Positions 1 through 64,000 of a stretch of DNA of 64,000 nt are shown one piece after another (the stretch's first letter is position 1; each line of letters begins with the position of its first letter). This DNA is from Octopus vulgaris (lineage: Eukaryota): positions 41,974,001 to 42,038,000 of the forward strand of contig OX597826.1 in assembly GCA_951406725.2 (NCBI GenBank), written 5' to 3'. The translations under genes and the position numbers were made by a program. The notes beneath the pieces were generated by a model that searched no databases, was not told where the DNA came from, and was given only the letters and a program-made list of their open reading frames with translations.

Positions 1-342
1 ACTAACTTAGCTGTTACTAACCTAACATTTTTCTGATTGTTTGAACACTCTCTAATTCACCTTCGGGATATATTTTCATTTATGTATCATATATTTTGAT
101 GCCGATTACATCCGTTTCTATATCTACATTGACGAGTGTGGATTTAGAAATTGTGACAAAAGATATTCTATAAGCTCTCCAGACAATTTACCTCAATTTT
201 AGTTAGGATGGATTGCTTGACACGTGAAAGCACAAGCTGATTGCATCCGCTTACGTTCTGTGTTCAAATTTCGCTAAGGTCAACGTGACGTTTCATTCTT
301 GTCGAATAGCTAAAGTCCCGATCTGTCAGACGGTAGTGGTGT

Positions 343-500
343 CAAATTCCGCCGAGGTCGACTTTGCTTTTCATCCTTTCGGAGTCGATAAATTAAGTAC
401 CAGTCACGCACTGGGGTCGTTATAATCGACTTAATCCGTTTATCTGTCCTTGTTTGTCCTCTCTGTGTTTAGCCCCATGTTGGTAGTAAAGAAATAGGTA
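343..500 (+). mobile_element. SINE family A, 5'-truncated copy
   Basis: Body 'caaattccgccgaggtcgactttg...aagaaataggta' matches many other copies; flanking direct repeat ggtagtggtg (332-341, 497-506). Confidence 0.85.
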
Positions 501-1109
501 GTGGTGATCGTTGATAGAGGAAGGTGGGAGACGAAACACACAACTGACAGAAAGTATGTACAAGAAAACGGAACTTCCTAGATCTTGCAGGGATGTATAT
601 GGCACGTATTGCTCTCTGCGTGTCATAGATGAACACTCACAAGGATCACGAAAATGTGCTGGAGCGACGCTTTAAGACGGTGGGATGCGTTATTCTTCGT
701 TGGAGAAGGCTTTCGTCTGCAGCAAATATCCATTCTCCAGAAGTCACTTATTTGCCTTCTTGTGATATGTGAAATGAAGCAAAATAAGGTGACCCATGTA
801 TTACACCTTTATCTGCCTTCTTAAAGCAATATTAAAGGATGCTATCCACCCCATAAGAGATAACTTGACAAGATTAAATTTGAAGTCTCCATCCAATAGT
901 CAACAGGTGAATGCTCAGCTTATCATTCATCTAGTATGAATGCAAGTGTTAAAAGTTATTTACTTAAACACTTTATAGATATAACAATTTCTAAAAACAA
1001 ATTTTTTTCCTCACCATGCTGTAGGTTAAGCTAGCCAAAGCCTGCCTTGTTAAAGTCAACTCCGGAGCTAAACACCACCACTACCACCTCTACCAGAAAT
1101 AGCAAGAAT

Positions 1110-2049
1110 GGATCTTTGTGGTTTTCGTCACTGTTACAATTATCTTTAAAAAATTCTTTTAATGTATCATATAGATGTAATTTCTGACGCTGAATCTGAA
1201 TTCATTTATTCTAGAAAAAAATTGCAAAAAATGTTACACGACTTCAAAGTTTGATAATTTTCAGAATTTTCAGCCTCTTCGATCAGCAGGGTGGGGGTGG
1301 GGGCATCGACATACCAAAACATTAAACTAGCTACGCGAGCAAATTAAATATTTAAAAGATACGAACAAACAAACCAACAGGAGTTGCTAGAAATAACTGT
1401 CAAAACATTAAAATATACACGAGTAAAGTTAATATTAAAACATTTGCGAGCAAATTAAATATTTAAAAGCTACGAACAAGCCAATAGGAGTTGCTAGAAA
1501 TAACAGTCAAAATATTGTTTAAAAGACACATTTATTAGTTTTAAAAAAATTCAAGAACGAAAGTTTGCAATACACTCTAGGATTTTATAAAATAAACCAT
1601 CTTTCTCGTATCTCCTTCTCTACATAAATTCACAAAGATAAGAGTCAACCATGCCCAAGTACTTTCAATTTGTTAAATGTGAGTCCCATCTGTTATGAAA
1701 ACAAACAATTGTACAACAAGTGGTGGTTATACTCCTTGTGCGCATGCGCAGCATCTTTGGTTACTATGCAAACAAAGTTCTTTGGGATCAGCTGTGGAAC
1801 ACGTGGTCTTTCTTTGTTTTGGTTACTATAGAAATAGATTTCTTCGCCACGATGAAGTCTAAAATACTCGCTTCTGATTGGCTAAAATACTTAATTTTTG
1901 CAAATTTTAATGGCTAATAACTTTTTTTAATTATGGATTTATAAGAAAAATGAGTTTCATTTTCATAATTAGTATACAAAACTTAATCCATATACCAAAT
2001 TTGAAAACGGTATAAAATTGTAAACAGTGACGAAAACCACAAAGATTCC
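1110..2049. mobile_element. Non-autonomous DNA transposon (MITE-like), termini GGATCTTT
   Basis: ~32-bp TIRs ggatctttgtggttttcgtcactgttacaatt / aattgtaaacagtgacgaaaaccacaaagattcc; internal ~80-bp direct repeat (about 1336-1410 vs 1447-1517); imperfect TSD caagaa. Confidence 0.7.
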
Positions 2050-2125
2050 CAAGAAGAGCAACAAAAATATTGACAACACCGCCGACAACGAGAGTGATAT
2101 TCTTTCATTCTTTTACATATTTCAG

Positions 2126-2231
2126 TCACAGCACTGCAATCATGTTGATGCACCACTTTCAGCCTTTTATTTAATAAATCATGTCGACCCTAGGATCTGT
2201 TTGCTATATCTTGTTTCATCGATCTTGCAAG
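2126..2231 (+). other. Candidate isolated exon
   Basis: Pyrimidine tract plus ttcag acceptor, AAG|gtacga donor, open frame ending in hydrophobic ICLLYLVSSILQG; no homology recognised. Confidence 0.3.
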
Positions 2232-2722
2232 GTACGAAATGCAAACTGGATATCGGTAGGTGCAATGGAAAGTATCTTGATCAGATCGTACGCATTGGTT
2301 TTTATTCACACCATGCTGAGATAAAGTAAATCAGTAAATGTGAGGAAACTATGGAGGTTCTACTTAGGCAAAAAATGTAGTGGAAATAATCGAAACAGTG
2401 GGATATATTTGATATAGTCAAGAAAGAAAACCTGACGTTTCAGACATTTGTTCTTCTGCAGACAGACACACGAATCCATCCGTCTTTATAGTCCACTATT
2501 CCTGTGATTGTCGTGGAAATAGACACCACTGATGCCTTTCAGTGGATTCTATCAGAAACAAACGCCAACAGATCTCCCGGCTAGAGTCCTGTGTAATTCA
2601 AACCGATATATAAATAAATGCTTTTAACACTGTGGTACCAAAATACCACAGTGTCAGAATGAAGAACTGATGCAGAGAAATGATGTTGAGGGGTAGATGT
2701 GAAGGGAAAGAGTATGGAAAGC

Positions 2723-2776
<54 letters not shown>

Positions 2777-3360
2777 GCGATGGTGTAAGTTGTGTGGGAG
2801 TAAGGCAATTAGGGAGGGAGGAAGTAAAATGTGGTTGTCGGGTGATCGAACTAGTGGGTGGGATTGTGGAGGAGAGGTAAATTGGGTGATGAGACGATGA
2901 GTTTAAGGACAATAAGATATAAAAGCGAGAACAAGGCTAACTGCAGCGGAGAGGGAGAGAATGTAGTTGAAGGAGTGGTCAGAGGAGTGGAAGGAGGCTC
3001 GTAGGAGAAAATTATAAACAAAGTCAGTTCGCGGCAGGGGACTGGAATGTTAGGAGTGGTGGAGAGAATCGAGACCGAAAGTGTGAGGACAAGAAGGAAG
3101 AGGTGGGGGAGGAGTGGTGAGGTGGAGAAGAAGGTTTAATGATAAAAATAGAACACCAACAGGTGCTATATTTGCAAGAACTTAAAGTGACTCCATTATA
3201 TGCATTAGCATAACATACCCCCCTCAACACTCACAATACACGCACTCATATACACGAAAACAGACACGCAAATACATACCTATGTACTTGCACACATGCA
3301 GATAGATACATTTATACAAACATCTACATCCATACAGTACACACACTCACACACACACAG

Positions 3361-3394
<34 letters not shown>

Positions 3395-3476
3395 GCAAAC
3401 ACAGGCACATACATACAATACATATATATATTTCTATGTATGTATGTATGTGTGTGTGTGTGAATATATATATATA

Positions 3477-3838
3477 GGCGCAGGAGTGGCTGTGTGGTAA
3501 GTAGCTTGCTTACCAACCACATGGTTCCGGGTTCAGTCCCACTGCATGGTACCTTGGACAAGTGTCCTCTTCTATAGCCGACCAAAGCTTGTGAGTGGAT
3601 TTGGTAGACGGAAACTCAAAGAAGCCCGTCGTATATATGTATATATATGCGTGTATCTGTTTGAGTGTCTGTGTTTGTCCTCCTAGCATTGCTTGACAAC
3701 TGATGCTGGTGTGTTTATGTCCTCGTAACTTAGCGGTTCGGCAAAAGAGACCGATAGAATAAGTACTGGACTTACAAAGAATAAGTCCCGGGGTCGATTT
3801 GCTCGACTAAAGGCGGTGCTCTAGCATGGCCGCAGTCT
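3477..3838 (+). mobile_element. SINE family B (tRNA-derived, CORE-like), near full length
   Basis: Head ggcgcaggagtggctgtgtggtaag..., B-box-like gggttcagtccc, ccttgg(g/a)caagt core, internal TA/TG tract, 3' module ...gcatggccgcagtc. Confidence 0.85.
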
Positions 3839-6020
3839 TGACACTCTAACAAGAGGAGTGGCAAAATATTACCTGCGAATATTTGCTTTCATTGGTCGAA
3901 AGAATGTCCAGAGTATGTTCTGCGGTGATCAAGAGCAAAGATAGATATTTCGATGAGTCTAAGATTTAGAGTTTTTCTCTGATATTTTTTTTTCACGGTT
4001 TTGTTTAGTTGCTGAGTTATGTCATCCAATGAATGTAACTATACATTAATAAGATATTTCACCAGAATCACTCAGTTATTTCCATTTTGTAGATATTTTT
4101 TCAAAACGGTTTTTCTTACAAAGTCGATAAGGCGAGTTGGGCTTAACCCTTGGCACAGAAAGACCCACTGACGAGAATTGAGATGCTGTACATCAGAATT
4201 CGAAATCACGTGATATGGATATATCTGCTACTTCAGATATATGACTAAAGAAGCTTTCTCTGAGTCGTGACACTTTCAGAGATTTGTGAATACGTAACAA
4301 GAGTGTGCACATACATGTATGTGTGTGTGTGTCGATTTACTTACACTTGTGAAATGGGAGCAGATATTTATTTTGTACATGTGCTTATATGTGTTTCCTC
4401 TCTCAATGTGTGCATGCATGCTGTATACACACACATGAAAGCGTGGATATATTCATTCCAGGAAACTAGAATGGAGAATATTTGGAATGTTTTACAAGTT
4501 GTTAAGTACCATGTCTGGAATTAAAGGATGTGAGTCAGTTTATTTTCTGGCTATTATGCAAATCTATTGTTGTACAATGTAGTACATCTATGATAATAGA
4601 TGGCAATGAGAATTTATATCGTGGTTAAACTGCAAGTTCTGCATTAGTTTACAATGTTCTTTCTTCCCCCGCGTTAGAGGTCTTTCCCCGCGTTAGAAGT
4701 CTTCCCCCGCATTAGATGAGACATTGACATCTTATGACCAGCTAAACTCTAAGAGTGTATGTTAAGAACCATATAGTTCTGGGTTCAGTCCTACTGCGTG
4801 GCACCTTACACGACTTTTTATTCCTTGTCCACATAATGCAATAATGCGTCTATAGTGTTTCACAGGGTTGCTTGTTTTTATTGGATTGCTCCAGCAGTGC
4901 TCCTTATTTTCAAAAATGTGCATAAATTCTTGTCTTCCCGTACCCTTCGTACGGCCGACAGGACAATCCTTCCTGTAAATAAAACTGCAAATATTTTGCG
5001 TAGTAAAGTCATGTCTCCTGGGATGGTAGTATTTTGGAGACATAGTTTATTTGGTATATTTGATGTAGAGATGTGAATTCATCATTGTCTCTCAGATATT
5101 TAGTAGCTATTACGTGTTCATAAACATCAGAGACAAATCCTTCTAGGTGAAATGCGATATATCTAATACGGATCTAGGAATGGCTATTCTTACTGCTAAT
5201 GTTGTTTGTGTTCCCTAACATCCACACATAACTTTCTACTGATGAGTGTTTCTCCTCAAAGTTTTTTTTAACGGTTGCTCAGTCCAACTACTGTTGAATT
5301 ATGTTGAAATGCTGCATACACTTATTCAGGAATTATACGTCTACATTACGATGTTATTATTTCTCGTTGAATAAATATGGGTTGTACATATTTCTTTTTT
5401 TTACTGTTCAGTGGATGTTCCTGTGATAAGATGCAGAACCCAGAGTCTGTTTAAACCGATTTCATGCCTCCATTTATCTTTTACCGTAAATCTTCTCAGA
5501 TTCCTGTAGAAGTTACAATATCGTTCTAGGTTTGATACCCAGCACTGGCAAAGGCATTGTGGATTGAGATATGCTCGTATTCAATGCAGACAGTTTTGAT
5601 TTCTATATTTCCGAAATCTGCTTATGAACTTTTTTGACCCACCTCCATCTTTAATCACAGTACAAATATTTCCAATGTTTTTACCAATTCTGAGATAACT
5701 GTAGTATTCATAATCGGTACGATGAATATACCTGTTCCTTGTTTAGACAACAATCTTTCCTCCACTGAGTATCAAGCATAACCACTTATCCTGCCTAAAC
5801 TATATGCTATAGTGTCGCATAAGAGGGTTGTAATCAGCTCTGGTTGTTTCTTGAAATCATAAAATTTACTTAAAAACAGCTAAAGATTGTTAACAAAATC
5901 TGGTTTTCCACTTTTCTGCAGATCCTAAGGTAGTTTTCGTAAATCCTCGAAAGGGCTGACTAGGACGGACAGAGTTTCAGACAAGCAGTTACCTTGGAAT
6001 ATTCCCGTAAATAATCTAAT

Positions 6021-6190
6021 TGTATATGTATGCATGTATGTATGTATGCATGTATGCATGTATGTATGTATGTATGTATGTATGTATGTATGTATGTATG
6101 TATGTATGTATGTATGTATGTATGTATGTATGTATGTATGTATGTATGTATGTATGTATGTATGTGTGTGTGTTCGTGTGTGTGTATGTG

Positions 6191-6224
<34 letters not shown>

Positions 6225-6598
6225 TGTATGTATGTGTGTGTGTGTTCGTGTGTGTGTATGTGTATATATGTATATATGTATGAATGTATGTATGTATGTA
6301 TGTATGTATGTATGTATGTATGTTTGTATGTATGTATGTATGTATGTATGTATGTATGTGTGTGTGTGTGTATGTGTATATATGTATGTATGTATGAATG
6401 TATGTATGTATGTATGTATGTATGTATGTTTGTATGTATGTATGTATGTGTTCGTGTGTGTGTGTATGTGTATATATGTATGTATGTATGAATGTATGTA
6501 TGTATGTATGTATGTATGTATGTATGTATGCATGCATGTAAGTATGTATGTATGTATATATGCATGTATGTGTGTATATATGTACGTATGCATATATA
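6021..6598. repeat. (TATG)n/(TG)n compound microsatellite
   Basis: Read directly; source of the spurious MYVC/HTYI ORFs. Confidence 0.97.
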
Positions 6599-6599
6599 T

Positions 6600-6925
6600 T
6601 TGTACAAGAGTCATCTTCGTAGTCACAAAGCGAGACAGATGAGTGACAGCCTGGCCACTGGTGGTGGTGTAACACACCATACTAATCATATCTGTCGGGC
6701 ATATGGAAGAGAGTGTAATTCGGCAGGAGGACTTAAACGACATGCAAAGGTACATGAAGCCCAGTTACAACTACAGCCGGCTATTACCGGTAAAGGTTTT
6801 ATTTGCCAATTTTGTACAAGATATTGAAGATCTTTAGCTGGGCTAAAAAGTCACATTCGATCACAGCACCAGTAACAGTTAAGCTTCGTGCAATGGCTAT
6901 ACTCGATAACGAGGGGGCAGCCATA
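6600..6925 (+). mobile_element. 3' fragment of RTE-like LINE with two C2H2 zinc-finger remnants
   Basis: HICRAYGRECNSAGGLKRHAKVH and FICQFCTRY*RSLAGLKSHIRSQH (internal stop), then short tail ctcgataacgagggggcagccat-aataat. Confidence 0.6.
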
Positions 6926-6938
6926 ATAATATTTGTAC

Positions 6939-6989
<51 letters not shown>

Positions 6990-8017
6990 GCACGCATTTG
7001 TATATTATGTGTATGAAAGTGTGTATACACATCCATTTATGTTATGTATGTATGTTCGTAAATGTGTATGAAATATGTATGTGTATGCATGCATTTATAT
7101 ATTAGGTACGTATGTGTTATGCACGCGTTTCTTCGAGCGTATGAATCGAATTATTCATTTCTCGGAATTTTATTTCTCTTAAAGTTCTATTAAATGCTAA
7201 CTTATACAATTCACTTTCAGCTAAATGACAAATGTTTTGCAAGTCATCCTGCAATATAATAGTAAAGAAAAAATAAAATAGGATAATCACACTATGAACG
7301 AGTTAAGAAAACAATATTTCATTCTGGTCCAGTGCATAATAGAAGGACTATAAACGATAAACGAATAAAACGCTTCAATAATTGTAAATATAAATTTATT
7401 TAAGTGTTTAACATTTATACTCTATCGGTGTGTTTAAGTAAAAGTTACCCTTTAAATGAGTTTCCCAAAAGATTGAAAGATTTATAGCTTTTTTTTGACA
7501 CAGATCGGGGTGAAATATCTATTCGTGCATGACAGCGTCTACTGAGTACGTCAAATCTTGTCTTCTGGATTTGGGTTTCGATTAGCTAAATAGTAGCAGT
7601 GTACACCAGTCAGCAAAACTTCTGTAAAGGTAGCCTACAAAACCTTGACATTGCACTGAGTTAAGAGAGAAAAAAAACATTAATAAAAAATCAGAGATAA
7701 AAATTTTTAAATTGTGGTTCTTATAATTGGTGTTTGCTCCAAAATAAGCCCTGATAGAGGAGATTAAATGTTCAAACGACATTCCAGGTGTGATCGGCCA
7801 ATCTTTTTCTTTTCCAAATATAATCAAAAACACGGATTGTATCATTTAATTACGCAATTTTTTTTCACCAATGGAAAGGGGGTAACTTGAGGGACAATTT
7901 GGCCACTATTTCTAACAGGTCAAACGTCCACATTGATATTTTTTTCGTTGAATGATGAGCTGGTAGGAAGAAGGCAAAATGCAAATTTTTGGTATAGTTC
8001 GTTCAATAACCTTCTGT

Positions 8018-8375
8018 TGTGTGGTAAGAATCTAGTTTTTCAACCACATGGTTCCGAGATCAGTCCCACTGCGTGGCATCTTGGGAAAGTGTCTTCTAGC
8101 ATAGACCTAGGCCGATCAAAGCCTTATGACTAGATTTGATTGACGGAAACTGAAAGAAGCCCGTCGCAGATATATACATGTATACATGTATGTACGCACA
8201 TAAACACATATATATGACGGGCTTCTTCATGTTTCCGTCTACCAAATACACTTACAAGGCTTTGGGTGGGCAGAGACTATAGTTGAAGACACTTGCTCAA
8301 GGTGTCACGCAGTGAGATTGAACTCGGAACCATGTGATTGGGAAGCACGCCTCTTATCATAGACACGCCTGCGCC
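8018..8375. mobile_element. Two SINE B 5' halves in inverted orientation
   Basis: 8018-8166 on + and 8216-8375 on -, separated by a short TA/CA tract. Confidence 0.75.
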
Positions 8376-8789
8376 TTTACTTTCAATTCTCAAGTGTGAA
8401 AACTCTCTGGGGAATATTTCTGCAAAAAGAACCTTTGCGTTTGCGTCCTACATTGCATTCGATTCCAAACAATCCTCGTTGTAGTGGCGATAGAACTCCG
8501 TCGTTCGGCGATGAGGATTCAGATGTACGATCAACTGAATTGTCCTATAAGTGAATTAATATCTAAGTGGCTGAGTATTCCCCAGACACGTGTAGCCTTA
8601 ACGTAATTCTAAGGCAGAATCAGTGAGACACAGTGTGTGACAAGGCTATACAGTTTGATTTACGGACACAATCAAACCGTTGGACTTCTACATAGTTTTC
8701 TAAGATGCCACCCAATGGGATCGAACCTGGCACTTGTTGATTCGAAGTAAGTTTCTTACTGTTCACTCATAACGTACTGTTGTTTGTTT

Positions 8790-9090
8790 GTTCGTTCTCG
8801 AGTCATGCCTGGCTCATAAGAGCCGGTTTTCCCGGTTTCCATGGCGTATAGGTTCCCCACCTGGACAGGACGTCGGTCCGTCGCAGGCGAGCTGCAAGAT
8901 GCAGGAGGAAAGGGTGAGAGAAAGTTGTGGCGAAAGAGTCAGCGCAGAAGTTCACCATTACCTTCTGCCGGAGCCGCGTGGAGCTTAGGTGTTTCGCTCA
9001 TAAACACACACATCGCCCGGTCTGAGATTCGAACCCGCGATCCCTCGACAGCGAGTCCGTTGCTCTAACCACTTGGTCATATGACTCCAC
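8790..9090 (-). mobile_element. SINE family C copy
   Basis: Minus-strand tRNA-like head (B-box ggttcgaatct); body shared with 11290-11456 and 46501-46782. Confidence 0.75.
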
Positions 9091-9625
9091 TATAATGTAC
9101 TGTAGATTGTACACAATCGATAGATCGCCCGCATCCACAAATTATCCTTTCCAACTCACCCAGGCCTGCTAGCAATGCGCATAGACCTCAGGTGCAATAA
9201 TACCTCTTGGGACCTCACATCAAGAAGGTCAATGGCTCTTGCAAATCCCCACCCTCATAACCCCTCACAGTGTACCTTCACAGTTAACTTTTATACTTAA
9301 CAAACTCGGCCAACCGCAATATAAAAATATTGTTTCATCTATTGAGTAGTATTTCTTCTGTTTCTGACATCAAACTTTATACACACACGCAAGCATGCAC
9401 GCACGCTGGCACGTACGAACGCACATTCACACGCAAGCGTAGGCACATATTATACATACATACATACATACATACATACATACATACATACATGCATACA
9501 TATATATATATATATATATTTATATACACACACACGCACACTAAACGTACAGTCGTGCACACACTTATATGTATGAATGTGTGTATTTGTGTATGTGTGT
9601 GTGTGTGTGCGTGTGTGAGTGTGTG

Positions 9626-9684
<59 letters not shown>

Positions 9685-9844
9685 AACCAGTATGTTGCCA
9701 TTTCTTTAGCCTAATTATCAGTTTTAATAAGTTGCTGATCTAAACCACCATGTGTCCACAGGCAGCCAAAACTGCGTGAATTTAGTCTAAACATATAACA
9801 ACTGTTGATGATAATGTTTGACTAGAATGCATTAGGGAATTCTG

Positions 9845-9920
<76 letters not shown>

Positions 9921-10162
9921 TTATGTGTGTGTTTGTGGGTATTCTAACCATACTTTCTTCTGTGGCCGATAGATAGATAGACAGATAGATAGTAGGGGAA
10001 TTCTAGCGTATGCATCTAATTGCGTGTTTTGTGTGGACGTGTGAGCATGTGTATAAGTTTTGTTATGACGCACATACGGACATACACACACGCACACACA
10101 CACACACACAATCACACAATCACACAATCACACAATCACGCACATATACACACATGCGCATG

Positions 10163-10213
<51 letters not shown>

Positions 10214-10344
10214 TATATATATGTATCTATCTATGGAGGCAGATACTTAGAGAGGAGAGAAATAAAAAGAGGGTGTTATTAAGAGGGTTTGGGATATAGA
10301 GAGAAAGAGGGAGTGAGAGAGAGTGAGTGAGTGAGTGAGTGAGT

Positions 10345-10397
<53 letters not shown>

Positions 10398-11139
10398 GAG
10401 ATGGCTCTTGCAGCGGAAATGACAAGGAAGAAACTATGAAAACATGGCGATATATAAGCAGTCACATATGTCATAGCATTAAGGAATGTTTAACAGTTGA
10501 CGTCAGCAACGACAATAATATACACACACAAGCATGTATGCGCGTACATAAGCACACACATACACACACACACATACAGACTACATGTGTAACTATATAC
10601 ACTCAAGACTAATTACATAGACATACATTGTGTGCATTTAAGAGAAAATCTCTCTTTACGTTTTTTTTCTCACGTCCAACTTTAAATATGATGAATAAAT
10701 AAATAAATAAATAAGGAAATGCAGACTACACAATTAAATGAAGGGCAATCCCAAAAGACCCGGTCCGAATAAGAGAATCTATTTGAAGAGACGAAAGGAA
10801 TTTCTAGGAGGGAAATCCTTAAATAAATGTTGGTTGTTAAAATACATAAATAGCTTGTTTTTTAAGTGGTGTCATTAACATATGTTGTTTATACGGCTTT
10901 TTTTCTTTTTGCCGACATATTTATACAATGACAGTGGTGTCATTTAATTAGTGTCATGGCCATTTAATATGTATTAATTAAAAAAAAAAAAGCGGTTTCA
11001 TTAAATTGCTGTACTGAGTTCGAATTCTGCTCAGAACATGGGAGAATTTTAACATGGGTGATTTGATCATTTACACAAGAACGCAGTTTCAGATATTCTT
11101 CGTATGGGCAAAGCTGTGTGTTGAACAGTATCATATAGC

Positions 11140-11456
11140 AATTAATGTGTAAGTGGCTGAGCACTCCACAGACACGTGTACCCTTAACGTAGTTCTCGGG
11201 GAGATTCAGTGCGACACAGTGTGTGACAAGGCTGCCCCTTCGAAATACAGGTACAACAGGTGCAACAGAAAGAGGAAGAAAGAGTGAGAGAAAGTTGTGG
11301 TGAAAGAGTACAGCAGAATTCACCACTACACCCTGCCGGAGCCTCGTGGAACTTTGGATGTGTTTGCTCAATAAACACTCACAACGCCCTGTCTGGGAAT
11401 CGAAACCACGATCCCACAACCTCAAGTCCGCTGCCCTAACCACTGGGCCATTGTGC
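11140..11456 (-). mobile_element. Chimeric SINE (family C head plus family D 3' module)
   Basis: Head and body match 46501-46660; the 11140-11256 part matches 27300-27415 and 8555-8650. Confidence 0.7.
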
Positions 11457-11474
11457 TTACACACACACACACAC

Positions 11475-11518
<44 letters not shown>

Positions 11519-11954
11519 GTAAACGTATGTACACCATAACGTATATACACACATGAGTATTTTTAAAACCATGTCTGGTATATTGAATATTAAAATAGAG
11601 GAACTTCAAATTATGGATTGAAAAAAAAATCAATAATATAATTAAAATGATATTGTAATAATATAATATAATATAAAATTTGGCCTTGGCGAAATTTAAA
11701 TGAGAAAACTTAGTGACTGCCAAATATCGCCAAAGAATTTTTACTGAGCTCATCAAAGCTCTGTCATCACCATCGCATTACAATCAATGACAATAAAAAT
11801 GATAAATAAATTGAATGGAAGTAATTAAGTAAGCAATAAAAATAATAATAAAGAATAAAATAAAATAAAACAAATCCATTCTGGTGTTCGATGTCACTAA
11901 AAGCACATTTCGGTCGACTGTAAATACGCGGTATTATTATTGATTATTATTGAC

Positions 11955-12356
11955 GGCGAGCTGGCAGAAACGTTAGCACGCCGGGCAAAATGCTTAGCGG
12001 TATTTCGTCTGCCGTTACGTTCTGAGTTCAAATTCCGCCGAGGTCGACTTTGCCTTTCATCCTTTCGGGGTCGATAAATTAAGTACCAGTTACGCACTGG
12101 GGTCGATGTAATCGACTTAATACCTATGTCTGTCCTTGTTTGTCCCCTCTGTGTTTAGCCCCTTGTGGGTAATAAAGAAATAGGTATTTCGTCTGCTGTT
12201 ACGTTCTGAGTTCAAATTCCGCCGAGGTCGACTTTGCCTTTCATCCTTTCGGGGTCGATTAGATAAGTACCAGTTACGCACTGGGCTCGATATAATCGCC
12301 TTAATCCGTTTGTCTGTCAGTGTTTAGCCCCTTGTGGGTAGTAAAGAAATTGGTAT
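11955..12356 (+). mobile_element. SINE family A, full head plus 2 tandem body units
   Basis: A-box tggcagaaacgtt, B-box gagttcaaattcc, central gcctttcatcctttcggggtcgataaa..gtaccag (Meta-domain-like, from memory); body repeated from 12184. Confidence 0.9.
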
Positions 12357-12924
12357 TATTGTTGATTGTAATGCGATGGTGATGACAGAGCTTTAAACTG
12401 TGCCTTTGGATTCGTTTCTGCCAAAATTCTTGATTAATAACGTAAATTTTTTTCCCCATAGCGTTGATTGGAATCGTTTCCTGAAATACTACAGATTATA
12501 TACCAGAACCATGTGGTTGGTAATAAGAAAAAAAGGATCTCAATATGTTATGTTTACTTTTTCGTGGCTTTCCCTTTAATGCCGAATGGTTGACTGCAAA
12601 ATCTTTCCGATTTCTCTACACCTTAACAACAGCAAGATTTGCTATTTCACCTATAGCACTATCATCCCGGGCCACAGAAAGCGGCCCGACTTCTTCAGGT
12701 TTCTGGAATGCCGAATGGAGGGATCTCACCGTTTGAGATTGAGGAAGGGATTAAGGAAGGTGTCAGCATCCAGTTAGGGACCTGCGGATCTTGAAGTATC
12801 ACGGAACCGAATCAAACTGTTCTAAATAAAACATGTAACTCCCACTAAATGTGATGGGAGCCCTTTTATTACGTTTGTCCACCCACGCGCCTCTCTCTCT
12901 TTCTCTTTCTCTCTCTCTCTCTCC

Positions 12925-12975
<51 letters not shown>

Positions 12976-13028
12976 TATATATGGTATATATACAAACATA
13001 CATATATATATATGTGTATATATGTGTA

Positions 13029-13109
<81 letters not shown>

Positions 13110-13160
13110 AAAAAATAGTCAAGATAGAAAATGCTAAAATAATTTTATAAAAAATCATTT

Positions 13161-13196
13161 CAGTACCGGTTTCAGTCATTGAGACTTTTTCAACTG
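13161..13196 (-). ncRNA. Minimal type I hammerhead ribozyme motif (U3-A8 variant)
   Basis: Minus strand CAG-UUGAAAA-AGUC-ucaau-GACU-GAAA-CCGG-UA-CUG; palindromic helix III ACCGGU; lies in a ~230-bp island between (TA)n tracts. Confidence 0.7.
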
Positions 13197-13351
13197 TAAC
13201 AATTAAACTATTAAATTTGGAAAAATTAAGAGAAAAGTTTTTTAAAAAGAATATTTGTGTAGTGTTCAAATACAAGTGGCATTTTCCTTGTTTCTGCCTG
13301 TCCCTGTCTCTCTTGTTTAGTCTTAAATATATATTTGCATATATATATATA

Positions 13352-13759
13352 TATCACAACACACCATCCACACACCCATCCCCACATTTCTCCGCCTACA
13401 CATACATACACGCACACGACCAGACCACCAGCCCTCTTTCACACGCACATACATACTCTCTTATAAACACACGCGCCTTCGTGTTGGGGGTCATCTTTAC
13501 TTTGTTATCTCCATTACTTTCCCCCTCTCGTGTGTAACCCTTCTGTCCGAGTCAGTCGCCATGATAGATCGTTAGCCACTACACACATTTTTTTCTCTCC
13601 TTGTTTCTCTCCTTGTTTTTTTTCTGTGTCCCTTTCCGTAGAAGAGCGTAGGCTCGAAACGTAAAAGACTTTTTCTATTCCTGAGCGTTATACTAATACA
13701 TCTGTTTGTTTTGTACACCACCTGTCTTCGTTTTTTGTTTTTTTCGTAAACTCTCCCTA
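13352..13759 (+). mobile_element. Penelope-like 3' end/pLTR fragment with hammerhead-like motif (13632-13667)
   Basis: Homologous to 63709-64000 (-); cttt-CCGTAGA-A-GAGC-gtag-GCTC-GAAACGTA-aaag; 3' end abuts (TA)n. Confidence 0.6.
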
Positions 13760-13917
13760 TATATATATATATATAATAATATATATATATATATATATAA
13801 TAAAATATTAGGGAATAAATCCAAACTTACAGGGAAAAATCAGATTTAGGATTAAATCCAATTTTATAGTATAAATATATTATATTATATTAAATTAGAG
13901 ATAAAACCACTATTAGG

Positions 13918-13983
<66 letters not shown>

Positions 13984-14437
13984 CACACACATGAATGTAT
14001 ACACACACACATATACACATAGGTATATTATATAGGTATATATATCGATGGCGGGTTTCCCCACGTTTTCTATAACAAAATTCTTCAAATAAAAAAGAAA
14101 ACAAAAGTTCCACGTGCTGAGGCAACTCCCAGAGATGATAGCATAGCACAAAATACCGTGGAATGGGATTGAAAGCGAAACCACGTGGTAAATGATCGAA
14201 CTTCATAACCACACATCAATGCCTGCAAAGAAGTTTCTTAACTTATATACATTATTCATACAGGCCAGGGAATGCATGAACAGTAAACATTGTCATATCT
14301 AGACGCTTGCTGCCTTAATACCGACCAAAGGTTACGAATATGTAACCAGACAACACGCAGGCAGACAAACATGCACACACATACACACAACTACGCACGC
14401 ACAAACACACTATCCTATACAGGTGTGTGTGTATCAG

Positions 14438-14503
<66 letters not shown>

Positions 14504-14771
14504 TATGTGCGTGTATATATATATATATATATATATATAGTAGTATATTTATGTATTTATATACGTATGTATATATGTATTACATGTATATAAAACGAAT
14601 GTCTTATAAATGCCGAGGTGTCTGATGTAGACATGTCAGGTACAGGGTTGTTGGAGATGGTTTGTTTACTAGGAATGTCACCGTATTGACCGAAGGATCA
14701 ATTGAAATTTTGGTACTGAGTCTGTTTAGTTTTAGCATTCTTTCATACAAAAAGAAACATATATATGTATA

Positions 14772-14827
<56 letters not shown>

Positions 14828-14955
14828 CATTTATACATGTGTGTTAGTGTCTATGAATTCATATATATGCATTCATACATACATATTCATAGATACAGAA
14901 AGACATATATAAGCTCACCTATGTATGGATTACATACATATATACAAGTATATAC

Positions 14956-15031
<76 letters not shown>

Positions 15032-15052
15032 AAATATATATATATATGTATG

Positions 15053-15097
<45 letters not shown>

Positions 15098-15191
15098 AAA
15101 TATATATATATACACACACGCACACACACACGCTCACACACGCACACACTCACACACACACACCAACAGACACACACACACACACACACAT

Positions 15192-15870
15192 GTCATTAAG
15201 AATAAAATATCCGATTTGGAACTGAAAGTTTATTTTATTTAATCTCAACAAAAAGCAATGCTGTTAATCAAAATATGCTCCTAAATTATCAACAACTAGC
15301 AGTATCGCACGGCGTTGCTCGGGTTTGTAAGGGAAATAACTATATAAGCATTTTTAGAGATGTAAAGTATAATAGCCATTTCAATATGGCTAACTACAAA
15401 GGGGGGGGGTTCTTAGATTTAAGATACATTTTTAGAGAGTTACTTCCCTTATATATGCCAAAATGCATTAAAATGGAAAAAAAATGATGGTAAATTTTTT
15501 TTTAATCGTAGACACATCGTAGACGCGCGCTAATACCCAGAAGGGCTCGATATGAATCACGACTATAAGATACCCGGTTTTGGTTAAACTGCACCGCAAA
15601 ATGTGGGAGTAGTTAGGAATCTAAATCTCTCTTTTATATATAAAGATTTTGCCATTTTATCGGCAGCTTATTTATGCCGGCAGCGAAGGATTCTGGAGAC
15701 CAAGAGGTGATGAAATCAAGAATCGCTGTTTGTGCATCTTCTTCAGAGATGAAGTTTTTTCCCCTGCAAAAAAGTTGTCAAATGCCTGAAAAACGTGATA
15801 GTCAGTTGGTGCAAGGCCTGGTGAATACAGTGGATGACAGAATATTTCCAAGTTCAGTTCCTTGTGCAAA
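15192..15870 (-). mobile_element. Tc1/mariner transposase C-terminal remnant
   Basis: HPLYSPGLAPTDYHVF (YSPDLAP motif), frameshift, SEEDAQTAILDFITSWSPESFAAGINKLPIKWQ, then VDNLGAYFD* beyond the Helitron insertion. Confidence 0.85.
15296..15646 (-). mobile_element. Non-autonomous Helitron nested in the mariner remnant
   Basis: Minus strand A|TC...CTAG|T, no TSD, imperfect GC-rich subterminal hairpin near the 3' end. Confidence 0.85.
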
Positions 15871-16361
15871 GTAGTGTTGATGATAGCAGTGGGAGTAATA
15901 ATAAGAGAGAGAGAAAGAAAGAGTGGGTATGTGAGAGAAAGAGGGAGATAATGTACTACTTTGTTTAACCATGTCTCTGTGTAATTTCGATGTTTTGCGC
16001 TGATAAATATAGTCAGGTTTCTTTTCATTTCATGTTTTTTGCATGAACAAACTTTAGCACAATATTTATAAATTAAAAAAATAAAGCTCACTGTAATGGA
16101 GTTGAGTTTCATGTAATAAATATTGGGAATCAAAATGCCGAGTAGGTAAAACAGGGGACAACTGATGACGGGATTGTTCTTTATGTTGTCTGTCTTGTTT
16201 TTCTATTTGTTTCTTTCATTGTTCGCATGTTTTCTATGCTTTTGCATTTCATGTTCCCGTTTTCCATGTTGTGTACGTTTTTTGACGTCCTATATCCATA
16301 TATGCATGTATATATACATTTATACGTGTATGTATATATGCATATATTATTTATATTATAT

Positions 16362-16398
<37 letters not shown>

Positions 16399-16430
16399 AT
16401 TAAAGAAAGCAAAAAATGAAACAAAAATTA

Positions 16431-16836
16431 TAGGCGCAGGAGTGGCTGTGTGGTAAGTAGCTTGCTAACCAGCCACATGGTTCCGGGTTCAGTCCCACTG
16501 CGTGACATCTTGGGCAAGTGTCTTCTGCTATAGCCCCGGGCCGACCAATGCCTTGTGAGTGGATTTGGTAGACGGAAACTCAAAGAAGCCCGTCGTATAT
16601 ATGTATATATATATGTGTGTGTGTTTGTGTGTCTGTGTTTGTCCCCCTAGCATTGCTTGACAACCGATGCTGGTGTGTTTACGTCCCCGTCACTTAGCGG
16701 TTCGGCAAAAAAGAGACCGATAGAATAAGTACTGGACTTACAAAGAATAAGTCCCGGGGTCGATTTGCTCGACTAAAGGCGGTGCTCCAGCATGGCCGCA
16801 GTCAAATGACTGAAACAAGTAAAAGAGTAAAAGAGT
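16431..16836 (+). mobile_element. SINE family B, full length
   Basis: Complete head to (gtaaaaga)n tail. Confidence 0.9.
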
Positions 16837-16925
16837 GTTCAGTATGTTGGTGACAGGAATTTCAGTCAAAGAGACATGGTTAAACAAAGTCGTACATCTC
16901 TCTTTCTCTCACATACCCACTCTTC

Positions 16926-16961
<36 letters not shown>

Positions 16962-17185
16962 TATTATTACTCCCATTGCCACCATCAACACTACTACTTT
17001 TAATAACACGTCATCAACTCTCCCTAAATTTCTTTGTCTCTCTTCCTCTCCCTCTCTTTTTCATTCTCTCTCTCTCTGTGTTCTCGCCACTGCCCTCACC
17101 GTCTCTTAGCCTAGTATTACTCTGACCCCAACACGAGGAACAGTAGAAGTGTCATTGAATATATAAATGTGTGTGTGTGTATTTT

Positions 17186-17231
<46 letters not shown>

Positions 17232-17263
17232 CATATATATACATATACATACATGCATATACA

Positions 17264-17298
<35 letters not shown>

Positions 17299-17301
<3 letters not shown>

Positions 17302-17516
17302 GGAGTAAGCACATAAATGTGAAACAAGGCGGGAAAAAGAGTACTCAAATACCAGAGGTAGTGCAATATGCTTTACTTAAAAGCAGCAGAAATATAAACA
17401 AAAGGTGTTACTCAGAGTTTCACGTTCCCGTTCGTCGGACAGCTTTGAAGAGCGGGAACGTAAAACTCTGAGTAACAGCTTTTTGCTATATTTCTGCTAC
17501 TTTTAATAAAGTATAT
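17299..17516. mobile_element. (TA)n-embedded palindromic element with divergent hammerhead motifs
   Basis: ~70-bp inverted arms 17366-17433 / 17450-17516; minus HHR ugu-CCGACGA-ACG-ggaa-CGU-GAAA-CUC-u-GAG-UA-aca (17406-17443); degenerate plus HHR 17445-17479. Confidence 0.7.
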
Positions 17517-17749
17517 ATATATATATACAATCAAAGCAATTAAGATTCAAGTCAATTCCAATGAATTTACTTTATCTGCTGCAATTTTTGCAACTTGTAA
17601 TAAAGCCTGTCTTTGTATGAAACAATTGTACTAAAAACTAATCCATTCTTGTTGCTTCTTTCTCGTGTATATATATATATACACGCTATATATACATTCA
17701 TATAGTTTATTTACATTTTACATACACATAAATATACACATATAGTATA

Positions 17750-17780
<31 letters not shown>

Positions 17781-18564
17781 GTTTATACGTATGTTTTTTA
17801 TGCATGAGCTATTTATATCTGCTATTTATATCTACATTGCATTGTTTCTAAACTAATTGTTTGGGTTGCATCTATTTATATGATCAAAGGCTTATGTGTG
17901 CACACACGAGTGTATGTGAGTGTGTACGTGTGGTTATTTACGTAATTCATAAGATCCGTTTACGCAATTTACGTGAATATATTTCAGACGTATATCATGA
18001 CATAAAGAAATTGGCAAACATATATATATATATAAATATGTAAACATATTGCGTATGTGTGCGTGTGTATGTAGATGTTTGCATTAGTGTATGAATGTGT
18101 TTTCTATAAATAGAACTCTTTCTTTTATTTGTGTCTAAATTTTGTCGCCCTCTTTATAAATTTAGTATAGTCTCCAGGTGAATGAGTATATATATGTATG
18201 TATGTGTGTGTGTGTTGTATCTTTAGAAGCATGAGTAATAACGTGGATGTATATTATGTTTTGTATTTGTGAATGTGAACGTACGACAGTACAGAGACCT
18301 TACCAAGATGTTATGCAGTTCCTCTTTTATCGACGAGGTTGATCGTTCGGGCGGACAGTAAGTCATATTAAGGATCTACGTTTTAACGATAGGTTCGTGA
18401 AGTCTTGGGAATAAAACTGAGTCGACGGAAACTGTGTGGAAGCTGGCTGGATGGGATGTACACTTCGTAGCTTCACACACGTCAGATGGCGCGTCATTCT
18501 GTTTCTGCTTGAGGTTCACGCCAAGTGTACATGTGCAATAGAAATGGAGAAATCACACACACAA

Positions 18565-18605
<41 letters not shown>

Positions 18606-18884
18606 TACAAACAAACAAACAAACACACACACACACACACAAACAAACAAACAAACACAACAAACAAACAAACACACACACACACTCAAACAAACAAACA
18701 AACACACACGCACACACAAACAAACAAACATACACACACACACACACACACACAAGCAAATAAACATACAAACGAACACGCACACACTCACACACAAAAT
18801 CATCAGAATACGCATTCACTCGTTCTCTACTAATTACGTATCAATTTAACTAGTTGTTCAGAACGACTGAATAGTCATTGTGAT

Positions 18885-18951
<67 letters not shown>

Positions 18952-20541
18952 GTATGTGTGTTTATGTGTTTTCTCCGTTTCTATTGAAAGTATTTTACAG
19001 TGTAGCAATTTCCAACTTTCAAATCGAACCCATTTCAGTCAAACGGGCTGGCCTCCACTCCAACTCTAAGAAAGTGCCCTTGACCATTTACAGAGGTTCA
19101 AAGATTGGTGGAAAGGGGGAAGGTAACTACAAACTGGAGACCTGGCTCGAATGCATGCAACGGGTGGGACTCCGCTAAATTGTTAAGTGGTGGTATTAAA
19201 CCGGGTAAGGGATTAAGTTTACTTCCAAAACTGGTGGCATTTGAACTCAGAACGCAAATCCCTTTCAATTACACTTTACTATTTTAAAAAAGAAAAGACA
19301 CATTGACTATTGTAGTACATAATAAGCAAACAGACGGGAAGATTGCGTCTGATCAAACAGTAGTCTACGGTAAAATAGCAGCAACAGTCAAGTCTACGTC
19401 AAATCCCACTCTGTTATCTTAAAAATAGGACTTATTTCATAATGTAAACTTCAATGATTTGGTCATGGCGGGAGCATCTTTGATTTAGAATTAAACAACA
19501 AGAATAACAACTCGTGTTTCGAATGAGCCAACAGGGAGACTACTGAAGAGTTGCTAAAAATAGTACTAAATCTTTCAGGCGTCTTAATGAAATAAAGGAC
19601 ATGTCAGATAAAGTAGTACTGGATTGACCATGTCTGAAACAACAAACAAAACATAGCCTTGTCTTGAACCTGCTTTTTGGTCATGAGTTGACTGGATCAG
19701 TACTGCTCTCACAATAAACATCTACAAACTAATGAGTGACTTTCTGTGAATGAACGGCTAAAAATAACAAACAGATGTCCCTCAAATCACATTAAAAGGC
19801 ATGTTGGATGCATTGTGTTTTGAAAAAGAAATATTAGCGTTAGAAGTGAAACTACCTCAAACGGGTATTGTACATAGTAAATACACATACGGCAGGGTCT
19901 CCCGTATGTAACCAAGGGAGTATAAAACTTCGATTAAATGAAATTAGCGAAGCAATTAGTTCTAAATAAACATTGTGTAATGGATGTTTAAAATCTGAAA
20001 GAAACGACAAGGATAATTAAGTGCAATATTATCGGTTAAACCTAAGTATTTGTAAAATAAATACAACATGGATGAAGAGTAGTTCTTGTCCTTAAAGTGA
20101 AACTGTGAAAGTAACAGACATGTTTCAGTGGGGTATGATATACCAGAAAAGATTTGGATGCTATTTCTAGCCGACTAGGTCACCACATAGTAACTACTTT
20201 TGTTTGTTAATCGGAAGCCGTAAACATAATCAATATTCTGTCAAGTAAAAAAGTGTAACAGATTAAGTGAAAAAAGGGAAGATCGTTCAGATAAGGAAGA
20301 AATAGTATTATTTTACAAGTGAGGAATTAAGAGGAGATTAAAGGGGTTAGATTTGTGTGTCTGTGGGAACTTTTGATGACGACAGTCAGTGGCAGTTGCT
20401 TTAATGCCTCCCCACCGGTCCTTCGGCACAAATTATAAACGCTTTAATAGATTAGAAAGGGACTTGTGAAGGGTTCTGTCTGTCAGTCTCTCTGTCTGTT
20501 TGACTGTCTCAATGTATGTATGTATCAGCTTGCCTCTCTCT

Positions 20542-20600
<59 letters not shown>

Positions 20601-20908
20601 GTATACACACACAAACATAAAAATAATGAATTCTTAGGCACAATAAAAAAAACTTTTGCGTAAAGCGTTGTAGCAAGGGGCTCAATAAATATAGATATAA
20701 ATTTAAGTTTTGAGGGATATATATTGAAATAAATAATGATACAAAGATATTTGAAAATAAACACAGACAAAGCATATCAAAATAGTATATATGTTTTTCT
20801 CCGGACAGAAACCCCTGTTTTTAAGGGTACTAATTTTAATATAAAACATGTGAGTTATTGTCATCACCGGTTTATATTCGTCGTTATTTATCATACAATA
20901 ACGATTAC

Positions 20909-20995
<87 letters not shown>

Positions 20996-20998
20996 ATA

Positions 20999-21041
<43 letters not shown>

Positions 21042-21219
21042 GATTTTATGAATGAGGAAAGTTGTAAGAAATGCATTTTTAAGATGTATATATTTTCAAG
21101 ATGTAAAATTTTCTTTACAGCTGTTTCAAATATTAAGTGACTTGCTGCTATTATCCCGCTCTACTTTGGTGCTCAGGACATGATCTTGCATCTACTCACC
21201 TACTCACTCTCTATTTCTG

Positions 21220-21264
<45 letters not shown>

Positions 21265-21281
21265 TACATACATATGTATAG

Positions 21282-21345
<64 letters not shown>

Positions 21346-21459
21346 CATACATACATATGTATAGTTATATATATATATATATATAATATATATGTATATA
21401 TATATATATATATATATAATCATACATACATATGTATAGTTATATATATATATATAATA

Positions 21460-21496
<37 letters not shown>

Positions 21497-21499
<3 letters not shown>

Positions 21500-21660
21500 T
21501 GCAGGAGTAGCTGTGTGGTAAGTAGCGTGCTTACCAACCACATTGTTCCAGGCTCAGTCCCACTGCGTGGCACCTTGGGCAAGTGTCTTCTACTAGCGTC
21601 GGGCCGATCAAAACCTTGTGAGTGGATTTGGTAGACGGAAACTGAAAGAAGCTTGTCGTA
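21497..21660 (+). mobile_element. SINE family B, 5' half
   Basis: Matches family B head. Confidence 0.85.
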
Positions 21661-21690
21661 TATATATATATGTATATATATATACATACA

Positions 21691-21737
<47 letters not shown>

Positions 21738-22152
21738 CCTGTCCTATATATACACACACACACACACACAGATGTGTGTGTATACATGAACATCTATCTA
21801 TCTATCATCTATCTATCTATCTATCTATCTCTCTATATATATATATACAAAGAGCGAGAGAGAGGGGGAGAGAGGGGGAGAGAAAGAGAGAGAAGGAGGC
21901 AAACAAAAAGAGAAATGAATGGTAGAGGGGTGAGGAAAACCTGGCTTGTGTTTGTTGGCCATGGAGTTCACAGTTATATTATAATTCACTCAATTATTAT
22001 AAATTCTCATTAAATATAACCATATTTGTTTATTCGTTTCTTTCATCTATTTTCTGTTTTGTTTTGTATTTACTTATTAATTACTTACATACACTTGTTA
22101 TATATGTATTATGTATAAGTATATACGTATATATACATGAGTATATAAATGT

Positions 22153-22219
<67 letters not shown>

Positions 22220-22221
22220 CA

Positions 22222-22303
<82 letters not shown>

Positions 22304-22442
22304 TGTATGTATGCATGTATGTATATTCGGCGCTTCTTGATACAAGTGGTCCAACAAATTTTCTAGGAATAACAGTTTGGGAACTTTCCTCAAGGGATTC
22401 ACCGGAATGTTATTTTCTAAAATTCCCCGCAGATGTATATTT

Positions 22443-22477
<35 letters not shown>

Positions 22478-22873
22478 CGTGTATATATATATATAGATAT
22501 ATATATATATCTGTGTGTGTGCATGTATGTATATATGTGTGTGTGCACGTATGTGTGTGTGTATGTGAGTGTGCGTGTATATATCTTTTCATTTTTTTTC
22601 CGTCGGGACACTGGATACATGATCTCTATCAAAATTTTTGCTAGACACTTTTAATAAAAGACACGAATCTTTACCAAAATCCCCAAACCATCACCTTCCT
22701 ACAATCTACCCACCCGCTCTGCTACCCGTTCAACCCACCCGCCCCACTTTCAGCTCCATAACTCTGCTCGACTACATCTGGTGTCAAGGCTTAGTACAAT
22801 TTTAGAAATAAAGAGGACAAGTACATGTAAATATATATACATTTGCATTTACATATACTCATGTACATGTATA

Positions 22874-22926
<53 letters not shown>

Positions 22927-22983
22927 GTACATATATGTGTATATACATTTATGTACATAAGATATATGTATAATATATAAATT

Positions 22984-23019
<36 letters not shown>

Positions 23020-23258
23020 ATATATTTATGTGTGTACATATAAATGTACATATATATATATATATTTATGTGTGTACATATACATACATATATACTATAT
23101 CGAGATAGACAGAGAGAGGGAGAAGGGGGATGAGAGTAAGAAAGAGATTGACAGACAGATAGAGATATATGTATATATATATATATGTATATGTATATAT
23201 GTATGTATATATATGTATATATTTATATGTATATATATATGTATATATATGTGCGTGC

Positions 23259-23366
<108 letters not shown>

Positions 23367-23734
23367 AGTCATTCTAGATTTTGTATTTGTACTCATACTG
23401 AACAGCCGATTAAATTCATTAAAAGCCGATTTACACAACACACGGCAAAATAACGAAATCTTTCACAGGAGAGAAGAGAGGAAAAAGAATGTAGTTGTAT
23501 GTATTATGTAGTGAATATGGCGAAATGTTTATAATGTACACAATATCGTATATCTTTGGGATTTGGTTGCAATTAATTTAGTGAAGTTCAGCAATTTGCC
23601 TGTCTACGCAAACTCTTCATTATAAGTGTGTGTCTGTGTTTGATGCATATACGTGTATGAACGTCTGTGTGTGTTTGTGTTGGTGTCTGTATGTGTATAT
23701 CATGTTTGTACCTCTATGTGTATTCTGTTTATTC

Positions 23735-24396
23735 TTTTTATTCTTTTATTTGTTTCAGTCATTTGACTGTGGCCATGCTGGAGCACCGCCTTTTAGTCGA
23801 GCAAATCAACCCCCAGGACTTATTCTTTGTAAGCCTAGTACTTATTCTATCGGTCTGTTTTGCCAAACCGCTCAGTGACGAGGGGGGGTGTAAACACACC
23901 AGCATCGGTTGTCAAGCGATGTTGGGTGGACAAACACACTCACACACACACACAAGCATATACATACACATACTCTTACTCTCTCTTTTTACTCTTTAAC
24001 TTGTTTCAGTCATTTGACTGCGGCCATGCTGGAGCACCGCCTTTTAGTCGAGCAAATCGACCCCAGGACTTATTCTTTGTAAGCCTAGTACTTATTCTAT
24101 CGGTCTGTTTTGCCGAACCGCTCAGTGACGGGGAGGTAAACACACCAGCATCGGTTGTCAAGCGATGCTGGGTGGACAAACACAGACACACAGACATATA
24201 CACACGCATACATATACATACACATATATACGGCAGGCTTCTTTCAGTTTCCGTCTACCAAATCCACTCACAAGGCTTTGGTCGCGCCGAGGCTATAGTA
24301 GAAGACACTCGCCCAAGGTGCAACGCAGTGGGACTGAACCCGGAACAATGTGGTTGGTAAGCAAGCTACTTACCACACAGCTCCTCCTGCGCCTAT
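23735..24396 (-). mobile_element. SINE family B full copy plus duplicated 3' module
   Basis: Full copy 23975-24396; extra 3' module 23735-23940. Confidence 0.85.
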
Positions 24397-24682
24397 AGCT
24401 AAGAACAGTTATCTTCTCATGCGCTGTTATTTTTTTAGCCCTAGGTCAGTCGTCACCGTACAGGCAGATATATAAATTCAAAGGCGTTTCAGATATGACT
24501 TAACCAGTTTTTTTTCCTAGGTAGCAGATGGAACCCGTGTCCACATAATGTCATGTGGTCTTTACTAATACGAAGCGCTGTTATTTAAGGGAAATTTAGC
24601 TGCTGTTTGCGAAAGATCGAATTATTACTTCGAGACTCCTTCGCTCGGTTTTGTATGTGGGTACGTGTGCGTTACCGTGCGC

Positions 24683-24718
<36 letters not shown>

Positions 24719-24736
24719 AAGTATGTGTATGCATAT

Positions 24737-24804
<68 letters not shown>

Positions 24805-24805
<1 letters not shown>

Positions 24806-25845
24806 CGGCTCTACTTAGACGACGGTGAACAGGCGTGGGCGCCGTTTGTAATGCACGCTTTCCAGCAGCTCGTCTCCATCCCGGGTCGACCTTGAGCCAC
24901 TTCAACACAACCAAAGCACTCTATAGGGGATTAATGGAGGGGAGGTACGACGACGATCTCGGGGCTAACCTGGGCGTCGACGATGAATACCCGACCCGCC
25001 TGTTCAAGACAACTTTCGTGCGGACCAATGGACAACTTCCAAAGATCCCTGACCTGGCAGTGCTATCGAGAAACGCTACCCGTTCGGGATAAACTCTACA
25101 GACACGGCTCAAAAAACGTGGGGCCGACCTGCCCGAGATGCAGTCAGAGCGACGAAACCGTTCTGCACATACCCGTGCAGTGTCCAACCATTTCCGACCT
25201 GTGGGCTTTTGTCGAACGGATGCTGTCACGTGTGGGACGAGTCGGTTTATCAGCCTAGTTTATCGTCAATATCGTCAAGCCTCCCTCCTTCAAACTGGAA
25301 GGAAGAGCTATTTTCATCATACTTGTGGTTATGGCGAAAGAATGTATCTGGTGGACTCGTCTGAAAGAATTAGAGACAAACAATTTTCCTCTCTGGTCAG
25401 TCTCTCATCAACTTCAAGTATTACTTGAAAAGGAAAGTGAGAGTCGAGAGGCAAGTTTTGTCTAGCGAATGTTTAAAAAAAAAAATGGGTGAATGTAGCA
25501 AGGATGGCACGTATGAATGACGAAGCCACCTTGAGCATAATCCTATGAAGCCGGATAAATTTAAAACAGAGAGTTACTTGCAAATAAATGTGTTATCATG
25601 TGACATTATTGACCGATGTTACCGTGGTCTTTTCTGTAGGCTCTTCTTTCCACGGATAAACCAAATCTGTTTCCCCCTTTACACTTTACATCATGACATT
25701 TCTGTGATACATGATCCCTATTGATAATTTTTTTACGATCCCTTTTAATCGAAAACCTACCTTACTTTTTTCCCCCAAAAGAAAAGCTTTACTTTGTAAT
25801 TTGTCCCCTCTGTGTTCAGCCCTATGTGGCTAATAAAGAAACATA
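24805..25845 (+). mobile_element. 5'-truncated Tx1/L1-like LINE (ORF2 C-terminus plus 3' UTR) in a (CTAT)n tract
   Basis: SLTWQCYRETLPVRDKLYRHG..GPTCPRCSQSDETVLHIPVQCP (zf-RVT-like zinc knuckle); frameshifted; ends aataaagaaa; (ATCT)n on both sides. Confidence 0.8.
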
Positions 25846-25897
25846 TTTATCTTTCTGTCTGTTTGTCTGTCTATCTGTCTGTCTGCCGGTTTGTCTG

Positions 25898-25964
<67 letters not shown>

Positions 25965-26017
25965 GTCTGTATGTCTGTCTGTCTGTCTGTCTGTCTGTCA
26001 GTCTGCCTGCCTGTCTG

Positions 26018-26084
<67 letters not shown>

Positions 26085-26794
26085 GTGTCTGTCTGCCTGT
26101 CTGTCTGTCTATATTGCATGCATTGTTGTACCATTTTATTGCGTGTATTGCATATGTATATATGTGAATGTATATATGCACGTGTCTGTATGCGCCAGTA
26201 TGTGTGTGTGTATGTATGTATGTATGTATGTATGTATGTATGTATGTATGTATGTATGTATGTATGTGTATGTGTATGTATGCATGTATGTATGTCTGTG
26301 TATGTTTGTGTGTGTGTGTGTTTATGTGTGTGTGTGTGTGTGTGTGTGTGTTGTGTGTGTGTGTAAGTTTGTGTGACGTGTGTAATCTATCTATTTTTTG
26401 TTTACTCTACGACCCCTTAATCCGAAGAAATTTAAGTAAATTGTAAACAAAGTTTCCACTAAGTTAACCCTAAGAAATACGGACTGATTTTCCACTCCAA
26501 GAACCCCTCAACAAACACAAACCCTTTTCTTAAAAAACAAAAACAAAAAAAATAGACAGTCAACAACAGAATTCTTTATTCAGTCGCTTAATCTGCGGAA
26601 AGTAGCACCAACTTCTCCCTCAGATCTCTCCCCAGTCATTTAATATATAGAAAGAACACAGAAAATAATATAGTTTAACTGTAATGGTCACGGATGGAAC
26701 GTCATGGATTTTATGTGAATACTAACCAGATATTACACAAAGAAAAGCTAGATTATAATTGCTTTTAAAACTTTAGAAAGCGAAAATATTCTTT

Positions 26795-27159
26795 TGTACT
26801 CCAGGCACAAGGCCTGAAATTTTGGGGGAGGGTGCCAGTCGATCAGATCGACTCCAGTATGCAACTTGTACTTAATTTATCGACCCCGAAAGGATGAAAG
26901 GCAAATTTTAACTCAGAACGTAAAGACAGACGAAATACCTATTTCTTTACTACCCACAAGGGGCTAAACGCTGAGAGGACAAACAAGGACAGACAAACGG
27001 ATTAAGTCGATTATATCGACCCCAGTGCGTAATTGGTACTTATTTAATCGACCCCGAAAGTATGAAAGGCAAAGTCGACCTCGGCAGAATTTGAACGGCA
27101 GACGAAATACCGCTAAGCATTCCGCCCGGCGTGCTAACGATTCTGCCAGCTCCCCGCCT
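26795..27159 (-). mobile_element. SINE family A copy plus a second unit with an alternative tail
   Basis: Reverse complement of family A; distal unit ends ccctcccccaaaatttcaggccttgtgcc. Confidence 0.85.
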
Positions 27160-27237
27160 TGGAAACACAAAAATTGTAGCTCACTCAATCAGTCAGCTAA
27201 TCAAAACTTTCACCGGACAGTCATTCAATTAAAAGAC

Positions 27238-27553
27238 TCCGCCGGTTACGACGACGAGGGTCCCAGCTGATACGATCAACGGAACAGCTTGCTCGTGAAA
27301 TTAACGTGCAAATGGCTGAGCATTCCACAGACACGTGTACCCTTAACGTAGTTCTCGGGGATAATCAGCGTGACACAGAGAGTGACAAGGCTGACCCTTT
27401 GAAATACAAGTACAACTCATTTTTGCCAGCTGAGTGGACTGGAGCAACGTGAAATAAAGTGTCTTGCTCAAGGACACAACGCGTCGCCGGGAATCGAACT
27501 TACAACCTTACAATCATGAGCCGAATGCCCTAACCACTAAGCCACGCGCCCTC
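27238..27553 (-). mobile_element. SINE family D
   Basis: Minus head gcgcgtggcttagtggttaggg...gttcgattcccgg, core-like tgtgtccttgagcaagacac. Confidence 0.8.
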
Positions 27554-28393
27554 ATGTCATTCAATTAATCAACCACCTGATCAACGAATAGGCCAGTCTC
27601 AGCCGGCCAATCAGCTAGCCAGTCACACTCACTCACTCACTCAATAAATCAATCAAACATTTAGAAAACTAATCAATCTTTTCATCATTCAATCATTCAT
27701 TTAATTAACTATCTAATCAATGAACATGTCAATCAGTGAATAAATCACTCACACAATCAACCTCTCAAGAATTAAGACATTCAATCAACCCGTCATTCAC
27801 TCCATCGATCTACCAACCTGTCTTTAAATTAATCATTCAGTCAGTAAATCAATCGAATCAGCAATCGGTTAATCTTCCATCCTGTCGGCAATACAATCAA
27901 TCAGTCAGTCGGACAACCAATCAGTCAAATCTAACAGTCTGTTAGTCAGCCAAACAGTCACCCAATCGTTCACCCAATTAGTTGACCCACTCAATCAATA
28001 TTCATTCATTCAATCAATCAGTCTGTTAGTCAATCAATCAATATGCATGATCTGATGCGAATGTTATATAAAACTACTAAACGGGAAAAAGGCCCAAATT
28101 GGTGAGATTAATTCTGTGAATTTCTCAAGCGTGGATGAGTAATTTATCAAGATGAGGAGCAAAACAAATAAGTCTCTACGTTGTTGCCCAACTTGCTAAA
28201 AAATAACAACGAAAATGCTCTGTTTACCTATGCATCTATTAAAAAAAGAAGGATATATTTGTTTATATAATCATAGATATACGAAGATATATTATGGCCA
28301 CAGCTAGAATGCCGTAATTGCAACATTAACGACAACACTGGAAATCCGCACCACGTCATATGACCATCCCCTTACATATTTAGTTGCAGGTAT

Positions 28394-28624
28394 GGCGAGC
28401 TGGCAGAAACGTTAGCACGCCGGGCGAAATGCTTAGCGGTATTTCGTCTGCCGTTACGTTGTGAGTTCAAATTCCGCCGAGGTCGACTTTGCCTTTCATC
28501 CTTTCGGGGTCGATAAATTAAGTACCAGTTACGCACTGGGGTCGATGTAATCGACTTAATACCTATGTCTGTCCTTGTTTGTCCCCACTATGTTTAGCCC
28601 CTTGTGGGCAATAAAGAAATAGGT
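28394..28624 (+). mobile_element. SINE family A, monomer
   Basis: Full head and tail; flanking aggtatggcg repeat. Confidence 0.9.
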
Positions 28625-28920
28625 ATGGCGTATCTTAGAATACAGTATAATTATGTGGTCTAATATTTTTTTAAAGAAGTTCTTAGAGTATGATTTCAGA
28701 GAAATTTAGCAGCTTTTTTTTTATCAGCATATCGAATGATCACCTGGTGGTTTATGTATAAATCGTACAACAGTGTGTTGATGGTCACAATAAACAGTGG
28801 GAATAATGTATTATAGACGAGTGCTTCGTTGCTTTGCTCAACTGAAATCCTATTATAGGAATATGTACGTAAGTGCGTGAGTGCGAAAGTGTATGTGTGT
28901 GTGTGTGAGTTTGTGTCTGT

Positions 28921-28975
<55 letters not shown>

Positions 28976-29457
28976 TGTGTGTGTGCGTGCGCATTGTATC
29001 AAAAGCACGACAGCGTTCTAGTTTTATTTTCTTTTTAAATTTTCCATATTTTCGTTTGATTTCTTTGTGATTTGCTTCGAAATTAAGCCACTTAAATCCT
29101 TCATTAACGTTTCTCAGGCTCATTTTCTGTACGAAGTGGTGTTAGTGTGCATGATTGCCGCTTAAGAGAATCAGGGTGAGTGCAATTGATACTATCATTA
29201 TCACCGAAATTTGAAATTCGCAGAGTTTACGTAATATCGGGACGGTAAAGAATTGCTTTAATCTTGTTTATTAATAGCGTTTGTTATATGTGTGTATATT
29301 TGCTGTTCAGTGAATATTGCCACATTCTTAAAGTTATATTTTTGGAAGAATTCGGTATACTATAGCTGTAACTTTTTACCAATATTTTCCCCATTTTGTG
29401 CTGTCTTATTGTGTGAGATTTAGTATGTATTGAGATTTCTTCAAGCTTTTAGTGTAT

Positions 29458-29773
29458 AGGCGTAGGAGTGGCTGTGTGGTAAGTAGCTTGCTTACCAATA
29501 ACATGGTTCCGGGTTCAGTCCCACTGCGTGACACCTTGGGCAAATGTCTTCTTCTATAGCCTCGGGCCAACCAAAGCCTTGTGAGTGGATTTGGTAGACG
29601 GAAACTGAAAGAAGCCCGTCGTATATATGTATATATATATATTATATTAAATTAGAGATAAAACCACTATTAGGCAAATCAAACAGTGAAAATCATAAGC
29701 CAATACATAGAAATAAAATTAATTTAAAAATATATAAAAAATATAAAATATAAAATATAAAAATCCAATTAAC

Positions 29774-29832
<59 letters not shown>

Positions 29833-30055
29833 TGTGTGTGTTTGTGTGTCTGTGCTTGCCCCCCTCCCCAACATCGTTTGACAACCGATGCTAGTGTGTT
29901 TACGTCCCCGTAACATAGCGGTTCAGCAAAAGTAACCGATAGAATAAGTACTAGGCTTACAAAGAATAAGTCCTGAGGTCGATTTGCTCGACTAAAGGCG
30001 GTGCTCCAGCATGGCCGCAGTCAAATGACCGAAACAAGTAAAAGAGTAAAAGAGT
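29458..30055 (+). mobile_element. SINE family B with ~130-bp AT-rich insert in its TA tract
   Basis: Insert 29641-29775 starts attaaattagagataaaaccactattaggcaaa, also present at 13888-13920. Confidence 0.85.
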
Positions 30056-30318
30056 ATAAGAACCGCTGTAAAAACCGTCCTAGTGTAGAGTTTTTAAGTC
30101 GGGAATCAGGAAATTTTAAAGACCCTATTAAACTGCAAAGAACTGTTTCGAAAATACAGTTCATCTGTTATCTTTTACTTGCACCAGTCAATTGACTACA
30201 GCCAAGCTCGAGTACTGCCTTGTAAAATTAGACCTGCAATAAATGGTAAAACTACAACACAGTCGTATTTTTATTGCATGTTTGACAAAAAAGCTGGACC
30301 TCGGGTGTGTAGGTGTGT

Positions 30319-30375
<57 letters not shown>

Positions 30376-30526
30376 AGCGGAGGGGATAGTGTTTATATTT
30401 ATGTATACCTGTCTTACTCTCTATCAACATGCATACACACACATAAACACACACACAAATATAGTATATCTTTTTACATGTTTCAATCATTAGACTGCTC
30501 CATGCTGGGTAAAAGGAAAAGTCAGT

Positions 30527-30571
30527 TGGCAGCGATGGGATTCGAACCCGAACCCCAGCCCACACCTCCGA

Positions 30572-30572
<1 letters not shown>
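30527..30572 (-). pseudogene. tRNA-Leu-like 3' fragment (duplicated at 31794-31839)
   Basis: Minus ttcggaggtgtggg...ggttcgaatcccatcgctgcca resembles the variable arm, T arm and acceptor of eukaryotic tRNA-Leu; 5' half missing. Confidence 0.55.
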
Positions 30573-30608
<36 letters not shown>

Positions 30609-30611
<3 letters not shown>

Positions 30612-30634
30612 CGAAGAGCTCCGCTCGAAACGTA
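30609..30634 (+). ncRNA. 5'-truncated minimal hammerhead-like motif (duplicated at 32105-32130)
   Basis: (TA)n-UGACGA-A-GAGC-ucc-GCUC-GAAACGUA; helix I 5' strand missing. Confidence 0.55.
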
Positions 30635-31140
30635 ATAACCTCCTTCTTCCCTTCCTTCCAGGTCCTCGTGTTGTGTTTTTGCTGTTCAGTGAATTTTCAT
30701 GTTTGGATTAACTTTATATGTTCGGTATATATATATAACTCTTTTACTATTTTACCCATTGTTTCAGTCATTTGACTGCGGCCATGTATGTATTGAGCAC
30801 TTCGCCTTTAGTCGAAGAAATGACCCAGGACTTATTTTTGGTAAGTAAGCCTAGTACTTATTCTATCGGTCTGTTTTGCCGAATCGCGTGACGTTACGGG
30901 ACATAAACATACCAGCATCGGTTGTCAAGCGATGTTGGGGGATTTGGTAGACAAACACAAACACACAAGGCTAAAGCAGAAGACACTTGCCCAAAGTGCC
31001 ACGCAGTGGGACTGAACCCGGAACCGTGTGGTTGGTAAGTAAGCTACTTGCCACACAGCCACTCCTAAGCCAATACATAGAAATAAAATTAATTTTAAAA
31101 TATATAAAAAATATAAAATATAAAATATAAAAATCCAATT

Positions 31141-31226
<86 letters not shown>

Positions 31227-31838
31227 CATGTTTGTGTGTCTGTGTTTGTCCCCCCAACATCATTTGACAACCGATGCTGGTGTGTTTACGTCTCCGTAAC
31301 ATAGCGGTTCAGCAAAAGTGACCGATAGAATAAGTACTAGGCTTACAAAGAATAAGTCCTGGGGTCGATTTGCTCGACTAAAGGCAGTGCTCCATCATGG
31401 CCGCAGTCAAATGACCGAAAGATCCTATTAAACTGGAAAGAACTGTTTCGAAAATACATTTCATCTGTTATCTTTTACTTGCACCAGTCAATTGACTACA
31501 GCCATGCTAGAGTACTGCCTTGTAAAATTAGACCTGCAATAAATGGTAAAACTACAACACAGTCGTATTTTTATTGCATGTTTGACAAAAAAGCTGGACC
31601 TCGGGTGTGTAGGTGTGTGAGTGTGTGTGTGTGTGCGCGCAAGCGGAGGGGATAGTGTTTATATTTATGTATACCTGTCTTACTCTCTATCAACATGCAT
31701 ACACACACATAAACACACACACAAATATAGTATATCTTTTTACATGTTTCAATCATTAGACTGCGTCCATGCTGGGTAAAAGGAAAAGTCAGTTGGCAGC
31801 GATGGGATTCGAACCCGAACCCCAGCCCACACCTCCGA

Positions 31839-31876
<38 letters not shown>

Positions 31877-32227
31877 CTTTACTGCCCACAAGGGGCTAAA
31901 CATAGAAGGGACGAACAAGGACAGACAAAGATTACATCGACCCCAGTGCGTAACTGGTACTTAATTTATCGACCCCGAAAGGATGAAAGGCAAAGTCGAC
32001 CTCGGCGGATTTTGAACCCAGAACACTTAACGGCAGACGAAATACGGCTAAGCATTTCGCCCGGCGTGCTAACGTTTCTGCCAGCTCGCCGCCCTATATA
32101 TATATGACGAAGAGCTCCGCTCGAAACGTAAAAACCTCCTTCTTCCCTTCCTTCCAGGTCCTCGTGTTGTGTTTTTTCTTTGAATTTTCATGTTTGGATT
32201 AACTTTATATGTATATATATATATATA

Positions 32228-32781
<554 letters not shown>

Positions 32782-33935
32782 GCGTGCACTAAATCACACA
32801 AATTACACTTACAGCCATAAAACTGTACTCATTGCTGAGTTTTCTCGTATATTTTCATTAATTATATTTTATACATTTTAACGTCAGCCACTTTTCCCTC
32901 AACTGTATCTTTTCTACTGCAAATCTATTCAGACCTATTCATATATATTAGTATCAATTGTGGTGTATACGTTAACGATATCGTTTACAATTGACATCTT
33001 TATTGATTCAAGTAGCTGGGCACATTGATTTACAACTAATACTTAACGTGTTAAACTGTCTGATTTCTCTCTTCCCGGGTAACCCTCAATAGGAAACCAT
33101 GTACTCCGTATCTTGAGTCGTGCCTTATTCTACGTACAGGCAGTTAACTGTTGCGTTAACAATAGGAACAAACATTTGTAATATTAATCCTACTTATTTG
33201 AGCCTTAAGTGTATTACATGGTACACTATGTCTTATTAGCTTCAGGTGGCAATGTCTTTGTGTCAGCTAATACAATTGTGTGTGCATAAGAGTGCAGTGC
33301 AGTGTCATGTTCGAATTTAACAATGGAATAAATTCTGGGGAAGAGTGAAGTAAAGTAAAGTAAAGAGGAATTATTTTTAATCAACTCGGAACGATGAAAT
33401 ATAAAATTGTTCTCGGTAGGACTTGAACTCAAAACCTAACTATATACTGCGACGTATTTTGCTTGCTTCTCTATCCCCTCCACTCCTATTTAATGTATAA
33501 ATAAACGCATATGTACATACATACATACAAACCTATATAATACATAGATACATACAACATACATGCTTAATAGACACATACATACATAGATATGTGTTTA
33601 CATGTGTGTGTATGTGTATGTGCATGTGTGTGAGTATATACATATATATGTACATGCGAATATATTCATATACATGCGTACATGCATACACATACATACA
33701 TACACACAATATTTGGAATAATTTGGCGAAATGCGTTTTTTTTTTTAATATTCTATTTTTGCTTGCAATAGCCGGTTCTTTTGGTGAAACTGTCGTATCT
33801 CGAGCTGCTTCAGATGCCAAGATACCAAAAATTGTCAACGTTTTATTATGAAATGGTGAAACTATTATTTCGTTTTCTGAAAAAGTAACGTTTTGGTCTT
33901 ACGACACTTTTGCATAATAGCAACTATGTATGTAT

Positions 33936-33981
<46 letters not shown>

Positions 33982-34135
33982 TTCAGAAAATCTTCAATAG
34001 AGATCCTTCCGGTCTTTTGTTCAGCGTCACGTAAGTATCTTGTTAAGGTTATTTTTTCAGATTTTCTTTAGAAATCATAGCCAGCACTGATTTTGTTACA
34101 ACGTTTCGTATCCGAGTACACATAATATAAACAAC

Positions 34136-34582
34136 GAGTGCCGGTGTAGTATGTGATCTACAAAAAATGTTTCTGGTATAGCTTGTGATCTACAAAAAAT
34201 GTTTCTGGTATAGCTTGTGATCTACATTAGTTCAAATGGTATAGTTCGTGATCTACACCGACTTTTTGATCTACATTTAAAATTCATCTATTTACTCGAC
34301 TTCCGGTTGGTTTGGTATATAAACCAAAACAACTTTTATGATTTAAACACTTTTAGCCCTGAGCCCATTAAAATGAATCATGATGAGAGCAAAAGAACTT
34401 TACACACAGGTTTTTCAAGATGAAGAGGCTGCAATAGAATTTCTCTGACGTTATGAACTCTGTGATGAACATGGAGATATTGATCCACCTCTAATTATGA
34501 TTACTAATTTTGAATGTAAATCACAAGTCAGTCTAGATTTAAGTTGCTGTAGATCACAATGGCATGCAGATCACCGGCACCC
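34136..34582. mobile_element. MITE-like element with subterminal gtgatctaca repeats
   Basis: Short TIR gagtgccggtg / caccggcaccc; gtgatctaca repeated on the left, tgtagatcac on the right; possible 3-bp TSD aac; empty paralogous site near 34925. Confidence 0.65.
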
Positions 34583-35199
34583 AACAATGCGATCGAAGAT
34601 GGAAAATGGGTTATGGGCATGTATAACATATTTAAGGAGTTTTTGCTCCTTCCTCAGCACCCATCCAACCTATTAACCCCTCATGCACCCATTGCTTAAA
34701 CAGTCATTAAATATAGCGATACCAGTTTTATATTTTCAACCATTTCTGGCAGCTGATACGTAAATATTAATGCAACTATAATATACTACAAAATATATTA
34801 TATGTTTTTCTAAGCCAATACCATGTTCTACTGTGTTAGCAGTGCAATTAAATCATTTGTTAAGGATATCTCTACAAACTATAGCCAAAACTGATTTCGT
34901 TACGACATTTCGTATCCGAGTACGTAAACGGCAATGAGACTGAAAATGAAAAATAGGCCAATTGGTGTGCATGCAATAATTCAGGAGTATTTGTTCCTCA
35001 CTCAGTACACATCCAATCCATTAACTATCCACGAATTCATTGCTTAAATAGCCACTAAATATAGCGGTGTAACATATAGTTGATTTAGTAGACATGTTGA
35101 CTTGAGCTGCAGAAGATGACAACTCTTCCATATGAGCTCATATCCAAGTTAATTTTGGTTTCATGTTGAATATAGTATAGAACATATTCATCTGCCATT

Positions 35200-36740
35200 G
35201 TTATATCCCAGAACTGTTTGAACTGAGATACAACAACTTGTCTTTAATTGGTAATGATACTGGGCGGTAATGCCACGAAAAGATTTCTTGTTCCGAAAGT
35301 TACTCACAATATAATCTCCAGTGGAGTGTACATAAACAGTCCTTTTAGTAGTTGATATTAAGCGAAGATTATTGTCTTAAACTATACACTAATCCTCAGA
35401 AATCCATAGGTTTACAGCAATGTCAAAGATATGAACTGATGAAATCATCTCCTTCATCAAATTACTCACTATCTCACGTTGGAAAAGGTATTACTGCAGA
35501 TGTCTACACAGCATTCCGAACAACAGCTGAGATCCTCGCAGACTGGGTACTGCAAACGAATAACATCAAAAACAATATCTTCCAGAGAAGTCCATTATTC
35601 TATCTTCTATTTGTAAGTGCTTTGATCCCTCACACTCATATATTACAAAGACGAACTGAAAGTAATATCAAGCCAATCACGTTGAGGGAATTAAACATCA
35701 AAGATTTCAAAGTTTCTCCAAATGTGGGAAGACAACGATTCTTTCCCATCTTCTTTTAGAATTCTTATTATTCATCCTGGGATGTAATATTTGGTATTGA
35801 CAAATACAAAGTGTTTATAAGGAATTAAAGAAATGTAGTTAAATCTGAAGGAATTAGCTTTCGAAATACCTCTGGTGGAAAAAAGATATAAATATTTGGG
35901 TATGCGGAAAACTATCGAAGTGAAGCCGAAGAAATAGAAGAATGAAGTTATAAAATATGTCAATGAAGATGAAGTTTCTAGAAGCAAAATCAAATAGAAT
36001 CATTAAAGTTATTGACACCGGAAAAATAACAATATTTTGATATTCTGCAGTCATTTTTTTTTTCAGTAGACGATATATTAAAGGAATGGAATTAACAGAT
36101 GCATTGTATACAATGCATGATGAATTGCATCCACAAAACAAGCTCGATAGATTTTATATATATCAAAGAAAGAAAGAGACAAAAAACAACCAAATGTAAT
36201 AGACACAGTTTACTTTTTGGCAATTATAAGTACAAAGAAGTATGTCAATAAAATGAAAGAAAGTATATATCTGCAACTAAACAGATGAAAGTTTAAGAAC
36301 ACAGAGAGACAGGAAAGGATTAGAAAGAAAATAGAAAACACAGGATGGAAATGTGTAATGAAAAGAAAGAAATGTTAGATGGGGAGTTTCTTAGGTAAAT
36401 AGACATAGAATTAGGGGAACTAGTTTTGGGTGGAAGATGAAAGACTAATAAGAGAAGCAGAAATCTTGATTATGGTTGTGCAACAACAGAGGAGTGCAAC
36501 AAAACTCGTTAAACTAAAAATACCGTCCCCCATCAAAAGAAAAAAAAAATTCGTGGTGTCAGTAATGGGACCAGGAAGAACTATCAAAGACGTGGTGTCT
36601 GTATCAGGGAAGATAACAAGTAAGGAACATAAAAGACAATATTGCAGATGTAAATAAAGGGTGTGAATATTTATCGGTAATAACACGCAAACAGCTGTTC
36701 GATAAAGTGTAAAAGACTGAATTTGTCGACTCAAAAAGGA
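35200..36740 (+). mobile_element. Heavily decayed non-LTR retrotransposon (R4/Dong-like RT region)
   Basis: Peptide remnants such as LHPQNKLDRFYISKKE and LIREAEILIMVVQQQRSATK; many stops; boundaries approximate. Confidence 0.5.
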
Positions 36741-37464
36741 ATTTGTTGAAAACTGACATACATTATTTTGTACGAATTCTTCAAAAAAAAAAAATAGTTA
36801 AATGATGATTTCTCAATAAATTGCTGGGTATTGACTTGAGTGTTGACTTTGCTCTAAATCTCAAGAGATGACTCAGTTGACAAGATTCAACGCGAAACTT
36901 TACTATAACAATTACAATGCTTTCTTTGCAAACAAATGTTTAACGATTCATTTTGGGAGAGGAAGGAAGTAACGAGATTTTGTTCAGAACTTAAATGACA
37001 TTTATTTTGACGACCATGGAGGAATAAAAGGCTAAGAAGAAATTTATTTTGAAGGTTCATTTCGAAGAATGCGCTCACCTTCATATGTCAACATCAAAAC
37101 AAATATATTGCAGAGAATTTTATCCTACTCGCGTCTGAGTATATTGTATTCGTATAGAAAATTTCTCTGATCACTTTCGAAAGTTTTGGGAGGTTCTTAA
37201 GCAATGCTTTAAATTTCCACTTTAAATAGAATTCTCCTCTGCTCGAAACCGCACTTCGTCATTCAAGCGTCGACTATCTATTCCCATTGTACTGGTAGTT
37301 TTCTTCTCTTTATCTTTGTTTTCTTTTCTCTTCTTTATCTTTTTATGACTCTCTATTCTTTCCTTCTTTTCGAACTCCAACGTATAAATCTATTTCTGTC
37401 TGCTATCTTTGGTTTCATAATTTTACGTCCCAACCTCCATCACACTTACACACACACATACACA

Positions 37465-37510
<46 letters not shown>

Positions 37511-37682
37511 CACACTACGCACACACGCACACACAAACAGGGAATAGAGGCCGCTCTGAGATATTTCTCTTAGCTTACTTTGTTTCAACTATGCAAATTA
37601 CTCTAGACCATAATTTAAAATAAAAAAATTATTGCAAATATCAAAATCATGTCTCTATTTGATTTCAAGGTAGGTCGGTGAC

Positions 37683-37722
37683 TGGGCTGATGACGCCTAT
37701 AGAGATAGAAACATTGTACTTA
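37683..37722 (+). ncRNA. Degenerate hammerhead-like motif
   Basis: UGGG-CUGAUGA-[weak helix II]-GAAA-CA-u-UG-UA-CUUA. Confidence 0.4.
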
Positions 37723-37917
37723 AGTTTCAATAAAAGATAAAAACAACACACGGTATTTTCCTTAAAGCCATGTGAATTCATTTGAATTTTTGATTCCTTA
37801 TGTTATCTCTTCTCATTGAGAGTGGCATGCCATTGCCCCTTGGCGTTTGTGTACTTTCTCTTCAAACAAAAATAATTCAAGAATTTATCTTGTACAGTAT
37901 TTAGTATGCATTTATTA

Positions 37918-37952
<35 letters not shown>

Positions 37953-38335
37953 AAGTATGTGCGTCTATGAATGAGTGTTTGTGTATATAAATATATAAAC
38001 ACATAAACATATATATATGTATACACACACACACACACATGTATATATATTGTGTGTGGTCGTGGAGATGGTCATGGTAGTAATGAAGTGGTATTGATGG
38101 TTTTAGAAGGGGTGATGGTCACGGTGGTTGTGGTGACATTGTTGGCTATAGTGGGTTGTGATATTGGCAGTGATGGTGATGGTGGTGGTTGATATGTAGG
38201 AAGTGGTGATGATGTTGCTATTGCCATTGTTATTTGGATATTTGTCTCCATCCTATTTCCTTCCGCTTTGTTGAGTGTCTTCATCCGATACACCAGATAC
38301 GTCTGCAAACACATCACACTGATGTTGCTGTTGCT

Positions 38336-38950
38336 CTTCTTCTTCTTCTTCTTCTTCTTCTTTTCCTTCTTCTTCTTCTTCTTCTTCCTTCTTCTTCTTT
38401 CCTTCTTCTTCTTCTTCTTCTTCTTCCTTCTTTCTTCTTCTTGTTTCTTCTCCATCCTTTTTCTTCTTCTTCTTCTTCTTCTTCTTCTTCTTCTTCTTCT
38501 TCTTCTTCTTCCTTCTCCTTCTTCTTCTTCTTCTTCTTCGTCTCCTTCTTTCTTCTTCTTCTTCTTCTTCTTCTTCTTCTTCTTCGTCTCCTTCTCCTTC
38601 TCCTTCTTCTTCGTCTCCTTCTCCTTCTTCTTCTTCTTCTTCTTCTTCTTCTTCTTCGTCTCCTTCTTCTTCTTTTCCTTCTTCTTCTCCTTCTCCTCCT
38701 TCTTCTTCTTCTTCTTCTTCTTCTTCTCCTTCTCCTTCTTCTTCTTCTCCTTCTCCTTCTTCTTCTTCTTCTTCTTCTTCTTCTTCTTCTTCTTCTTCTT
38801 CTTCTTCTTCTTCTTCGTCTTCTTCTTCTTCTTCTTCTTCTTCTTCCTTCGTCTTCTTCTTCTTCTTCTTCTTCTTCTTCTTCTTCTTCTTCTTCTTCTT
38901 CTTCTTCTTCGTCTCCTTCTTCTTCTTCGTCTCCTTCGTCTTCTTCTCCA
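38336..38950. repeat. (TTC)n pyrimidine tract with CTC/GTC variants
   Basis: Read directly; gives spurious poly-L/S/F/E/K ORFs. Confidence 0.97.
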
Positions 38951-39120
38951 GCTCCATCACATGATTATTTTCAAACATGCCTCCATTTTCTTTTGTTGTT
39001 TCCATCTCATTTTAACACCATTTGTTGCTTTCTTTTAGCCAAACAATGATTAAAGTGGGAAAAGATTTATCGATTTCTATTCATTTACTTACTTATTTCA
39101 TTTCCATACATTTTTCTGCT

Positions 39121-39132
39121 TTATTATTATTA

Positions 39133-39223
<91 letters not shown>

Positions 39224-39240
39224 CATCATTATTATTATTA

Positions 39241-39297
<57 letters not shown>

Positions 39298-39317
39298 TGT
39301 TGTTGCTGTTTTTATTG

Positions 39318-39363
<46 letters not shown>

Positions 39364-39376
39364 CATTATTATCATT
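39121..39376. repeat. (TTA)n microsatellite
   Basis: Read directly. Confidence 0.97.
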
Positions 39377-39646
39377 GTTCATTTATTTATTTTTTTTGTT
39401 CCTCCTTGTCTTAAAACATTTAGCTTTGTATATACAATCACAGAGAAAGGAAAACGTTGCCCAGTGATAGCCAATTGTGATAGCCAAAACGTACTAAAGT
39501 AAGTAAATAGACGAAATACGTGATTTGACTGTGGACGTTAAAAGGAGTGGGTGGAAAGTGAAGCGGGAAAAATCAAAAGAAAAAAATAACAAGAAACGGA
39601 TTCAGAAGAGAAGAGCCTGAGGAACAGTATTTTATTTTAATGAAAC

Positions 39647-39647
<1 letters not shown>

Positions 39648-39677
<30 letters not shown>

Positions 39678-40060
39678 CATACATACATACAAGCATACAT
39701 ACATACATACATACATACATACATACAATACATGCATGCATGTATGCATGCATGCATGCATACATACATACATACATACACACATACATACATACATACA
39801 TACATACATACATACATACATACATACATACATGCATACATACATACATACATACATACATGCATACATGCATACATACATACATACATGCATGCATACA
39901 TACATACATACATGCATACATACATACATACATACATACATACACACATACACACACATACATACATACACACACATACATACATACACACATACATACA
40001 TACATACATACATATATACATACATAGACAAACATACATGTACATACACACACACACATA
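39648..40060. repeat. (CATA)n microsatellite
   Basis: Read directly. Confidence 0.97.
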
Positions 40061-40383
40061 TGGACATATCTTTCGTTTATCTTTTTGTCTTTTTCTGTTT
40101 CACTCATTACACTGCGGCCATACTGGGACCCTGCTCTGAAGATTTTCAACTGAAAATATCAACCTCAGTACTTATTATAGTTTTAAGGCTTGTTACTTAT
40201 TTTATCGGATCCTATTCCGAAGCGCTATGTCACGAGGAATGTAAGCACACCAACACCGGTTGTTAAGCAATGGTGTGGAACAAACATAAATACACACACA
40301 CACACACGCACACATACACACGAATACACAAAGAATAATTTGATAGTCACTTTGATATATCGATTTAAGCTCTTATAAGACAT

Positions 40384-40750
40384 ACTCTTTTACTTGTTTC
40401 AGTCATTTGACTGCGGCCATGCTGGATCACCGCCTTTAGTCGAGCGAATCGACCCCAGGACTTATCCTGTGGATGCCTAGTACTTATTCTATCGGTATCT
40501 TTTCCCGAACCACTAAGTTACAGGGACATAAACACACCACCATCGGTTGTCAAGCGATGTTGGGGTGAGGACAAACACAAACACACAAACATATAAACGC
40601 ACATAAATATACATGTATATATACACATATATACTACGGGCTTCTTTCAGTTTCCGTCTACCAAATCCACTCACAAGACTTTGGTCGGCCCGAGGCTATA
40701 GTAGAAGACACTTGTCCAAGGAGCCACGCAGTGGGAATGAACCCGGAACC
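40384..40750 (-). mobile_element. SINE family B, head truncated
   Basis: Reverse complement of family B; abuts a LINE fragment. Confidence 0.85.
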
Positions 40751-41162
40751 ATAACAGAGCATAGCAAACCGGATCTAGTAGTGGTGGATAAGGTGCACCA
40801 CATATGCTATATAGCTGATGTTGCATGCCCTTTTGATCTACGCATAGTCAAGAAGGAAGGCGAAAAGATAGATTGATACGTCCCTCCTAAGTTCGAAATA
40901 GCCCGGCTATGGAATATGAAGAAGGTGAAGATAGTTCCAGTTATTGTTTGGTCCTTGGAAACAGTATCAAAAGGCATCTAGGGGAATATAAAGGAAATTG
41001 GAATAGTGGGCCCAGTAAAACTGTCACAAAAGGTTTGCCACCTTGGCACGGCCAGAATAATCAGGTAAGTATAATGTAGCTGAAAAGAGCGAATATCAGG
41101 TAGTAAGCCCGCTATGCATGCAAGACTGAAGGAGCTCCAACAAAACCTGTGATAAAGAGAAA
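40751..41162 (+). mobile_element. R4/Dong-like LINE 3' fragment 1 (restriction-like endonuclease)
   Basis: HSKPDLVVVDK..CYIADVACPFD (PD..D motif), KFEIARLWNMKKVKIVPVIV; ends in (TAA)n. Confidence 0.8.
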
Positions 41163-41177
41163 ATAATAATAATAATA

Positions 41178-41239
<62 letters not shown>

Positions 41240-41826
41240 TAGAACTTCAGCGTTCAAACTGACACAAAGATAGATGTAAAATGGCCAGACGTATCTATCA
41301 AGACCTACCAAAAACTGGGCAAGTATAAAGATCATGAAATAGAAATTGGCAAAAATGTGGAACCTTAAGACTAAAACAATACCTGCTGCCATAGGTGCCC
41401 AAGGAATGTTAACAAAAGGAGCTAATTGCTACATAACACAGATACTAGGAAATCCAAAAAATAGAAGAAATTCAAAAAATACTGCTCATGGGATCTGTCC
41501 ATATCCTACGTAAAATATTGTCTATGTAATCCTCAAAATATTTTAATCCGTAAGCAGTGTCATAATACTTTTTAACGTACATAGCAACAAACACCTTTTC
41601 CTGTCATCTTAACATCAGACTATTATCTTATAATCAAATTACTTTTAAAACAAACTTCTTATTTATTTATGTTTTGACAGACATTCTCTAGAACAATGCT
41701 TAGTGCAAAACCAAATATACGCCACACTAGTCATAACAGTAACTTGAACTTCTAACTTGTCTCCTAAGGTCTCCTGGGTGAGACCTGGAGTCAACTTGTA
41801 CAAATACAAAGCAAAAGCCAAGCATA
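41240..41826 (+). mobile_element. R4/Dong-like LINE 3' fragment 2
   Basis: KYKDHEIEIGK / MWNLKTKTIPAAIGAQG / EIQKILLMGSVHILRKIL; flanked by (TAA)n. Confidence 0.75.
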
Positions 41827-41840
41827 TAATAATAATAATG

Positions 41841-41905
<65 letters not shown>

Positions 41906-41906
<1 letters not shown>

Positions 41907-42190
41907 GGTTAGCTTGGGAGGTTGAGTAGTTGTGGTCGAGGAAAAAAGTGGTTGTAGTACCAATAATTGTCGGAGCCCTGGGAACAGTGAGTAAAAATCT
42001 TGGGAAGTACATGGAACAAACAAGGGTTGCAGTAAGGGTAGAGCACTTGCAGAAAACAACACTGCTTGGAACCGCTTGAATACTCCGAATGGTGCCCAAA
42101 AAACAAAGGGTGTTACCTTAGTTCACTGGCTGTGAACAACTGGCACCGTAGTACATCTCCAGCGATAGAAGCTGTGCAAAGACAATACAT

Positions 42191-42192
<2 letters not shown>
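41906..42192 (+). mobile_element. R4/Dong-like LINE 3' fragment 3
   Basis: KKVVVVPIIVGALGTVSKNL..EHLQKTTLLGTA*ILRMV; flanked by (TAA)n. Confidence 0.8.
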
Positions 42193-42288
<96 letters not shown>

Positions 42289-42510
42289 TAATAATAATAA
42301 TAATACAAATAATAATAATAATATATGTATATAATTCCAAGAGGGTTAGAGGTTGTGAATCCAACTAACTAAGAGATAACATCTATCCAATATACTGCTG
42401 GTAGAATACCCAATTATTAATACATGAGTGTTTTTTCATTGCATGGTAATTACACTACTGAATGTAATAAATGGGTGAGGGTAAAAAGTTGTTTTACCCT
42501 TAATTTATAC

Positions 42511-42979
42511 AGCAATAAGAAAATGGAGGGGACCAAGAGGTGGTATTCATCAACTTTTAGACATTATATTACGTTTATTTATTTATTTAAAAAAGCAATT
42601 ATAACAATATTCATACATGTATAACATATTATGCTTTACATATATAATATATAAAATATAAAAATACCAGTAATTATTAAAATATATAACGTAGAGCAAA
42701 GAAATATTTCAGTTCACCGAAGGGATGGAAGTAAAGTGGGGTACTATGAACTCTTGACTGAAACAGCTGTAAGATACTATTCTACTTCCTATGCTCTACG
42801 TTATATATTTTAATAATTACTGGTATTTTTATATTTTATATATTATATATGTAAAGCATAACATGCAATACATGTATGTATATTGTTATAACTGTTGTCT
42901 TTTAAATAAATAAGTAGACATATTATAATGTCTAAAAGTTGATGAATACCACCTCTTAATCCCCTCCATTTTCTTATTG

Positions 42980-42981
<2 letters not shown>
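42511..42981. repeat. Long inverted repeat (~190-bp arms, ~93-bp spacer) ending at (TA)n
   Basis: 42511-42698 is the imperfect reverse complement of 42792-42981; spacer holds GAAACAGCTGTA (hammerhead 3' half). Confidence 0.9.
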
Positions 42982-43056
<75 letters not shown>

Positions 43057-43177
43057 TAGAATAAGTACTAGGCTTCCAAAGAAAATGTCCTGGGGTCGAT
43101 TTGCTCGACTAAAGGTGGTGCTCCAGTATGGCCACAGTCAAATGACTGAAACAAGTAAAAGAGTAGAAGAGTATAAG

Positions 43178-43300
43178 TTGGACGGCAAGTTTGGAGAAGC
43201 CTGTCGGAAAGACTGTATCTGTAATTCAAATGTCTCGACTTGTCACACTAATTCGGCCCTGGAAATTGCGATAGGGGTACTGATGGTTACGGAATACTCA
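43178..43300 (+). pseudogene. Degenerate EGF-like (MEGF/laminin-EGF type) exon remnant
   Basis: DGKFGEACRKDCICNSNVSTCH, then frameshifted GPGNCDRGTDGY; 5' side abuts a SINE B tail (43050-43172). Confidence 0.45.
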
Positions 43301-43412
43301 ACCGGTTATATGTTGAATTTAATTAATAGGCATTTCAATTTAGAAAATAACTTTATATGCGTCGAAGAAAACGAAAGAGGATCCATCATATGCATACACA
43401 CATGCACGTGTG

Positions 43413-43454
<42 letters not shown>

Positions 43455-43671
43455 TACATATATGTGTATATTTGTATGCATGTGATCCGTACTCAAACAC
43501 TCACACACACACACACACACACACAAATCGATTATAATTGAAAATGCTCAGAAAAGACAACCTGATATTTGTTGGAGATAATGTCAATAAAAGGTCCGTC
43601 TAAATACACTACTTCATGGTTTTAAGATAATTTTCTGTTCTTTTGTCCTCTTGTGTGTGTGTGTATGTGTA

Positions 43672-43704
<33 letters not shown>

Positions 43705-43720
43705 AAGAAAGAGAGATATT

Positions 43721-43836
43721 GCGTGCGTGTGTGTGTAAGAGCGTGCGTGTGTGTGTAAGAGCGTGCGTGTGTGTGTAAGAGCGTGCGTATGTGTGTAAGA
43801 GCGTGCGTGTGTGTGTAAGAGCGTGCGTGTGTGTGT
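43721..43836. repeat. 20-bp minisatellite gcgtgcgtgtgtgtgtaaga, ~5.8 copies
   Basis: Read directly. Confidence 0.95.
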
Positions 43837-45119
43837 GGGTGTATCTTTTGTTATCACAGTTTGTTGAATATGTTTATTGTTCTGCGCTAGTTAGAATAAC
43901 AAACCAATAACTCTGAGATTAACAGGCGGTTCATCGATCAGTCAGTGCTACGTAGTTCCTCGTTCAGTTCTTTGTGAGCAGATTGAAGTTATTGTTTGCT
44001 GATGAACTAAAGAAGACGACTTTGAACATTTTTGGCAGGACCTGGCACTTAATTAATATCTATGGAGTATTTATGTTTTATTTATTAATTAGTATGGGTC
44101 TAAGGCAGCGAACTGACAGAATCGTTAGCTCTGAGTTCAAATTCTGCTGTAGTCGACTTAGTCTTTCAACCCTTCGGGGACGATAAATTAAGTACAAGTG
44201 AAACACTGGTGTTAATGTAATCGACTAATCCAATCCCCCCAAATTTCAGGCCTTGTGCCTTTAGTAAAAAGGATTAATTACTATGGTTCATTTATTCGTT
44301 GTATAAATATTAAAATCTGGATTCAATTTCGGTCTTTTATCAGATGTCAAAGAGCGACTGACGAAGGAGATTTTGTATACCCCAGTCCCGATTATGTAAA
44401 CCTAGCAACATTTAGTCAATTGGTTCATTGACATTACAAAGTCCGTTTACTGTGCTTTGTTATAAATCAAAAGAAATACACTGTACAAGCCCAAATATAT
44501 AACTACCTGATTGAATATAGCAAAACGTAAGAATGATCCAAAATACTCTTGGTGGAATTTAGCTTCATTCCTCTAGTCTACTGCTCCGCTATCAAATTTC
44601 CTGTCATATGTCAGAATTATCAATTTTTAAGAACAGTATTTATTTCACTTGTAGTTGAAAATATAATTACTAAGATGGTTGTAGCCCTGTTTTACTTGTA
44701 ATGTTTTAATATATCCGTCACAGAAGTCGAACACTGATGATAACTGATGGATAGAATAAAACAGTTTGTTTTTTTAAACGCTGGGGTAATTTGTCTTCAA
44801 AATATGTGAAATCAGACCAGTGTAAATTGTCAAATGATATAATACGAGCAAAACGCTCCCCGTCCAATGGACAGTGCTGAGTCGTCAAACATTTAAACCA
44901 AATTTTCTCAAAACAACTTGTCTGACTGTCCCATAGGCCTCCCCTTTGAGAAACACTGATTTAACCTAAATTTGAGACACCAGCAAAAGAAGAAATAAAG
45001 ATAGACTTTTTTCTATCCCAAAGAAAAACGATTTTATTTACACAAATATGCAACCGAAAAGTTTAAAGTACCAGTAAGTACATCGCAACAGCTGATGTAC
45101 TTGCGCGTACAAATGCACG

Positions 45120-45300
45120 TTCCCAGGGCTTTATCGATCGCATTATCACCTAGGATCGAGTTTTGTAATTTTTTCAAGACTTATACACGCCCTGATACCA
45201 TCGGTATCTACATATGAAATTTGAGCGCAATCGGATGGAGGATGCCCGAGATCCTAGAAGACACACACACAGACAGACAGAACGGATTTTATATAATAGA
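45120..45300 (-). mobile_element. Helitron-like non-autonomous element, 5' part
   Basis: Minus strand begins A|TCtattatataaaa followed by (tctg)n; 3' CTAG end not identified. Confidence 0.45.
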
Positions 45301-46401
45301 TATGGAGGTGATAAGTGGTGGTTCTATTAGCATGAAAAAGGGCTAATTAATTGTGAAGATATCAATAACATTTTTGAATCGATACACTATAAATATGTCG
45401 AAACACAACATGCACCAATCTATACCTAGATCAAGATTTGAACACACTACAGCAAAATATGTCACATATATTATTACTAATTAAACTATTCACCAGTTAC
45501 ACTTTAGCCTTTGCTACTCTTAGATGTAAATTTATGGTTAGATGAAGACAGGCATGAATGGTTAAGCACCTTAACCATTGGTACAGTTCAATGCTTGTAA
45601 CAAGAAGCGATCAACGTCTTTAGACAGGTTTTGCATAAAATAGAAAAAAGGTCTATTAACTTATTAACTATATATGTCGCAATTAATTCTTATCTAATTA
45701 CCGTATTATCAATTAATCAGAACAACTACATTAAAGATAATAGCGCAATAAGCAATAGAGTTCCTACATACTTACTTGAGACGTGAGTTCGAATGGAAAG
45801 TAAAAGTCAAGCTGCTGTTATTGCCAAAGAAAGAACTGCAGTCTGTTTCCATGACTCTTGATGCATCAGTACTAAAGTAATTAATACCAACGTAATGATT
45901 CCTGCAATAAAAAGTAATTGATAGTGAATAAATGGAAAATATTACAACTGAGAGATTTAAGCAGATATATGTAGGTGTTTTCGTGTGTGCGTGTGTTGTA
46001 TCTTGTGAAGAGGCAATTTTTTCAATGAAACCTAAACACTGGTTCAATTTCATTACTTCATTAGTGTTATAAGCCGACTATCTAATCACAAAAAATTCTT
46101 TTCGTTGAATGACCGTCTGCTCAACGAATTAATCCACATATCCATCGATCATTTGGTTTGTTAGTCCTTTCGTCACGATATGAGGTTCCATCTTTGTTCT
46201 TGGTTTGTCAAAGATGTATTCACCTTTTGGTGTCCTGTACCCATATATGCATGTATATATACATATTGATGTAGGTACGTACATATATGTATGTATATTT
46301 TTTATTTTTTCTATTTTATCTAGTTTCAGCTATATGCATATGTTTTATTTATTATTTTGTTATTATATGATGGAACGCATGCATCCATTTCTAAGTAAGT
46401 T

Positions 46402-46782
<381 letters not shown>

Positions 46783-46788
46783 CATGTG

Positions 46789-46819
<31 letters not shown>

Positions 46820-46825
46820 CACATA

Positions 46826-46858
<33 letters not shown>

Positions 46859-47872
46859 ATATATAAAATGAATCGATTACTTAAATCGGTTTCTGAAAAT
46901 TTCTTTTGCTCACGAGACATGGTTACTGTCTTTAGAATGTGATAGGTTATTACCAGGGCCGGTGCGGTGAAGTTCGAGGTCTGTGGCTTCACCATTAGCC
47001 ACAATGATATATTAAAACTTCATCATACCTTTCCCCGCTGTATCGTGCGCAGGGCCTTCTCTTGGCGTGGAGCCTAATTTCACTATTTGTGTCTAATTGG
47101 CTTAAAATCGGCTCTGGTTATTACAGACGGAATCTACATTAATTACGTTCGTCATGGTTTGTCATTCGAGACACCAAAAAGATATCAAAAAGTAAGGTTA
47201 ACTTCGTGTTGGATTTGAATTTGGAACTCTTAATAAAACTTTTAAAAAGAATTAACAAACAGCGTCGAAGTGTTATACTGTTTCGTCATACTATTGTCTC
47301 CAATCGTCTTCAAGGACTCGTACCTGGGAAAATAATATTTTAAAGTTATGTCATAAACAAATATCGTGACTGCATTCATCTTGTAAACATAAATAAAACT
47401 GTTTTTTTCTCATTGCGTATTTCTTTCTGATCTGAATACATTTTTTCTTATTCTTTGTCTGTTATTGTTGCTATTGTTATGGTTGTTATTTCTTAGCTTC
47501 AGGTCAGTTCTGATCAAGAAGAGCTGTGTATATAACCAATTCCAACCGTGACTGTCCACTTTATTCTCTTTCTCAGAGACGACTAACTTGTTCAATATAT
47601 AAATATACATACGTATGCATACATACATACGTACATACATACATACGTACGTATGTACGTATGTATGTATGTATGTATGTATGTATGTATGTATGTATGT
47701 ATGTATGTATGTATGTATGTATGTATGTATGTATGTATGTATGTATGTATGTATGTATGTATGTATGTATGTATGTATGTATGTGCCTCTGAGTCTGTAT
47801 ATATGTGTAAGTGTTAAAAGTAATAGGATTTAATTTTAGGGAAGCAAGCCTGCTGTTTCTTATTTCTTTTTT

Positions 47873-48103
47873 ATTCCTTTATTGCCCACAAGGGGCTAAA
47901 CATACAGGGGAAAAACAAGGACAGACAAAGGGATTAAGTCGATTACATCGACCCCAGTGCGTAACTAGTACTCAATTTATCGACCCTGAAAGGATGAAAG
48001 GCAAAGTCGACCTCGGTGTAATTTGAACTCAGAACGTAAAGACAGACGAAATACTGTCAAGCATTTCGCCCGACCTGCTAGCTTTTCTGCCATGTTTCCG
48101 CCT
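47873..48103 (-). mobile_element. SINE family A, monomer
   Basis: Reverse complement of family A. Confidence 0.85.
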
Positions 48104-48579
48104 TAAACAGCTTGCCTGTTGTTTCTAGCGGATTGATCGACAACTTTGCGAATTCTTCGTTGGTTCTTTCTGTTGTTTTAATATGTGATGTTACTTTTCT
48201 AAGTGGGAATTCGTGAAAAAAATATGTAAGTGCTGTGTATGTGTGAGTGCGCATGTTTATATTTGTGTGTGTGTGTATGTGTGTGTGTGTATGTGTGTGT
48301 GTGTATGTGTGTGTGTGTGTGTGTGCGTGTGTGTGCTTACGTATTTATGTAAATACTTCATTTGTATCCTTATGTAGTGAATATTTCACGCACATACGTA
48401 CACTCATACTCACACACACACACACATGCATACACAAACGCGCGTGGATGCATATATATGTACACATGCAAACGAACATATATATGTATGTATAAACATA
48501 TATATATGTATGTATGTATATAAATTTATATATGTGTGTGTGTGTGTGTGTGTGTATGTGTGTGTGTGTGTGTGTGTGC

Positions 48580-48610
<31 letters not shown>

Positions 48611-51594
48611 TACATATACGTACACAAACAGACGTGGTGAATAAATTATTTTTTCTTGTAATAGTTGCAAGATTAGTCATAGCATAAATATTTATACTGC
48701 AATTTCTATGAGAACTAATCTACGAACAATGTAACAACTTTAAATCTATTGATAGATGAAGATTATGTAATTTTTGCGGGGATTATGAGAAATTAAAATA
48801 ATGTGAGATATTCATCTTGAGTAAAGACCCTGTTTCAAGTAAGTGCCAAAGGTGATGATTTTAAAAATTATAGAATTGCAAGTATGTGCTCTTTAAATGC
48901 CTGTGAATAAGTAAAGAAATAAAAATTGAAAAATGTAAAATAATCTTAGAAAAATACTTGGTGTTTGAGATAAACTTACGAAGGGAGGCAACTGAAGTAA
49001 AATTTAAAGCATTTGTTATTTATTATTTATTTATTTATTATTCATTTTTTTAAAGGAAAAGATTAACGGTTTAAGGAATTGCTTCTAGAGATTATTCGAA
49101 TAATCACAACAAATAATATTAGTCTTTTAGAAAATATAATTTTAGAAAAATACATGGTGTAGTTTTATATCTCCAACTTAAAACGATTTTAATTGCTTCT
49201 TATAGTTCTTAGAGATTAATCAATTAATGATATGCAATGAAGCAAAAATATTCAACGAATCCTGTCCGGGGATCAACTAGTTCCTTATGATTATATTAGC
49301 ATTACTAGATTTGTTTCAAAGAGTGGCGAGAGAATATTTACAACACTATCAGCGTGTTGTGGTCCTTATTCTTGTTTCTACACGATTCAATGAATGACTT
49401 ATGAAATGCATGGTTCCAAGACCGATATGATAAATGGTTCTAATGCAGAATTCTTGTTATTAAAGAAATGAAAAGATTGTTTTTTTAGATTTCAAAGGAT
49501 GAGATATAGGAAATACTTTGACGAATTTTCAAATTAGCAAAGGCTTGCTTCTTATTCTAGTCTTTATAGTGTTAGAGTGGAAAAGCTTATTGCTTTTCCA
49601 GGAACATCAAGAACCTAAGTTAAATTATAGTTGTTTTATCAGAAAATGGAAGCCTCATCGGAAGCTTCATTCCAACTGAGGTTCAAATGTTGTACAAATA
49701 CCTTTGTAGGTATATCTTATCAATGTTCAATGTCTTTCCCTATATGAAAATAAGACATAGGATTATGCTTAATTTGCTTAGTGACATGGTGGTCAAAATC
49801 ACAATAGCCCATTTCCATGGTAATAAAAGTCTCTGTACCTTATTTCCATAAAACCAGTGCCACGTGGTAGATAAGACATAACTACGATTATGTAATGCTT
49901 ATCTCCATGGTTCTTGCGAGGCAATTCCATTGAAAATTTTTGCCAGGAAGACCGAAATCCATTGGGTTGTGTCGGTGTACGGGCAATTTAACTTTTGTCC
50001 TTTAATATCGCTTCTCGAACATTCAACCTAAATACGGATTTCCTTTGGAGGTAGCTAATCCAAAATCGCCCAATATCCATGTCATATACTGCACTCGCAT
50101 AGCGTCACCGAAATCAAATCAAGAGAAAACTGCTTACGGTTTCTGTACCTGTTAAATATTGCAGCCAAATTACCCTCCAAATACACCTGCAACTATACCG
50201 GCCACCATTTTCTTAGATTTGGTTGGTCATGTCGCTCTCTTCTGGTACTTTTTAAAAAAGTTACATGCTTATTCTATTGTCCTTAATCTGTCAAGCCGCT
50301 AAGTTACGGGATATAATTGCAAATAAGTGCACGCGCGCACGTACCCCCGCACTTACACACACGTACACGTACATTTTTCGTCTACCGAATTCACCCACAA
50401 GGCCGCGGTCGGCGTTAGTCGACCCGATGCTATACTAAAAAGCACATGTCTCAGGTGCCACACAATGGGACCGAGCTCGAATCCAGGTGGTTGCGAGCCA
50501 TACTTAGTACGTATACATACATTCTTGTATGTATTTTATTGACTTTAGGGGTGGGATGAAATGAAACTGGGGTTTTTGAACTCGCAAGGGGAATTAAGTG
50601 GAGAAAACTAAGACGGTCAATGTCTCTGCTAAACCAGAACTCCGCTAAATTCAAAGGGCGTACTTTTTTTTTTTTTCATTTGCGATGAAAGGTGATGTAA
50701 TTTGTCCGTTGTACACAGTCGTGATTTGTATGAACAAAAATCATACAAACCTGATAGTTTCCATCTATGAGAGATTAAAGATTATGCTACTCTCATGGAG
50801 TGGAATTTAAAAGAAAAAATTAGTGTTTCATTATATGATTTTATTTATGTTTTTTTATATACTTATTTTATCCCCCCCCCCGTTCCCTCCTTTTCCTTCA
50901 TTTTGTTTGTTTATTTTCTATTTTCAATAAATGCCTCATTTTACGTTGATGTGTAGAATTGTTTGGTGAAGCGGATTAACAAAATAAATATCTACCATTC
51001 ATATATTTCTATTAACCTCTTCCACTCTTTCTTTCTCTCTTTCTCTCTTTCTTTCTTTCTTTTCTTCCAACCCCGTCCTCTTGTACTATTTTATTTTTCC
51101 TATTCTTCTTTCTCCCTTCCTTTTCATTCTATTCATTCATTCATTCATTCTTTCTTTCTTCCTTCCTTTCTTTCTTCCTTCCTTTCTTTCTTCCTTCCTT
51201 CCTTTCTTTCTTTCCTTTCTCGATAAGTAAGTTGAAGGCTATTAAGAAGAAGAAGCAAAACAAAATCCCACGATGAAGAAAGATGTTCTGTTTATAAATA
51301 ACATGGCGCATAACTGAATGCAAGGCGACAATGAGAAATGTCACTGACAATGGCCAGTGATAACAACTCTACCATACCTGCAAGCAAGACCACCACCACC
51401 ACCACCACCACCACCACCACCACCATCACCACCACCACCAGCAGCAACAGCAGCAGCAACAACAACAACAACAACAACAGGTGCTACTACAAGGTAAAGC
51501 ATTAAAAACACATTAAAACCTCCTGTTATTGTACTGACATTATTATAAAATTAATACGATGTCATAAACAACTGCACAACTCCTACTACTACTA

Positions 51595-51643
<49 letters not shown>

Positions 51644-51800
51644 TGCAGTCCTTATCACCTCTATCACCTCGCAATAGCAGCTAGGACAACAACGGATGAG
51701 TAATTACAAAACCAATTTTAATAAGATTAAAACTAACAAATGACTACTTCTACTACTACTACTATTACTTCTACTACAACAACAACAGCAATAACTACTG

Positions 51801-51833
<33 letters not shown>

Positions 51834-52145
51834 TTATTAATAATGATTATTCTGATAAAATTTGGGCGCAAAGCCTATAATTTTAGGAGAAAGGTAGTTA
51901 GTTGATTGAATACACGACCCCAGTACTTTACTGGTAATTCATTTTGCCGACCTCTGCTAGATGGAAAGTAAGGTTGATCTCAGCGAGATTCGAACTCAGA
52001 ACGTAATGAACCAGGATAAATATCACATGATAGTTTGTCCGATACTCTAACGATTCAGCCATGCACGAAAACAGTTTCTAATGTACACTCAAGGCTAGCA
52101 TTTTAGAGAGGAGAGTCTGAGTTGATTCTATCGATTTCAGTGCTT

Positions 52146-52918
52146 GAGCTAGCAGAAACGTTAGCACGCCGGGCGAAATGCTTAGCGGTATTTCGTCTGC
52201 CGTTACGTTGTGAGTTCAAATTCTGCCGAGGTCGACTTTGCCTTTCATCCTTTCGGGGTCGATAAATTAAGTACCAGTTCCGCACTGGGGCCGATGTAAT
52301 CCACTTAATACCTATGTCTGTCCTTGTTTGTTCCCTCTGTGTTTAGCCCCTTGTGGGTAGTAAAGAAATAGGTATTTCGTCTTTCGTTACGTTGTGAGAT
52401 CAAATTCCCGACTTTGCCTTTCATCCTTTCGGGGTCGATAAATTAAGTACCAGTTACGCACTGGGGTCGATGTAATCGACTTAATACCTATGTCTGTCCT
52501 TGTTTGTCCGCTCTGTGTTTAGCCCCTTGTGGGTAATAAAGAAATAGGTATTTCGTCTTTCGTTACGTTGTGAGTTCAAATTCCGCTGAGGTCGACTTTG
52601 CCTTTCATCCTTTCGTGGTCGATAAATTAAGTACCAGTTACGAACTGGGGTCGATGTAATCGACTTAATACCTATGTCTGTCCTTGTTTGTTCCCTCTGT
52701 GTTTAGCCCCTTGTGGGTAGTAAAGAAATAGGTATTTCGTCTTTCGTTACGTTGTGAGTTCAAATTGCGCTGAGGTCGACTTTGCCTTTCATTCTTTCGG
52801 GGTCGATAAATTAAGTACCAGTTACGCACTGGGGGTCGATGTAATCGACTTAATACCTATGTCCGTCCTTGTTTGTCCCTTCTGTTTAGCCCCTTGTGGG
52901 TAATAAAGAAATAGGTAT
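52146..52918 (+). mobile_element. SINE family A tetramer (one head plus four ~180-bp body units)
   Basis: Units restart at ggtatttcgtc near 52187, 52371, 52547 and 52731. Confidence 0.92.
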
Positions 52919-53130
52919 TTTATCATATCGACCTTGATCTCCCAGGATTTGAATGCAGAATGTAGGAAACCGGAAAATAACAATAATTTCGAGAGCAGCT
53001 GCAACGAAATTGATAATAAAAGAACAAACAATAAGAGAAAAAAGTAAAACAAAAACTCCAAAAAGCAACATCTAAATAAAAAGTTTAAAAAACCCCTTAA
53101 TATCGTTCGTTATCTTACGATAGCTCCCTA

Positions 53131-53391
53131 TGACGTCATCAGATTGTGTATTGACGTAGGGTGATCACTATTTCTTTTGTTGTCCAACCCATTAAGACCC
53201 CTTTTCATTGAATGCTATAAAGGAGCTGAGAAAATAATAGCTCCGGGGAGGAAGGGGTCAGGTATAAATAGAGTCAGAGTGTGGCGGGAGGAGAGGGGTT
53301 TTTTTTTTAATAAAAGGGGTTTGGCGGGAAGAGATGAAATAGTGATAAACACTTAAGTAGGTTGTTGACATGACGTATATGGACTTTACAG
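53131..53391 (+). promoter_or_regulatory. Candidate Pol II promoter and first exon
   Basis: Palindromic CRE TGACGTCA (53131), half-CRE (53152), TATAAATA (53263), two GGCGGGA motifs, donor CAG|GTGAGA at 53391. Confidence 0.35.
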
Positions 53392-54226
53392 GTGAGATGA
53401 TAGTGGAGGGATTTGTAATTGAGGACTGTGAATGGGTGTGTGTGCGTGTATGTGTGCACGTACGTGTATAAATGTGCGTATGTGTTCATGTTTGTGAGCG
53501 TGTGTGTTCATGAATTGTGTGTGGGGATACGTTGGGTGGGCGAGTACCTGTTTGTGTGTGTGTATGTGTGTTCGCGTGTGTACGTGCATATGTATGTATG
53601 CCTGTGTGAGTGTTTACGGCATAAGTGGTTGTTCTTGTATGTTGTTTAGTTTATCATTCTTGATATTGTAGATGTATAGTCAAAGACGTTCCAAACATGA
53701 TCATTTCATCTTTCTGTATATAATGGTCAATAGTTTCCTTTAAGTCTATTCAGTGTAGTTTGAAGGATTTGGTTAACTTTAGCAGGTGGCGGGACCACGT
53801 GGACACTTCCACAACTAAAAACCTTGTATTTTCTGCTGTTCTGGGTGGAAAATAATTTGTTTCTTTTCGCAGGATCAATTCCTCTACCGAGGAACCAAAT
53901 ATTGCAGACGCGATGCCACGAAACTTTTACGTACTTATGTACGTTATTATTCAGTTTTATTTCAAGATTTCTTGCCAATAGAGAAAATTTATGTATGTAT
54001 GTATGTGTGAGCGCGAGAATGATGCTTTAGAAAGAAACGGCGTAATTTTCTCACACACGCGCAGTCAAGCACACACATTCATTCATTCATTCACTCATTC
54101 AAACATACATACATACATAAATACACACACGTTAAACGTATATATGATAATAAATGCAACCACCACAAAGCAAGGTGGACAAATATCGCACACGAGTACC
54201 AAAGGTAGAATAAAATATGGCGTTCC

Positions 54227-54390
54227 CTGAAGCTGGAAAAGTTCATAAACTGGTACTCAGAGTTTCACGTAAGATATTATCGGACAGAAGTGAACATACG
54301 AGACAACATAGTGTTCCATACGTTCACTTCGATCTCGTGATCGGTAACATGAAACTTTGAGTACCTGTTTATAAAGTTATTCAGCTTCAG
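54227..54390. mobile_element. Older palindromic copy of the 17299-17516 hammerhead family
   Basis: Arms ctgaagctg...ggtactcagagtttcacgt / acatgaaactttgagtacc...cagcttcag; left flank resembles 17320-17370. Confidence 0.65.
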
Positions 54391-55144
54391 TAAAACTATA
54401 CACACACACACTCGCACACGCACACACACACACACATGATCATAATAATAGACATACATATATGTATATACGTAGGAAAAGGCCTTGGGACGAACTTGTA
54501 TATCAGTATTGTCACATGCAGATTTCTTGATAGCTTATCCATGCAGTGCCACAGTGAATTATTGGTGGCGATTTCACATTCCGATTGCCATAAGCAGCAG
54601 GACATTTGAGCAATCTGGAACCACAAACATAAATATAGAAAAAAAAACCCAAAGAAAACATGACTATTTCTTTGGAAACTAATTATAAGTAACAGCACTA
54701 ATATATATGTATATCTTTATGTATACACAAATATATATACACTCATATACTCCTCTTCTTGTTAAAATATAAACAAAATCGCAGAGTGATATTACCAGAG
54801 TTAAGTCCCTTATCCAATCTTTCTATTTAGATATCTGGTTAATTCATCATTGTTGCCATGACAGCTGTTCCTCATAGCTTTCCGATTCCATTAATGTTCT
54901 GCTTAAGATATTACTGTGAGAATCATTACGATCTATCTGCCCGTTGTTTCTTTGTTATTATTGCCATTAAGGACGTATTTTAAACAACATTTCCACGACT
55001 TTCACTAAACCAATATTGTGTATGTGTCCCCAAAGTGTTGACTGTGTCCTCGAAAATCTCAAACAAAGGTTCAAATATACGGACAAATATGCACATAGGC
55101 ACAGGCACAAACATATATGTACGTGTATGTGCATGTATACGTGC

Positions 55145-55233
<89 letters not shown>

Positions 55234-55403
55234 ACAGCTTCCTCTTTAGATATATTTTAAAGGCAGAGGCAAATTGTTGATGAACTTCGAAACTTTATTG
55301 ATTTAAACGAACGGTATGGAACTCATACAAAAATATGAAAACAAATATATATATATATATTCATTCATTCATACATACATACGTACACACACACATATAT
55401 ACA

Positions 55404-55455
<52 letters not shown>

Positions 55456-55470
55456 CATGCATACACACAC

Positions 55471-55551
<81 letters not shown>

Positions 55552-56224
55552 GTATACACACACACACACACAGGAATATATATTTATAAATGCATTTTTT
55601 GCATACACACACATATATATATGAATACATGAATATATATATATATATACAGGCGCACGCACATATATTTACATATAACACATATACTCATATACACACA
55701 ATACCAACACACTAATATACATACACAAATGTATACTTCTACATATATACATACACATATATACGCACATATAAACACACATTGCATGCAAACATAAGTT
55801 AAAGTTTACTCGTGATCCAGCATTCATTAACTCTCGATCGTAATCACTTGCACCATTGATTACTACGGCTTAGAGAATCTAGGATAGCTGGTTTACTGCC
55901 CAGCCATTCATAGTGTCCAGCCATCCAGAGTATCTTGGAGAGTTGAACTAAATATAAGCGGACAAGTAAACGGGTATTCAGTTATAATATACCATTTTGT
56001 ATGACAATGAATACTTTTGGAGACTCACAGATTTCTAAGATATGTTGACTGTGTCCTCAAAAATCTCAAACAGTTTGAAGTGAAGAGCAGCTATAGAGAA
56101 ACACAATCGATAAAAAAGAAAATGAAGTAAAGATTTTGAATATCAATGGCGCTACTTGAGTATATCCGCAGATAGTGGTTGAAACCAGTAAAAGTCTGAA
56201 GATACTCAAAAAGGCTTATGAATT

Positions 56225-56323
<99 letters not shown>

Positions 56324-56514
56324 AGTGTGAGTGTGTATGTGTGTGTGAGTGTGTGCCAATCTATCTTTCTATCTGTCTGTCTGTCTGCCTGCCTGTCTAT
56401 CGGTCTGTATGTATGTATGTATGTATGTATGTATGTATGTACATATATGCTTTTGATGATAGCACTGGCGGGAAACTCGAGTTACAAGTCACACTTGCAG
56501 CATCAATTTTCATT

Positions 56515-56591
<77 letters not shown>

Positions 56592-57523
56592 AAACACACG
56601 TGCACGCTCATATCTATAAATAGATATTTCACAACAGATATATTTACAAACACACACACACACCTGTCTACTTATGTACATGCTTATCAACATACATACA
56701 TTCATACGTACGTATGTATGTACGTTCGTACCTACATACATACAACAACATATTAAATCCTGCACGCACACACACAAGCGCCAAAGAGAAATATACTCAT
56801 CATCCCCCTTTCATAAGCACAAAAGCAGGTCTGATATAAAAATACAAACACAAATTTAGAATCCATTTTCTTTCTCTCTCTTTCTCTCTATGTTGATTTA
56901 TGTCTCATTAAGAGCCAAGTCTTAATAAAGATTCGGGAACTCATTATTTCATTGAGGATTACTTTTGGTCATAGAGAAAACACCAACCACCCTGCGGCGA
57001 GGTTAGAAGTCTTAAGAGTGCGCTTCGTTGTAATTCCCACGGCCAAGCATGAGAAACAGTCTCTATTTTTAGAACTTGCAGCCTTCCTTTTGTTGATCTA
57101 GTTCAAAGGCAAATCGCAATTTCCCTGGTTGTTGATATTACATACACACACACACACACACACACGCACGCACGCACGCACACACACATACACACACACA
57201 GATACGCACACATACGCACACGCACGCACGCATGCACACACACAGACTCACAGATGCATCTATATGTTTGTGTACATATGTATGTATATGTATGTATGTA
57301 TGTATGTAGGTATGCATGTATGCGTGTATGTATGTGTGTATGTGCATCTGTGTTTGCATGCATATTTGTATGTGTGCGTGTGTGTAGGTGTGTATGTGTG
57401 TGTGTGTGTGTGTAACCGCTTGTTTCTTGTCAAGGATGTTACTTGTGGGAGATAGAGACAGAAAGAGTGACCAAGAGAGAGCGGGAAAGAGAGAGAGAAA
57501 GGGAGAGAGCGAGAAAAAGAGAG

Positions 57524-57590
<67 letters not shown>

Positions 57591-57959
57591 AACAGACTGA
57601 AAGTGAGTCGTAGTGTACGGAATGGAGAGAGCGAGAAAGGAGGGTAAAAGCTAGGGAAATTACGATAATGAAAGTAAAGAAACAAAGAGTATGTGTAGAT
57701 GTTGAGGGAAATTCTAAGTTTCTATGAAAAAAGACAAATTTGAATTTATAAATTTTAGTGAAAGATGAACAAATTAACGAAAGAGAAGCAATTGAACACA
57801 ATCCAGAAATAAAACAATTGTATTTGTTTTCCTAATTTTAGTACCAGTAATTTTTAGGGGATAGTCCAAGTCGATTAGATTGACCACTGTACTTGAGAAA
57901 TACTTTATTCTGTTGAACCCGAAAGGCTGAGAGGCAAAGTCGACCTCGGCAGGATTTGA

Positions 57960-58389
57960 GGATCTTTTCGGTTTGAACGGCAGTTTTTAACATAATTTCT
58001 AGGTAACTAAAAAATGTTAAATTTTGTATACTGGTAGAATGTGTTTATAAAACATCTTTTTCTCTTGGCTTTATTGAGACAATTCCATAGTTTGTAAGAT
58101 ATTTGGTCCTTAATTTCTTCAATTTCTGCAATTTCAACCAATCAGTGACGTCTACTAAGGTAAAAAAGAAACATTCTGTGCTGTATGAATATGTCCCTCG
58201 TTTAAGAAACAGATTGGGTTTATTTACATTTGTGAAGAAAAAAAGATACATTTCCCCCCACCCCTAACCCTAACTAACCCTAACCCTAAAACAGATTGAA
58301 ATGCAATAGATCGATACTAGGGTCATAATTATGGGTGACAATTTCATATGACACCGCTAGAAAAACTGCCGTTCAAACCGAAAATATCC
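57960..58389. mobile_element. MITE with 8-bp TSD (Merlin-like by GG termini), nested in a SINE A remnant
   Basis: ~29-bp TIRs ggatcttttcggtttgaacggcagttttt / aaaaactgccgttcaaaccgaaaatatcc; perfect TSD ggatttga (57952-57959, 58390-58397); internal (CCCTAA)n at 58262-58289. Confidence 0.88.
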
Positions 58390-58649
58390 GGATTTGAAAT
58401 CAAGACGTAAAGGGCCGGAGCAAATACTGCTAAGCTTTTTTCCGGTAAGCTAAGAATTCTGTCAACTTGTTGCTTTAATGTAACGTTAATAATAATCCTT
58501 TCTGTTAAAGGCACGAGACCAGGAATATTCGATGGAGTAGCCGATTACATTAACCTCAGGGCTCATCTGGTAATGACGACCTCGGCCGAAAATCCTAAAA
58601 ATAGGAGTTACCTGAAACGATGCAACTAAGCATCCCTCATGTAATAATG

Positions 58650-59201
58650 GTTTGAAATTTTGGTACAATGCCAGGAACTTCGGGAGAGGGGGTAAGTCAA
58701 TTACATCGACTCCAGTGCTCAACTGGTATTTATTTTATCGACTCCAGTGGAATTTGAACTCCGAATGTAAGGACGGACGAAATACCTATTTCTTTACTAC
58801 CTACAAGGGGCTAAACACAGAGGAGACAAGCAAGGACAGACAAACGGATTAAGTCGATTACATCGACCCCAGTGCGTAACTGGTACTTATTTAATCTACC
58901 CCGGAAGGATGAAAGGAATAACGTCGACCTCGGCGGAATTTGAACTCACAACGTAGCGGCAGACGAAATACCTATTTCTTTATTACCCACAAGGGGCTAA
59001 ACATAGAGGAGACAAACATGGACAGACTTAGGTATTAAGTTGATTATATCGACCCCAGTGCTTAACTGGTACTTAATTTATTGACCCCGAAAGGATGAAA
59101 GGCAAAGTCGACCTCGGCGGAATTTGAACTCACAACGTAACGGCAGACGAAATACCGCTAAGCATTTCGCCCGGCGTGCTAACGTTTCTGCAAAATCGCC
59201 G
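58650..59201 (-). mobile_element. SINE family A multimer (2 units plus alternative-tail unit)
   Basis: Reverse complement; junctions gacgaaatacctatttct. Confidence 0.88.
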
Positions 59202-60083
59202 GATTGCCTTAAAATAATAATAATACTAGTACTATAAAAGTATAGAAAAATCGAATGACAAATTCGAAGTTCCATTTAACCACGGTATGCATTTACTTTC
59301 TTATAATTTTCTCTAACAGCTACACTCTATCATACTTAAATGTATTTTAGACCTAATTTATCCTGTACAGAATATATTATGTAATAACTATTTTTCAAGT
59401 AAGCGAACAACATTTGGGTTTATAAAATAAATTTTATTAAAAAGCAGTTTAAATTGTGGAACCTCAGAATTTTTTCGCAGAACCCTGGGATTCTTCGGGA
59501 CCGACTTTCGGGAAACCGCGACCTACAATGCACTCTAAACTTCATCAATATAGACTGAATGGGAGATCGATCTCACATTTGTTTTATACTATGAAACCGC
59601 CTCGTTCATACGAATCCTTTATAAATATCCAAAGGCATAAAATACTGGAGATGTTTAAAGATTTTTATGAGAGATTAAAGTAGTTCTGTGGCATTAAGAT
59701 ATGTTTACTTTTCTGGTGTTAATGTAGCAAAACCTAGATTTAATAGTTGATTCCAGTTGACTAGAATAACAAACGGCGTCAGTGAAAACTCAAGCTCAGA
59801 AGCGCTGACATTGATCAACCAGAATCTGGTGACAGTATGTCAAACAAATTGAAGTAATTAAGATATTTGTATCTTGTTGTTTTAATAACTGTGTTGATAT
59901 GATAGAGACAAGAATAAGATATGAAAGGAATTTAACTAACTGCAGTTTAGCGGAAATTTGTAAATAAACCTCTCAGAAAGAAATTTATATATTTGGATGG
60001 GACGGGCTGGGTTACCCAGTTCAGGTAACTGATGGAAATGTAATGAGAAACAAAGCACGAATGAATTCCTTATTAAAGTTACT

Positions 60084-60494
60084 TATTTCTTTATTGCCCA
60101 CAAGGGGCTAAACATAGAAGGGAACAAACAAGGACAAAGGGATTAAGTCGATTACATCGGCCCCCAGTGCGTAACTGGTGCTTAATTTATAGACCCCGAA
60201 AGGATGAAAGGCAAAGTCGACCTCAGCGGAATTTGAATTCAGAACGTAACGGCAGACGAAATACTTATTTCTTTACTACCCACAAGGGGCTAAACACAGA
60301 GAGGACAAATAAGGACAGGCAAACGGATTAAGTCGATTACATCAACTCCAGTGCGTAACTGGTACTTAATTTATCGACCCCGAAAGGATGAAAGGCAAAG
60401 TCGACCTCGGCGGAATTTGAACTCAGAACATAACGGCAGACGAAATACGGCTATGCATTTCGCCCGGCGTGCTAAAGTTTCTGCCAGCTCGCCT
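60084..60494 (-). mobile_element. SINE family A dimer
   Basis: Reverse complement, two body units. Confidence 0.9.
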
Positions 60495-61221
60495 CCTTAT
60501 TAAAGTTTCTTGGCAAACAGATGTACATGTTTTCCCTCTATTGTGCATCAGACGTTTTAACTCTTTCCGTTTCGTTTGTCGCTGAGTGAGTCCAAATCGT
60601 AGCCCTCCACCCCCATCATGATGATTTATAAATAAGTACCAGTTACACACTGGGGTCGATGAATTTTCGACTTAATCCGTTATATATGATGTGTTTCTTT
60701 CAGTTTTCTTTTACCAAATCTACTCACAAGGCTTTGGTCGGTCCGATGCTACAGTGGAAGACATTTGCTCAAGGCGCCACACAGTGGAACTGAACCCAGA
60801 ATCATGTGATTGGGAAGCAAGCTTCGTACCACACAGCCATGCGTGCGTACATTTGGTGAAGAAATCCTTACTAAGATTAATTATGATGTAACCAACTGAA
60901 TTACCGAGTATGTAAGTTATATTTCTGAGTATTTAAGTACACACGCACGCGCACACGCACGCACGCGCGCGCACACACACACACACACACAATTTCCTAT
61001 AAATAAAGGATCACTGTCTCATCCATCGGATCAAAAAGTATCTTCCGAAATTGATGCCAGAGAAACGGTGGAGATTCTACAGAAACAATGCACCTGTCTT
61101 CATAGACACAAATGAAATTAATTTATTAATTTGGGGGAAGCAATTTTTAAAGCTAATTTTACCTACCAAGCAGTCGTTGCTATTGTCTCTTACAACAAGA
61201 TATCTAGAAATACATAGATAC

Positions 61222-61322
<101 letters not shown>

Positions 61323-61545
61323 TCAATATAGGGTGGCAAAAAAAATTTTGTAGAATTCTTTTGCCACCAGCGGCCTAGTAGGAAAAAATTAAAATAGTCA
61401 AAGACCATTTTTAAGTTCAACATCAACAATAAAGGAACGGCCATAATAGGCCATTCACCCACTAGAAATAACAGCCAAAGCTTCAACCGCAAATAAAAGT
61501 TAATTCAGTAAACCAGGAGAAAATTTAAAAAACATTTACCCTGTA

Positions 61546-61652
61546 ATTTCTTATACGATATACCGTTTCATCTGCTGATTAATGGTAAACTAACCTGATT
61601 AAATTAAATCAAGCCAATCTTCCACAGGCCCTCAGATTCTTCAGTAAGAAAT
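61546..61652 (-). ncRNA. Type I hammerhead ribozyme, copy 1
   Basis: AUUUCUUA-CUGAAGA-AUCUG-[long hairpin]-CAGAU-GAAA-CGG-uaua-UCG-UA^UAAGAAAU; all core residues intact; predicted cut between 61554 and 61553. Confidence 0.88.
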
Positions 61653-62038
61653 AGCCCAAGACGGAACAGATATTTTCACGAGGCATTTCCGACGTTGCCA
61701 AGTTAATATCTGACCTAAAATTTTCAAATCGTCGCACTCGCGCCAAATTTATCGGCAGCAAATAAATATAAGCCGTCGATTCCATTACGGAATTAACCAG
61801 AAAATTCATAATTAATCAATATAGGGTGGCAAAAAAAAATTTTGTAGAATTCTTTTGCCACCAGCGGCCTAGTAGGAAAAAATTAAAATAGTCAAAGACC
61901 ATTTTTAAGTTCAACATCAACAATAAAGGAACGGCCATAATAGGCCATTCACCCACTAGAAATAACAGCCAAAGCTTCAACCGCAAATAAAAGTTAATTC
62001 AGTAAACCAGGAGAAAATTTAAAAACATTTACCCTGTA

Positions 62039-62145
62039 ATTTCTTATACGATATACCGTTTCATCTGCTGATTAATGGTAAACTAACCTGATTAAATTAA
62101 ATCAAGCCAATCTTCCACAGGCCCTCAGATTCTTCAGTAAGAAAT
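62039..62145 (-). ncRNA. Type I hammerhead ribozyme, copy 2
   Basis: Same motif as copy 1. Confidence 0.88.
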
Positions 62146-62534
62146 AGCCCAAGACGGAACAGATATTTTCACGAGGCATTTCCGACGTTGTCAAGTTAAT
62201 ATCTGACCTAAAATTTTCAAATCGTCGCACTCGCGCCAAATTTATCGGCAGCAAATAAATATAAGCCGTCGATTCATTACGGAATTAACCAGAAAATTCA
62301 TAATTAATCAATATAGGGTGGCAAAAAAAAAAAATTTTGTAGAATTCTTTTTGCCACCAGCGGCCTAGTAGGAAAAAATTAAAATAGTCAAAGACCATTT
62401 TTAAGTTCAACATCAACAATAAAGGAACGGCCATAATAGGCCATTCACCCACTAGAAATAACAGCCAAAGCTTCAACCGCAAATAAAAGTTAATTCAGTA
62501 AACCAGGAGAAAATTTAAAAAACATTTACCTGTA

Positions 62535-62641
62535 ATTTCTTATACGATATACCGTTTCATCTGCTGATTAATGGTAAACTAACCTGATTAAATTAAATCA
62601 AGCCAATCTTCCACAGGCCCTCAGATTCTTCAGTAAGAAAT
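62535..62641 (-). ncRNA. Type I hammerhead ribozyme, copy 3
   Basis: Same motif as copy 1. Confidence 0.88.
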
Positions 62642-62896
62642 AGCCCAAGACGGAACAGATATTTTCACGAGGCATTTCCGACGTTGCCTAGTTAATATCT
62701 GACCTAAAATTTTCAAATCGTCGCACTCGCGCCAAATTTATCGGCAAATAAATATAAGCCGTAATGGAATCGACGGCTTATATTTATTTGCTGCCGATAA
62801 ATTTGGCGCGAGTGCGACGATTTGAAAATTTTAGGTCAGATATTAACTTGGCAACGTCGGAAATGCCTCGTGAAAATATCTGTTCCGTCTTGGGCT

Positions 62897-63003
62897 ATTT
62901 CTTACTGAAGAATCTGAGGGCCTGTGGAAGATTGGCTTGATTTAATTTAATCAGGTTAGTTTACCATTAATCAGCAGATGAAACGGTATATCGTATAAGA
63001 AAT
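62897..63003 (+). ncRNA. Type I hammerhead ribozyme, copy 4
   Basis: atttctta ctgaaga atctg...cagat gaaa cggtatatcg ta taagaaat; predicted cut after 62995. Confidence 0.88.
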
Positions 63004-63392
63004 TACAGGGTAAATGTTTTTTAAATTTTCTCCTGGTTTACTGAATTAACTTTTATTTGCGGTTGAAGCTTTGGCTGTTATTTCTAGTGGGTGAATGGCC
63101 TATTATGGCCGTTCCTTTATTGTTGATGTTGAACTTAAAAATGGTCTTTGACTATTTTAATTTTTTCCTACTAGGCCGCTGGTGGCAAAAGAATTCTACA
63201 AAATTTTTTTTTTGCCACCCTATATTGATTAATTATGAATTTTCTGGTTAATTCCGTAATGGAATCGACGGCTTATATTTATTTGCTGCCGATAAATTTG
63301 GCGCGAGTGCGACGATTTGAAAATTTTAGGTCAGATATTATACTTGGCAACGTCGGAAATGCCTCGTGAAAATATCTGTTCCGTCTTGGGCT

Positions 63393-63493
63393 ATTTCTTA
63401 CTGAAGAATCTGAGGGCCTGTGGAAGATATTTAATTTAATCAGGTTAGTTTACCATTAATCAGCAGATGAAACGGTATATCGTATATATAAAT
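63393..63493 (+). ncRNA. Hammerhead copy 5, helix I and II damaged
   Basis: Core intact, but the 3' strand of helix I reads tatataaat and helix II has a deletion. Confidence 0.6.
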
Positions 63494-63615
63494 TACAGGG
63501 TAAATGTTTTTTAAATTTTCTCCTGGTTTACTGAATTAACTTTTATTTGCTATATTGAAGCTTTGGCTGTTATTTCTAGTGGGTGAATGGCCTATTATGG
63601 CCGTTCCTTTATTGA

Positions 63616-63708
<93 letters not shown>

Positions 63709-63711
<3 letters not shown>

Positions 63712-64000
63712 AAGTTTACGAAAATAAACAAAAGACGAAGGCAGGTGGAGGACAAACAAACAATTGTATTAGTATGGCGCTCAGGAATAGAAATAAAACA
63801 AGTCTTTTACGTTTCGAGCCTACGCTCTTCAACAGAAAGATACACAGAAAAGAAACAGGGAGAGAAACAAGGAAAGAAAACAAATGCGTGCAGGGGCTAA
63901 CGATTCAACATGGCGTTCTGATTTCAGCCAGAAGTCAGAGATCAGACGTTAGACGCTAGAGGGATAGTAGGGGAGATAACAGGGTCAAGTGACCTCGCCC
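63709..64000 (-). mobile_element. Penelope-like 3' end with minimal hammerhead-like motif (63803-63840)
   Basis: Minus UCUUU-CUGUUGA-A-GAGC-guag-GCUC-GAAACGUA-AAAGA; homologous to 13480-13759; 3' end at (TA)n; runs off the window. Confidence 0.65.

Follow-up and report, generated by a model that had tools for sequence, protein, structure and literature searches.

A predicted non-LTR retrozyme family of Octopus vulgaris with two-armed insertions and fixed, paired ends in (TA)n

Known systems and the window array

Non-LTR retrozymes are defined, in the parts of the sources available to us, by tandem non-coding units with a hammerhead (Cervera and de la Pena 2020, PMC7229834; Li, Clavereau and Pollet 2026, 10.64898/2026.07.22.740005). 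For the animal hammerhead, the available text of PMC4209133 gives a short stem III closed by a palindromic loop as the dimer-dependent form. In that of Li, Clavereau and Pollet, eight of nine frog retrozyme dimers showed no cleavage in vitro, and the link between animal retrozymes and Penelope-like elements (PLEs) is based on co-occurrence and sequence similarity (10.64898/2026.07.22.740005). PLE insertions, as far as the available sections of two accounts go, have a tail at one end, an inverted truncated copy, tandem arrangement, palindromic junctions and a bias for (TA)n, which were explained earlier by endonuclease resolution or self-priming (PMC8557442, PMC3846280); how PLEs make tandem and inverted insertions and a one-sided tail is called undefined in one of them (PMC8557442). 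The purified Poseidon PLE of the green anole cuts and extends both DNA strands in vitro, initiates internally at two sites bounding its tail and is predicted to be a dimer; its start sites did not differ from one strand to the other, and ribozyme cleavage was not required (Frangieh et al. 2024, PMC11167929).

The window, the whole stretch of 64,000 nucleotides of O. vulgaris DNA that was analysed (assembly GCA_951406725.2, contig OX597826.1, positions 41,974,001 to 42,038,000, forward strand), holds a palindrome. It is one copy of a small repeat that encodes no protein, bears a predicted self-cleaving RNA motif and occurs in hundreds of copies. The repeat unit is 495 nt long and tandem, and it is numbered here from the first base after the predicted ribozyme cut. 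As shown in Table 1, two arms of this unit meet head to head, a layout that is the known PLE structure of an inverted copy plus a tail at one end.

Table 1. Features of the two-armed array (window positions; inner and outer ends are given as unit positions)
Feature	Position	Strand	Remarks
(TA)n target microsatellite, left	61210..61317	.	starts with a few ATAC units
Arm A	61315..62762	-	2.9 units of the 495-nt monomer; sense strand leftward; outer end 241 (site A), inner end 273
Outer end A, fixed (putative reverse-transcription start)	61315..61340	-	17 nt 3' of a predicted 13-bp stem-loop
Hammerhead motif, type I	61546..61652	-	predicted cut after 61554
Hammerhead motif, type I	62039..62145	-	predicted cut after 62047
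Hammerhead motif, type I	62535..62641	-	predicted cut after 62543
Head-to-head junction	62759..62776	.	CCGT common to both arms 62759-62762; loop 62763-62772; ACGG 62773-62776
Arm B	62759..63619	+	1.7 units; sense strand rightward; inner end 259, outer end 132 (site B)
Hammerhead motif, type I	62897..63003	+	predicted cut after 62995; no Rfam match
Hammerhead motif, second in arm B, disrupted in the assembly	63393..63492	+	TA-like changes: 7-nt deletion in the stem II hairpin, 3' strand of stem I altered
Outer end B, fixed (putative reverse-transcription start)	63595..63619	+	directly 3' of a predicted stem-loop
(TA)n target microsatellite, right	63618..63708	.	adjoins end B

The inversion at CCGT, with its 4-bp microhomology and 10-nt spacer, is present in the assembly as the preliminary description had it, and the ribozyme-sense strands of both arms do face outward, with both 3' ends meeting (TA)n. 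The loop, AATGGAATCG, is native to the right arm (B). That description also held that the array used the monomer's own CCGT-N10-ACGG; this repeat is indeed native, at unit positions 259-276, but its use is incidental to the window copy, and other copies invert elsewhere. The monomer holds 27 inverted repeats (4 bp, loop of 3-12 nt) at 24 positions, among which the CCGT repeat is nothing special. Two arms of about 845 bp had been reported; the actual lengths are 1,448 bp (left) and 861 bp (right), and the palindrome is therefore confined to the inner ~1.7 kb. Its reported extent thus stands, but it is imperfect: the perfect stretch is only 19 bp per side, after which the left arm has a 3-nt deletion. 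The left end overlaps (TA)n by 2-3 nt, and the DNA beyond the two (TA)n flanks differs between left and right and is unique on both sides. Within the unit, site B lies 109 nt upstream of site A, and this 109-nt interval is called the tail below. Taken alone, the window junction is an ordinary instance of the set described in the next section and is ordinary for PLEs.

Two further observations concern the window itself. The outer ~280 bp of the right arm (63340-63616) carry five small TA-like changes in the last unit, and the terminal 128-nt segment of that arm has three mismatches and two gap bases, the most mismatches among 34 such segments compared; the changes are probably a local consensus error, perhaps from reads of an empty or different allele. 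Tandem repeats of 184 bp at 11999-12336, 52187-52920, 58749-59156 and 60080-60448, which we take to be an octopus SINE, are unrelated to the ribozyme array.

The unit, its predicted hammerhead and the family

The hammerhead motif of the monomer is of type I, with an 8-bp stem I, CUGAnGA, a 5-bp stem II, GAAAC, a 3-bp stem III and GUA; stem II is extended by a hairpin of ~60 nt and the loop of stem III is self-complementary. Three intact motifs lie in arm A of the window and one in arm B. An Rfam search of the window gave nothing at gathering level, since stem II bears this hairpin, and the miRNA matches that Rfam placed at the palindrome were hairpin-driven and were rejected. No match came from a pattern search for a version of this hammerhead in which stem II is short. 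Across loci L031-L129 the motif matched 259 times, a few of the matches coming from other families. Hammerhead position 7 takes all four bases across subfamilies, one stem II pair changes from G-C to A-U, loop III from TATA to TGCA (still self-complementary) and the triplet from GUA to GUC. In 15 variants picked for diversity, 98.5% of cells are paired; the variants are related to each other, so this is modest evidence. Predicted stem-loops precede both site B and site A.

The arrays have a GC content of 0.32-0.36 and run to as many as nine whole units with no other sequence. An ORF with reverse transcriptase (RT) and GIY-YIG domains is absent from the repeat, and the element is neither an autonomous PLE nor what is left of a longer coding element; when two PLE proteins were compared with the 99 loci by tblastn, no match extended into an arm, and there was none in the window. 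In sequence, the family shows traits of non-LTR retrozymes, with at least two consecutive units each bearing a complete type I hammerhead, non-coding, low in GC and dispersed. Judged by its sequence, the 495-nt repeat is a non-LTR retrozyme family with a predicted hammerhead. The unit is also present in four runs presumed to be RNA, where one contig comes back on itself after 495 nt, although genomic tandems look alike and the contigs carry neither strand nor ends.

Like the animal non-LTR retrozymes in the accounts available to us, the octopus family is a non-coding, AT-rich tandem with one type I hammerhead per unit, dispersed as dimers to multimers, with a short stem III whose self-complementary loop suits a double hammerhead, and with a presumed dependence on PLEs. 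In contrast to those retrozymes, its unit has 495 nt where about 300 is typical (51-972 reported) and its stem II hairpin has ~60 nt. Two arms, fixed paired ends and (TA)n are absent from the retrozyme account in PMC7229834, in whose available text 'inverted', 'target site' and 'octopus' do not occur.

A DNA search of the genome with the monomer gave 995 candidates, of which 39 were scored, and all 39 loci were taken. Two score-free samples were added, namely the first 40 of 49 end-A matches on contig 1 and 20 of 30 end-B matches on contigs 1-2, the latter leaving out seven loci already taken, two in the end-A sample and the last match. End A followed by (TA)n has 670 exact matches genome-wide, so the family has at least 670 ends; the youngest form of end B followed by (TA)n has 182, fewer because older subfamilies vary at B.

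Inverted two-armed insertions in (TA)n with one end A (~241) and one end B (~132) were found at 81 of the 99 loci (33/39 best matches, 31/40 chosen by end A, 17/20 chosen by end B), which shows that the window layout is not chance. There was no A+A and no B+B insertion among the 99 loci, although an independent choice of site would have made roughly one pair in two a same-end pair. In every one of the 81 sampled copies that have two standard ends, one arm stops at one fixed point and the other arm at the other. For four of these 81 the assignment depends on a second arm that is very short, and L059 and L060 are duplicates of one event. Counting six loci with one non-standard end, 87 of 99 are two-armed; the 12 that are one-armed or unresolved include one assembly gap, one hybrid and one locus that is A+B by eye behind a long insert. 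The other copies therefore repeat what the preliminary description proposed to look for, outward-facing 3' ends with variable junction positions, and several monomers per side, as it supposed, are common. Either arm can be the longer one (A 408, B 4,031; A 3,098, B 72). (TA)n adjoins both ends and poly(A) is absent, units within a young locus are ~99% alike, and the layout is found also in ~90% identical subfamilies and in arrays of <400 bp. At a few loci a minor alternative outer end on (TA)n replaces a standard one: L048 and L107 (~68-71), L064 (471) and L061 (~20).

Compared with endonuclease-positive PLEs, as the available sections of PMC3846280 and PMC8557442 present them, the retrozyme shares partial tandems, an adjacent inverted 5'-truncated copy, a one-ended tail, some palindromic junctions, a (TA)n bias with no visible TSD and a hammerhead upstream of the ends, and PLEs too have non-autonomous head-to-tail derivatives (MRC1 in Chlamys). 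It differs in having no ORF, a tail of 109 nt as against 30-40 and several units on both arms; the PLE tail is optional or often at one end in those sections, whereas the retrozyme has one per two-armed insertion (81/81). As with Poseidon, there are two putative internal start sites that bound the tail, downstream of the hammerhead and beside a stem-loop, and the target is AT-rich. Unlike Poseidon in vitro, the octopus genomic copies show strict use of one site per end and 5' stops at the predicted cut, and they overlap the target by 2-3 nt (AT/TAT) where no homology at priming is reported for Poseidon. Our literature search, which older subscription papers lay outside, found no account of a strict one-site-per-end rule. 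Noteworthy here are this rule and its occurrence in a retrozyme, with a 109-nt tail and the PLE signature.

Junctions, templates and the PLEs of the same genome

Junction positions vary across the whole unit and show 2-6 nt of microhomology or inserts. Scoring of 42 young junctions gave 22 without insert and 20 with an 'insert', some of the latter being script artefacts, including the window junction, which was mis-scored because of the 3-nt deletion close by. The microhomology noted in the window is enriched in the family as a whole, as 18 of the 22 insert-free junctions overlap by 2-6 nt against 18% for random joins. Many other junctions have templated, repetitive inserts. Such inserts are expected of polymerase theta-type joining. 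The junctions of L053, L113, L116 and L127 hold inserts of 20-200 nt made of a repeated AT-rich 10-mer from unit positions ~20-35, a pattern resembling several rounds of snap-back synthesis at cDNA ends close to the ribozyme cut.

Unit positions 1-33, just past the predicted cut, hold 40 of the 152 inner ends, as against six in 463-495, just before it. This sharp step suggests ribozyme-cut linear RNA as the template, and the short arms point to the same. Smaller peaks at 100-132 (15 ends) and 199-231 (16 ends) match the stem-loops before B and A, and ends near 200-265 are about equally common in A and B arms. The two inner ends differ in phase by no more than 20 nt at 22 of 76 loci against 8.9 on permutation, and at nine of 46 against 4.1 when both arms are long; the window junction belongs to this set. 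The excess would follow if the two arms had one RNA 5' end in common, or if two enzymes read a nicked circle, and fold-back would give it too. The other 54 of 76 junctions are out of phase by >20 nt.

At two subfamily sites the alleles agree between the arms in 25 of 25 young loci, where shuffling gives 12.1 (maximum 21). This concordance indicates that the two arms derive from one source, probably a single RNA, and could be explained too by one source locus being active at a time. Nearest-neighbour concordance is weak, as the closest sequence was the locus's own other arm in 11 cases, tied with it in 37 and another in 19 (n=67). At 38 loci, each with at least three units' worth of sequence, nine have variants that are fixed in all units and absent from the rest of the 38, seven of them on both arms, and several have variants in some units only, in an assembly with homopolymer noise; at the in-phase locus L067 a variant is confined to the innermost unit of each arm. 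In L063:2500-4165 (G000:C7 near 124.36 Mb), an A arm stopped at position 1 meets, in head-to-head orientation, an arm from a second hammerhead family, and each of the two arms ends at its own distal site in (TA)n. This hybrid is evidence for separate priming of the two ends, although it is a single case and possibly two fused insertions.

The genome also carries intact PLE ORFs of the RT-GIY-YIG type, in families of 781 aa and 784 aa that are 68% identical. Both proteins carry a CX2-5CxxC motif, assigned to Neptune and Nematis PLEs in the available part of PMC8557442. Both families lie in (TA)n with two ends 38 nt apart, and upstream, by eye, there is a hammerhead-like motif of the U3-A8 type, a type described in the available text of PMC4209133. 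In the 784-aa family nine of 20 loci are two-armed, every one with one of each end, and 11 are one-armed; with two head-to-head pairs of full ORFs (L216/L217 and L224/L225), the total is 11 of 11 pairings with one of each end. Two of 19 loci of the 781-aa family are inverted, and the only inverted copy with both ends read (L165) has the same pairing. Most autonomous copies are one-armed, which counts against a two-ended reading. The 784-aa family (L200-L249) is very young, with a unit of 4,433 bp at L209 and a coding-like region upstream; the 781-aa family (L160-L175; L163:1244-6490) is young and mostly one-armed, with a 4,713-bp unit and an upstream reading frame of at least 479 aa that has no Pfam match.

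No significant DNA similarity was found between the monomer and either the terminal repeats of these two families or 30 GIY-YIG loci, and the tail has 38 nt in the two intact families against 109 nt in the retrozyme. The absence of similarity lowers the case for derivation from a known partner, and not that for working like PLE insertion. A short CCT-containing motif 10-17 nt before the distal end, noticed post hoc, is common to the retrozyme and the PLEs. A GIY-YIG remnant beside a B end (L128/L176) was tried as the partner and rejected as an old unrelated copy, and a partner search through two other hammerhead families reached no ORF. The protein database search with the PLE protein returned only unnamed or mis-binned relatives; several close ones, filed under bacterial symbionts of bivalves, are probably host sequences that ended up in metagenome bins. 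Other non-coding hammerhead families, at least four in number, lie in (TA)n (L076:1450-2425/L180-L199; L196:858-1300/L250-L274; L063:3726-4165; L172:1900-2600); among them the L196 family resembles the 495-nt unit at ~60% between the cut and end A. In inverted pairs of three such families the ends are about 85-100 nt apart on informal inspection.

Proposed two-ended priming and its rivals

We consider it probable that the arrays arise by two-ended target-primed reverse transcription, carried out by a borrowed PLE enzyme from two fixed RNA sites and followed by end joining. Two-ended priming from two fixed sites is the simplest account of the combined evidence, and priming of both ends of a (TA)n break, already supposed in the preliminary description, is most likely, as the inversions recur at 81 of 99 loci. 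The same facts can be approached by a single priming event, after which the cDNA folds back and copies itself and the far end is resolved at the other tail boundary. Self-priming was proposed for head-to-head PLE palindromes in the available part of PMC3846280, and the Drosophila Penelope endonuclease needs tail DNA to cleave, as cited in PMC11167929, where, on the other hand, both tail boundaries act as start sites of reverse transcription in vitro. The enrichment of in-phase junctions, the mirrored variant of L067 and the allele concordance of the arms are what fold-back would give as well, and the window has a 4-bp stem closed by a loop that is native to one of the arms. However, this loop belongs to the shorter arm B, from which the 1,448-bp arm cannot simply have been copied, and the DNA hairpin at the junction is weak (-1.5 kcal/mol predicted). 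Most junctions are out of phase, those in phase at L066 and L067 have a loop of 0-2 nt, and the hybrid L063, though one case, requires two templates. Self-priming is therefore judged unlikely. A DNA-level rearrangement of the tandem array after a one-armed insertion, by replication fold-back or unequal exchange, could change the number of units, and unequal crossover is the accepted model of satellite growth in the available text of 10.64898/2026.07.22.740005. Such a rearrangement explains neither why each inverted arm stops on (TA)n at the other of the two fixed sites nor why inner ends pile up past the ribozyme cut, and it sits poorly with the near identity of units within young loci, and we give it almost no weight.

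Twin priming, the process named in the preliminary description, was reportedly described for L1 by Ostertag and Kazazian in 2001. Its L1 form has a variable internal second site and yields adjacent, non-overlapping pieces of one mRNA, according to the available text of 10.1101/2024.12.14.628481. The octopus arrays resemble it in that both target ends appear to be primed, the 3' ends face outward and the cDNAs are joined at microhomology, and all this would suit a LINE protein acting on multimeric RNA. L1 insertions of this kind have a poly(A) primary end and are a minority, whereas the retrozyme has two fixed internal sites and overlapping sequence in the majority of its insertions; a poly(A) primary end, a variable second site and non-overlapping pieces are not what the octopus repeat shows. 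Its outer ends are fixed across loci (241, 132), internal to the unit and far from the ribozyme cut, no poly(A) is present, and the PLE families of the same genome show the same pattern. In the window, 18 nt separate the inner end of arm B (259) and the outer end of arm A (241), which L1 twin priming predicts; this was rejected as an L1 mark because A and B arms both stop there. The term thus fails in its L1 sense, both start sites being fixed, one per end, with arms that repeat the same sequence, and the L1-type process, largely refuted by the fixed second site, is extremely improbable here. An assembly or read artefact, in the form of fold-back chimeric long reads, was also weighed. Among the matches listed in four public DNA runs (assembled contigs, donor individual not given), no contig bridges the window junction, and the TA-like local errors in the right arm indicate an imperfect consensus. 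A chimeric read would mirror its flank, but here unique DNA of different sequence lies on the two sides and each arm stops at a fixed site of its own; the layout is repeated on many contigs, in diverged subfamilies and in very short arrays. Ends A and B followed by (TA)n are seen in contigs of one DNA run and three presumed RNA runs, and antisense-to-sense joints at other positions in contigs of two DNA runs. Unequal arms, distinct flanks and 81 parallel loci together make a fold-back chimera very unlikely.

Returning to two-ended priming by a borrowed PLE enzyme, we propose a plausible model that starts from the unit, its hammerhead motif, the (TA)n on both sides and the ends A and B, one per end. 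The array would be transcribed and the RNA cut by the ribozyme, as the stops of short arms just past the predicted cut suggest. A PLE protein, probably a dimer on one RNA, would then cleave both strands of (TA)n, as PLE biochemistry would allow, and reverse transcription may begin internally at the two ends of the tail, from site A on one DNA end and from site B on the other. Each reverse transcription would continue for a variable number of units, on a multimer, on a circle or by jumping, and the two cDNA 3' ends would be joined by microhomology-mediated end joining, at CCGT in the window, where the join may have begun with the B-arm cDNA snapping back on itself over a short stretch. In vitro, the anole PLE used its start sites alike on the two strands, a finding that does not account for the strict pairing and counts against the model. 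We lean slightly towards a broader reading, in which PLEs themselves integrate by programmed two-ended reverse transcription, with one RNP, probably a dimer on a single RNA, start sites assigned one per end of a double-strand cut and the tail reflecting the distance between the active sites on that RNA; the retrozyme and at least three other hammerhead families would have captured both sites, lengthened the spacer to ~100 nt, and be copied from cut monomers and from circles or multimers.

Hundreds of young insertions provide insertion-level evidence both for a link between retrozymes and PLEs and on how PLE-type insertions and their one-sided tail form, in that the retrozyme bears the PLE signature, with the tail ends strictly one per DNA end in the retrozyme (81/81) and in the autonomous family (11/11). 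What was a descriptive oddity thereby becomes a mechanism that can be tested, since the RNA substrate is small and defined and the genome itself encodes intact candidate enzymes.
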